This document shows positions 1 to 64,000 of a DNA stretch of 64,000 nucleotides, in pieces. The translations under genes were made by a program, and so were the position numbers. Numbering within the stretch: the first letter of the stretch is position 1; each line of letters opens with the position of its first letter. The notes under the pieces were generated by a model. That model had not been told where the DNA came from and ran no database searches. It was given only the letters and a program-made list of their open reading frames with translations. This stretch comes from Phycisphaerales bacterium. Its GTDB lineage: Bacteria > Planctomycetota > Phycisphaerae > Phycisphaerales > JAGLTS01. Where the stretch lies: contig JAGLTS010000013.1 in the NCBI GenBank assembly GCA_023135165.1, positions 19,462 to 83,461 on the forward strand, written 5' to 3'.

Positions 1-17
1 CAATCATCGCCGGTGCG

Positions 18-1079
18 GTGTGGCTCGTGTTCTTCCGTGATGGCGCCGTGGAGAACGGCAGCCCGACGCCCGACGCGGATGAGTCCACCGCCGTCGCAGC
101 AGACACGCGCGACAGCGACATCATCGACCTGCTGAATCGGCGAGCCGATACAAGCGATGAGATACCCGCTGTCGTGCTCCCGCCCGAGCCGGCGCCCACG
201 GACACGACGTCCGACGCTGCCCGCACCATTGAGCCGATCCCATCAGCCGATGAAACACCCGATGATTCGCCGCCCCCACCACAGACCAGCACCAGCCCGG
301 CGACGATTCGCGCGATGGTCGCCGACGGGTCGCGCAAGCTGGCAGCAGGCGAGCTTGTCGAGGCGCGAGCGCTGTTCAACCGCGCGCTGCACGATCCGCG
401 AACCACCGACCGCGACCAAGCCCGCTTGCGCGATCGGCTGACCGAACTGAATCAGACGCTGGTCTTTGAGCCGGTGCTGATGCCGACCGATCCGTATTTC
501 CGCGAGTACATCCTTCAGCCGGGCGATGCACTGTCCAGGGTCGTCCGCCGAGAGAACGTCTCGGTCCACAGCATGTTCCTGCAACGGATCAATCAGATCA
601 GCAACCCGCGCACGATCCGTGCCGGCCAATCGCTGAAGCTGCCGACGGGCGTGTTTCACGCGATCATCTACAAAGCACAGTACCGGCTTGACCTCTACAT
701 GGACGCGCCGGGCGGTGCGGACTGGATGTATGTGCGTTCGTTCGGCGTGGGATTGGGCGAATACGACTCGACGCCGGTGGGCAGTTGGGTTGTGACGCCG
801 GACCGGAAGATGACGAACCCGGAGTGGCACAACCCGCGGACCGGCGAGTATTTCGCACCTGACGATCCGAACAACCCGATCGGCGAGTACTGGCTGCCCC
901 TGACCGGAACGGACCCGAATACACAGGTGCGCAGCGGGTACGGCATCCACGGCACGATTGAGCCGGAGAGCATCGGCCGCGCCGTCTCGATGGGCTGCGT
1001 GCGGATGCTGCCGGCCGACGTCGCCATCGTGTGGGAGGCGCTCGCGGAAGGCAAGAGCACCGTCGAGATCCAGCCGTAG
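18..1079 (+). CDS. LysM-domain L,D-transpeptidase (YkuD family); probably 5'-truncated by the window edge
   Basis: LysM-like YILQPGDALSRVV...IRAGQSLKLP followed by a YkuD domain with YGIHGT...VSMGCVRM (catalytic His and Cys); the frame is open back to the window start. Confidence 0.85.
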   Translation: MWLVFFRDGAVENGSPTPDADESTAVAADTRDSDIIDLLNRRADTSDEIPAVVLPPEPAPTDTTSDAARTIEPIPSADETPDDSPPPPQTSTSPATIRAMVADGSRKLAAGELVEARALFNRALHDPRTTDRDQARLRDRLTELNQTLVFEPVLMPTDPYFREYILQPGDALSRVVRRENVSVHSMFLQRINQISNPRTIRAGQSLKLPTGVFHAIIYKAQYRLDLYMDAPGGADWMYVRSFGVGLGEYDSTPVGSWVVTPDRKMTNPEWHNPRTGEYFAPDDPNNPIGEYWLPLTGTDPNTQVRSGYGIHGTIEPESIGRAVSMGCVRMLPADVAIVWEALAEGKSTVEIQP

Positions 1080-1130
1080 CGTGACCGTTTCGATCACCGA
1101 ATCGTGTCGGTTTCGTCTGTTGCGTACACA

Positions 1131-1160
1131 TCACAGCCTCGCCTTGCCGGGGGGCTGTGA
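1131..1160. repeat. REP-like palindrome / possible terminator
   Basis: TCACAGCC-TCGCCTTGCCGGGG-GGCTGTGA; shares sequence with the inverted pair at 37962-38050. Confidence 0.55.
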
Positions 1161-1381
1161 AGGGGCTCTCTCCACCATCGCGTGTGATGAACAATCGGGC
1201 GAAACAAGGCCGATTCTGGTATGATATCGCTGTGATTTCAGGGCTCGAAGCGTCGTGCGGGACCGTGACATGAGCCCCTTCGCCGACCAAGCCTGCAGGC
1301 CTCGAGTGGATGCTCCGGCGCGGAGAGGGCTGGCGAGTGCGATGGTGCGGTGGTGCCCCGGCACGCGCGATGGATTGATGA

Positions 1382-4117
<2,736 letters not shown>

Positions 4118-4142
4118 TGAGCAGAGCGCATCGGCTCGCCGA

Positions 4143-5306
4143 TCATCGGGCCAAGGCTTCCAACCTCGCCACGGCGCTGCGCAGCGTCTCTTCACGCTTG
4201 CAGAACGCGAAACGCACCAGCGAGCGGCCGTGCTCGGGATGGGCGTAGAACGACGTCGGAGGAATCGCCGCCACACCAATCTCCTCGATCAGCCGCCGCA
4301 CGAACGCCACATCGTCACCCGTCCCGAACGCGGAATGATCCGCCAGGATGAAGTACGTCCCGTCGGGCGGGCGCACCTTGAAGCCGATTCTCACGAGCGA
4401 ATCGCACAGGTAGTCGCGCTTACTCCGATACTCAGCGACGAACCGCTCGTAGTACGACGCCGGCGCGCCCAGCGCCGCGACCGCGCCGTGCTGAAACGGC
4501 GTGGCGGTGCAGAACGTAATGAACTGGTGCGCCGCACGGACCGCTCGGCTCAACTCCTCGCTCGCAATCGCCCAGCCGACCTTCCACCCCGTGAGCGAGA
4601 ACGTCTTGCCGAGCGATGACAGCGTGATCGTGCGCTCGTCCATGCCCGGCAGCGTCTGAAGATGAATGTGCGCGCCTTCGAACACGAGGTGTTCGTATAC
4701 CTCATCGGTGATCGCAATCACATCCCGACTTCGGCAGAGGTCCGCGATGCACTCAAGCTCACTGCGATCGAACACAGTCCCCGTCGGGTTGTGCGGCGTG
4801 TTGACCATGATCGCGCGCGTGTGATCCGAGAAAGCCGCCTTGAGATCGTCGGGATCGAACGTGAATCGGCCTGATGCGTCAGGGCGAAGCGCGACGTAGC
4901 GAGGCGTCGCGCCAACGCGCGCGGTCAGCGCCGGGTACGAGTCGTAGTACGGCTCGAAGAGGATGATCTCATCACCCGGATTGAGCAGGCCAAGCAGCGC
5001 CGCGGCGATGCCCTCGGTGCATCCGGTCGTCACTGTAACCTGCGTATCAGGGTCGATCTCGATGCCGGTTCGCGCGTGCCAGTTGTGGGCGATGATCCGA
5101 TTGAGCGGCGCAATGCCGGCGGTGCGGGCGTACTGGTTGTGATGGTTGTCGATGGCGTCGATGGCTGCCTTCTTGACGAAGTCCGGGCCGTCGAAGTCAG
5201 GGAATCCCTGCGAGAGATCGACAGCGCCATGGCGCGCGGCGAGGGCGGTGATCTCCGCGAAGATGGTCGTTCCGAACGGGGCCAATGCTTCAGCAATGTG
5301 GTTCAT
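4143..5306 (-). CDS. PLP-dependent class I/II aminotransferase (YbdL/kynurenine-glutamine transaminase-like)
   Basis: DLSQGFPDF, NTPHNPTG, DEVYEH, SLGKTFSLTGWKVGW, VRFAFCK; start moved to ATG 5306. Confidence 0.9.
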   Translation of the reverse strand: MNHIAEALAPFGTTIFAEITALAARHGAVDLSQGFPDFDGPDFVKKAAIDAIDNHHNQYARTAGIAPLNRIIAHNWHARTGIEIDPDTQVTVTTGCTEGIAAALLGLLNPGDEIILFEPYYDSYPALTARVGATPRYVALRPDASGRFTFDPDDLKAAFSDHTRAIMVNTPHNPTGTVFDRSELECIADLCRSRDVIAITDEVYEHLVFEGAHIHLQTLPGMDERTITLSSLGKTFSLTGWKVGWAIASEELSRAVRAAHQFITFCTATPFQHGAVAALGAPASYYERFVAEYRSKRDYLCDSLVRIGFKVRPPDGTYFILADHSAFGTGDDVAFVRRLIEEIGVAAIPPTSFYAHPEHGRSLVRFAFCKREETLRSAVARLEALAR

Positions 5307-5361
5307 CGTGTGCCTACCGTGGTGGATGTGTCGTGTTCGGACGTGCCGGGGTTGACCGGCT

Positions 5362-6441
5362 ATGATCGGACGCATGGGTCGGATTCTCGGTCAAGATAGA
5401 GCGATTGCGACGTTGCGGGCAAGCCTTGCGTCCGATCGCGTGCATCACGCATGGATCTTCCACGGCCCGAAGGGCGTCGGGAAACACACCACAGCCGAGG
5501 CGTTCGCCCGCGTGCTCCTGGACCCCGATGCGGAGTTTGACGACACCGGTGAGGTGCGAGTCGATGCGACGAGTGAGGCGGCGCAGCGGTTTGAGGCGGG
5601 GACGCATCCGGATCTGCATCTGGTGACCAAGGAACTCGCCCTGTATTCCGACGAGGCGGATGACCGGAAGAGGAAGCTCACCAACATCCCGATCAATGTG
5701 CTGCGTCGACATTTGGTCGAGCCTGCCTATCGACGAGCGGTGCTCGCTCCCAAACCGCGCCAACATGCCGCGAAAGTGTTCATTGTGGATGAGGCGGAGT
5801 TGCTGGACAAGGCGCAGAACTCGCTTCTCAAGGTGTTTGAGGAACCGCCACTGGGCACGGTGATCATCCTCGTGACGGCACATGAGGATCGGCTGTTGCC
5901 GACCGTACGCAGCCGATGCCAGCGCGTGGCGTTTGTGCCGCTGGACGACGAGGCGATGGCGGCGTGGGCGGCTGAACACTTGGCGGATGTCGATGCGGAC
6001 GAGGCAAAGTGGGTGCTGACATTCGCCGCGGGCAGCCCGGGCGCAGCACTCCTTGCGGCGCAGGCAGGCCTTCGAGTCTGGGCGACGACGCTGGAACCGA
6101 TGCTTCGCCGGCTGGAGGAAGGTCAAGTGCCCGCGAAAATGGGCGGCGTCATGGCGGAGCTTATCGACACGTTCGCGCAGCAGTGGGTGAAGAAGCACAC
6201 CAACGCAAGCAAGGAAGCGGCGAACAGGATGGCGATGCGCCTGATGCTCTCACTGCTGGCCCACCGGGCTGACGAGCAGCTTCGTCTCACGATCGAGCGG
6301 GGTGACGATCCCGAACCGGCTGCCCGTGTGATCGATTGCTTCGGGAATGCGGAGCGGGAGCTACACGCGAATCTGAACCTGCGGATGTTGCTGGATCACC
6401 TTGTCGTGCGGTGGGCCCATGCGCTCTCCCGGGCGTCGTGA
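5362..6441 (+). CDS. holB: DNA polymerase III delta' subunit
   Basis: ILGQDRA, HAWIFHGPKGVGK, THPDLH, KVFIVDEAE, QNSLLKVFEEPP, LLPTVRSRCQ. Confidence 0.88.
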   Translation: MIGRMGRILGQDRAIATLRASLASDRVHHAWIFHGPKGVGKHTTAEAFARVLLDPDAEFDDTGEVRVDATSEAAQRFEAGTHPDLHLVTKELALYSDEADDRKRKLTNIPINVLRRHLVEPAYRRAVLAPKPRQHAAKVFIVDEAELLDKAQNSLLKVFEEPPLGTVIILVTAHEDRLLPTVRSRCQRVAFVPLDDEAMAAWAAEHLADVDADEAKWVLTFAAGSPGAALLAAQAGLRVWATTLEPMLRRLEEGQVPAKMGGVMAELIDTFAQQWVKKHTNASKEAANRMAMRLMLSLLAHRADEQLRLTIERGDDPEPAARVIDCFGNAERELHANLNLRMLLDHLVVRWAHALSRAS

Positions 6442-6524
6442 CGATTCCAGGGCGCTCGTCTGCCGCAAGAGCCGAAACCCGGCGTCTTGCGTGCCAGGAG
6501 ACGGGTGCTCGCAGCAGGAGAAAA

Positions 6525-7580
6525 ATGTTGACCGGACCGCTGCGATTCAAACTGCCCCCGTGGCGGAAGCACCGCCCACAACCGTTGCACACGCGCGATC
6601 GACGGGGCTTCACGCTTGTCGAACTGCTCGTCGTCATAGCGGTGATCGCCATGATCATCGCCATCCTGTTGCCAACCCTGAGCAAGGTGCGCGCTTCCGC
6701 GAAGAAGGGCGCCACGACAGCGCTGCTCGGCGATGTGGGCAAGGCGAGCGACAGCTTCATGCTCGATCGACGCCGCGTGCCCGGCTTCATCCCCGACAGT
6801 GATCTCTTCAACTTCGGCACGGCCATGCTGGGCTACACCGCAGCGGAAAACGCCATGCTCGACCTGATGGGCGGCGGGCGTGCCGGCAGCGCCCAGGAAG
6901 ATGACGCCATCGAAATCCTCACGGACGACGAAGGTGTGCAGTTCTTCGTCTCACCTGGCGCGGTCGGCGAAAACGCGTACCTGAAACTGGATGGCAAAAA
7001 CCTGGATACCGTGCCGCGCAATGATCTGAACGGCGCGGAGTGGTTGGGTGGCAATGTGCCGGAGATCGTCAGGAGTGTGCCGGTCGTCGTCGATGACTTC
7101 GGCGAACCGATCCTTTACTTCCGCCGCTCCGATGCGCGCTACTCAGCCGATCGCGATGCGTTCGAAGAGGTTGGATTCGCCACCTCGGGCGGATTCAGCA
7201 TGGGGAAGTCGTACTGGTGGGATGCGATTCATGCCTATGGCTTTGTCAACCGCAATGGGCAAGGGCCGGATGAAGATCAGGAAGACACTACGGGAAGTTG
7301 GCTCACCTTTGCCGACGACAACATTGATGGCGAACAGGCGGCATCCTACCGAGCCGTGCTCGAGCATCCCACGCTCTATCCCGATGCGCCGCGCGGCAGG
7401 TACGCGCTCATCTCCGCGGGAAGAGACCGTGTGTACTTCAGTAAATCCCAATACAGCAGCGTGCGATTCTGGAAGGGTAGAGGGCAACTGCTGGAGGAAG
7501 ACCCAGGCAACGCGTCCATCGTCGACCAAGCACCGGACATTGACTCGACCTTTGATGACATCGTGTTGGACGGTGGGTAG
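6525..7580 (+). CDS. Prepilin-type N-terminal cleavage/methylation domain protein (type II secretion pseudopilin-like)
   Basis: RRGFTLVELLVVIAVIAMIIAILLP class III signal peptide; GspG-like DDFGEPILY and YALISAGRD; AGGAG precedes ATG 6525. Confidence 0.85.
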   Translation: MLTGPLRFKLPPWRKHRPQPLHTRDRRGFTLVELLVVIAVIAMIIAILLPTLSKVRASAKKGATTALLGDVGKASDSFMLDRRRVPGFIPDSDLFNFGTAMLGYTAAENAMLDLMGGGRAGSAQEDDAIEILTDDEGVQFFVSPGAVGENAYLKLDGKNLDTVPRNDLNGAEWLGGNVPEIVRSVPVVVDDFGEPILYFRRSDARYSADRDAFEEVGFATSGGFSMGKSYWWDAIHAYGFVNRNGQGPDEDQEDTTGSWLTFADDNIDGEQAASYRAVLEHPTLYPDAPRGRYALISAGRDRVYFSKSQYSSVRFWKGRGQLLEEDPGNASIVDQAPDIDSTFDDIVLDGG

Positions 7581-7641
7581 CGTTCATCCATCAGATTCGC
7601 AGAACCAGCTCCGCCCGACGCCAGCCGATGCATTCCAACAC

Positions 7642-7668
7642 CAGGTGTGTTCATATATTAGACACCTG
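7642..7668. terminator. Hairpin between convergent genes (possible bidirectional terminator)
   Basis: CAGGTGT...ACACCTG stem around an AT-rich loop. Confidence 0.4.
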
Positions 7669-7686
7669 CTCCACTCCCGTCCCGTC

Positions 7687-9558
7687 TTATCCCTTCGGCC
7701 CGGCGGAGAATGCAAGGTGATAGGCGCCGTCACGCAATGTGCTCTTCACCGGCCCAAGCGCACAGCGATTGAAGAGACGAACCATCACCTTATTGTCCAC
7801 CATGACCTCCGCGGTGAATGATGTGATGCCCCGATCTCGCCCGATAGCGACGAGTCGCTTGAACATATGCGTGCCGATACCTCTACCTTGCCACGCATCG
7901 CGCATGACAAACGCCACCTCTGCTTCGTCTGTTGCGGCATCGACGCCATATCTCGCGACGCCGACGACCATTTCGCCTTCATCACATGGCGCGACGGCGA
8001 CAATCGCTACGCGCTTCGCATAGTCGACGTTGACATAATCCTTGAGTTGGGCATGCGGCATTGCCTTGAGGACATGGAAGAACCGGTGCAGAACCGTGTC
8101 CGGCGAGAGCGAGTAGAACATATCGCGCAGCAGTTCCTCGTCGGTCGGTCGAATCGGCCGGATGCGCAGAATCATTCCATCGGCGAGCGTTACGTCGCTT
8201 TGATAGATTTCCAACTCGGGAGCACCGGCCGACAGGACCACGGGTTGATCGGCTGGAACGACGTGGCGTTCCCGAGCTTCCTTCATGAGTTGCTCACGGA
8301 AATCGGGATGTGCAATGTGAATGAGCGCCAGCGCCCGTTCACGCACCGTTTTTCCATGTAGATTCGCCGCGCCCCACTCGGTGACAACGTAATGCACATC
8401 CCCTCGGCTCGTCACGACTCCGGCGCCGGGGTAGAGCGTCGGTACGATGCGCGACACAGTGCCGTCCCGTGCCGTCGATGGGAGCGCGACGATCGGCTTG
8501 CCCCCGTTGCTTCTCGCGGCGCCCCGCACGAAATCCACTTGTCCGCCGATGCCGCTGTAAAAGTACTCGCCCAATGAGTCGGCACACACTTGGCCCGTGA
8601 GATCAATCTGTAGCGCCGAGTTGATGGCGATCATCTTGTCATTCTGTGCGATGCGGAAGGGATCGTTCGTGTATTCCGTCGGGTGGAACTCACACATCGG
8701 ATTGTTATCGATGAAATCATACAGACGACGCGTACCCATCACGAAGCTCGCGATGATCTTCCCACGGTGAAGCGTCTTGCGCGAGCCGTTGATGATTCCT
8801 CGCTCGACGAGATCGACGACGCCATCCGCGAACATCTCGGTGTGGATGCCCAGATCCTTCTTCTCCGTGAGGTTCGCAAGCACCGCGTCCGGGATTGTGC
8901 CGATCCCCATCTGTAGTGTTGATCCATCGTCGATGAGGTCGGCGATGTGCCGGCCGATTCGCTGCGCGATCTCGTCCGGCTCACGATGCTTCGACTCAAG
9001 GACCGGCTTGTCCATGGGGATCATGCCTGAAATGCGATTCACGTGGATGAAGCTGTCCCCAAGTGCTCGCGGCATGTTCGGATTAACCTCGGCATACACC
9101 TCACATGCACATTCGGCGGCTGACTTGACGATGTCGGTCGAGACGCCGTAGCTGCAGTACCCGTGCTCGTCCGGCGGCGACACCTGAATCAGCGCCACGT
9201 CGATCGGCATGCGCCCGTGGCGGAACATCCTTGGAATCTCCGAGAGGAAGGCCGGTGTGTAGTCGGCCCGGCCCTGCGACACAGCTTGGCGCGTGTTCGG
9301 CCCGATGAAGAATGCATTGTGGTGAAAGCGGTCGATCATCGTCGGGTCGACGTACGGTGCCGTCCCAAGCGTCAGGATGTGAATGATCTGCGTATCGGCG
9401 AGCGATTCGCCGCGGGCGACAAGAGCTTTGACGAGTTCTTGCGGCTCAGCGCACCCCGAACCGATGAAGACGCGCTGACCTCGGCGGACGCCGGCCACCG
9501 CCTGATCAGCGCTGCGGAGCTTGTCACGATACCGGTCTGTCCAGTCAGTTCCGTCCAT
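7687..9558 (-). CDS. Acetyl-CoA hydrolase / 4-hydroxybutyrate CoA-transferase fused to a C-terminal GNAT domain
   Basis: LQMGIGTIPDAV, LGIHTEM, YSGIGGQVDF, VVTEWG; C-terminal IRPIRPTD...WQGRGIGT GNAT motif. Confidence 0.9.
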   Translation of the reverse strand: MDGTDWTDRYRDKLRSADQAVAGVRRGQRVFIGSGCAEPQELVKALVARGESLADTQIIHILTLGTAPYVDPTMIDRFHHNAFFIGPNTRQAVSQGRADYTPAFLSEIPRMFRHGRMPIDVALIQVSPPDEHGYCSYGVSTDIVKSAAECACEVYAEVNPNMPRALGDSFIHVNRISGMIPMDKPVLESKHREPDEIAQRIGRHIADLIDDGSTLQMGIGTIPDAVLANLTEKKDLGIHTEMFADGVVDLVERGIINGSRKTLHRGKIIASFVMGTRRLYDFIDNNPMCEFHPTEYTNDPFRIAQNDKMIAINSALQIDLTGQVCADSLGEYFYSGIGGQVDFVRGAARSNGGKPIVALPSTARDGTVSRIVPTLYPGAGVVTSRGDVHYVVTEWGAANLHGKTVRERALALIHIAHPDFREQLMKEARERHVVPADQPVVLSAGAPELEIYQSDVTLADGMILRIRPIRPTDEELLRDMFYSLSPDTVLHRFFHVLKAMPHAQLKDYVNVDYAKRVAIVAVAPCDEGEMVVGVARYGVDAATDEAEVAFVMRDAWQGRGIGTHMFKRLVAIGRDRGITSFTAEVMVDNKVMVRLFNRCALGPVKSTLRDGAYHLAFSAGPKG

Positions 9559-10140
9559 GTATTATTGCTCGGAGTTGAGGTTATGTTATATCGCGCTTCA
9601 CCATCATCACGGATCACAAGCTCCACTGGACATCCCATCGCATGGCGCGACGCGTGATCCCGGCTTACCGTTGCGACGCACCGGCGTGCCGAATGCCGCC
9701 TGCATCTTCCTCAAACGACGTAGCATTCTCTCGCCGTACAACACGAAGCACAAGACACGGATGACCAACCACTGCGATTGTGGAACACACGGGCAGGAGG
9801 GGCGGAGGCGTCCGACCACATGACGGTGCTGCGGGCCGTCGCCTCACCTCCGATCGCTGCCCGATGGGTCGGCAAGCGTCTCTGCGAGCATGCTTCCTCC
9901 AACGCCAAGAACTCCACACACCTGTGCGCAGCGAAGCGAGGCTCCGGGCGTCCCCAAGGACGTTGCGCAGCTTCCCGCGCCGCACGCCGTGACGACTAAC
10001 CTGTGTCCTCGGCGGTTCCTGGTGAGCGGATGTCGCCATAAGCGCCTACACTGGTTCTCCGCAAACCAGAGATTTCCGGCCTGTCTGGTCGAACGGCGGG
10101 CCATCCGTGACGGCTGCGTGCCACAAAACGGAGATTGCCG

Positions 10141-11574
10141 ATGCTTGATGAGTTGGAAAAACGGTTTCGTGATGTCGCGCCGACGGCTGACTTCTGCTCG
10201 TTGCGGTTCGTTCGCGAACGTGCGGAGCAACTTCGTGTGCGACAGGATGTGGTGGAGCCGGTGGTCGCCGGTGAGGATGCGGGCGCGATGATTACGGTGC
10301 ATGCCGGCGGCGGCGTGGGCTACGGCGCAACGAGCGATCTCACGACGGCCGGCCTTCGTCGAGCGGCGCAGCACGCCCTTGACTGGGCCAAGCAAGCTGC
10401 GGCAAGCGGCAAGACCGACGCTGATCTCCCGACCCCATCCCGGCCCCAAGGGGAGTACCGCTCCCAGGTACGCAAGCCGTGGCAATCGCTTCCGACACGT
10501 GAGAAGATTGAGATGCTGCGCGCGCTTTGCGCGCAGCTCAAGACCAATGATCGCATCGTGGATTGGGAGACCTCGCTCTGGCACACCGAGCGCGAATCGC
10601 TCTTTCTCACCGCGGACGGCGGGCGAGTCCATCAAACGATCGACTGGCTGCTGCCCGGCATGAGTGCGAGTGCGAATGAGAAAGCCGAGACGCAAACCCG
10701 CACGTTCGGCGGGTTCGGCTCCGCACGCCAAGGCGGGCTCGAGGTGCTGGACGAAATCGGGTTCCTCGACGCAGCGCCGCGTGTCGCATCACAAGCGGTT
10801 GAGCTTCTCTCAGCGCCGGATTGCCCGACAGGCGCGATGGATGTTCTGCTCATGCCCGATCAAATGATCCTCCAGGTTCATGAATCGATCGGCCATCCGC
10901 TCGAACTCGATCGCATCCTCGGCGACGAACGCAACTATGCAGGCACCAGCTTCGTCACGCCCGACATGTTCGGCACGTACCGCTACGGGTCCGATCTGCT
11001 GAACATCACATTCGATCCCACGAGAACCGATGAACTCGCATCGTACGCTTTCGATGACGAGGGATGGCCCGCCGCGAAGGAATACATCATCCGAGACGGC
11101 ATCCTGCAGCGACCGCTCGGCGGACTGGCGTCACAGGCCAGGGCCGGCCTCCCCGGCGTCGCCAACGCACGCGCCAGCAGTTGGAACCGCCCCGCAATCG
11201 ACCGTATGGCGAATCTCAACCTGGAGCCGGGCGCATCGACGCTGGATGAGATGATCGGCGCGATCGAGCACGGCGTGTATATGGAAGCCAATCGCTCATG
11301 GTCGATCGACGACTCGCGGAACAAGTTCCAGTTCGGCTGCGAATACGGCCGGGTCATCAAGGATGGCAAGCTGGGCGGGGTTCTAAAAAACTGCAACTAC
11401 CGCGGTATTTCCGCGACATTCTGGCGAAACCTGAAGATGGTCGGTGATGAAGAGACGTTCCAATCGCTTGGGACGCCGTACTGCGGCAAGGGTGAACCGA
11501 ATCAATGCGTCTGCGTAGGCCATGCCGTCCCGGCGTGTGTGTTTGCTGACGTAGATGTCTTTGGAGGAGCATAG
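10141..11574 (+). CDS. tldD: TldD family metalloprotease
   Basis: HESIGHPLELDR zinc motif, YAFDDEG, RMANLNL, C-terminal CGKGEP. Confidence 0.9.
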   Translation: MLDELEKRFRDVAPTADFCSLRFVRERAEQLRVRQDVVEPVVAGEDAGAMITVHAGGGVGYGATSDLTTAGLRRAAQHALDWAKQAAASGKTDADLPTPSRPQGEYRSQVRKPWQSLPTREKIEMLRALCAQLKTNDRIVDWETSLWHTERESLFLTADGGRVHQTIDWLLPGMSASANEKAETQTRTFGGFGSARQGGLEVLDEIGFLDAAPRVASQAVELLSAPDCPTGAMDVLLMPDQMILQVHESIGHPLELDRILGDERNYAGTSFVTPDMFGTYRYGSDLLNITFDPTRTDELASYAFDDEGWPAAKEYIIRDGILQRPLGGLASQARAGLPGVANARASSWNRPAIDRMANLNLEPGASTLDEMIGAIEHGVYMEANRSWSIDDSRNKFQFGCEYGRVIKDGKLGGVLKNCNYRGISATFWRNLKMVGDEETFQSLGTPYCGKGEPNQCVCVGHAVPACVFADVDVFGGA

Positions 11575-11576
11575 TC

Positions 11577-12899
11577 GTGCAAGAGTACTTCTATCACTTG
11601 GCGGATGCTATCGAAGCGGACCTGCGGGGCAGCGAGCGATGCACGACCAACTTCTCATCCGAGGAGTCGGACTTCGTGCGGTTCAACCATAATGACATCC
11701 GTCAGGCAGGCCACGTCACACAACACGAACTGTCGATTGACCTGATCGACGGCCAACGGCACGCGACGGGCAGCCTCACGATCTCCGGCGACTCGGAGAA
11801 CGACAAGGCTCGCGTATCGGCGCTCATCGCCGACCTGCGTGACAAGTGCAGCGCTCTACCGGAAGATCCGTTCCTGCTGTATTCCACGGATGTCCGACCA
11901 ACGGAGCGAATCGGCGAAAACACACTGCCTGCAAGCGATGATGCCGTCGGTGAAATCATAAGGTCAAACAACGGCCGAGATCTGGTCGGCGTTTACGCAT
12001 CGGGGGGCATCGAGCGAGGCTTCGCGAACTCGCTCGGCCAGCGCAACTGGTTCCGCACGCACACGTTCAATCTTGACTGGAGTCTCTATCACGCTGCGGA
12101 CAAGGCGGTGAAGACGAACTACGCGGGGTTCACGTGGGACCCACGCGTGTTTGCGCAGAAAGTAGCGTGGTCCGGCGAACAACTCGGCGCGATTGGCAAA
12201 CCCGCCAAGACGATCAAGCCGGGACGATACCGCGTGTTTCTTTCGCCGATCGCGCTCTATGAACTCATCGGCATGCTCTGTTGGGACGGCTTTGGCCTGA
12301 AGTCACATCGCACTCGACAGACGCCACTGCTGAAGATGATCGAAGGTGAAGGCGGGTTCCATCCATCAGTCACCGTGCTGGAGAACACACGTGACGGCGT
12401 CGCGGCGAACTTCCAGGAGGCCGGGTTCATCAGGCCGGATCAAGTGCCGCTGATTGACGGCGGCACATACGCGCAGTGCCTCAGCTCGCCGCGGTCGGCA
12501 AAGGAATACGACGTGCCCACAAACGGCGCTTCCGCCGACGAGTCGCCCGAATCGATGGAGGTCGCGGCCGGGACGCTCCCGATAAACGATGCCCTGAGCC
12601 GGCTCGGCACCGGCATCTACGTCGGCAATCTCTGGTATCTGAACTACTCGGATCGCAACGCATGCCGCGTGACGGGTATGACACGATTCGCGACGTTCTG
12701 GGTCGAGCACGGTGTCGTGCAAGGCCCGCTCAACGTCATGCGTTTCGATGAGACGCTCTACAGAGCGTTGGGTGAGAATCTTTCCGGTCTGACAGCCGAT
12801 CGAGAGATGATTCTCGATCCTGGCACATACCTGCGGCGTTCAACAACCAGCGGCCGTATGCCCGGCGCGCTGATCGAGGATTTCACGTTCACGCTCTGA
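11577..12899 (+). CDS. TldE/PmbA family partner protein
   Basis: Directly follows tldD; FVRFNHN, PGRYRVFLSP, NLWYLN, TGMTRFATF. Confidence 0.85.
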   Translation: MQEYFYHLADAIEADLRGSERCTTNFSSEESDFVRFNHNDIRQAGHVTQHELSIDLIDGQRHATGSLTISGDSENDKARVSALIADLRDKCSALPEDPFLLYSTDVRPTERIGENTLPASDDAVGEIIRSNNGRDLVGVYASGGIERGFANSLGQRNWFRTHTFNLDWSLYHAADKAVKTNYAGFTWDPRVFAQKVAWSGEQLGAIGKPAKTIKPGRYRVFLSPIALYELIGMLCWDGFGLKSHRTRQTPLLKMIEGEGGFHPSVTVLENTRDGVAANFQEAGFIRPDQVPLIDGGTYAQCLSSPRSAKEYDVPTNGASADESPESMEVAAGTLPINDALSRLGTGIYVGNLWYLNYSDRNACRVTGMTRFATFWVEHGVVQGPLNVMRFDETLYRALGENLSGLTADREMILDPGTYLRRSTTSGRMPGALIEDFTFTL

Positions 12900-12972
12900 C
12901 AAGAGCACCGGATGCCGCACGGGATAGCGCGCTGCGTGTTCTCTCCGCGAACTCCTGGCCTCCCGGATCGCG

Positions 12973-14394
12973 TCAGCCGATCAGGCTGATGAGCCGGACG
13001 ACCTGCGCGATGATGAACGTGACGAGAAGCGCGAGACCCAACGGCATCAGCGTGCCGAGCACCGTCCAGCGGATGCGCTTCGTCTCTTTCCAGATCGTGT
13101 AGATCGTCGTGGCGCATGGGTTGTGCAAGAGCGAGAAGAGCATCAGGTTCACTGCGGTGAGCAGCGTCCAACCATGTTTGTCGACGAACAAGGCTCGCCA
13201 ATCGTCGGTCGAGGTAAGTTCCTCGGTCATCATGCTGTTGCCGAGGTAGAGCATGAGGATGGTCGGAACGACGATCTCGTTGGCGGGGATGGCGATGACG
13301 TATGCGAGCAGGATCACGCCGTCCAAGCCGATCGCCCGACCGATGGGATCGAGCGCGCCGGTGCAATACTGCGCCAGGGATGTATCGCCGATGGTGATGT
13401 TGGCGAGGAGCCAGATGATCGCGCCCGCGGGCGCTGCGCAGACGATCGCCCGCCAGAGAACAAAGAGGGTGCGGTCGATCAGCGATGTGTAGAGGATGCG
13501 GAGGATGCTCGGCCGACGGTATGGGGGCAGCTCGAGCGTGAAGGCGGACGGTTCACCCCGCAGGACCGTGCGTGAGAGGATCGCGGAGATGACAAGCGTA
13601 GCGAGCACACCCAGCACGACGACCATTACGATTGAGCCGGCAGCAGCGACGGATGCGACGCCCGGCGGTGCGGACACGGCGACGAACACCGTCGCGAGCA
13701 GAATGAGCGTTGGCCAGCGACCGTTACATGGCACGAAGTTGTTGGTGAGGATCGCGATGAGGCGTTCGCGCGGCGAGTCAATCGTTCGGCATGCGATGAC
13801 GCCCGCTGCATTGCATCCGAAGCCCATGCTCATCGTGAGGACTTGTTTGCCGTGCGCCCCGGCCTTGCTGAAGAGCCGATCGAGGTTGAAGGCGACACGT
13901 GGCAGGTAGCCGAGGTCTTCGAGGATGGTGAACATTGGGAAGAAGATCGCCATGGGCGGGAGCATGACGGCGACGACCCACGCCAGTGCGCGGTACACGC
14001 CGTGCCAGACCAAGCCGGTCAACCATGACGGCGCGCCGAGCCGCTCAAAGGCCGCGCTGCACACATCCTCGATGTGGAATAGGCCCGTGGCGAGCAGTTC
14101 GGATGGGTAGTTCGCGCCGGTGATCGTGATCCAGAAGATGACGGCGAGCAGCACGAGCATGAGCGGCAGGCCGAAGGCGGGTGAGGTGATAAACCGGTCG
14201 AACGTGTGATCCCAGTCGCGGGTTCGGCGGTCGGTCCGCGTAACGGCTCGGCCGGCGATTCGATGTGCATCGTCGTAGATGGCTTGGACGAGGTCGTCTC
14301 TGAAGCTGCCGTGCAGCGTGCTGCGCAGCGAGGCGGCGCGCGACAGGATCGCCTCAGCAGGCGTTACGGCGGGATCGCTTTGCTCGGGCGTCAC
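12973..14394 (-). CDS. feoB: FeoB membrane/gate domain protein (C-terminal half of a split FeoB)
   Basis: LEDLGYLPRVAFNLD, MGFGCNAAG, FVPCNGR, LELPPYRRP, HNPCATT; GTG start overlaps the upstream stop (GTGA). Confidence 0.85.
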   Translation of the reverse strand: MTPEQSDPAVTPAEAILSRAASLRSTLHGSFRDDLVQAIYDDAHRIAGRAVTRTDRRTRDWDHTFDRFITSPAFGLPLMLVLLAVIFWITITGANYPSELLATGLFHIEDVCSAAFERLGAPSWLTGLVWHGVYRALAWVVAVMLPPMAIFFPMFTILEDLGYLPRVAFNLDRLFSKAGAHGKQVLTMSMGFGCNAAGVIACRTIDSPRERLIAILTNNFVPCNGRWPTLILLATVFVAVSAPPGVASVAAAGSIVMVVVLGVLATLVISAILSRTVLRGEPSAFTLELPPYRRPSILRILYTSLIDRTLFVLWRAIVCAAPAGAIIWLLANITIGDTSLAQYCTGALDPIGRAIGLDGVILLAYVIAIPANEIVVPTILMLYLGNSMMTEELTSTDDWRALFVDKHGWTLLTAVNLMLFSLLHNPCATTIYTIWKETKRIRWTVLGTLMPLGLALLVTFIIAQVVRLISLIG

Positions 14395-15209
14395 TGCGAA
14401 GGCTCCGCGCTGATTGTCAGCGACGTGTGACGGCCCGGCTCGGCCTGGCGCGCCGCGATGTCGGCGAGTTCGCCGCTGAGGAGCGCCTGCTGAACGTGGT
14501 GATCGCCGTCGAGCAGACGCACAGCCACCCATCGCGCGTTTGGAAGTCCGGGCACAGCCTGTTCGATGAGTGGAACAAGCTCCGATACAGCCCGCTGGAA
14601 CGCACCGTCTCGCATGACGTGGTGCGGCGAAGTCCTGACTTCGCCTTGCACAATCCGATCGATCGTTTCGAGAAGCAGGGGCAGCCCCTCGCCTGTCCTC
14701 GCGCTTGTCGCCACGACAGGCACGCCGAGATCCGCTGCGAGGATATCCGTGTCAACGCGCAGTCCTTTCCGCCGCGCTTCGTCGATCAGGTTCACACACA
14801 CGACGACCCGATCACTGATTTCGAGCACTTGCAGCACGAGGTTCAGATTCCGTTCCAGACACGTGGCATCCGTGATGACGACGGTGCAGTCCGGCTGACC
14901 GAAGAGGATGGAATCGCGCGCGATCTCTTCATCCTGTGCGGCGGAGAGCAGCGAGTATGTGCCCGGCAGATCGACGAGCTTGTAGCGTTTGCCCGCGAAG
15001 CTGTATCCGCCCTCAGCCCGGCTCACCGTCTTGCCCGGCCAGTTGCCGGTGTGTTGTCTCAGGCCTGTCAGGGCGTTGAAGACGCTGCTCTTGCCCGTAT
15101 TGGGGTTGCCCGCGAGGACGATGATGTAATCAGCCTTGCCGACGTCCAGTCCCATTCGGGCGAGTCCCGCGGATGCCGGGCATGTCGAGCAGCGGGTGCG
15201 GTCAGCCAT
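14391..15209 (-). CDS. feoB: FeoB small GTPase domain protein (N-terminal half of a split FeoB)
   Basis: G1 AGNPNTGKS, GNWPGKTV, G3 DLPGTYSL, G4 NLID; no transmembrane segments. Confidence 0.88.
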   Translation of the reverse strand: MADRTRCSTCPASAGLARMGLDVGKADYIIVLAGNPNTGKSSVFNALTGLRQHTGNWPGKTVSRAEGGYSFAGKRYKLVDLPGTYSLLSAAQDEEIARDSILFGQPDCTVVITDATCLERNLNLVLQVLEISDRVVVCVNLIDEARRKGLRVDTDILAADLGVPVVATSARTGEGLPLLLETIDRIVQGEVRTSPHHVMRDGAFQRAVSELVPLIEQAVPGLPNARWVAVRLLDGDHHVQQALLSGELADIAARQAEPGRHTSLTISAEPSQ

Positions 15210-16164
15210 GGCGCTGCTCCGATGAGCCTGCGGGTCGAATCAACACGCGTTGGGCTTGATCGCGCCGCAGTGCGATGAGCGAGCCGCGCACGCGGTACGC
15301 CGTCGGATCGCCGAGGAAACCGGTGTACTGCGATGTGACGACGGCGCCGGGTGTGAGGCCCAGGTCGAGCAATCGTCGTCGTGTGAAGCCGCGCAATGTA
15401 TCGTCGAGTTCGTGGACGATCGCGTCTTGCCCCCGTTTGAGCGTGGTGAGCGGCGTGACGAACGGCAGCGTTGTGATGGGGGCTGCCGGCCCGACGAACA
15501 CGTTGGCAGCGATGATCGGCGCGAGGGTGTACGTCTCGCGATCATCCGCGAAGACGATTCGCGCTGCGTCCGCTTCGATAACCTTGATGCGTTGGCCGGG
15601 GCGGAGACCCTCTGCTGCGAGTTGTGAGAAGACGGCGGCGGGTTCATCTTCGAGGTGAACGATCACGGCTGGCACGTCCGTGGGCCATTCGGTGAGGGGT
15701 TTCGAGGCGGGGTCGGGCAGTCGGCCGTCCGCTGTGGGGATCGGATCGCCGTGCGGGTCCGTCGTGGGATAGCCCATCGCGGCTTCGAGCGCCTGGATGT
15801 CGCGCGGCGTGCGGCGGTGCTCTCGGCGGTCGGCGACGGCGTGGATGCTCGTGAGCGGCATGCGCGCCTCATCCGCGAGGTATCGCTCCCACAATCGGTG
15901 CGCGCGGATGACTTGCAGCGCCATGCGCGTGCCGTCGGGCGTCAGGCATACGCCGCCCGCTGTGGAGCGCAGCCAGCCCTGTGCTTCGATGTGCTGACAG
16001 AGGCGAACGACAGCGCGCGACGGGATGCCGATGGCGCCGGCGAGTGAGTCGATCGTCGCGCGGTGTCCTCGCCATTCGCAAGCGTGCAGGTGCTTGAGCG
16101 CATCTTCGATGAGTACGCGCCGGCGGGCCTCTCGTATTCGCGACCACCAGGTGAGCGGACCCAT
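15202..16164 (-). CDS. DtxR/MntR-family metalloregulator fused to two FeoA (SH3-like) domains
   Basis: EDALKHL wHTH, RAHRLWERYL, DPHGDPIP, then GLRPGQRIKV and RRLLDLGLTPG...LGDPTAYRVRG. Confidence 0.85.
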   Translation of the reverse strand: MGPLTWWSRIREARRRVLIEDALKHLHACEWRGHRATIDSLAGAIGIPSRAVVRLCQHIEAQGWLRSTAGGVCLTPDGTRMALQVIRAHRLWERYLADEARMPLTSIHAVADRREHRRTPRDIQALEAAMGYPTTDPHGDPIPTADGRLPDPASKPLTEWPTDVPAVIVHLEDEPAAVFSQLAAEGLRPGQRIKVIEADAARIVFADDRETYTLAPIIAANVFVGPAAPITTLPFVTPLTTLKRGQDAIVHELDDTLRGFTRRRLLDLGLTPGAVVTSQYTGFLGDPTAYRVRGSLIALRRDQAQRVLIRPAGSSEQRHG

Positions 16165-16168
16165 CGTA

Positions 16169-16597
16169 CTAGTCCTTTTCGGCGCGTTGGTCGATGAACC
16201 GGGCCATGCAGCGCAGCGTGGCTTGGCCGACGTGGTGCTCAATCCCCTCAGCGTCACGGTGGGCGTCTTCATCCGGGACGCCGATGGCCTGGAGGAATGC
16301 GTGGACAATGTCGTGTCGGCGCCTGCTCTGTGCGGCGAGTTTCTCACCGGCTGCGGTCAGCCGAATCGGTCGATGCGGCTGGGTTTGGACCAGGTTCGCC
16401 TCCTGCAGTCGGGCGACGGTGCGCGTGACCGTGACGTGCGACACGCCCATGTGCGCAGCGAGATCCTTGACACGGCATTCACCTGTCTGGTGGAGGATGT
16501 CGGAGATCGCCTCGACGTAGTCCTCAGCCGTCTCGGTCATGTGGTCACGACGGACTTTCGCGAAGGCGGTTGTGGGTGTTGAGCGGGCGCGGTTCAT
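16169..16597 (-). CDS. mntR: Manganese-binding transcriptional regulator (MntR-like)
   Basis: ETAEDYVEAISD, LAAHMGVSHVTV, RRRHDIV, DAEGIEHH. Confidence 0.85.
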   Translation of the reverse strand: MNRARSTPTTAFAKVRRDHMTETAEDYVEAISDILHQTGECRVKDLAAHMGVSHVTVTRTVARLQEANLVQTQPHRPIRLTAAGEKLAAQSRRRHDIVHAFLQAIGVPDEDAHRDAEGIEHHVGQATLRCMARFIDQRAEKD

Positions 16598-16635
16598 CAG
16601 TGATCCCTAAAGCCAATTCCGGAGTGATTTATGAT

Positions 16636-16651
16636 TGTAGCACAGGCTACA
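16636..16651. promoter_or_regulatory. MntR-type operator palindrome
   Basis: TGTAGC-ACAG-GCTACA, 39 bp upstream of mntR; same TAGC-N4-GCTA core as the enterobacterial MntR box. Confidence 0.7.
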
Positions 16652-16851
16652 TATCGGGACAAGTACGTCCTGCTGGAATCCGCACAGATGTCCCTTGAGA
16701 TAGCATGATTGGCGTGATTCAGCCGTCTTGTGGCCTTCGGCGGCACGGAGATCCGGGATGGCGGCTTGACGAACGGGTATCTTGTGCTACAAGGGGCGGC
16801 CCGGTGGAGGAATCGGACAGGGCAAGGCCCGGCGGGCAGGAGCAGACGCGA

Positions 16852-18609
16852 GTGACGGCAGATGAGTCTCGCACAGCCGATGGTCGGACGCACGCCGGCG
16901 TCCATACGGTCGCGCCGCTTCGGATCGCCGTGGCGTGCGATCGCAGATTCGGCCTGATCTGGCTGCTCACGATCATCCTCCTGGCGGCGCTCTTGCCGCT
17001 GCTGACCGTCGCGGTGGTGACCTACGACGACTCCCGCACGACGCGATGGCTGGAGGGGCTGTATCAACGCAAGACGCTCGCGGCTGAGCTTCGGGCGGAT
17101 GACCCACAAGGGTGCATACTCATCCTCGGCGGGTCGAACGCACTCTTCGGGCTGGATGCGGAACTGATCGAACGAATGTTGGATCGGCCTGTCGTGAACA
17201 TGGCGACACACGCCGGTATGGGATTGGAGTATCACACACTGCGCGCCCGGCGTCTTCTCGCGCCCGGCGACATCGTCCTGCTCTCGCCCGAGTATGAGAT
17301 GCTCACCGCCAGCGACGCCATGATCGATGTCTGCTGGGAGTACATCATCACGCACGATGCGCGGTACTTCCGTGACATCGGCCTGCGGCGAAGCGCCAAG
17401 CTGCTGTACTCGGTCCCGATCGAGGAATACACCGGCTCGCTTGAGCGCTGGAGCAGACGCCTGCGCGGTCGGCACGCCGACTGGAAGGGCTACAACTTCC
17501 TTGAACTCAGCCCCAACGGTGACCTGCGACGATACTACGGCAAACGGAACTTCGAAGTGAAGCACCGATTCCTGGCGGAGAACTTCGAGACGGTTGCGAT
17601 GCGCCGGTTCCGTTCATTCGTACAGTGGGCGCACGACCATGATGTGACTGTGATGTTGACTTGGCCGAGCATTTGCAGGGATCCGGTGACGATGTCGGAG
17701 CAGGCGAGGAGTCGGCAGCGCAACCTTGCGAAGCGGATGCGCGACATGGGCGTCGTGCTGCTCGATGAGCCGGAGCAGCGCATCTACCCGCGCGAGTTCT
17801 TCGCCGACACGCCTTATCACCTCACGCCGGCTGTGCGCAGGCTGCGCAGCGAATCGGTGGCTCGCGGATTGAGGTCGACGCTCGGCGAAACTCCCGACTC
17901 AGATGATGAGGGCGGGCTGTTTGTGATGGCCGGTCCCAATCATGTGTTGACGCCGGGAAACGTGTTTGCAGACGATCAGGATGTGCGCAGCGTGCTTCTG
18001 GTTCGTGAGCCGGTCGACCATCCGGATGCGGTGACAGCGGAGGATGTGCGGGCGGCGCTTGACGCGGGCCGACCGGTTTTCTTCGACGAACCCGCGGTTG
18101 AGCAGGTCTTCCGTAACGCCGGGCTCAGCGCCGAGGCTGTGGCTGCGGCGGATGTGTCGCTGTCCGATTTGATCGATCGGCATCAGAACCACCTGTTCTT
18201 CCTGACGTTTGTGGGTGCGGACTCGTGGGACGGCGAAGGGGCGTCGAATCTGCCCGAGCCGTTCGCCTCGTTCGTGGCGGGTGAGGGATATCGCGTGGCC
18301 TTGATCGGCACTGGGCGCGCCCGGTCGCACGACCGAATCGAGCGCAGTCCGGATGGCGCACGGATCGAGCGCAGGATGTACTACCGCCTCGGCACCGGCG
18401 ACAGGTCGCCGCTGGATGTCGTGCTTCGTAGCGGGCCGGGCGACGAGGTGAGCGCACTGGTGCTGAACGGAATCGAATTGAGCGGGTCCAGAGCGGGGTT
18501 TCACATCGCAGTGCTCGACCCGGAGCTTGGGATCATTGTCGATCGCGCATTCTTTCCGAATGGTAAGCCGATCCGTGCGTGGAGGCTCATGCGAGCAGTT
18601 GGTCAGTAG
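16852..18609 (+). CDS. SGNH-like O-acyltransferase partner (AlgJ/DltD/PatB-like) with a C-terminal ILEI-like extension
   Basis: N-terminal TM, ILGGSN, FADTPYHL (DxxH-like); adjacent to an MBOAT; GTG 16852 follows CAGGAG. Confidence 0.65.
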   Translation: MTADESRTADGRTHAGVHTVAPLRIAVACDRRFGLIWLLTIILLAALLPLLTVAVVTYDDSRTTRWLEGLYQRKTLAAELRADDPQGCILILGGSNALFGLDAELIERMLDRPVVNMATHAGMGLEYHTLRARRLLAPGDIVLLSPEYEMLTASDAMIDVCWEYIITHDARYFRDIGLRRSAKLLYSVPIEEYTGSLERWSRRLRGRHADWKGYNFLELSPNGDLRRYYGKRNFEVKHRFLAENFETVAMRRFRSFVQWAHDHDVTVMLTWPSICRDPVTMSEQARSRQRNLAKRMRDMGVVLLDEPEQRIYPREFFADTPYHLTPAVRRLRSESVARGLRSTLGETPDSDDEGGLFVMAGPNHVLTPGNVFADDQDVRSVLLVREPVDHPDAVTAEDVRAALDAGRPVFFDEPAVEQVFRNAGLSAEAVAAADVSLSDLIDRHQNHLFFLTFVGADSWDGEGASNLPEPFASFVAGEGYRVALIGTGRARSHDRIERSPDGARIERRMYYRLGTGDRSPLDVVLRSGPGDEVSALVLNGIELSGSRAGFHIAVLDPELGIIVDRAFFPNGKPIRAWRLMRAVGQ

Positions 18610-18611
18610 GC

Positions 18612-20033
18612 ATGCTGTTTATCAGTTTCCAGTTCGTGTTTGTGTTCCTGCCTACGGCGCTTGTGCTGTACTACGGATTGGGACGCCTCAAGAGCGATCA
18701 GCCGGCCAAGGCGAGCCTGGCGATCATGTCGCTCGTCTTCTATGCCTACTGGGATTGGCAATCCGGCTGGGAAACGAAGTATATCTTCCTGCTCCTCTCA
18801 AGCCTCGTCGTCAACTTCACGATCGGTACGCTGCTTGCGCGCCAACCCTCCAAGCCGCTGCTCGCGCTTGGGATCTCACTGAACCTCGGCGCGATCGCGT
18901 ACTACAAGTACGCCGGTTTCCTGGTGGCGAACTACGCTGCCGTGACGGGCTGGGGCATACAGGTGCCGAGCATCGTTCTGCCGCTGGGCATTTCGTTCTT
19001 CACGTTTCAGCAGATCGCGTTTCTTGTGGATGCGCATCGCGGTGAGGCGGAGGAGCTGAATCCGGTCCGCTACAGCCTGTTCGTGGCGTTCTTCCCGCAG
19101 CTCATCGCCGGGCCGATCGTGCATCACAAGGAGATGATGCCGCAGTTCGCAAAGCGTGATGTGTGCCGATGGAAGTCATCCGCGATTTACGCAGGTCTTG
19201 CGGTCTTCACGATCGGGCTTGCGAAGAAGATCGTCATCGCTGACACGTGCGGGCCTTGGGCCGGGGCTGTGTTCGCGACGACGAGTGATCTGTCGATGAT
19301 CGAGGCGTGGAGCGGGGCGCTCGCGTACACGATGCAGATCTACTTCGACTTCTCAGGCTACAGCGATATGGCGATCGGGCTGGGGATGATGTTCGGCGTA
19401 CGCATCCCGGAGAACTTCAACGCGCCGTACAAAGCCATCAGTATCATCGACTTCTGGCGGCGCTGGCACATGACGCTCTCGCGCTTTTTGCGCGATTACC
19501 TGTACATTCCGCTTGGGGGGAATCGGCGCGGCAAGTCCAGGCGGTATATGAACCTCATGCTCACGATGCTGCTCGGCGGACTCTGGCACGGGGCGAGTTG
19601 GACGTTTGTCATCTGGGGCGGGTACCACGGGCTGCTGCTTGTCGTCGTTCACGTCTGGCGGCGCTTCGGCCAACCAATGCCGATGTGGGTGGCGCGGACG
19701 ATCACGTTCGTTGCGGTGGTTGCGGGATGGGTTGTCTTTCGAGCGACGAGCATGGGTCAGGCAGGTGAGATCCTGAAGTCAATGTGCGATGTGTCAACGC
19801 TTCGTTTCAAGGATCTCTCGCTCATTCCCGGCGGCTGGTGGCAGGCGGGCTTGCTCGGCGCGCTGGTGGTGTTTGTGAACTTCGCCCCAACGACGCGGTC
19901 GTGGACGGAAGGCCGAACGCTGCGGACGAGGCACGCGGTGCTGCTCGGCGCATTGTTCTTCCTGTGTCTACTCCTGATGCGCGACACGCACCTGGCGAAA
20001 CGCACAAGTGAGTTCATCTACTTCCAGTTCTAA
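18612..20033 (+). CDS. MBOAT O-acyltransferase (AlgI/PatA/DltB family)
   Basis: LPLGISFFTFQ, FFPQLIAGPI, YFDFSGYSDMAIG, FWRRWHMTLS, GLWHGA, terminal EFIYFQF. Confidence 0.95.
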   Translation: MLFISFQFVFVFLPTALVLYYGLGRLKSDQPAKASLAIMSLVFYAYWDWQSGWETKYIFLLLSSLVVNFTIGTLLARQPSKPLLALGISLNLGAIAYYKYAGFLVANYAAVTGWGIQVPSIVLPLGISFFTFQQIAFLVDAHRGEAEELNPVRYSLFVAFFPQLIAGPIVHHKEMMPQFAKRDVCRWKSSAIYAGLAVFTIGLAKKIVIADTCGPWAGAVFATTSDLSMIEAWSGALAYTMQIYFDFSGYSDMAIGLGMMFGVRIPENFNAPYKAISIIDFWRRWHMTLSRFLRDYLYIPLGGNRRGKSRRYMNLMLTMLLGGLWHGASWTFVIWGGYHGLLLVVVHVWRRFGQPMPMWVARTITFVAVVAGWVVFRATSMGQAGEILKSMCDVSTLRFKDLSLIPGGWWQAGLLGALVVFVNFAPTTRSWTEGRTLRTRHAVLLGALFFLCLLLMRDTHLAKRTSEFIYFQF

Positions 20034-20042
20034 CGGGGAAGA

Positions 20043-20079
20043 TCGTCCGCGCGACGGCTCGCTGCGGAGGGGCGGACGA
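20043..20079. terminator. Hairpin between the convergent MBOAT gene and tRNA
   Basis: TCGTCCGC...GCGGACGA stem; interior carries the reverse complement of the AGCGAGCCG REP-like motif. Confidence 0.45.
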
Positions 20080-20081
20080 AA

Positions 20082-20170
20082 CGGACAGGGTGGGATTCGA
20101 ACCCACGGTAGAGGTAACCCCCTACGCCGGTTTAGCAAACCGGTGCCTTCAGCCGCTCGGCCACCTGTCC
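20082..20170 (-). tRNA. tRNA-Ser (anticodon GCT), CCA not encoded
   Basis: Minus strand GGACAGGTGGCCGAGCGGCTGAAGGCACCGGTTTGCTAAACCGG...GGGTTCGAATCCCACCCTGTCCG; long variable arm, G discriminator. Confidence 0.97.
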
Positions 20171-20184
20171 TGTTAGGGGCGGCG

Positions 20185-20213
20185 ATTGTCGCAGATCGAA
20201 CTGATTGGGTCAA
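20185..20213 (-). promoter_or_regulatory. sigma70-type promoter of tRNA-Ser
   Basis: TTGACC-N17-GACAAT with TG extension, followed by a GC-rich discriminator CGCCGCCCC. Confidence 0.6.
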
Positions 20214-20261
20214 TTGCCAAGCAGGGCGGGTGAGCGTCCCGGCTGCTGGCTGTGCGGTGGG

Positions 20262-21714
20262 TTACGCAGCCTTGACGAGTTGCACATCCTTGGGCAACTG
20301 CATGATGCGCTCGATGAGCTGTGCGAACCAAGGTCGCAGGCCGTCGCAGTCGTCGATCCATTCGGTGCGCGCCAGATCATCCGCGAGATCCTGACGGACG
20401 TACCGGCGGACATCACGGTCGGCAGCGGCGAGCGCGAGCGTGACGGCGGCGGCGACTCGGCCGGCTGCTGCGGGGTCGTACTGCCGCGTCGCCTCAAGCT
20501 CCTCCTGCAACCAGCGTTCGAGCTGCGTCTCGCTGGGAATATGCTGCGTCCGAAGGAGCAGCGCAGCATCGACAAAGGCGCGGGTCGCCTCGTTGTACTG
20601 GCTGTCGAATACGAAGACAGCCCCTCGCTGGAGCATGGCGGCGGGTTCGTCGCGCAACCGATCGGTGGCGTCGGTGACGGCTCGGACCCAAGGCCCGATG
20701 TCGCCGGTCTGGCCGGTCAGGCCGAACCACGTCGTCACGAGTCGCGCGCAGGCAGTGTGGGCTGGGCCTGTTGCTTTACTGCGAAGGAGCGAGCCAATCG
20801 TGTGTGTGAGTTTCGCCGGTGCGTACGGCTGCCTCCCTGTGAAGAGGTCGTCGAGCGTCAGGCGATGTGGCGACCGGCTCAAAGCGGCGAGTGCGACCGC
20901 CAGATCGAATACTGCCCGGGCATGCGTTTGGTTCGCTAGATCGACGCCCGGCAGGATCGTCTCACCCGCATCGGCGCGAGGGGAAAAGACATGCATCATC
21001 GTCGCCGGAAGAGGCTGGCCGTAGTCGAGCAGCGCGCCGGGCTTGTGCTCAGCCTGCGCGGTGACGATGTAGATCGTGTGCTTGCGATCGGACGAATCGT
21101 CCATCGCGCCGATGTCGGCGAAGAGCGATGGGCTGAGCGACGGCTGCTCGGCGTGCACGTACGCATCCAGGCGGTCGGCGGCGATCACCTCCTGGGATGT
21201 GCGGTCGTCGCGCGGGTTGACATGGATGAATCGCACGTTGATGTCGCCGGGGAATCGGCTGGGCAGCGCGGCGAGGTCGATGCCTGCGACGCCGATGCGC
21301 AACGGGCAGTCGGGGATGCAGCGCAGCGCCGTGCGGGCAAGTGAGCCGACCAAGCCGTCGCTGCGGTGGATGACCTGCTCGGCGAGGGCGCGCTTGGCTT
21401 GCCGCGGCGAGACGGGCGGTGCGGCGTGGTCGGTGCTGCGGCGGCGGCGTGAGTCTTCGATGGTGTCGAACAGGCGTTTTCGCAGCGCAACGAGACGGAA
21501 GGCGGGCGTGATCGAAGGTCTTCCGCGAGCGTGCCAGAGGATGGCGATGCCGCCGGTCAGGGCGAGCCACAGACCGATCGGCGTTCCGAGAACCTTGGCG
21601 GTGAGCCAGGGCGTGCCGAGCAGTGAGGCTGCGATGAGGATCAGTCCCGCAGCGACGCTGTAGAGGCAGAGCGTCACCAGTGTCCCGTTGCTGTTCTTCC
21701 GCATGTTGGATTGC
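20262..21714 (-). CDS. Hypothetical protein with two N-terminal TM helices and a helical/TPR-like C-terminus (start uncertain)
   Basis: Long ORF with host-like codon use; no catalytic motif recognised. Confidence 0.6.
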
Positions 21715-22025
21715 ATACCGCAAGATCGGCCGGGGCGGCGTCCGTCGTGAGACGCCAGCGCAGAGAAGCGCGACGCGGGCATGCCCCAACGCGCACAACT
21801 GGACCGGCGGCGCGAATCCGTCGCATAGCTGGCGCATGCTGCGTATTCGGACGGCTGAGCATCAGGGCGCGGGGTGGGGGGATTCGTCGCCGGGGAGCGT
21901 GAAGCCGCGAGCGGCGTCGGCGGGCGGCAAATGCGTGTATATTCGCCACCGAAGTGCAGCCGACGTGTCCCGCTGGTCGATGTCGGCCAAGTACGCGCGA
22001 GCGCAGCCCACCGGAGCCTATCGGC

Positions 22026-22976
22026 ATGGTCAAAGACCTTGTGCGCCTGGCACGTCCCCTAGATTGGACGAAGAACGTCTTCGTTCTGCCAGCCCTGATC
22101 TACAGCGGGGAGTGGCGAAGCACGATCGGACCCGGGCAGTGGGAACCGAACTGGACGGCGATCCTCGGCACGCTCGGAGCATTCATCGCATTCAGCCTGC
22201 TGGCCAGTGCGATTTATGCGGTCAACGACACGCTGGACCGTGACAAGGACCGTCTGCACCCGGTCAAATGCCGCCGGCCGGTGGCGAGCGGCGTTATCTC
22301 GCCATCGACGGCGACGACGTTCGCGCTCCTGCTCGCCGTGGCTGCGTTCGGCCTGTCCTCACAAATCAACCCACCTTACCTCACGGCGGCGCTGCTCATG
22401 TACGTGCTGCTACAAGTGGCGTACAACCTCGGGCTGAAGCGCATCATGCTGCTGGATGTGATGGCGATCTCCACGGGGTTCGTCCTTCGCGCGCTGGCGG
22501 GCGGTGCTGCGGTGCCCACTCGGGTTTCGCTGTGGCTGATTCTCTGCGTCTTTTTCCTCTGTCTGTACCTGGGCTTTGTCAAAAGGATGTGCGACCTCCA
22601 GTCAGCCACCAAGCAAGGTGAGACGCAGTGGAGGTCACCGGCTGGGTACGACCACGAGGAGGACATCTCCTGGCTGCTCGGATTCACCGGCGTGCTGTCG
22701 ATCGTGATGTACGTGATGTACGCGTTGTCGTCGCATACGACTCGGCTCTTCGGGTACAGCGCGACGGCGTTCGTCTTGATGGTGCCGATCCCGATCATGG
22801 TGATGCACAGGATGTACATGTGCGCCAAGCGCGGCGAATCGGACAGCCCGCTCGGGTCGCTTCGCCAAGACCCCGTGGTGATGATCGGCGGGATTTTGTT
22901 CCTGCTCGGCACGGTGACGATCATCTATGCACCGGGCGTCGACGATTTGATCCGGAAGTTCTTCCTTATGGAGTAG
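22026..22976 (+). CDS. UbiA-family prenyltransferase, polyprenyl-phosphate phosphoribosyltransferase (Rv3806c-like)
   Basis: RLARPLDWTKNVFV, IYAVNDTLDRDKDRLHPVKCRRPVASG, YNLGLKRIMLLDV, GFVLRALAG. Confidence 0.85.
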   Translation: MVKDLVRLARPLDWTKNVFVLPALIYSGEWRSTIGPGQWEPNWTAILGTLGAFIAFSLLASAIYAVNDTLDRDKDRLHPVKCRRPVASGVISPSTATTFALLLAVAAFGLSSQINPPYLTAALLMYVLLQVAYNLGLKRIMLLDVMAISTGFVLRALAGGAAVPTRVSLWLILCVFFLCLYLGFVKRMCDLQSATKQGETQWRSPAGYDHEEDISWLLGFTGVLSIVMYVMYALSSHTTRLFGYSATAFVLMVPIPIMVMHRMYMCAKRGESDSPLGSLRQDPVVMIGGILFLLGTVTIIYAPGVDDLIRKFFLME

Positions 22977-22985
22977 GAGCACGCC

Positions 22986-24260
22986 GTGCGCGGCAGCCTG
23001 TCACAGCGCCGGTGGTGGGGTGGAGCGGCGGTCGTCGCGCTCGTGTACATAGTGCTCGTCGGCGCGGTGATGGCGCTGACGTGGGGCTGGACGGACCGCA
23101 CACCGGATTGGCCGATCGCGTCATACGATGAAAAAATGTACCACAGGCCGGTGATTGAGCAGTTCGCACAGCAGTGGCCCGCGGTAGATCTGCGGGACTA
23201 CGCGTCGGCGACGACGCCGGGATATCACCTGCTCGCCGCGGCGGTGTGGCGTCACACCAACCCGGCGACGGTGCGCGTGGTGAGCGGGCTTGCATGCGTA
23301 CTTGCGCCGTTGTTGTTGTATGGGTTTGTGTCGCGCCGCCTCGGGCCAGGACCAGGCGCACTGATCACATGCACGGTCTGTTTGTGCAACTACGTGATCG
23401 GATCGGCTGCGTTTCTCACGACAGACAGCTTCAGCTTGATCTTCGTGATCGTCGCGCTCGGGGCGATGCTGCGCGCGCTGGACGGGGCGGGTCGGCGGTG
23501 GCTGGTCATCGCGGCTGCGGCGGTCATCGCCGTCGTGCTCGTCCGGCAGATTCAGGTGTGGTTGTGCGGGCCGCTTCTTGTCACGGCGTGGCTGTGTCGA
23601 AAACACGATCGTGCGAGCCTGCCGATCGGCATGGCGGGTTGCGCAGCGGCGGGAGCTGCGGTCGCATACTTCCTGTGGCTGTGGGGCGGGCTGACACCAC
23701 CCAGCTTCGCGGCGCAGCACGGCGGCGGATGGAACTTCGCGGCGATTCCATACATCCTCTCGCTCTTCGGACTGCTCGGGATCTGCTACATCGGGTTCCT
23801 CGCGCCGAGCCGATATGACAAGTCGGCTCTTCTCATCGGCGCTGCTGCGGGACTTGTCATTGCGCTTGTGTTCGTGACTGCGCCGAGCGAGCCGGCGGGT
23901 CGCTGGGCCGGTGTGATCTGGCTCGCGGCGGACAAGCTGCCGGTAATCGCCGGGCGGTCGGTGGTGTTCATCGTGCTGTGCCCGTTGGGCGGCGCAGCGG
24001 TGGCGCTGTGGGCATCGCGCACGTGGGACCGGGGCGGCGGGGTTCTGCTCTTGTCGCTGCTCGCATTCACCATCGCGCACACCGCCAACGCGCAAGCATG
24101 GCAGCGGTACTACGAACCGTTCCTCTTGATCCTCTGCGCCCTGCTCGCATCGCGCAGCGACGTGCGCCGGGCTTGGGCAATGCTCGGCATCGCCGTGCTC
24201 CTCATCGGGCTGGGCGTGGTGACAGCGGTGAAGGTGTACGTGCCGATTGCGGGTGGTTGA
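22986..24260 (+). CDS. Polytopic GT-C type glycosyltransferase, ALG10/DIE2-like
   Basis: First external loop YDEKMYH...ATTPGYHLL, LTTD, VRQ, QRYY; many TM helices. Confidence 0.6.
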   Translation: MRGSLSQRRWWGGAAVVALVYIVLVGAVMALTWGWTDRTPDWPIASYDEKMYHRPVIEQFAQQWPAVDLRDYASATTPGYHLLAAAVWRHTNPATVRVVSGLACVLAPLLLYGFVSRRLGPGPGALITCTVCLCNYVIGSAAFLTTDSFSLIFVIVALGAMLRALDGAGRRWLVIAAAAVIAVVLVRQIQVWLCGPLLVTAWLCRKHDRASLPIGMAGCAAAGAAVAYFLWLWGGLTPPSFAAQHGGGWNFAAIPYILSLFGLLGICYIGFLAPSRYDKSALLIGAAAGLVIALVFVTAPSEPAGRWAGVIWLAADKLPVIAGRSVVFIVLCPLGGAAVALWASRTWDRGGGVLLLSLLAFTIAHTANAQAWQRYYEPFLLILCALLASRSDVRRAWAMLGIAVLLIGLGVVTAVKVYVPIAGG

Positions 24261-24275
24261 TGTGTGCGGGGGTCG

Positions 24276-24749
24276 TCAGGGCATCTGGATTCCGCCGGTC
24301 GGCGGCTGCGGGCTGGTCCCCGCCGGAGCACCTTGTGCGGGCATCGATGCGATGTGCTGGCTGATCTCGACGTACCGGTTGCGCAGCTCGTAGATGATCG
24401 TGGCGAGGTCCTTGGCCTCATCGTCCGTGAGGCTGCCCTTGCACTTGTCTTCGAGCACGGCGAGCAGGTCGATGTGGTGCCGTGCCAACTCAAGGCTGAC
24501 AACAGCCTGACCCGTCTGTGGATCGGGGATACCGCCGAGGTAGAGCATCGCGGGCGTGACGAGCGTACTCATCAGTGTCTTGAAGTCAGCGGGAGGCAGT
24601 TCGCCCGGGCCGAGCTTCGCGCCAGTTGCGTCGCCGCCCTGGACCTTGGCATGGCGCTCCTTCTCGGCCATCTTGGACTTCTCCTGCTCAACCTCGGCCT
24701 TCCAGTCGGAGTCGATGTGCAGCTTCGGGCCTTCGTTCTGTTCTGCCAC
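24276..24749 (-). CDS. DUF1844 domain protein
   Basis: LHIDSDWKAEV, LPPADFKTL, ARHHIDLLAVLEDKCKGSL, YELRNRYV. Confidence 0.8.
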   Translation of the reverse strand: MAEQNEGPKLHIDSDWKAEVEQEKSKMAEKERHAKVQGGDATGAKLGPGELPPADFKTLMSTLVTPAMLYLGGIPDPQTGQAVVSLELARHHIDLLAVLEDKCKGSLTDDEAKDLATIIYELRNRYVEISQHIASMPAQGAPAGTSPQPPTGGIQMP

Positions 24750-24857
24750 TGGGGGGTCCTTTCGAGCGTGTATGTCCGGGCCAGCGTCGTCGTCGCAGCG
24801 CCAGCGTGACCACACTATAGGGGACAACGCGACGCAGCGGCGGCTGGATCGGGCACG

Positions 24858-24946
24858 GCTGAGGTCTATACACAACTCCGCCGCGGGGTTCGGATTGGTC
24901 GGGCTTGACGGTGAAGCGAGCCGCGGCGTCCCCGCCAGCGGTCCCC
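24858..24946 (+). repeat. Direct repeat copy 1 (partner at 27525-27600)
   Basis: GCTGAGGTCTATACACAACTCCGCC (25/25 identical) ...GGGGTTCGGA... AAGCGAGCCGCGGCGTCCYCGCCAGCGGTCCCC (32/33). Confidence 0.9.
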
Positions 24947-25042
24947 CACACAGGCGAGCAACTCGCATCAGAGGGGCGGTGTGACCGCCTCGGGAAACGT
25001 GTATGAGGGCTGGATCGGGTACGGTGTGGTTGGGAGGTTGCT

Positions 25043-25894
25043 GTGTACTGCCGAGCGTGCGGGTACGCACTGTGGAGCATTTCTCCAGGCCGATGTCCCG
25101 AGTGCGGCGAGCCGTTCGCGCCGACGCAGTTCTCGTTTCGGCCGGGCGTGGTGAAGTTTCTCTGCCCACACTGCAAGCAGGCGTATGCCGGCACCGACCC
25201 GTTCGGGTTGCCCGCGCCGAGTCACTTCATGTGTGCCCGTTGCGGCAAGCCGGTGTCGGCGGATTGCATGATCGCGCTTCCGGGCGATGGCATTCCAGAA
25301 GAGGCCACCATCGCGCGGGATGCCCTGTGGCCCGATCGCAAGCGCATCGGACGACGGCGGGCCTTTTTCACGACCGTCGCGTGCGCCATGGTTCAGCCGG
25401 AGCGATTCGAAGGCGATCGCCTGCGGCGCGGTGATGTGGGTGAAGCCATCGGGTTTGCGAGCCTCGTTTCGCTGGGTGCGATTGTGCCGAACGCCCTGCT
25501 TCTCTTCCTGGCCGAAGCAATGATGAGCGGGTTGTCCGCGTGGCTCGCGCTCCGGCTCGTCGGCGTGTGCGTTGGGTTTGCCATCGCGTATCCGGTGATC
25601 GTGGTGAGTGTCTGGGCAATCGTGACGCATCTGCTGCTCAAGGTGATCGGTCGGCCGACCGAAGGGTTCAGCGCCACATACCGGGCGATGCTGTACGGGC
25701 AGGGCGCATTGTTGGTTGCGGCGATTCCCGTGATGGGATGGGTTCTCGCCGCGACGTGGGTACTGGCCGCCTCCACCTTTGCGGTGAGTGCGGCTCAGCG
25801 AGTGGGCGCAGCCCGCGCGGCGCCGGCTGTACTGGCGCTGCCGGGACTGCTGATTGCGGGGATCGTGGTGGTCTTCGTGCTCTCGGTGATGTGA
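25043..25894 (+). CDS. Multi-zinc-ribbon, YIP1-like membrane protein (paralog A)
   Basis: Four CxxC pairs (CRAC, CPEC, CPHC, CARC), then about five TM helices with FSATYRAMLYGQG. Confidence 0.75.
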   Translation: MYCRACGYALWSISPGRCPECGEPFAPTQFSFRPGVVKFLCPHCKQAYAGTDPFGLPAPSHFMCARCGKPVSADCMIALPGDGIPEEATIARDALWPDRKRIGRRRAFFTTVACAMVQPERFEGDRLRRGDVGEAIGFASLVSLGAIVPNALLLFLAEAMMSGLSAWLALRLVGVCVGFAIAYPVIVVSVWAIVTHLLLKVIGRPTEGFSATYRAMLYGQGALLVAAIPVMGWVLAATWVLAASTFAVSAAQRVGAARAAPAVLALPGLLIAGIVVVFVLSVM

Positions 25895-26015
25895 ACATCA
25901 TCCGCCGGTGCGCGGCCACTGCGGTTCCGTCGCGTCCACAGCGATGCCTCGCAAGTGGGGGTGACGTTCGCCGAAGAAATGGTTGATCGAGTAGGGTGTC
26001 ATTGCGGGAGGTGCG

Positions 26016-27479
26016 TTGATGCAGTGTCGCGACTGCGGCTATTCATTGTGGAACATCCCGCCGGGACGGTGCCCGGAGTGCGGCAAGGCGTTCGCGCCGA
26101 CGGGTTTTACGTTTCGTCTCCGGGCGGTGAAGTTCCTCTGCCCGAACTGCAGGCAGGAGTACTACGGCACGGACTTGCAGGGGCTGCCCGTCCCGCGATC
26201 GTTCATGTGCGTGAACTGCGGCGAGCCCGTCGAGGCGGACCAGATGATCGTGCTGCCGGCTGAAGGGGTGTCGGAGCGGATGGCATTGGCGGAGGCGGCG
26301 CCCTGGCGGATGCGGACAAACATCGGGTTGTGGAAGGCGTTCTGGAAGACGGTCGGCCGGTCCCTGACGCGCCCGGCGTCGGTCGTGCGGTGGTTACCCC
26401 CAGAAGGCGGGCTTGCCGAGGCGCTCGGCTTCGCGTGTCTGGCCGGGTTGTTCGTCACGCTGGTCGGGACGCTCCTTGTCGCGGCGGTCCTTCTGCCGAT
26501 CGGTTTCTTCACAGGGGGCGGTCGGGGCATGCTCTCGCCGCTCTTGTTCCTTTCATCCGGCTGCGTGGGCGCTTCGATCGTGTATCTGGTCGTCGGCGTC
26601 GCGCTGTGGGCGGTGCTTGCCCATCTGGTGCTTCTTGTCACGGGCAAGCGAGCGGGCGGATTCCGACTGACGTATCGCACAATGCTGTACGCGCAGGGGC
26701 CGATCGTCTTCGTGCTGATCCCTTCGTGTGGTTCGTACATCGCCGGCGCATGGATGACTGTGAGCTGCGCTCTGATGCTGCGAGAAAGTCAAGGCGTGCA
26801 CGGCGCTCGCGCGACGGCTGCGGCGCTGACGCTGCCCGTGTTGGCGATCATCGCGTACGCGGCCTTTATCATCACCGCTGTGACGATCGCATCCACCGTG
26901 AGCACGATGTCGGTTTCCGGACCGACGATGCCCTTATCGTCCGTGGCGGGCTTCGGACAGGGCCCGGCAGGGGCAATCACAGCGGCGGCGTCACCGGATG
27001 ACGGTTCCGGGCCCGACCATGTGCTGCGGCTCGTGGCGGACGGCTCGTTGTCCGTCGATGATCTCACGGACCCGTGGGCAGGCCCGCCAGCGACGAGCAT
27101 CTTGATCGGCGAGCAAACGCTCGCGAGCATCGGCCTCCAACCGCCCGGGGAGATCGATCAGTTGGCGAATGCGCTCGCCGCCGAGCGCGATGAGGCGGCA
27201 TCGTGGTATATCTTCGTGGGCACCGTCTTCTGCTACGACGGACTGGACCTGCGCACCACGCCCCCCGACGGCCACAGCGATGTGCTGGGATACATACTGG
27301 GCGGCAGCGGTAACGAAGGACCGGGGCAGCCCCGTAAGTACACTGTCTGGTTCGCGGACGGCTCATGGCAGCGGATCTCGCGGAGCGAGATAAGTAATCT
27401 GATCGCACGAGAAAACGAACACCGCGCCTCGCGCGGCGTACCGGCCATCCCGCTGCCTGAAGAAGCTGTTGCCCAATAG
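26016..27479 (+). CDS. Multi-zinc-ribbon, YIP1-like membrane protein (paralog B) with a C-terminal extracytoplasmic domain
   Basis: N-terminus colinear with paralog A (CRDCGYSLW..PGRCPECG..FAPT); tail contains VWFADGS, resembling the H-X9-DG motif. Confidence 0.75.
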   Translation: MMQCRDCGYSLWNIPPGRCPECGKAFAPTGFTFRLRAVKFLCPNCRQEYYGTDLQGLPVPRSFMCVNCGEPVEADQMIVLPAEGVSERMALAEAAPWRMRTNIGLWKAFWKTVGRSLTRPASVVRWLPPEGGLAEALGFACLAGLFVTLVGTLLVAAVLLPIGFFTGGGRGMLSPLLFLSSGCVGASIVYLVVGVALWAVLAHLVLLVTGKRAGGFRLTYRTMLYAQGPIVFVLIPSCGSYIAGAWMTVSCALMLRESQGVHGARATAAALTLPVLAIIAYAAFIITAVTIASTVSTMSVSGPTMPLSSVAGFGQGPAGAITAAASPDDGSGPDHVLRLVADGSLSVDDLTDPWAGPPATSILIGEQTLASIGLQPPGEIDQLANALAAERDEAASWYIFVGTVFCYDGLDLRTTPPDGHSDVLGYILGGSGNEGPGQPRKYTVWFADGSWQRISRSEISNLIARENEHRASRGVPAIPLPEEAVAQ

Positions 27480-27524
27480 GCAGCATCGCACGATTCGGCA
27501 ACGAACGGAACCGGGCGATCCCCC

Positions 27525-27600
27525 GCTGAGGTCTATACACAACTCCGCCCTGGGGTTCGGACTAGCAAAGCGAGCCGCGGCGTCCTCGCCAGCGGTCCCC
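27525..27600 (+). repeat. Direct repeat copy 2 (partner at 24858-24946)
   Basis: Same conserved blocks with a shorter spacer; enclosed by a CGCTGAG...CTCAGCG inverted pair. Confidence 0.9.
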
Positions 27601-27650
27601 GCTCAGCGTGCGTGATATGTACGCGAGGCGCCGATCACACGACGACCGGC

Positions 27651-29075
27651 TCATCCGTTCCGTGGAATCACACGATCTGATGGGCCGAGCGTGTCCGCCA
27701 CCTTCGTATTGAACTCCTCGTAGCCCGGCCGACCCATCAGGCCGAACGTCGCCTGCTTGCCGAGTTCGACAGCAGGTTGATCGTATGCGTTGATGTTCAG
27801 CATCAACCCGGCGTAGCTCGTCGCGATCTCCCACAGGGCGATGAACTGGCCGACGTAGTACGCATCGAGCGTCGGGAACGTGATCGTGAAGTTCGGTCGC
27901 TTGCTCTCGACAAGCGCATACTCCGTCGCGCGTTTCTCAGCGGCGAGCAGCGTCGTGAATGAAACGCCTTGCAGGTACTTCAGGTTCTCAACATCCAGGC
28001 CGGTCGGAATCGTGAGATCGCGCGGGAGCTTCCGCACGTCAACAAAGCCGATGACCTTGTCGTTCGGCCCTTCACGGTAGAGCTGGACCTGTGAGTGCTG
28101 ATCCGTCGTGCCCAGCGCCTTGATGGGCGTCGCGCCCGCGAAGACTTCGTTGCCTTGTCGATCGACCTGTTTTCCAAGCGATTCCGCCCAGATTTGGCGA
28201 TACCAGTCGGCGAGGCTGTAGAGCGCGTTGCAGTACGGCATGAGCACGTGATTCGGTTTGCCTCGCTTGGTGAACTCGATCAGGAGAAACGCGAGCATGG
28301 CGGCGGGGTTGCTCGTCATGTCCCGGCGCGAGCACGGCGCATCCATGGATGCAGCCCCGTCGAGCAGCGCTTCGATGTCAATGCCGCACATCGCGGCGCT
28401 GAAGAGACCGACGGGTGAGAGCACGCTGAATCGCCCGCCCACGCCGTCCGGCACGGGGAGGTTGCGGTATCCCTCCGCATCGACGATCGATCGCATCGTG
28501 CCTCGGCTCGGGTCGGTGATCGCGATGATGTTGCGGTGGGCGTTGTCGCCGAGGCTGTTGATGAGAACGTCGCGCATGGTGATGAACTGCGCCGCGGTTT
28601 CCGCCGTCTCGCCTGACTTGCTGATGACGTTGACGAGCGTGCGCGACAGGCCGGGATCGACGGTCTCAGCGAAATCAAGGATGTCGCCCAGGAGCATGGG
28701 ATCGACGTTGTCCACGACGAAGAGGCGAGGACCGGGCCTGATGCCGTCGGGAAGCAGGTTGTATGTCACCGGGTTCAGCGCGTTCTGCAAGGCGATGTTG
28801 CCGAGTGCGGAGCCGCCGATCCCCAGGACGATGAGCGTGTCGTACGTGCCTGCGCAGTCGTCGACGAGCCGGCGAATCGCCTTGGTGTGCGCACTGCGGG
28901 CAGGGTCGAACGGCAAGTCGCGGTAGGCGGTCTCGCCCGCTGCGCGCATAGCGTCAAGCTCTTCACCGTGCTCGGCGACGGCGGAGAGGGATGCTTCAAG
29001 ATGCGCCGGGTCGAGGCCTTCATCACCGATGCGGTCGGACAGGCAGTTGGCGTAGTCAAGAACGAGGTCGGGCAT
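27651..29075 (-). CDS. pgi: Glucose-6-phosphate isomerase
   Basis: LGIGGSALG, ISKSGETAET, VGGRFSVLS, QIWAESLGK, DQHSQVQ, DQPAVELGK. Confidence 0.95.
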   Translation of the reverse strand: MPDLVLDYANCLSDRIGDEGLDPAHLEASLSAVAEHGEELDAMRAAGETAYRDLPFDPARSAHTKAIRRLVDDCAGTYDTLIVLGIGGSALGNIALQNALNPVTYNLLPDGIRPGPRLFVVDNVDPMLLGDILDFAETVDPGLSRTLVNVISKSGETAETAAQFITMRDVLINSLGDNAHRNIIAITDPSRGTMRSIVDAEGYRNLPVPDGVGGRFSVLSPVGLFSAAMCGIDIEALLDGAASMDAPCSRRDMTSNPAAMLAFLLIEFTKRGKPNHVLMPYCNALYSLADWYRQIWAESLGKQVDRQGNEVFAGATPIKALGTTDQHSQVQLYREGPNDKVIGFVDVRKLPRDLTIPTGLDVENLKYLQGVSFTTLLAAEKRATEYALVESKRPNFTITFPTLDAYYVGQFIALWEIATSYAGLMLNINAYDQPAVELGKQATFGLMGRPGYEEFNTKVADTLGPSDRVIPRNG

Positions 29076-29157
29076 GGCATGACTCCGGGATGTGGGTTGC
29101 TGCTGGGGTGAGTTGCCGTCACGGGTCCGCGCTGAGACTGGTTTGGAGTAGGATACC

Positions 29158-29739
29158 GTGATGCCCGGCGACATCGAAAATGACATCGACCGCGTGCTCA
29201 TTGATCGAGACCGCATCGCCGCCCGCGTCGCGGAGCTTGGTCGTCAGATCGCAGCCGACCTGGAGCGTGACACGAAGCGTCACCCGAGTGACGAGCACGC
29301 CGGGGAGATCGTGCTGGTTCCAATCCTGACCGGGTCTATCATCTTCCTGGCGGACCTGATCCGGAGCATGCCGCTGAAGATGCAGATCCGCGTGATTTCG
29401 GTGAGCAGCTATGCGGGGCGAACGACACAGAGCCGGGGCGCGCAGCTCGCCGGTGAGTTGCCGCCGGACATCGAGGGTTCGCATGTCTTGATCGTTGATG
29501 ACATCCTCGATTCCGGACGGACGATTCGGCTGGTGCGAAAGCTGATCGCTGAGCGCAAGCCTGCGACCCTGCGGACGTGCGTTCTGCTTCGCAAGGAGAT
29601 CCCCGAGGCTATGGCGACGCCTTGCGACTACGTCGGGTTTGACGTTCCCAACGAGTTCATCGTGGGGGCGGGGCTGGACTACAACGGGTACTACCGGAAT
29701 CTGCCGGACCTTGTGACGCTTCGGCCGGAGGCGATGTGA
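29158..29739 (+). CDS. hpt: Hypoxanthine phosphoribosyltransferase
   Basis: ILTGSIIFLADL, VSSY, VLIVDDILDSGRT, FIVGAGLDY...RNLP. Confidence 0.93.
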   Translation: MMPGDIENDIDRVLIDRDRIAARVAELGRQIAADLERDTKRHPSDEHAGEIVLVPILTGSIIFLADLIRSMPLKMQIRVISVSSYAGRTTQSRGAQLAGELPPDIEGSHVLIVDDILDSGRTIRLVRKLIAERKPATLRTCVLLRKEIPEAMATPCDYVGFDVPNEFIVGAGLDYNGYYRNLPDLVTLRPEAM

Positions 29740-30341
29740 GCGTTCACGGTGACAAGGCGTGCTCTCGCGGTGCGGCCGATCCCTCACTGTCGAGCGAGGC
29801 AACGTCGGTTGCTGAGAGGCACGAGGCCCGGACGCTGCCCGCGCGTCTGCTCGACGACGGCGAACTCGTCATCCTGATGCTTCGGCCTCACCCGCTGTTT
29901 GTCCTCCTGCACCCGCTAGGTAGCCTCACCGGGCTGGCTGTCCTCACCGTGGTCGCCTGGTGGATCATCCGCCTCAGCCCAACCGGCCCGGGCGGCGGGC
30001 TGATGCTCACGGTCGGCGGGTCGCTCATTCTGCTTCGGCTCATCTGGTCCTGTCTGGAGTGGTACAACCGCGTCTACGTGCTCACCGATCGGCGCGTCAT
30101 CAGGCGGCGCGGTGTGCTGCGGGTCAGCCTCTTTCAGGCCCCGCTTCGCCGCATCCAGCACCTGACGATGTACTTCTCAATCCGTGAACGGCTCTTTGGC
30201 ATCGGCACGATCGGCTTCGCCACGGCGGGGACGGGCATCCCCGAAGCGTACTGGGTCATGGTTCGCCAGCCGCTCACCGTCCACCGCAGGATTCAGGAGA
30301 CGATCGACAAGTACGCTGGCCATGTCGGCGATGCATCGTGA
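29736..30341 (+). CDS. Bacterial PH-domain (bPH_2-like) membrane protein
   Basis: Two TM helices, then YVLTDRRVIRRRGVL...ERLFGIGTIGFATAG. Confidence 0.8.
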   Translation: MSVHGDKACSRGAADPSLSSEATSVAERHEARTLPARLLDDGELVILMLRPHPLFVLLHPLGSLTGLAVLTVVAWWIIRLSPTGPGGGLMLTVGGSLILLRLIWSCLEWYNRVYVLTDRRVIRRRGVLRVSLFQAPLRRIQHLTMYFSIRERLFGIGTIGFATAGTGIPEAYWVMVRQPLTVHRRIQETIDKYAGHVGDAS

Positions 30342-30584
30342 CACGTGCGATGTGAGATCCGACGCCTCGACCTGCCCGATCGCCGGCGTCGCCCGCAACC
30401 GGCGTGCGATGCGAAGCGTCGCGGGATCATCTACCATGATGAGAGCGGCAGTTGGATCGGCGCAGCGGTTCGGTGGAACGCGCACAGCCGGCGTGTCTCC
30501 GTGAACCGGGGCGTTGCCAAGTTGTTGTGTGAGAGAGGGCATCGGGCTGCGCCCGTGCCCGGGCGGGGGTTGCTGGGAAGACCG

Positions 30585-31535
30585 ATGTCGTTGAATAGTG
30601 CGTCGAATTCGCGGATTCCGCAGGCCCTGTTGGGCGATGTGCCGTGCGTGCGATGCCGATACTCGCTGAAGGGTCTGTCGATCATCGGGGCGTGTCCGGA
30701 GTGTGGGACGCCGATCGGGACGACGATTCTCTTCACGGTGGACCCGCAGGCGCCACAGCTCCGACCGATGCGGCACCCCCGGCTGATGGGGGCTGCGGTG
30801 CTCCTTGCCTCGCTCTGTGGGTTGCTCTCCGCGCTGTTGCTGGTGACCCCCTCGGTGGCGGATGGCCTGCACGAGCTTCTCGGTTGGTTCACCGAGCCGA
30901 GCCTGCGCGCGATTCGCCGTCAGATGCCGTCGCTGGCCGTGATTCCGCTGCTGATCACACTCGTGTCGTGCTTGGTCATGTACCGCCCGGTGGTGGGGAC
31001 GCCGATGAACTGCCGTGTGGGCGTGCTCGGCTCAATCATCGGGTTTCTGCTGGTGATCGCATCGCTCTTGCTTCTGCAGTGGTTTGACGTTCAGCTCGGC
31101 CTGCGCGGGGCGTTCCACAAGGTGTCGCCGTACGATCGGCCGGATGAGATCACGCGGGCGCTGGTGCGCATCGTGTTCGACATCGGGCTCGTGACGATCT
31201 TCGTGCTGATTCGACCGTCGGCTCGGCTGCTCGTGTACCGCTCGCTGGCGCTGCGGATGGGGCGTGTCGGCCGACAGGCGCTGTACCCGATGGCAGCGGC
31301 AGCGGGGGCAGCAGCGATCGGGGATCTGCTGCGATACCTCGCGCTGCGGATGACTTCAGAGTTGGATATCGGGTCGTCGCCGCTTCAACTCATCGGCGAC
31401 ATCACTGTCTGGGTGAGTTGCAGCTTCATCGTGCTCGGCCTCCTGCGCTCGGTGGTTGATGGGTGGCACATCCGCCGTTCGCTTGTGGCGCCGAGCCCAT
31501 CGCTTGATGACCTGCTCGCGTTTCGACGGTCGTGA
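30585..31535 (+). CDS. Zinc-ribbon (CxxCxYxLxGL..CPECG) membrane protein
   Basis: PCVRCRYSLKGLSIIGACPECG followed by about six TM helices. Confidence 0.75.
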   Translation: MSLNSASNSRIPQALLGDVPCVRCRYSLKGLSIIGACPECGTPIGTTILFTVDPQAPQLRPMRHPRLMGAAVLLASLCGLLSALLLVTPSVADGLHELLGWFTEPSLRAIRRQMPSLAVIPLLITLVSCLVMYRPVVGTPMNCRVGVLGSIIGFLLVIASLLLLQWFDVQLGLRGAFHKVSPYDRPDEITRALVRIVFDIGLVTIFVLIRPSARLLVYRSLALRMGRVGRQALYPMAAAAGAAAIGDLLRYLALRMTSELDIGSSPLQLIGDITVWVSCSFIVLGLLRSVVDGWHIRRSLVAPSPSLDDLLAFRRS

Positions 31536-31550
31536 CTGCCAGCATGGCAG
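31536..31550. promoter_or_regulatory. Palindromic candidate upstream activator site of the chaperone operon
   Basis: CTGCCA-GCA-TGGCAG about 105 bp upstream of the -24/-12 element. Confidence 0.5.
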
Positions 31551-31654
31551 GCGGCAGAGGTCGACGGGGCGATCCTGTCAGATCCCAACAGGGCGCTTGT
31601 TTGTGTAACATCTTGTTGAATAGGTGTTTACAGTCATACCGGGGGTGTCGCGGC

Positions 31655-31671
31655 TTGGCATCGCTGTTGCC
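31655..31671 (+). promoter_or_regulatory. sigma54 (RpoN) -24/-12 promoter upstream of groEL
   Basis: TTGGCATCGCTGTTGCC matches TGGCA-N6-TTGC with exact GG-N10-GC spacing. Confidence 0.7.
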
Positions 31672-31768
31672 ATGACCGGGATGGCGAGGCGACCGTCTGC
31701 CAGGCGGTCTCCCGCGTCACTTCTTCCTGGAACGTCCATACACCCGCTGAGAAGTGGAGACCTGATTC

Positions 31769-33421
31769 ATGGCCGCAAAAGAACTGGCCTTTGACACCGA
31801 TGCCCGCCAAGCCCTGCTCACCGGAGTTGAGAAACTCGCCGCCGCCGTCAAGGCGACACTCGGACCGCGTGGCCGCAACGCCGTCCTTGACAAGTCCTGG
31901 GGCGGACCCACCGTGACCAAGGATGGCGTCACCGTCGCTGAGGAGATCGAACTCCGCGACAAGACGCAGAACATGGGCGCCCAGCTCGTCAAGGAGGCTT
32001 CCAGCAAGACCTCCGATGATGCGGGTGACGGGACCACCACCGCCGTCGTACTCGCCGAGGCCATCTTCCGTGAAGGGCTTCGCCAGATTACGGCAGGTGC
32101 CGACGCCAATGCCATGGTGCGAGGCATCCGCAGGGCGGTCGATACCGTCACACGCGAGATCGAGTCCATGAGCAAGCCCATCAAGGGCAAGGCCGACATC
32201 CAAAACGTCGCCACCATCTCATCCAACAACGATCGGGCCATCGGCAAGATCATGGCGAATGCCTTCGAGAGGGTCGGCAAGGACGGTGTCATCACGATCG
32301 AAGAAGGCAAGACGATCGACACCTATGTCGATGTCGTCGAGGGTATGCAGTTCGATCGCGGCTACCTCTCGCCGAACTTCGTCACCAATGTTGACGACAT
32401 GAAAGTCGAGCTTGAGAAGGCGCTCGTGCTGATCTACGAGGGCAAGATCGACTCGATCACAAAGTTCGTCCCCTTCCTTGAGAAGGTCATGGCCACGAAG
32501 AAGCCGCTTGTGATCATCGCGGAGGATGTCACGGGCGAAGCGCTCAGCACCCTGGTCATCAACAAACTGCGCGGCGTGCTCAACGTCGTCGCCGTCAAGG
32601 CCCCGGGCTACGGCGATCGTCGCAAGGCCATGCTCGCGGACATCGCCGTTCTTACCGGCGGCGAGGCGATCATGAAGGATCTCGGCGTCGAACTTGATCA
32701 GATCCAGCTCAGCCAGCTCGGCATGGTCAAACGCATCGAGATCGACAGCGACAACACGACGATCATCGAAGGCGCGGGCAAGAACAGCGCGATCAAGGCG
32801 AGGATCGATCAGATCCGCCGGGAGATCGAGCTGTCCACCAGCGACTACGACACCGAGAAGCTCCAGGAGCGGCTCGCCAAGCTCGCGGGCGGCGTGGCGC
32901 AGATCAAGGTCGGCGCCGCGAGCGAAGCGGAACTCAAGGAGAAGAAGGCGCGCGTCGAGGATGCACTGCACGCCACCCGTGCAGCCATCGAGGAAGGCAT
33001 CGTGCCAGGCGGCGGCGTCAGCTTCCTGCGGGCCGTACCCGCACTCGCCGCGGCGCGCAAGGCGGCGCGCGGTGACGAACGGCTCGGCGTCGATGTCGTC
33101 GCCAACGCAATGCAGCTTCCGCTTCGGACAATCGCTGACAACGCCGGTGAAAAGGGCACCGTCATCGTCGCCAAGGTCAGCGAGCGGAAGGGCAGCTTCG
33201 GCTTCGACGCCCTGGCCCGCGAGTACGGCGACCTGATCGAGAAGGGCATCATCACGCCCGCCAAGGTCGATCGCACCGCACTGCAGAACGCGGCGAGCGT
33301 CGCCAACCTGCTGCTTGCCGCCGACTGTGTCGTCACCGAAAAACCACAGGACAACGAGCCCGCACCGGGCGGCGCGCCAGGCATGGACGGCATGGGTGGC
33401 ATGGGCGGCATGGGCTTCTAA
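31769..33421 (+). CDS. groL: Chaperonin GroEL, copy 1 (GGM tail)
   Basis: [35 protein letters not shown]-terminal [10 protein letters not shown]. Confidence 0.98.
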
Positions 33422-33508
33422 GCACACGTACCTGCCAATCGGCTCGGACACACGAGAAAAACAACACGGCGTCAACGAACGCCGATGCAAGACAACGGAG
33501 ACACCATC

Positions 33509-33799
33509 ATGGCAATCAAGCCACTCGACGATCGCATCCTCGTCAAGCCACAAGAGGCGGAAGACAAGACCGCAGCGGGGATCTACCTTCCCGAAGCCGC
33601 CAAGGAAAAACCTGTTCGCGGCACAGTCGTCGCGCTCGGCCCGGGCAAACTGCTTGACAACGGCAAACGCGGCGACATGAGCGTCAAGAAGAACGACATC
33701 GTCGTCTACGGCAAGTACGCAGGCACCGAGATCGAGATCAAGGGCAAGACCCACATGATCCTGCGAGAGTCGGAACTGCTCGGCATCATCGAGAAGTAA
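33509..33799 (+). CDS. groS: Co-chaperonin GroES
   Basis: [32 protein letters not shown]. Confidence 0.97.
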
Positions 33800-33893
33800 T
33801 CGCGCGCGTCGAGCGACTCCGCGATGGCGCGACGAAACAGGAAATCACCTCCGGCCTGCGAGCCGGGCAGCCACATACAGTTGGATACCAGCG

Positions 33894-35507
33894 ATGACAA
33901 CGAAACAACAGTTGCGCGGTGAGACGGCTTTGCAGCACATGAAGCGAGGCGTCCAGCGGCTCTCCCAAGCGGTCAAGATCACGATGGGACCCGTCGGACG
34001 CAACGTCGTCATGGAGAAATCCTATGGCGGCCCGGCGGTCACCAAGGACGGTGTCACCGTCGCCAAGGAGATCTCGCTTCCTGAGAAGTTCGAGGATATG
34101 GGCGTCAAGATGGTCGTCGAAGTCGCCAAGAAAGTCTCCGACAAGGCGGGCGACGGCACGACGTGCGCGACCATCCTGACCGAGGCGATCTTCGTGGACG
34201 GCCTGCGACACCTCGCCGCCGGCGCCAACCCCATGGCGCTGCAACGCGGCATCAACGCCGCTGCCAAGGTTGCCTGTGATGCGGTCGATGCGATCAGCGT
34301 CGAATGCACCGGCAAGGATGACTACCGCAAAGTCGCGACCGTCTCGGCGAACCACGACAAGGAGATCGGCGAGACCATCGCGGAAGCGATCAACAAGGTC
34401 GGAGCGGAGGGCGTCGTCGAGGTCGAGGAAGGCAAGACCGCTGAAATGACGCTCGAATACGTCGAGGGCATGCAGTTCGACAAGGGCTATCTCAGCCCCT
34501 ACTTCATGACCGATCCGGCAAACAGCGAGTGCATCCTCGAGGATGCGATGATCCTCATCCACGAGAAGAAGATCAGCAACCTCGCCGACCTGCTCCCGCT
34601 GCTCAACAAGGTGGCCGGCTCGGGCAATGCGTTGCTCATCATCGCAGAGGATGTGGACAACGAAGCACTCGCGGCGCTGGTCGTCAATCGTCTGCGAGGC
34701 GTGCTGAAGGTCTGCGCGGTCAAGGCACCGGGCTTCGGCGATCGACGCAAGGCGATGCTCCAGGATCTCGCGGTCCTCACGGGCGGCACGTTCTTCAGCG
34801 AAGACCTCGGCAGAACGCTTGAGGACATCGATCTCACGGAACTCGGCAAGGCCAAGAAGCTCATCATCACGAAGGATGACACCACCGTCATTCGCGGTGC
34901 CGGTAAGAAGAAGGACATCCAAACACGCGCATCGCAGATCCAGGCGCAGTACGACAAGTCCACGAGCGACTACGACCGTGAGAAGCTGCAGGAACGCCTG
35001 GCGAAACTGACGGGCGGCGTAGCGATCGTCAACGTCGGTGCCGCGACCGAGACGGCGATGAAGGAGCGCAAGGATCGCGTTGAAGACGCCTTGCACGCCA
35101 CACGCGCCGCGGCGAAGGAAGGCTACGTGCCCGGCGGCGGCGTCGCGCTGATCCGCGCGATCGACGCCGTCGAGAAGAGCCGAGCCAAGGCCCGCGGCGA
35201 TGAAAAGCTCGGCTACGACATCATCGCAGCCTCGCTGGAGAAGCCCGCATTCCAGATCGCCGACAACGCGGGCGTCGACGGCGACCTCGTCGTCGAGAAG
35301 ATCAAAGATGGCCAGGGCAACTTCGGATACGACGCAGCGGCCGACACGTACACGGATCTTGTCCAGGCGGGTATCCTCGACCCGGCGCTCGTCGCCAAGC
35401 AGGCCTTGCAGAATGCCGCATCCGTCGCGGGCGTCATGCTGACCACCGATGTGCTCGTCACCGAACTGAAGGATGACGATGAACCGACGGACGACGCGGT
35501 GGTGTAG
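33894..35507 (+). CDS. groL: Chaperonin GroEL, copy 2 (divergent, acidic tail)
   Basis: [34 protein letters not shown]; ends [11 protein letters not shown]. Confidence 0.97.
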
Positions 35508-35570
35508 CATGCCTCAATGAGCTCACGAGATCATGGCAAGGGTGCGATTGGCGTCGCGCCCTCGCCTTTT

Positions 35571-35696
35571 GGAAATGTCGAATGACGAATGTCCCATGGC
35601 TGGCGAGAGCGATGAAGCATCGACGATCAAGGAGTTCCGATAGCGCATCGACAGCAACCGCGCCAGACTCATTCAGCATGAGACATTAGACATTCC
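35571..35696. repeat. Small element bounded by inverted heptamer repeats
   Basis: Left GGAAATGTCGAATGACGAATGTC; right CATTCAGCATGAGACATTAGACATTCC (reverse complement GGAATGTCTAATGTCTCATGCTGAATG). Confidence 0.5.
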
Positions 35697-35710
35697 CCGA
35701 AGGGCTCCCC

Positions 35711-36895
35711 ATGCCGGCCACACGCGATCGCGATTACTACGAAGTGCTCGGCGTCACCCGCGACGCTGGCGCTGACGACATCAAGCGCGCGTACCGCCGG
35801 CTGGCGATGAAACACCATCCCGATCGCAACCCAGGCGACGCCGAGGCTGAGGAGAAGTTCAAGGAAGCCGCCGCCGCCTACGAGGTTCTCAGCGACGACA
35901 AGCGCAAGCGGGTATACGACCAGTACGGTCACGAGGGCTTGCGCAGCACGCCCGGGCACGACTTCCGCTCGATGCACGCTGAGGACATCTTCTCGATGTT
36001 CAACGAGATCTTCGGCGCGGGGTTCGGCGGCATGGGCGGCGCACGTGGGGGACGTGGGGGCCGCGGTAGGCCGGGGCGCCGCGTCGCACGAGGCTACGAC
36101 CTTGAAACACAGGTCGAGATCACCCTAGGCGATGTGCTCACGGGCGTGGAGAAGGATGTCGAGTTCACGCGGATGGATGTCTGCGAGACGTGCAAGGGCA
36201 CCGGCGCCAAGCCCGGGACTAAGCCGATCGCCTGTGGGACGTGTGGCGGCATGGGACAGGTGACGCAAGTCGGGCTGGGCGGCATGTTCCGCATGCAGAC
36301 GACCTGTCCGAACTGCCGCGGTAGAGGCTCGGTGATTGGCGAGCATTGCAACACATGCCGAGGCGTGGGGCGCACCGGCAGGCATCGAAAGCTCTCGATC
36401 AAGATCCCGGCGGGCATCCGTGATGGCCAGGCGGTCCGCGTGCAGGGCGAGGGTGAGCCGCCGCCGCAGGAATTGTCGCCTGAGGGAACAGGTGTGCGAG
36501 GCGATCTGCACGTCGTCGTTCGCGTGACGGAACATGAGCTGTTTGAACGTGATCCGAACAACCCGGATCATCTCGTGCTGGTCATGCCGATCAGTTTCAC
36601 GCAGGCGACGCTCGGAGCCGATGTCGAGGTTCCTCTGCTGGACGGTTCGACGACGCTGACCATTCCCAGCGGTACGCAGCACGGGGCGATCTTCCGCATC
36701 GTTGGTGAAGGTCTGCCGAACTTGCGATCCGGAAGACGCGGCAGCCTCGTTGTTGCTGTCAAACTCGAAATACCAACAAAGCTCACGAAGAAGCAAGAAG
36801 AGCTCATCCGTGAGTTCGCCGAGACGGAAGACATGAGCGTCCTTCCGGAACGGCGCGGGTTTATGAAGAAGATCAAGAACATGCTCGGCAAGTAG
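35711..36895 (+). CDS. dnaJ: Chaperone DnaJ
   Basis: [14 protein letters not shown] region, four CxxCxGxG repeats. Confidence 0.97.
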
Positions 36896-36921
36896 CCGGG
36901 CGAGGCGTTTCGAGGCGCGCC

Positions 36922-37551
36922 ATGAAGCGAAAGAAGAACAAAGAACAGCTTGACGCGGAAGCGATCGACGACCAGGTCGACGACGCTGCGGTCGATGACC
37001 CAGCGCAGGACAAGGCATCGTCCGATGCGGACTACGATCCCGTCGAGCACATCGCCGAACTGGAGCAGGAGCGTGACGAAGCAATCGCGAAGTACCAACG
37101 CTCGCTCGCTGATTTCCAGAACTACCAGCGCCGCAGCATCCAGAACGAGCGCCAAGCCAACGAGCAGGGCATCGCATCCGTCGCACGGGGTTTGCTCCCG
37201 GTGATGGACCATTTCACGCTTGCACTGGGTCAGGACCCTCAGCAGACGACCGTCGAACAGTTCATGGCGGGTATGCGCATCGTGCGAGATGAACTCGTCA
37301 AAGCCCTCCAGATCCACGGCCTGACTTCAATCCAAGTCGAAGTCGGCGACGCCTTCGACCCGAAATACCACGACGCCGTCGCCCGTGTCGCGGCTCAAGA
37401 CGTTGATCCCGGATGTGTGTCAAATATCACACAGGATGGGTTCATGCTCGGCGACCGCGTTCTGCGCGCCGTGAAGGTAACAATCGCGCCCGAAGACGTG
37501 GAAGACGAGCCGACTGATGCGACGGATGATGATGCTGAGCGCAGCGAGTGA
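36922..37551 (+). CDS. grpE: Nucleotide exchange factor GrpE
   Basis: RSLADFQNYQRR, LLPVMDHF, FDPKYHDAV, GFMLGDRVLRAVKV. Confidence 0.93.
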   Translation: MKRKKNKEQLDAEAIDDQVDDAAVDDPAQDKASSDADYDPVEHIAELEQERDEAIAKYQRSLADFQNYQRRSIQNERQANEQGIASVARGLLPVMDHFTLALGQDPQQTTVEQFMAGMRIVRDELVKALQIHGLTSIQVEVGDAFDPKYHDAVARVAAQDVDPGCVSNITQDGFMLGDRVLRAVKVTIAPEDVEDEPTDATDDDAERSE

Positions 37552-37575
37552 GCCGCCGGCGAAAGGAAGTATGTG

Positions 37576-37905
37576 ATGCCGACGTATGAATACGAGTGTG
37601 AAACGTGCGAGCACGCGTTCGAAGAGTTCCAATCGATGACAGCTCGCCCGCTGCGCAAGTGCCCCGAGTGCGGCGAACGGTCGCTGCGGCGGCTGATCGG
37701 CGCGGGCGCGGGTCTGATCTTCAAAGGCAGCGGCTTCTACGAGACGGACTACCGTTCCGCAAGCTACAAGAAAGCAGCAGAAGCCGAGAAGAGTGCCCAG
37801 TCATCCAAGTCAGACAAGAAGAGCGACGGCGCATCCGGCAAAACAAAGCCCAAAGCAGGCAATCCCGACGCCAAGAAGGCGGCAACGGCCAGCAAGTCCG
37901 GCTGA
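37576..37905 (+). CDS. FmdB-family zinc ribbon protein
   Basis: MPTYEYECETC...CPECG...FKGSGFYETDY. Confidence 0.9.
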   Translation: MPTYEYECETCEHAFEEFQSMTARPLRKCPECGERSLRRLIGAGAGLIFKGSGFYETDYRSASYKKAAEAEKSAQSSKSDKKSDGASGKTKPKAGNPDAKKAATASKSG

Positions 37906-37961
37906 GTGCGCGGGAATGCCCGTCTGCGTGTTCGCTGCACCCGATGATTGACAGATCCCGC

Positions 37962-38050
37962 TCACAGCCCCGCCTGGCAAGGCGGGGTTCGCTTCACCTG
38001 TGGATAGCGCACTTAGACGACGAACCTCGCCTTGCCAGACGAGGCTGTGA
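37962..38050. repeat. Inverted REP pair (REPIN-like) between convergent genes
   Basis: TCACAGCCCCGCCTGGCAAGGCGGGGTTCG ... CGAACCTCGCCTTGCCAGACGAGGCTGTGA (30-bp arms, 3 mismatches). Confidence 0.75.
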
Positions 38051-38101
38051 TGCAGGCACAACGGATGAAACCGAAATATCACAATGGACGGCGCCTCTGC
38101 G

Positions 38102-38974
38102 TCAGTTGCCGGCGAGCGCTGCAACTTGTTCGCGGAGCAGACGGGTGAACTCGTCGGGCTTTTCGAGCATCGGGAAGTGACCGACCTCTTCCATGAGAAC
38201 CACGTCGAACGACGGCGAGAACCGGCGGTTCGACTCGACCTTCGTCTCGTTCGGCGCTGCTGCGTTGATGCATCGCACGGGGACGGGACAGGCTGCGAGG
38301 ATCGCCTTCTGATCGAGCGTGATGTAGGACCGCATCAGGCCGACGCCGACCTTCGGGTCCGTGGCGCATGCGCCCTCTGTGATGCGATCGACCAGCGCCG
38401 GGTCGGTCCATTCAGGCAGCATGCTCTGCAAGAAGCCCGCGCACACGCCCGCGAAGTCAGCCTCCAGCGCTGCGACAAAAGGCGCCATCATCTCCTCGGT
38501 GAACTCCAAGGCCACATCCTGCAGCGTGTCGACGCCGATCACGCCGATGACGCGATCGGGCATCATCGCCGCTGCCTGAAGCGACACAGGCCCGCCCATC
38601 GAGTGGCCGACGAGAACGACCCTGTTCAGGTCGAGATGCTCCACGACGGCGACGACATCGCGGGCAAGGTCCGCGGTGGTCCACACGTCTCGGTCGATCC
38701 CGGACTCACCCTGACCGCCTAAGTCGAGCGCGACGACTCGGTGCGCCTCGTCAAGCGCCGCCATCTGCGCAGCCCAATGCGTGCGGTCGCAGCACCAGCC
38801 GTGGATGAACACGATCGTCGGATCACCGCCGCCCTGCGCGTCGTAGGCGATCTCCAGGCCGTCGAACGATGCGGTTCGGCCTGTCTGCGGCGGCTGTGGG
38901 GAGTCGTCCGAGGCACATGCGGACAGCGCGCAGGCAAGCAGCACACACATCAGGAGTTGCGTCATCGTCTTCAT
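38102..38974 (-). CDS. Alpha/beta hydrolase, predicted lipoprotein
   Basis: Lipobox LSAC, FIHGW, VGHSMGG nucleophile elbow, VGHFPMLE. Confidence 0.9.
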   Translation of the reverse strand: MKTMTQLLMCVLLACALSACASDDSPQPPQTGRTASFDGLEIAYDAQGGGDPTIVFIHGWCCDRTHWAAQMAALDEAHRVVALDLGGQGESGIDRDVWTTADLARDVVAVVEHLDLNRVVLVGHSMGGPVSLQAAAMMPDRVIGVIGVDTLQDVALEFTEEMMAPFVAALEADFAGVCAGFLQSMLPEWTDPALVDRITEGACATDPKVGVGLMRSYITLDQKAILAACPVPVRCINAAAPNETKVESNRRFSPSFDVVLMEEVGHFPMLEKPDEFTRLLREQVAALAGN

Positions 38975-39014
38975 GTCAATCCTCTCGGGTTCGAGTCGCG
39001 CGCCTGGTGGGGCG

Positions 39015-41096
39015 TCATCCGATCGGCCCTCGCTCGATCAGGATGGCGATGCGCAACAGTTCCGCCACGCTCCACGCCTGGGCGATGCAGCCCTGCGGTC
39101 GCTGGTCGAGATCGGCTGCGGCGGGATCACCGCCGTCGTAGACCTCCGCGATCTGCCCGAGGCACTGCGAATCGAGCTGCGCCAGGAGCGGGCTGATGAA
39201 CTCGCGCGCCTGCCTGCGAGCGTTCTCGGTGAACCCTTCGGATCGCAAGAATGCCTCGACAAACGGCCCGATCAGCCAAGGCCAGCACGTGCCTTGATGA
39301 TACGCCGCATCACGCGCGAACATGTCACCTTCAAAGCGAGGCTGATACGCCGGGTCCGTCGGGCTGAGCGTTCGCAGACCCATCGGCGTGAGCAGGTGCT
39401 CACGACACACATCCACAACCGCTCGTTGCTGGGCGATTCGCAAAGGCGAGTGCGGCAGACTCACAGCCAGGAGCTGGTTGGGCCTGATGTCCGGCACGGG
39501 TCGCCAGCCGTCTTCGTATGCCGAGTCAGCCGTCAACACGTCGTACAGGCATCGTGTGTCGTCATTCCAGAACGCCTGACGGAAGGACGCAGCCACTTCG
39601 CCGGCCAGCATTCGCAGCGATGCGGAGAGCGCAGCATCGTGTGAGGTCACCGCCTCGGAGACGGCGAGCAGCGCGTGATGCCAGAGCGCATTGATCTCGA
39701 CCGCCTTGCCGTGCCGGGGCGTGAACACGGTCCCATCGCGCTTGGCGTCCATCCATGTGAGTTGCGTATTGGCGTCCCCGGCGAAGATCAGTTTGTCTCC
39801 CTCATCCATGCCGATACCGAGGTCCGTACCACGGCGGTAGTGCTCGATGATCTCCAGGCACGCGGGCAGGGCGTGCTCGGCGAAACCGTCGAAGTCCTTC
39901 GACATGGCCAAGTACTGCGATGCAGCGTGGATGTACCACAAGCTCGCATCGACGGTGTTGTAGTGCGGTCTGCCGCCGTAGTCATCGAATCGATTGGGGA
40001 TCAGCCCTCGCTGCACATGTCTGCCGAACGTCGAAAGCGTTTGCAGCGCTTCACCCCAGCGCCCGGTCGTAAGCAGCAGGCCGGGCAGGCAGATCATCGT
40101 GTCCCGTCCCCAGTCGGCGAACCACGGGAAGCCGGCGAGGATCGACGTGGAGAGCACGCCGTCCACGCGCCGGCCGACGACATACGCATCGCTCGCACGG
40201 GCCAGTCGCAACACCGGCTCAGCGGTCACGCCCGACGCCCGCACATGATCGGTGATTGCCGCGATGTGTCCCTGATGCTGCGCGATGGACTCCTCGATCG
40301 GCCGAACCAGATCCGACCCGACCCCTGCGTAGATCGTGAGCGGGTGCTTGGAAGTTCTCGGGTCGAACGTGTACTCGAAGCAGCCGGGTGTGAAGAGGCT
40401 CTCGGAATCGGCCAGACCTCGCTCCGCTTCGCGCGCGTAGTGGAACTGATGCCACCAGTCTTCATCTGGCACGAAGATCGCCTGTTCGCTTCCGATGCAC
40501 AGTTCACACGCATCGGTGCAGAGCATGATCTGCTTCGGGCCGGGGACGAAGCCGAACCGGTCATCCGTCGTGTCGCGGAGCAACTCGTGGAAGTCGCGCA
40601 CGCTGACGAGCGGCGCGATGCGGATGCGTACTGTTCGGCCGGGCGATTTCACATGGTAGGAAATCGCACATTCATCACGATCGTCGAAGAGATACAGCTC
40701 TCGCGTGATCTCGACATCGCCGATCTGATACACCCATCGGCAGGCGTGGTCGATCTCGAACCGCTTGAGATACGTGTGGCCCTGTGGGTGGATCGTACCG
40801 TCGGTGAATCGGTGGTTGCTGATCTCAGCAACCGTCTCCGCCGATCGGCCCGTCTGGATGGCGATGCGCTCGATCAGCCCGTTGAGCAGCATGATGCGTC
40901 CGACGGGCGGCTGCGTGGCGGCGATGAGCAGGCCGTGGTACCGCCTTGTGTTCAGCCCGAGCGCTGAGCCCATCGCGAAGCCGCCTCGCTTATTCGTGAG
41001 GAGCCACTCGATGCCGCTGAATGCATCGACATCGCCGTCGTAGGACAAGACGCGAGCGCTGTCTGATGGTGCACGTTGCTCAGCGGTCACGCTCAT
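39015..41096 (-). CDS. Glycogen debranching enzyme (amylo-alpha-1,6-glucosidase, GDE_N + GDE_C)
   Basis: EWLLTN.RGGF, TRRYHGLL, AGFPWFADWGRDTMI, TWMDAK, AYHQGT.WPW, QAWSVAE. Confidence 0.92.
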   Translation of the reverse strand: MSVTAEQRAPSDSARVLSYDGDVDAFSGIEWLLTNKRGGFAMGSALGLNTRRYHGLLIAATQPPVGRIMLLNGLIERIAIQTGRSAETVAEISNHRFTDGTIHPQGHTYLKRFEIDHACRWVYQIGDVEITRELYLFDDRDECAISYHVKSPGRTVRIRIAPLVSVRDFHELLRDTTDDRFGFVPGPKQIMLCTDACELCIGSEQAIFVPDEDWWHQFHYAREAERGLADSESLFTPGCFEYTFDPRTSKHPLTIYAGVGSDLVRPIEESIAQHQGHIAAITDHVRASGVTAEPVLRLARASDAYVVGRRVDGVLSTSILAGFPWFADWGRDTMICLPGLLLTTGRWGEALQTLSTFGRHVQRGLIPNRFDDYGGRPHYNTVDASLWYIHAASQYLAMSKDFDGFAEHALPACLEIIEHYRRGTDLGIGMDEGDKLIFAGDANTQLTWMDAKRDGTVFTPRHGKAVEINALWHHALLAVSEAVTSHDAALSASLRMLAGEVAASFRQAFWNDDTRCLYDVLTADSAYEDGWRPVPDIRPNQLLAVSLPHSPLRIAQQRAVVDVCREHLLTPMGLRTLSPTDPAYQPRFEGDMFARDAAYHQGTCWPWLIGPFVEAFLRSEGFTENARRQAREFISPLLAQLDSQCLGQIAEVYDGGDPAAADLDQRPQGCIAQAWSVAELLRIAILIERGPIG

Positions 41097-41338
41097 GCCG
41101 ACTTCCGTTCGAACAGTGAAGCGAAGGGGCCATCCACCGATGTGGGTACCCGACGGGTTGCACGATCGTACCGGGAAACGACCGGCTGGGCAGCGCCCGG
41201 CGCCACGGGTCGATCGAAAACGTGCAGATGATCTTCAGCGGTCTTCATGACCCACGATACGGCGTATGATGCCCATCGTGCGGCTGCGGGACGGCCGACA
41301 ACCGGGTCGTTCGGGCAACCGGCCAGTGGAGATGCATC

Positions 41339-42253
41339 ATGCGTGTTGCTGTCACCGGCGTTTCTGGATTCATCGGTTCGTACATCGCCCGCGCGCTACG
41401 AGGCGCCGGACACGACGTGACGGGGCTTGTCCGTGAAACGAGCCGGCGCGACCACATCGAACCCTACGTGGACCGCTTCGTGGTGGGCGATCACGCTGAT
41501 GCCGGTGTTTGGCCCGCCCTGCTCGACGGAGCTGACTGCGTCGTCCACAACAGCGTCGATTGGGCGCCGCTGCGGAAGGGGGACGATCCCAACAACCACC
41601 TGGCGTCGAATCTCATCGGCTCGATTCAGCTCATGGAGGCAGCCAAGCCGCGACAGTTCGTCTTCATCAGCTCAATCGCGGTGCATCACGATATGCGGCC
41701 TCGCTGGGCCGGCGCGATCGACGAGGACCATCCGCTTCGCCCGTCCACGACCTACGGCGCGTACAAGGCTGCGGTCGAAGCACATCTCTGGGCTGCCCAC
41801 TTCGGGTCGGGGCTGAACACGTGCGCGATTCGGCCATCCGGCGTGTACGGGCTTGACCCGAAGATTGAGAGGTCGCACTTTCATAAGCAGGTTGGCCAAC
41901 TTCGCAGCCGCGCCGAGTCAGGCAAGGCGTTCGCCAAGCCGGGCGGCGGGAAGTTCGTGCATGTCGAGGATGTCGCAGCCGTGGTCGCCGCAGTGGTCGG
42001 GAACAGTGACGCTGCAGGCAGGGCTTTCAACCTCGTCGACTGCTACGCGCGCTGGGCGGACTGGGCCAGGCTCGCCTGCGAACTCATGGGGATCAGCATC
42101 CAAATCGACTTCTCAACTCCGCCGAAGCCCAAGAACACGTTCACCAAGGATGCAGCCCAGTCGCTCGGCGTGGCGATGGATCGCGGACACGCAGGCATCC
42201 GCGCGTACCTGCGCGAGTTGATCGCCGCCGTGGATTCGGATGCATCCGCATGA
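41339..42253 (+). CDS. NAD-dependent epimerase/dehydratase (extended SDR)
   Basis: VTGVSGFIG, FISS, YGAYK. Confidence 0.88.
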   Translation: MRVAVTGVSGFIGSYIARALRGAGHDVTGLVRETSRRDHIEPYVDRFVVGDHADAGVWPALLDGADCVVHNSVDWAPLRKGDDPNNHLASNLIGSIQLMEAAKPRQFVFISSIAVHHDMRPRWAGAIDEDHPLRPSTTYGAYKAAVEAHLWAAHFGSGLNTCAIRPSGVYGLDPKIERSHFHKQVGQLRSRAESGKAFAKPGGGKFVHVEDVAAVVAAVVGNSDAAGRAFNLVDCYARWADWARLACELMGISIQIDFSTPPKPKNTFTKDAAQSLGVAMDRGHAGIRAYLRELIAAVDSDASA

Positions 42254-42320
42254 ATGACGAATCCCGTGCCCGCCGGGCGAGGTCGTGCAACCACGGCCAC
42301 GCTCTGTGGTAGAGCCGTGC

Positions 42321-44222
42321 ATGACACACCTCTTTCTCCGTGGGATCGCTGCGGCTGCGCTGCTGTCGAGCGTCGCCTGGGCACAGGATGACATCATCGG
42401 CTTCGACTCCGACCGATGGGATCTCGCTGAGGCTGACGTCGTGACGCACCTCGGCAGGACGTGCCTTGTCGGGAGCGCATATATCACGGATGCGGAATTC
42501 ACCAACGGTGTGATCGACGTCGATATCGCAGTCGACGGATCGCGGTCCTATCCGGGGATTGTCTTCCGCGTTCAGCCGGATGGGAACTGCGAGCGCTTCT
42601 ACATTCGGCCGCACCGGGCTGGGCTGTATCCCGATGCGCTGCAATACACACCTGTCTTCGGCGGTGTCGCCTGCTGGCAACTCCACCACGGCGACGGATT
42701 CACCGCTTCGGCCCGGTTCCCGATCGACCAGTGGTTCCATCTCAAGATGGAGATCTGCGGCACGCAGGCACGCGTGTTCATCAACGATGCAGACGAGCCC
42801 GCGCTGGTGATCCATGATCTCAAGCAAGGCCGCAGCACAGGCTCGGTCGGGCTGGTCGGGCCGAGGAACGGCACCGCATGGTTCTCGAACTTCCGCTACA
42901 CGGCCGATGATTCGCTTGAGTTCGACGACCCGCCGACGATTGTCGCGCCCGAGCATGTCATCACCGAGTGGGAGGTGTCGCGTGTCGTCAGCGCAAGCCG
43001 AGTCGATCCCGACCAGTACCCGCCGTTCTTCTTTGTGTTTGCAGCACAGTGGCAGCCGGTCGAAGCCGAGCCGACGGGTCTTGTCAACCTCTCCAAGCAC
43101 ATCCAGCGCACGGGGCAGGAGCCGGATTGCGTCTTCGCGCGAACGATCTTTCGCAGCGATGAGGAGCGCGACATCGAGTTGACGTTCGGCTACAGCGATG
43201 ATGTGACCATCTTCCTCAACGGCAAGAAGGTGTTCTCCGGCGCGAGTGCGTACCGGAGCAGGGATCCGTCGTTCCTCGGCATCGTCGGATGGAATGACGC
43301 GGTGCGTCTGCATCTGCGCAAAGGGCTGAACGAGATCCTGTTGACCGTGACCGAATCCTTCGGCGGGTGGGGATTCATGTGCAAGACGGATCGGGATTTG
43401 GCGCCGCCGATCAAGGAGCACAGTGTCGCTGCGAAGGTGTGGGAGACGCCCGATGTGTTCAAGATCCCCGAATCCGTGCTCTACGATCCGAAGCGCGATG
43501 TGCTGTATGTCAGCAGCTTCAACAAGGTGTACACGAGAGAGCCGCGGCTGGGGTTCATCTCCAGGGTCGGGCTGGATGGTGAGATCCTGGAAATAGAGTG
43601 GGTGACCGACCTGGATGGGCCGTGCGGCATGGGGATCCATGAAAACACGCTCTACGTCGTCGAGTGCAGCGGGAATCTCGTCGCGATCGACATCGAGGCT
43701 GGGCGGATTGCCCATCGCTATCCGATTGACGGCGTGACATTCCTCAACGATCTGGCGATCAACGACGACGGGTATGTGTACATCTCCGACACGACGCGGC
43801 CGCCGGAGGGTCGGGACATCATTCGATTCAAGGATGGCGAGTGGGAGGTCTGGAAGGACGGCTGGGCGATTCAGAGGGCGAACGGGCTATTCGTACACGG
43901 CGATCGGCTGCTCGTCGGAAGCACCGGCGACGGGATGCTCAAGTCGATCGACATGGTCGATGGGCGTGTGACGGAGATCGTAAGCCTCGGCGCAGGCGTG
44001 GTGGACGGAATCCGTGTGGACAACCAGGGCAACTACCTTGTATCGCACTGGGAAGGGCAGACGTACCGCATCTCACCTACCGGCGATGTCGTCGAGATCC
44101 TGGACACGCTCGGCGACGGGCTGAACAGCGCCGACTTTGAGTTCATCAAGGACAGGAACCTGCTCGTCATTCCGACGTTCCTCGGGAACAAGGTGGTCGC
44201 GTATCGACTCGACGAGGGTTGA
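42321..44222 (+). CDS. Secreted multidomain protein: DUF1080-like + beta-sandwich + SMP-30/gluconolactonase beta-propeller
   Basis: Signal peptide AWA-QDD; WFHLKMEI...FSNFRY; GYSDDVTIFLNG; PESVLYD, FLNDL, ANGL, VDGI, SADF. Confidence 0.75.
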   Translation: MTHLFLRGIAAAALLSSVAWAQDDIIGFDSDRWDLAEADVVTHLGRTCLVGSAYITDAEFTNGVIDVDIAVDGSRSYPGIVFRVQPDGNCERFYIRPHRAGLYPDALQYTPVFGGVACWQLHHGDGFTASARFPIDQWFHLKMEICGTQARVFINDADEPALVIHDLKQGRSTGSVGLVGPRNGTAWFSNFRYTADDSLEFDDPPTIVAPEHVITEWEVSRVVSASRVDPDQYPPFFFVFAAQWQPVEAEPTGLVNLSKHIQRTGQEPDCVFARTIFRSDEERDIELTFGYSDDVTIFLNGKKVFSGASAYRSRDPSFLGIVGWNDAVRLHLRKGLNEILLTVTESFGGWGFMCKTDRDLAPPIKEHSVAAKVWETPDVFKIPESVLYDPKRDVLYVSSFNKVYTREPRLGFISRVGLDGEILEIEWVTDLDGPCGMGIHENTLYVVECSGNLVAIDIEAGRIAHRYPIDGVTFLNDLAINDDGYVYISDTTRPPEGRDIIRFKDGEWEVWKDGWAIQRANGLFVHGDRLLVGSTGDGMLKSIDMVDGRVTEIVSLGAGVVDGIRVDNQGNYLVSHWEGQTYRISPTGDVVEILDTLGDGLNSADFEFIKDRNLLVIPTFLGNKVVAYRLDEG

Positions 44223-44347
44223 CGCGGGCGCCGCTCGCAATGCACTCCCCCGCCGGTCGCGGTGAAGCCGTCGCTTGATGTCCCTGCGCCGCCGGTGGTA
44301 TCCTCGCTTCCTCTCAGACAGCGACTCCGGCTGTGAAAGGAAGCAAC

Positions 44348-46123
44348 ATGGCGGCTGGCAACGGCGAGCGAGGACATTGGAAAACCAGGACCGGCTTCAT
44401 CCTCGCGGCGGCGGGGTCGGCGGTCGGCCTGGGAAATATCTGGAAGTTCCCGTACATCACCGGTGAGAACGGCGGCGGACTCTTCGTCCTCATCTACCTC
44501 GTCTGCATCGCGCTCGTCGGCGTCCCAATCATGATGTCCGAGATCATGATCGGCCGGGCGGCGCAGAAGCAACCTGTCGCCGCGTTCCATGCGCTCCAGG
44601 GCAAGAAAACCGCGTGGGCGGGCGTCGGCTGGTTCGGCGTCCTCGCGGGTTTTGTCATCCTCTCGTACTACATCGTCGTCGCCGGCTGGGCCATGGACTT
44701 CACGCTCAAGTCGGTCGCCAACTTCACCGAGCCGATCCACAAGACGGCGCAGGTCGAGGCGACCACGTACCGCGCGACGGAAGACATCGTCGACATGCGC
44801 GCGATGCTCGTCGACCGCTGGACCGATCGCGAATCGAAGGATGAAGTCGCGCTGATTCGACGAGAGGTCAAGCCGTCCGCGTGGGAGGCATACGATCGGT
44901 TCACCGCTGCAGTGGCAAGCGCGGGCAGCGGCGAGCACGCGAGCGCCGTTCTTCTCGAAGATGATGAGCTTCGGGAAGGTGTCGAAGAGGTGGAGGCGGT
45001 TCAGCCGAGAATCGAAACGGCCAAGACCGACTGTCGCCAAGCTGCGATCGATCACTACGCCACGTTCTCCGACAAGGAGATTCGCGATGAGGCCACGACG
45101 GTTATCCGTCGCAACTCGATTTACGACGCGGTGAATAGCGCATTCGGCGACGTGGCGAGCGACGGCTGGACGACCGTCTTCTGGGCGGCGATCTTCATGA
45201 TGGCGACGATCCTCATCGTTGCGGGCGGCGTCGGAGCCGGGATCGAGCGCACGTGCCGAGTGCTCATGCCGACGCTCTTCGTGCTCATCCTGGTGATGGT
45301 CGTCTACGGCGCGTTCAAGCCAGGGTTCGGCGAGGCGGTCTCATTCGTGTTCAAGCCCGACCCGCACAAACTCAAGGCCTCGGGCGTGCTCGAAGCGCTC
45401 GGGCATGCGTTCTTTACGCTTTCACTCGGTATGGGTGCGATGATCACCTACGGCTCATATCAAAAGTCCAAGGCCCACCTCGCCGGTCAGTCCGCGACAA
45501 TCGCCGTTCTCGATACGGGCATCGCGCTCTTGGCGTGCCTGATGATCTTCCCCATTACGTTCTCGTATGGGCAAGAGCCTGATGCGGGGCCTGGGCTTGT
45601 CTTCAAGAGCATGCCGCTCGCCTTCGCCGAGATCGGCAAGGGTGGAATGCTGCTCGCCATCATGTTCTTCGGCTTGGTCGTGTTCGCAGCGCTGACATCC
45701 GCCATCTCACTGCTCGAAGTCGTCGCATCGTATTTCATCGACGAACGAAACTGGCCTCGGCGAAGGGCAGCGTGGATTCTCGGCTGCGCGATCTTCCTCT
45801 TCGGCATCCCCTCCGCATTCTCCAACGATCCGGGCTTCGCGATGTCCGGGTGGGAGCCGAGTTTCGGCATCAACTTCTTCGACACGATGGACTATCTCGC
45901 GTCGAACTGGATGCTACCGCTCGGCGGGCTGTTCATCGCCGTCTACGCGGGCTGGTTCATGCCCAAGAAGATGCGCGATGCGGAGTTGCAGGGCATATCG
46001 CCGCTGCTTGTGATGGGTTGGTTCGTGCTGATCCGCTTCCTCGCGCCGGTGCTTGTCATCATCGTGCTCGCGCAGAAGGTCGGCATTCTTGATGCGGATG
46101 AGCTGCTGCACGGGCTGTTCTAA
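44348..46123 (+). CDS. Sodium-dependent transporter (NSS/SNF, LeuT fold) with a large loop insertion
   Basis: GSAVGLGNIWKFPY, GGGLF, SYYIVV, HAFFTLSLGMGAMITYGSY, AALTSAISLLE. Confidence 0.93.
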   Translation: MAAGNGERGHWKTRTGFILAAAGSAVGLGNIWKFPYITGENGGGLFVLIYLVCIALVGVPIMMSEIMIGRAAQKQPVAAFHALQGKKTAWAGVGWFGVLAGFVILSYYIVVAGWAMDFTLKSVANFTEPIHKTAQVEATTYRATEDIVDMRAMLVDRWTDRESKDEVALIRREVKPSAWEAYDRFTAAVASAGSGEHASAVLLEDDELREGVEEVEAVQPRIETAKTDCRQAAIDHYATFSDKEIRDEATTVIRRNSIYDAVNSAFGDVASDGWTTVFWAAIFMMATILIVAGGVGAGIERTCRVLMPTLFVLILVMVVYGAFKPGFGEAVSFVFKPDPHKLKASGVLEALGHAFFTLSLGMGAMITYGSYQKSKAHLAGQSATIAVLDTGIALLACLMIFPITFSYGQEPDAGPGLVFKSMPLAFAEIGKGGMLLAIMFFGLVVFAALTSAISLLEVVASYFIDERNWPRRRAAWILGCAIFLFGIPSAFSNDPGFAMSGWEPSFGINFFDTMDYLASNWMLPLGGLFIAVYAGWFMPKKMRDAELQGISPLLVMGWFVLIRFLAPVLVIIVLAQKVGILDADELLHGLF

Positions 46124-46143
46124 TCGGAAGGTGACGCCGCCGC

Positions 46144-46914
46144 ATGGAGAACACGCCGACGGAGGACAAGCCGGGCCGGGGCAAGCGTCGCAAGAGTGCC
46201 ACGGGTGATCCGTACGGCAGGCCGACGCTTCGGCTTCAGTCCACGACGCTGTGGGAGTACCCGAGCCAGGACTACGGCAGCACACAGCACGGCACAACGG
46301 GCTACGAAGGCGCGACGCCCGCATGGGTCATCTGGGATCTGCTCACGCGCTACACTCGGCCTGACGATCTGGTCGTCGATCCGATGGCGGGCGGCGGCAC
46401 GACGCTCGATGTCGCACGCGAGCTGGGCCGCAAGGCGCTCGCATACGACATCAATCCCGTGCGAGAGGATATCTTCCGCGCCGACGCGCGTGCGCTCCCG
46501 CTCGAAGACGCCAAGGCTGACTTCATATTCGTCGATCCACCCTATTCAACACACATCGAGTACTCCGACGATCCGAACTGCATCGGCAAGCTCGATGCGC
46601 GCAGCGATGCGTACTTCCAGGCGATGACGCAGGTGATTGCCGAGATCGACCGTGTCCTGCACGATCGGCGATACATGGCCATGTACGTGAGCGACTCATT
46701 CCGCAAGGGCAAGCCGTTTGTTCCGATCGGGTTCGAGTTGTTCGCGATGCTGCGGGAGCGTTTCGATCCGATCGACATCATCGCCGTCGTGCGAGGCAAT
46801 CGAAAGCTGAAGAAGCCGCACTGGCACAAAGAAGCGGTGAAAGGCAACTACTTCCTGCGCGGTTTCAACTACCTGTTCATCATGAAGAAGGACACATCAC
46901 AGCATTCGCGCTGA
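46144..46914 (+). CDS. Orphan amino-methyltransferase (N4/N6 DNA methylase / TRM11-like)
   Basis: VVDPMAGGGTT SAM-binding motif and catalytic DPPY. Confidence 0.8.
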   Translation: MENTPTEDKPGRGKRRKSATGDPYGRPTLRLQSTTLWEYPSQDYGSTQHGTTGYEGATPAWVIWDLLTRYTRPDDLVVDPMAGGGTTLDVARELGRKALAYDINPVREDIFRADARALPLEDAKADFIFVDPPYSTHIEYSDDPNCIGKLDARSDAYFQAMTQVIAEIDRVLHDRRYMAMYVSDSFRKGKPFVPIGFELFAMLRERFDPIDIIAVVRGNRKLKKPHWHKEAVKGNYFLRGFNYLFIMKKDTSQHSR

Positions 46915-47064
46915 CCGCTCCGCACGGACGTATGCCGTACGTTCCAAACGTAATGCAATACGCAACCAGCGCCGCCACGCAGCGCACCCTGCCAACCCGC
47001 GCCCGCACGCGCACACCCTCTTCTGCCTTTGTGCCTCTGCCACTTTGCCCCTTCCCCGCCCCAA

Positions 47065-47190
47065 TCAGTCCAGGGCCAAGCGGAACCCGAAGTAGTAGAA
47101 CCGGTTGACGGGGTTGATCCTGAAGCGGCCCGCACAACGCAGGCTGATCTCGATGTAGCTCCACGAGCCGCCGCGAAGAACACGCCGTGA
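47065..47190 (-). other. Putative DGR variable repeat (VR) at the 3' end of the kinase-FGE gene
   Basis: 15 of the 24 codons between TGG and GGG-TTC are NNC at positions where DGR templates typically carry AAC/GAC. Confidence 0.65.
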
Positions 47191-50100
47191 TTGATCGCCT
47201 CCTCTTGTCCATGCCGAGCCGTCAGTTGGCGCGCCGCTGTAACTGTCGTGCCAGACATCCTGACACCATTCCCACACGTTGCCGTGCATGTCGTGCAAAC
47301 CCCAGACATTCGGCTGCTTCGACGCCACCGGATGCGTCTTGTTACCTGAGTTGCCGTAGTACCACGCATAGCGGCTTAGGCTCCCATCGTCGTTGCCGAA
47401 GCAGAACCGCGTCGTCGTCCCCGCTCGGCACGCATACTCCCATTCCGCTTCCGTCGGCAAGCGGTACGTTCTGCCCTCCGAACGGCTGAGCTTCTCACAG
47501 AACGCCACCGCATCGTTCCAGGACACCGTCTCCACGGGGAGGTCGTCGCCCTTGAAATGGCTCGGGTTCGTTCCCATGACAGCGCGCCACTGCGCCTGCG
47601 TTACCTCCGTCACGCCCATGTGGAAGCCGGTGGTCAGCGTCACGCGGTGCTGCAGACCTTCGTCGTCATCGTGGCCTTCTTCATTGGACGGTGAACCCAT
47701 CATGAACGTGCCCGGCTCGATGTAGACCAGTTCCATGCCGATCGAGTTGGTGAACGCGTCGCCGCCGTCGGACTCCTCCTCTTCGACTTCCGCCTCCGTC
47801 TTGGTCACGCTGAAGGTGCCCGAGATACCCATCTCGACGACCTCCCACGTACCGGTGATCGTGTCGCCCTCCAGCGTACCTCGCATGATCGACGTTATGC
47901 CCTCTTCGGTGTCCGTCGCGGTGAACTCGCCGGTCGCCTCGTCGAACGTGATCTCGCCGAGATCGTCCGTCTCCGATTGGCCCATCATCTCGACCGTGCT
48001 CGTGCCGGTGATCGTTCCATCCTCTGCCACGCTGATCGACATCGTGAACGATGCGCTGTCCATCTCGGGAGGCAGGCCCATGGCCGACAGACCGCTGAGG
48101 GTCCCTTCCCACACGCCGTGGATCGGGCTTGTCGGGATGTACGCATCCTCATCCTCTGCGTCCTCATCCTCCTCTTCATCGTCGTCGGCGTGTTGAATCA
48201 GCAGTCCGTGCAACGAGGAAGTTGCCCGTTGCCAAGTATCTTGCGCGACGTTGAGGTTGCCGGACTCGAACTCATCCTGTGCCTGGGCGGCGCTGCTCTC
48301 AGCCTGTGCCACAGCATCTGCAATGTTCACATACAAAGAGCCCGCTGGTTTGCGGCCGAGTTCGGTAAGCCAGGCTTGGCGGGATTCCGATGCGGCTTTG
48401 TGTGCTTTGGCATGGCGCTGTAGCGGATCGGCGATGTTCACCACCGCTTGACGCCAACTGGACTCGGCATCCGGGAACGCGCCCGCATCGAACCGCTCCT
48501 GGGCTTCCGCTGCAAGAGCAATCGCAGACTCGGCGGCATCCCGCACATCGACAAACCAGACTGCTGGCAGCTCCCGTGAAGCCCATTGCTGGCGGGCTGT
48601 ATCGGCGGCTGTTGCTTGAGAGTTCATCTCACGGGCGCTCTGGAGCGAGGACAGTGCTTCGGACCACTTCGACTCAGCCGCTGGATACTCTTCACCTTCG
48701 GTGAATAGCCTGCCGGCCTCTAAGTTGAGTGCGCCTGCAGCATCCCTTGCACTGATGACACGTAGATTGCCCGGCAGCCAAGTGATTCCCTTGAGCGCAT
48801 CGTCATAGGCAGTTCTTGTCTCGTCAGCGGCGACAGCCTGCCCGCTCAATCTGATGGCTGCGTCGAGGTGGTCGATCGCCTCCTGGTACGCCAGTGCGGC
48901 GGCAGCGAAGTGATCGACCTGCTTGTTCTGCTCGGCAGATTCCATCGCACTGGATGCCAGGGAGAGGGCGCGGGTGATCGAATTGGAAGTGTCCTTGAAA
49001 CGCAGGCTCTCCACATCCAACTGCAATGCGTCAAGCTGCCGCTCCAGCGGGCGCAGACTTTCGGCGCTCGTGAATTGTGGCGTCACCACGGGCGTCGGCA
49101 GCGCGCCGCCCTGCCCCGGCTGCTGTGTGACCACCCACCATGTTACGACCGCTGCGATCGCGATGACGAGCACCGTTGATAACGCTGCGATGCGCCGACC
49201 TTTGTTGCGCCCCTTGCTGTGCGGGCGTGCATCGGGCCGGGACGGCCCGGCTCTGTGTGGGACGCTGCGCTCGCCCGCCAGCGCCGCTGCCAAGTCGCCC
49301 GCTGTGGCCGGTCGATCATCCGCATCCTTCGCCAAACCCGCGAGCAACGCATCATTCACGTGTGCAGGCTGATCCTCGATCGGCAGCACGGGGCGAGTGC
49401 GTATCTGATGACTGATGTCACCTGTCGTGAACGGCGGCTCACCCTTGATCGCTTCATACAGCGTCGCTGCGAGCGAGTAGATGTCGTTTGACGTGCTGTT
49501 GATTCCATCGATCTGCTGCGGACTCATGTAAGGCAGTGTGCCTGAGCTGTCGCGCCCCGTCACGCGCGTCATCGTGTCCTTGGCTTCACGCGCGATGCCG
49601 AAGTCCATGAGATATGCGCGGCTGTGGCGGCCATGCCTGCCGATCATGATGTTCGATGGCTTGATGTCGCGATGCAGTATGCGCTGTGCGTGTGCATGGT
49701 CGAGCGCCTCAGCGACCTGCTTCGCCCATGTCGTGACGCGCTTCAGCGGCAGACCTTCGGGATGATCGACAAGCACATCGTCGAGCGTCTTGCCTTGCAC
49801 GTACTGCATGACCAGAAAGGCGATGCCGCCGCGCGTGTGGTCCTGCTCGAAATTGATCAGGCGGACGATGTGCGGATGCGTCAGTTCCAGGCAGGTGGTA
49901 GCTTCCTTCTTGAGCCGAGCGATCGCGCGTGCGTTGGATGTCAGCGCGGTGGGCAACAGCTTCAGCGCGACCTCGCGGTCGTCGAGCGTCGTGTCATGCG
50001 CGAGCCAGACAACACCCATCCCGCCACGTCCGATCTCGCGCACGAGCCGGTAGCGCTTCGCGAGCATCTCGCCCGGCTCAACAGAGACAAGCGTGTCTTC

Positions 50101-50235
50101 ATACTCATCCGGAGCCCCACGACCCCCACCTTGAGCGGAGTCCGCCCGTGGCGGACCAACGGCGGACCCATCGCGCGGCGTTCCTTCACCTGATTCCAAC
50201 GTGTGATCGAACTCATCTGGCGCCGGTCCGGGCAT
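47065..50235 (-). CDS. Transmembrane Hanks-type Ser/Thr kinase with a helical stalk and C-terminal FGE-sulfatase (CLec-fold) domain
   Basis: IGRGGMGVVW, VALK, HRDIKPSN, DFG, GTLPYMSPQ; TM IAALSTVLVIAIAAVVTWWVV; FTNSIGM, YRLPTEAEWEYACRAG, DMHGNVWEWC, RGGSW...GFRL. Confidence 0.93.
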   Translation of the reverse strand: MPGPAPDEFDHTLESGEGTPRDGSAVGPPRADSAQGGGRGAPDEYEDTLVSVEPGEMLAKRYRLVREIGRGGMGVVWLAHDTTLDDREVALKLLPTALTSNARAIARLKKEATTCLELTHPHIVRLINFEQDHTRGGIAFLVMQYVQGKTLDDVLVDHPEGLPLKRVTTWAKQVAEALDHAHAQRILHRDIKPSNIMIGRHGRHSRAYLMDFGIAREAKDTMTRVTGRDSSGTLPYMSPQQIDGINSTSNDIYSLAATLYEAIKGEPPFTTGDISHQIRTRPVLPIEDQPAHVNDALLAGLAKDADDRPATAGDLAAALAGERSVPHRAGPSRPDARPHSKGRNKGRRIAALSTVLVIAIAAVVTWWVVTQQPGQGGALPTPVVTPQFTSAESLRPLERQLDALQLDVESLRFKDTSNSITRALSLASSAMESAEQNKQVDHFAAAALAYQEAIDHLDAAIRLSGQAVAADETRTAYDDALKGITWLPGNLRVISARDAAGALNLEAGRLFTEGEEYPAAESKWSEALSSLQSAREMNSQATAADTARQQWASRELPAVWFVDVRDAAESAIALAAEAQERFDAGAFPDAESSWRQAVVNIADPLQRHAKAHKAASESRQAWLTELGRKPAGSLYVNIADAVAQAESSAAQAQDEFESGNLNVAQDTWQRATSSLHGLLIQHADDDEEEDEDAEDEDAYIPTSPIHGVWEGTLSGLSAMGLPPEMDSASFTMSISVAEDGTITGTSTVEMMGQSETDDLGEITFDEATGEFTATDTEEGITSIMRGTLEGDTITGTWEVVEMGISGTFSVTKTEAEVEEEESDGGDAFTNSIGMELVYIEPGTFMMGSPSNEEGHDDDEGLQHRVTLTTGFHMGVTEVTQAQWRAVMGTNPSHFKGDDLPVETVSWNDAVAFCEKLSRSEGRTYRLPTEAEWEYACRAGTTTRFCFGNDDGSLSRYAWYYGNSGNKTHPVASKQPNVWGLHDMHGNVWEWCQDVWHDSYSGAPTDGSAWTRGGDQSRRVLRGGSWSYIEISLRCAGRFRINPVNRFYYFGFRLALD

Positions 50236-50418
50236 CGTCGTCCCCTTTCGTCGTCGCAGTCTACACAGCCCGCGCGACTCCACAACCCCCATATTTCCAT
50301 CGGCGATCATCCCCATTCCCTCACCCCCGCAGCGCCCGCACCATGCGCACCATCACCGGCATCGCGGTTCGTCGCCGCACACCCTCGCCAATGCGCGCGC
50401 GATGCCGAGCGAGCATCG

Positions 50419-50507
50419 AAATGACGCTCAAAACCGAACCAAAACGAGCTGAAACTGATCGAAAACGCTCCGAAACTCGCCAAAACTGGCTCAAACTCGC
50501 TCAAAAC
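50419..50507 (+). repeat. Helically phased A-tract array
   Basis: Eight (A)AAAC motifs ending at 50434, 50445, 50455, 50466, 50476, 50486, 50496, 50507 (mean spacing 10.4 bp), plus AAA at 50419-50421. Confidence 0.85.
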
Positions 50508-50835
50508 TCTAGTCCGATAACACGCTTTCGGCGATTCCGTGCGCACCGATCTGTCGTGAACCACCACAACCGGGGGGGGCGTGGGGGTGGTGCGCGATGG
50601 ATGCACCCACGCTGCGGCGCGCATCGGCGCTGCGGTGATGACGCGACGGTTGGCCTGTATCGTGGCGAATTCGGAGAGGTGATTGATCGGCCCACTACCA
50701 CCGCAGAGACTCGGCATCGGCACCGCGTACGCCGCTGCTGCGATCCTTCATCCGCGCCACACCACTGCCGATCCGTCTCCATCCAACCGTGCATTATCAA
50801 TACAGGAGTCAATAAACGTGGGAAGCGCGCCGGGG

Positions 50836-51759
50836 CTACTCCTCGAACATGGCTTCGATGAATGTGTCGGGGTCGAAGGGTTGGACGTCGTCGAGGGTCT
50901 CGCCCAGGCCGACGAACTTGACGGGGATGTCCGTCTGCTCACGAATAGCGATGACGATGCCGCCCTTGGCTGTACCGTCGAGCTTGGCGAGGAACAGACC
51001 TGTGACGTCGATGGCGCGCTGGAACTCCATCGCCTGGCGCAGGCCGTTCTGGCCGGCGGTCGCATCGAGGACGAGCATCACTTCGTGCGGGGCACCGCCG
51101 ATCTGCCTGCTCGTCACATCGCGGATCTTGGTGAGTTGACGCATGAGCGGATCTTGCGTGTGCAGCCGTCCCGCGGTGTCCAGGAGCAGCACATCGACGC
51201 CGCGCGCGATCGCAGCTTGGCATGCATCAAACGCGACGGCTGCGGGGTCGCCACCCTCCTGACCCTTGACGATGTCCACGCCGAGCCTGTTCGCCCAGAT
51301 CTCAAGTTGTCGCACAGCCCCCGCGCGGAACGTATCGCACGCACCGAGCAGCACGGTCTGTCCATCATCACCGAGCGACTTGGCGAGCTTGGCGATGCTC
51401 GTCGTCTTGCCCGCGCCGTTGATGCCCGCGACGAGGATCACGGTCGGCCTCGTGTCAGCGAAGTGCAGTCTGCGGTCGGAGTCGGGCCAAAGCCGTTTCA
51501 GTTCCGCCTTGAGATACGCCAGGACATCATCGCCTCGCGTCATCTCTCCGGACTTGTGCGCCTCGCGGATGCCGTCGATGAGCCGGGTCGTTGTCTTGAC
51601 GCCGACATCCGCCTGGATGAGCTTCGCTTCGAGGTCGTCAATCAGCTCATCGCTGAGCGCCTTGCCGAGCAGCATCGACTTGAGTCCGCCGACAAACGTC
51701 TCTCGCGTCTTGCTCAGACCGGACTTGACTTTGGACAGCAGTGACTTGAGGAGCGCCAT
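50836..51759 (-). CDS. ftsY: Signal recognition particle receptor FtsY
   Basis: GLSKTR, GINGAGKTTSIAKLA, DTFRAGA, DTAGR, DATAGQN, KLDGTAKGG. Confidence 0.97.
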   Translation of the reverse strand: MALLKSLLSKVKSGLSKTRETFVGGLKSMLLGKALSDELIDDLEAKLIQADVGVKTTTRLIDGIREAHKSGEMTRGDDVLAYLKAELKRLWPDSDRRLHFADTRPTVILVAGINGAGKTTSIAKLAKSLGDDGQTVLLGACDTFRAGAVRQLEIWANRLGVDIVKGQEGGDPAAVAFDACQAAIARGVDVLLLDTAGRLHTQDPLMRQLTKIRDVTSRQIGGAPHEVMLVLDATAGQNGLRQAMEFQRAIDVTGLFLAKLDGTAKGGIVIAIREQTDIPVKFVGLGETLDDVQPFDPDTFIEAMFEE

Positions 51760-51812
51760 GTGCGGGGCCTTGGGGAATCGGAGTGGAGCGGTGTGCCGGG
51801 AATGCGAATCGG

Positions 51813-52910
51813 TCAGTCGCGCAACGTTCGCATGAGCTTGTCGAGCACGCCATTGACAAACAACGGCGACTGATCCGTACTGAAGCGCTTGGCCAGCTCG
51901 ACGGCCTCGTTGATCGCGACCTTCGGTGGCGTTCGGCCGGTCGTCATTTCATGGTAGGCGATGCGGAGGATGCAGCGATCGACGGTCGGCTGACGATTCG
52001 GCGGCCAATCCGGTGCAAGCTCCAGCATGATCTTGTCCGCCGCCTCGCGGTCTGTGAACGCGCCGCGCGCCAGTTCGTAGGCGATGCGCAGGTCGCCCTC
52101 GTCGAATCCTCCCATGTGAGAGAGGTCGGCACCCGGCTCGGCTGCGCCTTTGTGGTGCGGCAGGTCGTCATCATCGCGCTGCAGGAGCGAGAGGATCGCG
52201 AACGGCATGTTGTCCGAGACCGCCTCGGCATCTTCCTCGCCTCGTGAGTCGAGCTGATACAGCGCGAGAAGTGCGAGTTGACGGACTTGGCGAGGCGGGG
52301 CTTTAGATCGAGGTCGGCGCTGCGGCGGGGGAGCCGGTTCGGCATCGCCGGGTGTGAGATCCTCGCGACCGATCCTGGTGACCGGTTCGCGCGCCACATC
52401 CGCATGTTCGTCAGGTGCGTCCATATCTCGCCTTGTTCCAGTACCGGCCCGGACGGCGTCAAGCACGCCAGCCGTGTCCATCGCCGCAGCCATCGCCTCG
52501 GCGCCTTTGTTGCCCTTGTCGCCGCCCGCCCTCGCCTCGGCCTGGGCTGCTGTATCGCACGTGAGCACGCCGAACCCCACCGGAACGCCCGTCCGCAGCG
52601 TCATTTCCGTCAGGCCATGCGTAACAGATTGGCAGATGGCGTCAAAATGCGGCGTCTCCCCGCGGATCACACATCCCAGCGCGACGACCGCGTCATACGC
52701 CCCGCTCGCTGCCAACTCTCGGCAAGCAGCGGTAAGCTCATATGTCCCAGGCACTTGCACCACTGCGAGCCGCGCCTGGTCGCCTCCGCGCCGGACGTAC
52801 TCCGCCTCCGCACCGGCGAGCAACGGCTTGGTGATCCAGGCGTTGTAGGTCGAGACGACCACCGCCACACGGTCCGGATTCACAGCAGCGGGGTCGATTC
52901 GGTGTGTCAT
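51813..52910 (-). CDS. ribH-nusB: In-frame fusion of lumazine synthase (RibH) and antitermination factor NusB
   Basis: VPGTYEL, IRGETPHF, GFGVLT, GNKGAEA; linker; RQLALLALYQ, VDRCILRIA, PPKVAINEAVELAKRFS, FVNGVLD; no stop between the domains. Confidence 0.88.
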   Translation of the reverse strand: MTHRIDPAAVNPDRVAVVVSTYNAWITKPLLAGAEAEYVRRGGDQARLAVVQVPGTYELTAACRELAASGAYDAVVALGCVIRGETPHFDAICQSVTHGLTEMTLRTGVPVGFGVLTCDTAAQAEARAGGDKGNKGAEAMAAAMDTAGVLDAVRAGTGTRRDMDAPDEHADVAREPVTRIGREDLTPGDAEPAPPPQRRPRSKAPPRQVRQLALLALYQLDSRGEEDAEAVSDNMPFAILSLLQRDDDDLPHHKGAAEPGADLSHMGGFDEGDLRIAYELARGAFTDREAADKIMLELAPDWPPNRQPTVDRCILRIAYHEMTTGRTPPKVAINEAVELAKRFSTDQSPLFVNGVLDKLMRTLRD

Positions 52911-52983
52911 GGAGCGCATGCTACTTGAACCCCTGCTTCGCATCCATGCCGGTGGCTCGCGGGAACGTCGCTACGATGCGCCT

Positions 52984-53967
52984 ATGCGAGTCGTCCTTCG
53001 CAGACTGTTGCCTCTCTTGCACCTCACGCGGATCACCACCGCCTTTGCCGCGATCAGCAATGTGTGGTTCGTGATCCTCTGGACGAGGGAAGCCGGTCCG
53101 GAACTGGAGCCGGGCACTGCCGCGATCTGGTCGACCGATCTATCGCTCACATCGCTGCTGGCGACATCCGCGGTTGCGGCGGGAGGGTTGTTTGTCTATG
53201 GCATGGCGCTCAACGATGTGCTGGATGTCCAACACGACCGCGCATTTGCGCCACGACGCCCGCTCCCATCCGGCCAGCTTCGTATGGTCTGGGCGGTCTG
53301 CCTGGTCATCACAGCCCTCATGACGGCACTGCTCGGTGCGATCGTCCTCGGCACGTCGGCGCTTCTGCTCTGCATGCTCACTGCCGGCGCCATCCTGTTC
53401 TTCAACGCGGCTGGGAAGTTCATCCCTGCGGTCGGCCTGGTGTCACTCGGGCTGATCTACGCCGCCCACATGATGATCCCGAACTTCCAACTCCACTTCG
53501 TCTGGCCCGTCTGGACGGTGATGACACACGCGCTTGTTGTTGGCGCATGGACATACAGCCTTGCCGAGAAGCGGCCACTCATGAGCAGGCGAGGCGTGGT
53601 GGCGATGATTTTCGGCTGGGCTGTGTGGTCCTGCGTGCTCTTCACCGCCGCGTATCGCAGGGGTGGGATTTGGCCGGACTGGGTCGAGCCTGCCGCCGCG
53701 ATCGGGCCCGCGGTGCTCGCTCTGCTCTTTGTCTGGTACGCCATGCGAAAGGTGAGGAAGACGCCCTCTCGCACGCGCGCTGCGGAGAAGCTCGTTCGTT
53801 ACGGCGCGCTGTGGCTTGCCCTGTATGACACCGCATGGCTCTTCGGACAAGGGTACTGGAAACCCGCAGCCGTCCTCGGCATCGTCGCCTTGGTTGGTTT
53901 CATCGGCATGACCGTTGTTAGGGAACTGCTCAGCCTCATCGACCAGCCGCTCGAATATCGCAGATGA
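52984..53967 (+). CDS. UbiA-family prenyltransferase (EboC-like)
   Basis: GMALNDVLDVQHDRAFAPRRPLPSG Asp-rich motif, multiple TM helices. Confidence 0.8.
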   Translation: MRVVLRRLLPLLHLTRITTAFAAISNVWFVILWTREAGPELEPGTAAIWSTDLSLTSLLATSAVAAGGLFVYGMALNDVLDVQHDRAFAPRRPLPSGQLRMVWAVCLVITALMTALLGAIVLGTSALLLCMLTAGAILFFNAAGKFIPAVGLVSLGLIYAAHMMIPNFQLHFVWPVWTVMTHALVVGAWTYSLAEKRPLMSRRGVVAMIFGWAVWSCVLFTAAYRRGGIWPDWVEPAAAIGPAVLALLFVWYAMRKVRKTPSRTRAAEKLVRYGALWLALYDTAWLFGQGYWKPAAVLGIVALVGFIGMTVVRELLSLIDQPLEYRR

Positions 53968-54041
53968 CGATTGCACGGTCACTCGGCCGTACAACATCGT
54001 CATCTCAACGCAGCAGTCCGACGCTGCCGGAAATGCTTGTG

Positions 54042-54602
54042 ATGCCACACCCTACGCAGCTTCAGAACATGCTCGCCGGTCGGTTCTACATCCCCTCCGA
54101 TCCGCAGCTTGGTGCGATGCGCCGCAAGGCCCGCGGTCTGACCCGGCAGTTCAATCAAACGACCGAGACACAGATGGAAAAACGCACGGCGCTTCTCAGC
54201 GAGCTTCTGGGGGGCGCGGGGGCCGGGATTGAAATCGAGCCGCCGTTCTACTGTGACTATGGATGCCACATCTTCATCGGCGAAGGCGTCTTCATGAACT
54301 TCGGGTGCGTGATCCTCGATGCGAACGAAGTGCACATCGGCGATCACGTTCTGTGCGGCCCGTATGTGCAGATCTACGCAGCGACGCATCCGGTGGATCC
54401 GGCACAGCGGGCCGCAGGCCGGGAGCTGACCGCGCCCGTTCACATCGGCAGTCATGTGTGGATCGGAGGCGGCGCGATCATCTGCCCAGGCGTCACGATC
54501 GGAGCGGGAAGCGTCATCGGAGCGGGCAGTGTTGTCGTGAGCGACATCCCCGAGAACGTCCTTGCCGCGGGCAATCCATGCGCAATCCGTAAAGCGCTGT
54601 GA
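54042..54602 (+). CDS. Sugar (maltose/galactoside) O-acetyltransferase, hexapeptide repeat
   Basis: IEPPFYCDYG, ATHPVD, WIGGGAIICPGVTIG, AGNPC. Confidence 0.9.
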   Translation: MPHPTQLQNMLAGRFYIPSDPQLGAMRRKARGLTRQFNQTTETQMEKRTALLSELLGGAGAGIEIEPPFYCDYGCHIFIGEGVFMNFGCVILDANEVHIGDHVLCGPYVQIYAATHPVDPAQRAAGRELTAPVHIGSHVWIGGGAIICPGVTIGAGSVIGAGSVVVSDIPENVLAAGNPCAIRKAL

Positions 54603-54612
54603 TGTTTTTGCA

Positions 54613-55128
54613 TCACATGTTCTTGTACACGATGAGGGAGACAATGGCGCCGTAGTGGATCATGATGCTGAGGAGTCCGCAGATGATGCCGGTCCAGGCG
54701 TGGGCGGCGCCCTTGATGTGTGGATCCCTCGCGCGTCGGCGCAGGCCGATGACTCTCAGGATCAACCCCGCCGGGCCGAGTAGAAACCCGGTGCCCGGGA
54801 TGAGCGAGAACAGGCCGAGGTAGTACGCGGTCAGAGCGAATGGATTGCGATGCGGGATGAGCTTGGATATGGGATCATCATCGCCCACATGCGGCGTCAC
54901 GCCGGCCGAGATCGTCGGCGGTGCTTGGAGAATCGTCGCCAACCGCGGTTCGGAGAGGACCGATCGCACCTCGCCGCCATCCTCGGGCACGAGCAGCGCA
55001 TCGACGGGAATCCGCCCCTCGCTCGCCCAGCAAAGCACCAGATCCATTGCTGCCGGACCGAACTCTTGGCCATCCGCCAGCCGAAGCGTATACAGCATCA
55101 AGTCTGCTGTCCGCATTGAATCGTTCAT
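54613..55128 (-). CDS. GYF-like + DUF4190 membrane protein
   Basis: DGQEFGPA...WASEGRI; LIPHRNPFALTAYYLG...KGAAHAWTGI. Confidence 0.7.
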   Translation of the reverse strand: MNDSMRTADLMLYTLRLADGQEFGPAAMDLVLCWASEGRIPVDALLVPEDGGEVRSVLSEPRLATILQAPPTISAGVTPHVGDDDPISKLIPHRNPFALTAYYLGLFSLIPGTGFLLGPAGLILRVIGLRRRARDPHIKGAAHAWTGIICGLLSIMIHYGAIVSLIVYKNM

Positions 55129-55289
55129 GATGTGTTCGGTTATCTTGCCGCGACGCCCGGTGCCGGCGGCTGATCGGCTGAAAGCCGACCAGCGCCGAAT
55201 CACCGAACATTCGTGGGCCGCGTCTGCTCAGTATGCCCAAGCCGGGCCGTCATGGTGATGAGCCTCGCGCAGCCGATCCGGGCAAGCGG

Positions 55290-55796
55290 CTAAGACGTAT
55301 AGATGCCGCGCTTGATGCGCTTGATCTCGCCCCTGTTCATCAGCGCCATGATGGCCTGCGACAGGATGGCCCGCTTGTTCGTGCTCGTTGTGAGATGGCC
55401 GAGCTTACCGATGAGGTCATCAACGGAGAGATGTTTGCCCTTGAGTGCCGCCTTGACCGCATCGGGCATCGAGCCTCGACGGGCGCGCTTGCGTCCCGGC
55501 GCCGCAGCGCGTACGCGTGCGGGCGCAGCCTTGGCGCGCGGGGCGCGCTTCAGGCCGAATGCCTTGAGCTTCGCATTGATCTCATCAAGCTCGGTCTGCA
55601 GTTCCTTCTGCCGAACCACGAGTCGATGCGCCAGGCCTTGTTCGAGCTGTGCGACGGATGCATCACGTAGCACGGTCACGAGACGCGGGCCCTTTGGTCC
55701 GCCGCGCTTGGCGACCTTCTTGGCGACCTTCTTGGCGGGCTTCTTGACGGGCTTCTTGGTCATGCGTCGTTTCTTCGGAGTCTTCTTCTTTGCCAT
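55290..55796 (-). CDS. Highly basic putative nucleoid-associated protein (H1-like tail, coiled coil, winged-helix-like C-terminus)
   Basis: KKPVKKPAKKVAKKVAK repeats, RQKELQTELDEINAKL coiled coil, C-terminal EIKRIKRGIY. Confidence 0.75.
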   Translation of the reverse strand: MAKKKTPKKRRMTKKPVKKPAKKVAKKVAKRGGPKGPRLVTVLRDASVAQLEQGLAHRLVVRQKELQTELDEINAKLKAFGLKRAPRAKAAPARVRAAAPGRKRARRGSMPDAVKAALKGKHLSVDDLIGKLGHLTTSTNKRAILSQAIMALMNRGEIKRIKRGIYTS

Positions 55797-56431
55797 TTGT
55801 CATTCCTTCTTGCAAAAGAGTGGGGACAATCCAGTTCTTCACATGCACGCCGTACCGCCCACTTCAGCATGCCTGTCATCGAATGGTAGCACATACTAGA
55901 GTGGGCCGTCGAGTGATGAGCATATTCGGCAGGATGTCCTGCGCGGACCATGCCCTTCCGTATGACGTATGTCGGGCATGTAGCAATGCGGGCGATGCTT
56001 CACAAACTGCCCGATGGGCGCCGCATGCGGTCTCCAACACGGCGAACGGCGGTTCAACACCCAATGATCTCAGAGGATCATGTTCTTGGCACATCGTGTC
56101 CCGAGCTTGAGCATCATGGCGCGATCTACGCCGGCGAACGAGAGCGACGGGCCATCGCTACCGCATTGCACAGCACCATCGTCGTATACAGCGATCCGGA
56201 TTGATCGGGAGCGGTGATAGCGTCCGGATGAGTGCCTGCTCGGTATCGCAGGACGCATTCCGACCCGTTCCGATCAGGCGACCGTGCCGGAGTACACCCC
56301 TGAGGGGCAAAAGTGGACGTTCCAGCGTCCCCGGCGGGCACAAAGTCGCCCCAACCGGCTACCCTATTCCGCTCCCCGGCGCGTGGTGCGACGGGGCTCT
56401 GGTATTCCCGTGTTGCGAAAAGGTGATTTGG

Positions 56432-57982
56432 ATGAACTTCAAGATCGTATCCGCAGGTGGAATCGGGCTTCTGCTCACGGGATTGGTAGCGTCCGCAGCC
56501 GCACAGGACCAAGCGGAGCCGGACTTCACATCACTCCCGCCCAAGCCGGCTGACATTGAGCAGCAGGTTGTTACAAGTCAGGTGAGTCTCGCCCAGGCAG
56601 TGGCGACGGCTCAAGCGGAAGTCGGCGGGCTTGCCAAGTCGGCGGTGATGCTGCTCGACGAGACGCCGCCTGCCATTGATATTCTTGTCTACGCGGACGG
56701 CAGGGCGCATCGCGTGCTCGTCGATGCGATGACCGGTGAAGTGAGCGACGTCACCGAGATCCCGCGTCTGCCGGGCGAGCCGGCCGGCGATGAGTGGACC
56801 GAGACGGAGTCGGGCCTGAAGTACTACGACCTGCGCGTCGGCGACGGACCGCAACCCCCCGACGAAGCTTCGTTCGTAAAGACGCACCTCGCCATTTGGT
56901 TCGTCACAGGTGATCAGCTCGTCAACTCACGTGACCTCGGCGAGCCGTTCACGTTCGCGCTGAACCAGATTCCCGTCACAGGCTTGACGGAGGGCATCAT
57001 GGGCATGAACGTGGGCGGTCTGCGAAAACTGATCGTTCCGTACAATCTCGCATACGGCGAGCAGGTTGATCCGCGCCAGGGCATGCCGCCCAAAGCCACG
57101 CTCATCTGCGATGTCGAGTTGCTCGCGCTCGTCGACTACTCCAAACTGCCCGATGAACTGCCCGGCCTGCAGGTGGAAGGCGAACCGATCACAACCGACA
57201 GCGGTCTGATGTACTACGACATGGTCATCGGCGACGGGCCGATGCCGGAAAGTCGTAGTGAGCCCCTCACGCTGCACTTCCGGGGATACACGACCGACGG
57301 CACGGAGATCATCAGCACGTACGACCTGCTGAACGGCAAGCCGCAGGTCTTCGCGATGGATGGCATGTTCCCGATGTACCGGGTGGTTCCCGAAGGGTTC
57401 GCTGAAGGTGTGATGACGATGGCGGTTGGCGGCACACGCAAGCTGGTCATCCCCAATGACCTGGCATACGGCGAACAGACGACGCGAGGCATCCCTGCCA
57501 AGGCGATCCTCATCTTCGACATCCAGTTGCTTCCCACCGTGGACTACTCGACGATGCCCGATGTGCTGCCCGGCGAGCCGGTCGAAGGTGAACCCGTCAC
57601 GACGCTGAGCGGCCTGATGTACTACGACATGGTCGTGGGTGACGGACCGTCGCCGGCCGATCTGACGACCGAGGTCAAGGTGCACTACACCGGGTGGCTC
57701 AACGACGGCACGAAGTTTGACAGCTCATACGACGGCGGAACCGGCGAGCCCTCGCAGTTCGCGCTCAACAGGGTGATCGCGGGCTGGAAGGAAGGCGTGG
57801 CGAGCATGAGGGTGGGCGGCAAGCGCAAGCTCATCATTCCCTACGACCTCGGCTACGGTGAATCGGGCAGCCGAGACATTCCACCAAAGGCGCTGCTCGT
57901 CTTCGACATCGAGCTTGTGGAGGTCGTGCGGAAGGTCGACACCAGCCACGACATCCCGGCTGCACCAGGCGGCGGCGGATGA
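56432..57982 (+). CDS. Exported PepSY + triple FKBP-type peptidyl-prolyl isomerase
   Basis: Signal peptide; SLAQAVATA PepSY-like segment; three SGLxYYD..GDG...GGxRKL.IP..LxYG repeats. Confidence 0.9.
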   Translation: MNFKIVSAGGIGLLLTGLVASAAAQDQAEPDFTSLPPKPADIEQQVVTSQVSLAQAVATAQAEVGGLAKSAVMLLDETPPAIDILVYADGRAHRVLVDAMTGEVSDVTEIPRLPGEPAGDEWTETESGLKYYDLRVGDGPQPPDEASFVKTHLAIWFVTGDQLVNSRDLGEPFTFALNQIPVTGLTEGIMGMNVGGLRKLIVPYNLAYGEQVDPRQGMPPKATLICDVELLALVDYSKLPDELPGLQVEGEPITTDSGLMYYDMVIGDGPMPESRSEPLTLHFRGYTTDGTEIISTYDLLNGKPQVFAMDGMFPMYRVVPEGFAEGVMTMAVGGTRKLVIPNDLAYGEQTTRGIPAKAILIFDIQLLPTVDYSTMPDVLPGEPVEGEPVTTLSGLMYYDMVVGDGPSPADLTTEVKVHYTGWLNDGTKFDSSYDGGTGEPSQFALNRVIAGWKEGVASMRVGGKRKLIIPYDLGYGESGSRDIPPKALLVFDIELVEVVRKVDTSHDIPAAPGGGG

Positions 57983-58037
57983 CAGTGGTCCCGTACGGGC
58001 CTTGACGGCGAGTGGGGCACATGAAGAGGAGACGGCC

Positions 58038-60083
58038 GTGCAACACGATCGTGCAGGCAGGTTTGTCGCGCATTGTAGTGCGCTTGTCATCGCAGTTATC
58101 ACCGTGTCGCTCATCGCGCAGTCGAGCGCCATCGCGCAGCAAGGCTCCGCGATCGACGAGTGGCTCATATGGGGCGATGAGCAGATCCGGAAGATCATCG
58201 ACATCCCCGATGACAAGCGAACATTCGAGAACACCGTCCTGGCGATCGACGACATTCAGGTCCGCGTCGGTATCGAAACGGAAATGCTCCAGTTCATGCC
58301 CTACGTTTCGCCCGATCCGGCCGAGCGCGAGGCGGGTGAGCTGGCGATCGAGGCGTGGAGCGATTGGGACATCCGTTTCGAGAAAAACGAGGCGATCTAC
58401 TACGCGGTCAGGGCATACGCGGATACAAACCCAAGGCTTACGGGTGAGCGAGAACGCCTGCTCGATCGCATGATGCGCGACTACCGCCGTGAGGGCATGG
58501 ACCTTCCGGCGGACAAGCGCGACAGGCTGCGAGAGATTGAGCTTGAGCACACCAAGCTCTCCATCGAGTTCGACCGGAACATCCGCGATGACGAGACGAC
58601 GGTCCTGCTGTCCATTGACGAGCTGGACGGCGTGCCTGACGAGTTCATCGCCAACCTCGATCGCATCGGCGGTCTTGTCATGGTCGGCATGGACTATCCG
58701 ACCTACGGCCCGATCATGGATCAGTGCCGAAACGAGACGACGCGCCGGAAGCTCTGGCTGACTCGGAAACGCAGGGGTGGGCAGCGCAACGTCGATGTCC
58801 TCGAGAAGCTCATCAGGCTCCGTGCGGAGAAGGCCCACCTGCTCGGCTACGACAATCTCGTTGACTACAAGACGGAAGTGCGTATGGCGGGCAACGCCGA
58901 GGCGATTCGGGCGTTCTATGACACGCTTCGGCCGATCGTTCGCAAGAAGTCGCAAGTTGACTACGAGCAGTTCCTCCAGGCCAAGCGCGACTACACGCGG
59001 AATCCGGATACGACGATCCACACATGGGACTACGGTTTCTACCTGAACCTGCTCAAGAAGACCGAGTACGCGCTCGACGAGGAAAAGGTTCGGCCTTACT
59101 TCCCGCTCGATCGTGTGATCGACGGGCTGTTCTCAATCACGCAGTCGCTGTACGGGATCGAATACCGGGATGTCACCGCCGAAGCGGGAACGGCGGAGCG
59201 GCCGCTCTGGCATGAGGATGTGCGGCTGTTTGAGGTGTGGGACAAGGCGACCGGGCGAATGCTCGGCGAGTTCTACATCGATCTGCATCCGCGCCCCAAC
59301 AAATACACCGGTGCGGCGCAATGGGGGATCATCCCTCGCAAGGCATGGTCGGACGGCACGGTCAACACGCCGGTCGCCGCACTCGTGTGTAACTTCACCA
59401 AGCCGACTGCGGACAAGCCGTCGCTTCTGCAGCATGATGAGGTCGTCACGTTCTTCCATGAGTTTGGACATCTGCTGCACACGATCCTGACGGAAGCGGA
59501 TATCGCAGCGTTCTCCGGAACGCGCGTCGAGCTTGATTTCGTCGAGATGCCATCCCAGATGTTTGAGAACTGGGCATGGGACCGCGATGTGCTGCGAACG
59601 TTCGCCCGCCATTACGAGACCAGCGAGCCGCTTCCCGATGAACTACTTGATGCGATGCTCGCGGCGCGCAATCTCGCCTCGGGCATGGCTGCTGAGTTCC
59701 AGATCTTCCTCGGCACGGTCGATTTGGCGTACCACTCCGATCCGGACGGCGAGGTCGATACGACGGAACTCGGATTGCAGATCTACGATGACATTCTCGT
59801 CTGGGATGCTGTGCCCGGAACGTACTTCCAAGCCTCGTTCGGCCACCTGACCGGCTACGAAGCAGGGTACTACGGCTATCAGTGGTCGCTCGTGTACGCC
59901 TGCGACATGTTCCAACGGTTCAACGACGCGGGGCTGCTCAATCCCAAAGCGGGCATGGACTACCGCAAGAGAGTCCTAGCCAAGGGAGGAACGATGGACG
60001 GCATGGACATCGTGCGCGAGTACCTCGGCCGAGAGCCTGACACGGCTGCGTTCCTGAAGCATCTCGGCCTGGAGACCGAGTAA
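58038..60083 (+). CDS. Exported M3 family metallopeptidase (thimet oligopeptidase-like)
   Basis: DLHPRPNKY, FFHEFGHLLH, DFVEMPSQMFENW, GYYGYQWS. Confidence 0.93.
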   Translation: MQHDRAGRFVAHCSALVIAVITVSLIAQSSAIAQQGSAIDEWLIWGDEQIRKIIDIPDDKRTFENTVLAIDDIQVRVGIETEMLQFMPYVSPDPAEREAGELAIEAWSDWDIRFEKNEAIYYAVRAYADTNPRLTGERERLLDRMMRDYRREGMDLPADKRDRLREIELEHTKLSIEFDRNIRDDETTVLLSIDELDGVPDEFIANLDRIGGLVMVGMDYPTYGPIMDQCRNETTRRKLWLTRKRRGGQRNVDVLEKLIRLRAEKAHLLGYDNLVDYKTEVRMAGNAEAIRAFYDTLRPIVRKKSQVDYEQFLQAKRDYTRNPDTTIHTWDYGFYLNLLKKTEYALDEEKVRPYFPLDRVIDGLFSITQSLYGIEYRDVTAEAGTAERPLWHEDVRLFEVWDKATGRMLGEFYIDLHPRPNKYTGAAQWGIIPRKAWSDGTVNTPVAALVCNFTKPTADKPSLLQHDEVVTFFHEFGHLLHTILTEADIAAFSGTRVELDFVEMPSQMFENWAWDRDVLRTFARHYETSEPLPDELLDAMLAARNLASGMAAEFQIFLGTVDLAYHSDPDGEVDTTELGLQIYDDILVWDAVPGTYFQASFGHLTGYEAGYYGYQWSLVYACDMFQRFNDAGLLNPKAGMDYRKRVLAKGGTMDGMDIVREYLGREPDTAAFLKHLGLETE

Positions 60084-60106
60084 CGACGCGTTCGGCGCTG
60101 CGTCGA

Positions 60107-61831
60107 TCACACAACGAGCGGAACCAGGTCGAACTTCTCGACATCGACGAGGCCCTTGTCGGTGAGCTTGAGCTTGGGAATCACAGCGAGCGGCATGAAC
60201 GAAAGCGTCATGAACGGATCTTCGACGCTGCTGCCGAGCTTGTCGTATGCCTGATAGAGCGCCTGCTGCTGCGCGACGAGCGTCTCAGCGGGCTGATCGG
60301 ACATAAGCCCCGCGATGGGAAGCGGCAACACAGCGAGGACTTCGCCATCGCACACGACGACCTGTCCGCCCTGGGATTCACCGAGGGCTTTGGCGGCGAT
60401 GAGCATGTCGCGATCATTCGTGCCAAGGATGGTGAGGTTGTGCGAATCATGCCCGACGGTGCTGGCGAGCGCGCCGCGCTTCAGCCCGAACCCGTGGATG
60501 AAGCCCAGCCCGATGTTGCCCGTGCCGCGGTGACGTTCCACGACCGCGAGCTTGAGCAGATCACGATCGAGATTACAGACGATCAGGCCAGCCTCGACCT
60601 TCGGCTGCTCGATGCGCTCGGTTGTTGTGAGTTGGTGGAGCTGCATGCCGATCACGCGGATCTTGCCGCCCGTCGGCGGCGCGGGGATCTCGAACGATCG
60701 CTCGCTCAGATCGGCGGGCAGTCGCACGGTTTCCTTTGGTTTGCCCGTCGTCTCAGCGTGGTCGTTGGGAAGGTATCGTCCATCCTCCGCGACAAGCACG
60801 CCCGCGTGATAGACCTGCTTGATTCCAAACAATTCGAGATCGTCGAGAATCACCAGATCAGCCTGATACCCGGCGGTCACCGCGCCGGCGCGCGCTAGTC
60901 CGAAGTGCATCGCAGGGAAATGCGAACCGATCTGGATCGCGGTGACGGGCGGCATCCCGAGCGAGATCGCCTTGCGGACGACGTGGTCGATGTGTCCTTC
61001 GCGCATGATGTCCTGCGCGTGACGGTCATCGGTGCAGAAACAGAAGCGGTGCTTGTTGGCCTCCGTGACGAGCGGGAGAATCGCTTCGAGGTTCTTCGCT
61101 GCCGTCCCTTCGCGAATGAACACCTTGAGTCCGCTGCGCAGCTTCTCGCGCGCTTCGTCGAGCGAGGTGCTTTCATGATCGTTGCTGATCCCGGCCGCGA
61201 TGTAGGCCTGGAGCTGCCTTCCCGTCAGTCCGGGGCAATGGCCGTCCACACGCTTGACAAGCCCCACCGCGACCTTTTCGAGTACGTCGGGTACGCCAAA
61301 GATCACACCTGGGAAGTTCATCATCTCCCCGAGTGAGACAACGCTCTCATCTCGCATCAGCAGTTCGATGTCGGCGGCAGTGAGTGTGGCGCCTGCGGTC
61401 TCCATGTTCGTCGCGGGCACGCAGGAAGGCACAGCGATATACACACCGAGCGGCAGCCCGCGCGCAGCGTCGATCATGTAGCGCACGCCGTCCGCCCCGA
61501 GCACGTTCGCGATCTCATGCGGATCGATGATGACGCTTGTCGTCCCATGCGGCACAGCCAGTCGAGCGAACTGCGACGGAGGCAACATCGACGACTCCAT
61601 ATGCATGTGCGCATCGATCAGCCCGGGCGCGATGAACGCGCCGCCCAAGTCGATCGTCTTCACCGCCTTGTCGTAAGGCCCGACGCCTGCAATGTACCGC
61701 CCGGCGATCGCAACCGACGTTTCGTCGATCTCGCCGGTGAAGACGTTGACGACGCGCGCGTTTGTGAGGATCACGTCCGCCGGTTCGTCGCCGCGCGCCA
61801 CCGCAATCAGTTTCGCCATGTCCATCACCAT
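60107..61831 (-). CDS. ade: Adenine deaminase
   Basis: PGLIDAHMHMESS, DPHEIANV, GEMMNFPG, DGHCP, FCTDD, VGHDSHN, LAVIPKLKLTDKG. Confidence 0.95.
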   Translation of the reverse strand: MVMDMAKLIAVARGDEPADVILTNARVVNVFTGEIDETSVAIAGRYIAGVGPYDKAVKTIDLGGAFIAPGLIDAHMHMESSMLPPSQFARLAVPHGTTSVIIDPHEIANVLGADGVRYMIDAARGLPLGVYIAVPSCVPATNMETAGATLTAADIELLMRDESVVSLGEMMNFPGVIFGVPDVLEKVAVGLVKRVDGHCPGLTGRQLQAYIAAGISNDHESTSLDEAREKLRSGLKVFIREGTAAKNLEAILPLVTEANKHRFCFCTDDRHAQDIMREGHIDHVVRKAISLGMPPVTAIQIGSHFPAMHFGLARAGAVTAGYQADLVILDDLELFGIKQVYHAGVLVAEDGRYLPNDHAETTGKPKETVRLPADLSERSFEIPAPPTGGKIRVIGMQLHQLTTTERIEQPKVEAGLIVCNLDRDLLKLAVVERHRGTGNIGLGFIHGFGLKRGALASTVGHDSHNLTILGTNDRDMLIAAKALGESQGGQVVVCDGEVLAVLPLPIAGLMSDQPAETLVAQQQALYQAYDKLGSSVEDPFMTLSFMPLAVIPKLKLTDKGLVDVEKFDLVPLVV

Positions 61832-61844
61832 CGCACGTTTCCTT

Positions 61845-62429
61845 TCAGATTGACCACTCCAGCCAACGGGCCACATCGTCGGGCGTGTTGAGGTTGACCG
61901 CAACGTCCGCGTCGGACACGGGCACGCGCATCGCCGCCCCAGCCAACAGATGGTCAAGCCTGCGCGGCGACCCCGGCAGCGGATCGAGCACGGATGCCGT
62001 GACGAAACGCCAAGGCAGATACGCTGGATGCCCGCCCGATCCGTCGTACTCCGGAACGGCTGGATCATCCGCAGCCGCCAACACGCTCCACACCTCCGCG
62101 GAAACAACCGGCACATCGACCGGCAGAACAAACACACCTCTCGGCGGTGCATCGCACAGGCTCGTCACACCAACGACCAGACTGTCGAACAGCCGAGCAT
62201 CGGCATCCGAGAGCACCCGTCGAGCCGGTGCGTCATCCTCGCAGCGCAGTGCGGCTTCAACCCGATCCGACACCACCCATGTGCGCTCGATCCCAATCCG
62301 TTCAAGTCGATCCTCCTGCCATCGCCACCACGGCCTGCCCGCAACATCCGCGAGCGCTTTGGGACCGCCCATGCGCCTGCCGTGACCCGCCGCGAGCACG
62401 ATGACATGCGTACCGTCAAGAACGCCCAA
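61845..62429 (-). CDS. Molybdenum cofactor nucleotidyltransferase (MocA/MobA-like)
   Basis: VLAAGHGRRMGGPKAL, LPVDVP, GGHP, NLNTPDD. Confidence 0.8.
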   Translation of the reverse strand: MGVLDGTHVIVLAAGHGRRMGGPKALADVAGRPWWRWQEDRLERIGIERTWVVSDRVEAALRCEDDAPARRVLSDADARLFDSLVVGVTSLCDAPPRGVFVLPVDVPVVSAEVWSVLAAADDPAVPEYDGSGGHPAYLPWRFVTASVLDPLPGSPRRLDHLLAGAAMRVPVSDADVAVNLNTPDDVARWLEWSI

Positions 62430-63204
62430 TCCGTTGCGCCTCCATCAGCAGTTCCGCGGCAATCGACACAGCCACGAGACTCGGCGCCTTGCCGAACTTC
62501 CCGATGCCGATCGGACAATGAACCTGCTCGACCTGCTCGGTCGTGTACCCGCTCTCAACGAGCTTGCTGAAATGCGTCGCTCGCTTGCTCGCGCTCCCGA
62601 TCAGCCCCATGTACGCGGTGGGCACAGCCAGCACCTTACGGATGATGTCAAGATCGAGATCGTGCGAATACGTCATGACACACACAAGCGTCGATTCGGG
62701 CAACTCGTGCGCGAAGCGAACACCCGCATCGACATCCATGAGGCGCTGCACATCGGGGAATCGCTCCTTCGAGTTCCACTCGGCTCGATCATCCACAACG
62801 GTGATCGCCAGATCCGCGTCACGGAGCGTATGGACAAGCTCCTTTCCCACGTGGCCCGCGCCGAAGAGAACGAACCGCGCCGGTGAGCCGTGGTACTCGA
62901 AGAAGACCTGCATCGCGCCGCCGCAGCATTGGCCGGCGTCGGCGTCAAGCGCGTAGCGCTCGATGCCCGTCTTCCGCTCACGGTGGTATCGCCCGGCAGC
63001 CTCAAGCACGAGGTATTCCATCCGCCCGCCCCCCACCGTTCCCACGCGATCCTCCGCATCCGTCCCGGGAACCCAGAGCATCTTCGCGCCGGGACCTCGC
63101 GGCGCGCTGCCCTCCGCCTTGATGACCGTGATGAGAACATACGATCGACCGTGCCGGCTCAACTCAGCCGCCTTCGTGAGCACCAATGCATCCTGGTTCA
63201 TCAA
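62416..63204 (-). CDS. xdhC: Xanthine dehydrogenase accessory protein XdhC
   Basis: GSAPRGPGAKM, GTVGGGRME, GQCCGG, FGAGHVG, TYSHDLD, GLIGSASK, CPIG. Confidence 0.9.
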   Translation of the reverse strand: MMNQDALVLTKAAELSRHGRSYVLITVIKAEGSAPRGPGAKMLWVPGTDAEDRVGTVGGGRMEYLVLEAAGRYHRERKTGIERYALDADAGQCCGGAMQVFFEYHGSPARFVLFGAGHVGKELVHTLRDADLAITVVDDRAEWNSKERFPDVQRLMDVDAGVRFAHELPESTLVCVMTYSHDLDLDIIRKVLAVPTAYMGLIGSASKRATHFSKLVESGYTTEQVEQVHCPIGIGKFGKAPSLVAVSIAAELLMEAQRIGRS

Positions 63205-63229
63205 TCACCACTCCCAAACGTAGGATGGA

Positions 63230-64000
63230 CTACTCAAAGCCGGGGGCCGCGTCGCGCAGGCCGAAATATATGATGCGCGACAGCACGATCCGCCGATACC
63301 GGGCGGTCGAACGAACATCGTCGATCGGGCGTGTGTCCGAATCAACAGCAGGCAGAAGATCGTCCGGACTGCGCACGGTGCACCCGTCAGTCAGCAGCTT
63401 CTCAAGTGCCGGGCATCGACAGACAAAGGGCGCGACGCTGTTCGCCGCGACGACCCAGCCGGTCTGTTCATTGTGCGTAACCGCCATGCCGACCTTGCTG
63501 ATTGTCAGCGCTGCCCGCGAGCCGACCTTCTCGAACAACTCAACATCATAGGTCCGACGCGGTACACGAATGGCGGTGATGATCTGGTTCGGCATGCGCG
63601 CCGTCTGTTTGTATCCGTGGTAGTACCGGTCGAGCGGAACTTCGCATGTTCCCTGCTGTGATGCAAGGATGACCGTCGCGCCGTAGGCCAGGAGCGCGAG
63701 CACGCCGTCCGCAGCGGGCGATGCGTTGGCGATGTTCCCCGCCCAGGTACCTCGCATCTGGATCTGTATGGACCCGACTTGCCGAGCCGCTTGCTCCAGC
63801 AATGGAAACGCCTCGGCAACCGCGCGATCGGCCGCGACATCCCAATACGTCGCCATTCCGCCGATGTGTAGGGCGTCATCCGTCAAGCGCACCTCGCTCA
63901 ATTCACCAAGACGCGACAAATCAAGAAACGTACCCTCCCAGCGCCGCTGCTCATGCCAAGCGACGAGCAGATCCGTCCCGCCTGCGATCGGCGTGACGGT
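63230..64000 (-). CDS. Xanthine/CO dehydrogenase family FAD-binding subunit, 5'-truncated by the window edge
   Basis: Frame open to the edge (PIAGGTDLLV); QVGSIQIQMRGTWAGNIANASPAAD; PIDDVRSTARYR. Confidence 0.88.
   Translation of the reverse strand, partial: TVTPIAGGTDLLVAWHEQRRWEGTFLDLSRLGELSEVRLTDDALHIGGMATYWDVAADRAVAEAFPLLEQAARQVGSIQIQMRGTWAGNIANASPAADGVLALLAYGATVILASQQGTCEVPLDRYYHGYKQTARMPNQIITAIRVPRRTYDVELFEKVGSRAALTISKVGMAVTHNEQTGWVVAANSVAPFVCRCPALEKLLTDGCTVRSPDDLLPAVDSDTRPIDDVRSTARYRRIVLSRIIYFGLRDAAPGFE

What the first reader, a model, noticed from the sequence alone, without database searches (positions are those of the whole stretch)
47065..50235. Receptor-type Ser/Thr kinase whose extracytoplasmic tip looks like a DGR-hypermutated variable repeat (remote DGR target)
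Seen: an intact-looking kinase (VALK, HRD, DFG), one TM helix, a long helical stalk and an FGE-sulfatase/CLec domain. Between RGGSW and GFRL the coding strand reads AGC TAC ATC GAG ATC AGC CTG CGT TGT GCG GGC CGC TTC AGG ATC AAC CCC GTC AAC CGG TTC TAC TAC TTC (47160 down to 47089). Fifteen of these codons are NNC with no C in positions 1-2. All can be derived by adenine-only changes from a template such as AAC AAC AAC GAG AAC AAC CTG CGT TGT GCG AAC CGC AAC AGG AAC AAC CCC GAC AAC CGG AAC AAC AAC AAC (SWNNNENNLRCANRNRNNPDNRNNNxGFR). The scaffold codons (CGT, TGT, AGG) look uncommon for this GC-rich genome. Established: DGRs mutate template adenines, and CLec/FGE C-termini are their classic targets, including dispersed targets and kinase fusions. 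Inference: a trans-acting DGR elsewhere in the genome diversifies the ligand-binding site of a membrane-spanning kinase, giving an antigen-receptor-like signalling system. Caveat: C-ending codons are common at high GC, and no TR, RT or avd is present in this window.
Basis: partly seen in the sequence, partly recalled or inferred. Interest (0 to 1): 0.88.

Follow-up and report, generated by a model that had tools for sequence, protein, structure and literature searches.

The report
Receptor kinase carrying a DGR-type variable tip
A membrane-spanning Ser/Thr kinase ends in a 120-base cassette of the kind that diversity-generating retroelements rewrite, but no retroelement or template for it is in this genome assembly, so it is a known kind of hypervariable receptor whose present activity is unproven.

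Summary
Window 47065-50316 (-) encodes a 1083-aa Hanks kinase, one TM helix, a long stalk and a C-terminal FGE/CLec domain. The 24 codons read as quoted.

The codon statistic alone is weak: 0.22% of genome windows match it, and P is about 0.003-0.005 given the amino acids. Comparison with other genomes is strong:
- The adenine-free 24-mer at the 5' edge (47161-47184) matches exactly in 64 genome and 110 metagenome stretches across phyla. These include Asn-rich template repeats.
- In 8 of 10 same-locus TR/VR pairs, every mismatch lies at a template adenine.
- A subfamily in other Planctomycetota shares our scaffold codons, while the flanks are unrelated. The closest copy is 92/120 nt identical, against 33% aa identity upstream.
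- On one metagenome contig a true DGR diversifies a homologous kinase-TM-FGE protein.

Against a working system here:
- The 92.4%-complete assembly has no RT and no template.
- The one sample holding the locus shows a single VR sequence.

Verdict: a DGR-written variable repeat on a receptor kinase. I put current diversification at about 35-40%. It is a new member of a known kind.

The parts
47065..50316 (-). Whole ORF, 1083 aa: receptor-type Ser/Thr kinase with an FGE/CLec ectodomain. An alternative ATG lies at 50235.
49267..50052 (-). Hanks-type kinase domain, residues about 89-350. VALK at 116, HRD at 215, DFG at 238.
49123..49197 (-). Single transmembrane helix, residues about 374-398. A basic stretch on its N-terminal side places the kinase in the cytoplasm.
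   Evidence: Kyte-Doolittle; the only segment above 1.6
48217..49029 (-). Ala/Glu/Gln-rich, probably helical stalk with roughly 75-aa repeats, residues about 430-700. No Pfam family.
   Evidence: the repeats were read by eye and not tested
47761..48195 (-). Thr/Gly/Glu-rich module, residues 708-852. It is 88% identical to part of a 1312-aa ORF on contig C29.
47074..47733 (-). FGE-sulfatase / C-type-lectin-fold domain, residues 862-1081. The best solved relative is the Treponema DGR variable protein TvpA.
47161..47184 (-). 5' block of the cassette: an adenine-free 24-mer encoding RVLRGGSW, shared exactly with DGR TRs and VRs across phyla.
47089..47160 (-). Variable core: 24 codons, 15 of them NNC. 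It is interleaved with the scaffold codons CTG CGT TGT GCG, CGC, CCC and CGG.
47068..47088 (-). 3' block (GFRLALD) ending in CTGGAC. This is the VR-side form of the TR/VR boundary, where the TRs read CTGCAC.
46900..47064 (-). Dispersed repeat just after the stop codon, shared with paralogs and other loci. It is not part of the cassette family.

Best explanation
The gene encodes a single-pass receptor kinase. A cytoplasmic Hanks Ser/Thr kinase is joined by one TM helix to a long stalk and an extracytoplasmic FGE/C-type-lectin-fold domain.

The last ~120 bp (47068-47184) are a variable repeat of the diversity-generating-retroelement (DGR) kind. This segment was written by mutagenic retrohoming from an AAC-rich template of a Planctomycetota 'LRCA...GFRLALD' lineage. 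That event randomised about 15 ligand-contact codons and reset the scaffold codons to those of the template.

In this assembly the cassette is an orphan: no template, DGR reverse transcriptase or linked Avd is present, and the population sampled carries one VR sequence.

Shown: the architecture; the cassette and its sharp boundaries; its kinship with proven TR/VR pairs.

Inferred: that retrohoming, rather than recombination, placed it here; that ligand binding by the tip controls the kinase; and whether rewriting continues. My estimate is 35-40% that it continues, through a DGR missing from the bin.
For: 1. The 24-mer at 47161-47184 matches exactly in 64 genome contigs stretches and 110 metagenome stretches, and in one viral contig.
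- For random DNA I estimate about 0.1 chance matches in the genome collection (my arithmetic; the size of the metagenome collection is not known to me).
- In the 40 nearest relatives this peptide in CGN/GTN/CTN/TCN codons occurs 0 times. In G000 it occurs twice, both times with the cassette codons.

2. Of 188 matching segments, 19 have at least 10 Asn in the 24 residues after Trp, so they look like templates.
- In 8 of 10 same-locus TR/VR pairs, all 10-17 mismatches lie at template adenines.
- One further pair has 13 of 14 at adenines, and one has 15 of 22.

3. At the 11 codons where a complete DGR of a same-order genome (G015: VR, avd, RT, TR) has AAC or AAT, our gene has NNC 11 of 11 times. 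It also shares the CGC, AGG and CCC scaffold codons.

4. Subfamily copies in L127, G401 (4 copies), G403 (2) and G402 (1) share CTG CGT TGT GCG / CGC / CCC / CGG / GGG TTC CGN TTG GCC CTG GAC with ours.
- Against these 8 copies, ours is 21-24 of 24 identical in the 5' block and 14-21 of 21 in the 3' block.
- It is only 9-22 of 60 identical just upstream.
- It is at background level after the stop codon (3/15 for the truncated L127; 4-12/30 for the other seven).
- L127 is 92/120 nt identical in the cassette but 33% aa identical in the FGE domain upstream.
- Ours deviates from the majority at 1 of 68 scaffold positions, the fewest of the 9 copies.

5. The VR-side CTGGAC against TR-side CTGCAC is seen in G015, L161/L169, L140 and L056. 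Ours has CTGGAC.

6. Paralog C47 is 92% identical over the 130 nt before the core and 89% over the 45 nt after it, but about 50% within it. This shows that only the cassette was exchanged.

7. L161 (TR and RT) and L169 lie on one 71.8-kb metagenome contig. They show 19 mismatches, all at template adenines. The target is an 845-aa kinase-TM-FGE protein whose kinase motifs closely resemble ours; this was judged by eye from the printed sequence and not aligned.

8. The best solved relative of the domain is the DGR variable protein TvpA (2Y3C, E 6e-40), and the VR aligns without gaps.
Against: 1. No cognate template exists in the assembly. The best adenine-tolerant match in 3.9 Mb is another gene's 3' end, with 28 non-adenine mismatches. 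Scans of 48-nt parts for 8 paralog VRs give 0 hits.

2. RVT_1 gives 0 hits in an assembly scored 92.4% complete. tblastn with the G015 RT and Avd gives nothing below E 0.088.

3. The best foreign template (L056) still has 13 non-adenine mismatches out of 31. That is ordinary for a VR against a non-cognate TR, where the median is 15.

4. The other three MAGs that carry the subfamily also lack a template or a DGR-type RT in their bins.

5. In the only run holding the locus, a 9447-nt contig at depth 13.6 crosses the VR with 0 differences. Contigs drop rare variants, so this excludes only gross heterogeneity.

6. The codon bias follows partly from amino-acid composition, and the same positions are N/S/D/Y/G/F-rich across the FGE family. 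Paralogs C47 and C25b also have a pyrimidine-ending codon (NNC or NNT) at 11 of 11 of those positions; this is my hand count from the codon table, whose printed C-only tally is 9 of 11 for each.

7. The paralogs are mosaics, so gene conversion is active in this family.
Confidence: 0.8

Rival explanations
1. Active remote target. A DGR (RT, Avd, TR) of this organism lies on an unbinned contig, plasmid or prophage and still rewrites 47089-47160 in trans.
For: The cassette looks fresh. It deviates at 1 of 68 scaffold positions, and all 15 variable codens end in C.

DGR loci in MAGs sit on short contigs: G015's is 2.9 kb and L056's is 3.3 kb.

The assembly is 92.4% complete.

Trans-acting DGRs and remote targets are documented (PMC7517822 and PMC10907252; passages read).
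Against: No RT or TR is found in the bin.

The contig data show a clonal VR at depth 13.6.

Three other MAGs carrying the subfamily also lack a TR or a DGR-type RT.

C50 is the only other LRCA-type copy in the genome. It differs from ours at 28 non-adenine positions, so the two cannot share one template.
Confidence: 0.37
2. The cassette arrived by recombination or gene conversion with a foreign or paralogous DGR-target gene. No DGR ever acted on this gene in this lineage.
For: The FGE domains of the paralogs are mosaics. Segments are 81-97% identical to one paralog and 44-48% identical to another.

The cassette family is patchy across phyla, which fits horizontal transfer.
Against: The exchanged tract coincides closely with the TR/VR repeat limits seen in proven pairs. 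The L056 homology starts about 10 nt upstream of the 24-mer, and the tract ends at CTGGAC.

No donor gene with this VR is in the genome.
Confidence: 0.15
3. It is an ordinary FGE-domain C-terminus. The NNC run reflects an F/Y/I/S/N-rich binding loop plus GC-rich codon usage, with no DGR history.
For: 0.22% of genome windows reach the same count.

The family-wide composition at these positions is similar.

PvdO, which to my knowledge (recalled, from no call) is not a DGR target, aligns almost as well as TvpA (E 2.5e-37).
Against: It cannot explain nucleotide-level identity of the 5' block and scaffold with VRs and TRs of distant taxa when the flanks are at background level.

It cannot explain the use of the minor codons CGT, GTT and CTT where other paralogs use CGC, GTG and CTG.
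Confidence: 0.07

Closest known systems
Ser/Thr-kinase-CLec variable proteins of cyanobacterial DGRs, including remote targets and undiversified 'VP homologs' (PMC7517822; passages read)
   Same: An N-terminal Hanks kinase is fused to a C-terminal CLec/FGE domain with the VR at the 3' end. Dispersed paralogs occur, some with and some without TR homology.
   Different: Those are reported as mostly cytosolic and sit in genomes with an identified DGR. Ours has a TM helix and a 680-aa ectodomain, comes from a probable Planctomycetota MAG, and has no DGR in its assembly.
DGR-diversified kinase-TM-FGE protein on metagenome contig Ga0214473_10000278 (L161 TR and RT; L169 target)
   Same: It has the same order of parts (kinase, TM, FGE/VR) and the same 24-mer. 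Its kinase motifs closely resemble ours by eye; I did not align them.
   Different: It has a cognate TR, with 19 mismatches all at adenines, a CRSA-type scaffold and a shorter stalk (845 aa).
Treponema denticola TvpA (PDB 2Y3C), a DGR variable protein
   Same: It is the best solved relative (E 6e-40), and the VR region aligns without gaps.
   Different: The PDB chain is 294 residues with no kinase match. That TvpA is a lipoprotein is recalled and comes from no call.
Thiohalocapsa PB-PSB1 DGR targets, described as putative antigen sensors (PMC10907252; passages read)
   Same: The targets carry CLec/FGE VRs together with TM, Pkinase or STAND domains. Diversification in trans is reported.
   Different: That genome holds nine DGRs, and diversification was measured in natural populations. 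Neither is shown here.
PvdO (PDB 5HHA), an FGE-fold protein
   Same: It has the same fold and C-terminal motif frame (E 2.5e-37).
   Different: It has no cassette-type nucleotide kinship. That it is not a DGR target is recalled and was not tested here.

Membership tests
DGR variable protein (target of a diversity-generating retroelement) | The variable region lies in a C-type-lectin/FGE-fold domain at the 3' end of the gene. | tested here: met
   Pfam finds FGE-sulfatase at residues 862-1081. TvpA is the best PDB hit. The VR ends 1 codon before the stop.
DGR variable protein (target of a diversity-generating retroelement) | A cognate template repeat exists that differs from the VR almost only at template adenines. 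| tested here: not met
   No such copy is in the 119 contigs. The best foreign TR has 13 non-adenine mismatches. Pattern scans for the scaffold found none in the viral, genome and metagenome collections.
DGR variable protein (target of a diversity-generating retroelement) | A DGR-class reverse transcriptase, usually with Avd, is in the same genome. | tested here: not met
   RVT_1 gives 0 hits. tblastn with a same-order DGR RT and Avd gives a best E of 0.088. One stand-alone Avd-family ORF has no RT nearby. The assembly is 92.4% complete, so absence is not proven.
DGR variable protein (target of a diversity-generating retroelement) | Variable codons correspond to AAY codons of the template, and scaffold codons are invariant. 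| tested here: met
   This was tested by comparison with non-cognate templates only. Our gene has NNC at 11 of 11 AAY positions of the G015 TR. The scaffold is shared with 8 subfamily VRs, with 1 deviation in 68 positions.
DGR variable protein (target of a diversity-generating retroelement) | A 3' boundary element (IMH-like) distinguishes VR from TR. | tested here: inconclusive
   Ours ends in CTGGAC, as do the VRs of four proven sets whose TRs read CTGCAC. No stable hairpin follows (z 0.23). Function cannot be tested here.
DGR variable protein (target of a diversity-generating retroelement) | Hypervariability in populations is limited to the adenine-derived positions. | tested here: inconclusive
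   Only one run holds the locus, and only as contigs. A single 9447-nt contig at depth 13.6 crosses the VR with 0 differences. Contigs hide rare variants.
Hanks-type (eukaryotic-like) Ser/Thr protein kinase | A Pkinase domain carries the catalytic Lys, HRD and DFG motifs. | tested here: met
   Pfam scores 133 bits against a cut-off of 31.7. The motifs lie at residues 116, 215 and 238.
Formylglycine-generating enzyme (catalytic FGE) | Catalytic cysteine pair and sulfatase-maturing activity. | not tested
   The closest relatives are the non-enzymatic TvpA and PvdO (E 1e-37 to 1e-40), against true FGEs at about 1e-19. The active-site residues were not examined.

The most novel reading that the evidence does not exclude
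The 'LRCA...GFRLALD' cassettes form an orphan VR family. In 4 of 4 Planctomycetota MAGs that carry them (this one, G401, G402 and G403), no template or DGR RT is binned, yet the scaffolds stay near-identical while the variable codons differ completely. The cassettes would then be rewritten in trans by a DGR on an extrachromosomal or phage-like element that binning systematically misses. That DGR would serve several surface receptors, including this kinase, as a mobile shared diversifier.
Probability: 0.12. Interest if true: 0.8.

Novelty: new member of a known kind. Interest (0 to 1): 0.5.

Why it matters
DGR-diversified sensors fused to signalling domains are the nearest bacterial analogue of antigen receptors. 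A version with a clear outside-in topology would be a clean model for how a hypervariable binding site is wired to a phosphorylation output. This gene offers that topology: a variable lectin-fold tip outside, one TM helix, and a kinase inside.

The case also shows that DGR target cassettes can be recognised without their retroelement. The markers are an adenine-free 5' block, template-type scaffold codons and sharp cassette boundaries. This is useful for annotating MAGs where the DGR itself is missing.

Kinase fusions, TM targets and trans-acting DGRs are already published, so this extends a known kind rather than opening a new one.

Tried and rejected
1. Codon count as proof. It was rejected as sufficient evidence: 0.22% of windows match it, and much of it follows from amino-acid composition.

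2. C50 as the template. It is itself the 3' end of a 1029-aa secreted repeat protein and has 28 non-adenine mismatches.

3. G001, the only genome of the same family. Its RT looks retron-like by my reading of its motifs. No TR-like stretch showed up in the same-locus regex scan.

4. Exact scaffold patterns found 0 stretches in viral contigs, metagenome contigs and genome contigs. In 400 genomes of the order there were 2 one-mismatch hits, against 5 hits for the reversed control pattern, so this is chance level.

5. The whole-library HMMER search with the FGE domain was swamped by proteins with many FGE repeats. It gave only family-wide composition.

6. A hairpin after the VR was not found (z 0.23).

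7. The Avd-family ORF on C80 stands alone.

8. Runs X2 and X3 hold next to none of the stretch.

Supplements of PMC7517822 and PMC10907252 were not requested; their target tables may list similar kinases.


Full report
WHAT IS THERE

The minus strand of window 47065-50316 carries an uninterrupted 1083-aa ORF. Pfam finds a protein kinase domain at residues 89-304 (E 1.5e-38) and an FGE-sulfatase domain at 862-1081 (E 2.6e-52). VALK, HRD and DFG lie at residues 116, 215 and 238.

There is a single hydrophobic segment at about residues 374-398. A basic stretch on its N-terminal side puts the kinase in the cytoplasm and the C-terminal ~680 residues outside. The window is contig C25:19462-83461 of a 119-contig, 3.9-Mb assembly with 62.7% G+C, scored 92.4% complete.

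IS THE CODON PATTERN MORE THAN CHANCE?

On its own, only modestly.
- Fifteen of 24 codons are NNC without C in positions 1-2, against 21% in the rest of the gene. This is the top window of 1060 in the gene.
- Yet 2970 of 1,342,924 genome windows (0.22%) do as well.
- Given the amino acids, the chance that all 15 codons end in C is 0.003-0.005. Empirically, 1.3% of comparable windows do so.
- Across 263 FGE domain copies in 150 database proteins, the same positions are rich in N, S, D, Y, G and F.
- Paralogs C47 and C25b also have a pyrimidine-ending codon (NNC or NNT) at all 11 positions where a real template has AAC or AAT. This is my hand count from the codon table; its printed C-only tally is 9 of 11 for each.

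The statistic is a lead, not proof.

NO DGR IN THE ASSEMBLY

- RVT_1 gives 0 hits in the assembly, although the control genomes ring.
- tblastn with the RT and Avd of a complete DGR from a same-order genome finds nothing below E 0.088.
- An adenine-tolerant scan of both strands of every contig finds no template. The best match is the 3' end of another FGE gene, with 28 non-adenine mismatches.
- Scanning 48-nt parts of the VRs of 8 paralogs gives 0 hits.
- One Avd-family ORF (C80) lies between FtsH-like and dipeptidase-like genes, by my reading of the translations, with no RT nearby.
- Only one public run, a cold seep metagenome, holds the locus. There a 9447-nt contig at depth 13.6 crosses the VR with no differences. 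The one 'skipping' contig is the paralog C47.

THE COMPARATIVE EVIDENCE THAT CHANGES THE PICTURE

1. A real DGR in the same order. Genome G015 has a complete DGR: a cut VR, avd, an RT with the IGNLTSQ motif, and an Asn-rich TR.
- Its TR differs from a VR in a caspase-like-FGE gene at 18 of 124 nt. By my hand count from the alignment, 17 of these lie at template adenines.
- Codon for codon, our gene has NNC at all 11 AAC/AAT positions of that TR. It also shares the CGC, AGG and CCC scaffold codons.

2. A cross-phylum 24-mer. The adenine-free 24-mer that encodes RVLRGGSW at 47161-47184 occurs exactly in C25, C47 and C50 of this genome. It occurs in none of the 40 nearest relatives.
- In those relatives the peptide does not occur at all in CGN/GTN/CTN/TCN codons.
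- It has exact matches in 64 stretches of species-representative genomes and in 110 metagenome stretches. The genome hits come from Alphaproteobacteria, Planctomycetota including Phycisphaerae, Myxococcota, Bacteroidota, Vibrio and spirochaetes.
- It matches one viral contig.
- Of the 188 matching segments, 19 are Asn-rich templates.
- In 8 of 10 same-locus TR/VR pairs, all 10-17 mismatches lie at template adenines. One further pair has 13 of 14 at adenines and one has 15 of 22.
- 17 of the 174 fetched stretches hold a DGR-type RT motif.
- The 24-mer therefore marks a DGR TR/VR family.

3. A subfamily with our exact scaffold. It is present in metagenome contig L127 and in three Planctomycetota MAGs: G401 with four copies, G403 with two and G402 with one. 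The shared scaffold is CTG CGT TGT GCG, CGC, CCC, CGG and GGG TTC CGN TTG GCC CTG GAC.
- Against these 8 copies, our gene is 21-24 of 24 identical in the 5' block and 14-21 of 21 in the 3' block.
- It is only 9-22 of 60 identical immediately upstream.
- It is at background level after the stop codon (3/15 for the truncated L127; 4-12/30 for the other seven).
- L127 is 92/120 nt identical within the cassette, while its FGE domain upstream is only 33% identical in protein.
- Our copy deviates from the majority at 1 of 68 scaffold positions, the fewest of the nine copies.

4. The cassette boundary. In four proven sets the VR ends in CTGGAC where the TR reads CTGCAC. Ours reads CTGGAC.

5. Exchange within the genome. 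Paralog C47 is 92% identical over the 130 nt before the core and 89% over the 45 nt after it, but about 50% inside it.

A discrete, template-sized cassette with its own history is what mutagenic retrohoming produces. It is not what ordinary divergence produces.

LIMITS

- No fetched template is cognate. The best one (L056) leaves 13 non-adenine mismatches out of 31, which is typical of a VR against a foreign TR, where the median is 15.
- The three other MAGs with the subfamily also lack a TR or a DGR-type RT in their bins. Either such loci are systematically unbinned, or these cassettes persist as orphans.
- The FGE paralogs are mosaics, 81-97% identical to one paralog and 44-48% to another depending on the segment. 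Recombination could therefore have carried the cassette in.

HOW IT MOST LIKELY WORKS

This part is inferred. The FGE/CLec tip presents about 15 randomised residues on a ligand-binding face. The frame aligns without gaps to TvpA, the best solved relative at E 6e-40. Ligand binding outside the membrane would be relayed through the stalk and the single TM helix to the Hanks kinase.

A true example of this arrangement exists. On one 71.8-kb metagenome contig, a TR beside an RT differs from the VR of an 845-aa kinase-TM-FGE protein at 19 positions, all at template adenines.

KNOWN OR NEW

Kinase-CLec DGR targets, remote targets and undiversified paralogs are described in cyanobacteria (PMC7517822; passages read). 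Targets with TM and kinase domains, and trans diversification, are described in Thiohalocapsa (PMC10907252; passages read). Two literature searches listed no paper whose title or abstract describes a Planctomycetota receptor-kinase case. This is not proof that none exists, and supplements were closed.

VERDICT

- The 'DGR-type VR' reading is supported, at confidence about 0.8.
- The claim of an active trans-acting DGR in this genome is not shown, at about 0.35-0.4.
- It is a new member of a known kind.

Noticed in passing
window 46900-47064 (-), just after the stop codon: A dispersed repeat lies directly after the stop codon. A motif of about 40 nt, and in three loci (C25 near 14.7 kb, C47, C78) a further 40-100 nt tract, recur downstream of paralogs C25:14.8 kb and C47 and on contigs C78, C28, C41, C48, C103 and C51. 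It has no significant fold (z 0.23).
   Followed up: partly
G000 contigs C25 (14.8 kb), C47, C41, C30, C99 compared with window 47065-50316: This is a family of kinase-FGE paralogs whose FGE domains are mosaics. Alternating segments are 81-97% and 44-48% identical, which points to frequent gene conversion. C47 and C25:14.8 kb show no obvious TM helix by eye (no hydropathy scan was run). Only the window's gene has the long stalk.
   Followed up: partly
G000:C50:44348-47437 (L238): A 1029-aa secreted protein has about 13 FG-GAP-like repeats, a dockerin-like segment and an FGE domain. Its 3' end is a second, more decayed LRCA-type cassette.
   Followed up: partly
L041 (G015:C95) and L015, L228 (G015:C1): A same-order genome holds a complete DGR (VR, avd, RT, TR) on a 2.9-kb contig. 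It has at least three VRs, one of them in a caspase-like-FGE protein of 589 aa.
   Followed up: partly
L161 and L169 (metagenome contig Ga0214473_10000278); L140 (SMTZ1_10000338): These are DGRs whose targets include an 845-aa kinase-TM-FGE protein. The L140 contig carries one TR and two VRs of the same type.
   Followed up: partly
window 46144-46914 (+): The ORF next to the kinase gene has a DPPY-type DNA methyltransferase motif. No partner restriction gene was noticed.
   Followed up: no
window 47761-48195 (-), residues 708-852: A Thr/Gly/Glu-rich module with no Pfam family is 88% identical to part of a 1312-aa ORF on contig C29. The same module appears in G001 and G028.
   Followed up: no
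G000:C80:39209-39526 (L046): A stand-alone Avd-family (23S_rRNA_IVP) ORF lies between FtsH-like and dipeptidase-like genes (my reading of the translations), with no RT nearby.
   Followed up: yes
window 50235-50316 and the paralogs' N-termini: The N-terminal segment with the repeated APDEF(D/E)HTLESGEG motif is conserved among paralogs. The conservation extends upstream of the internal ATG, so the true start codon is uncertain.
   Followed up: no
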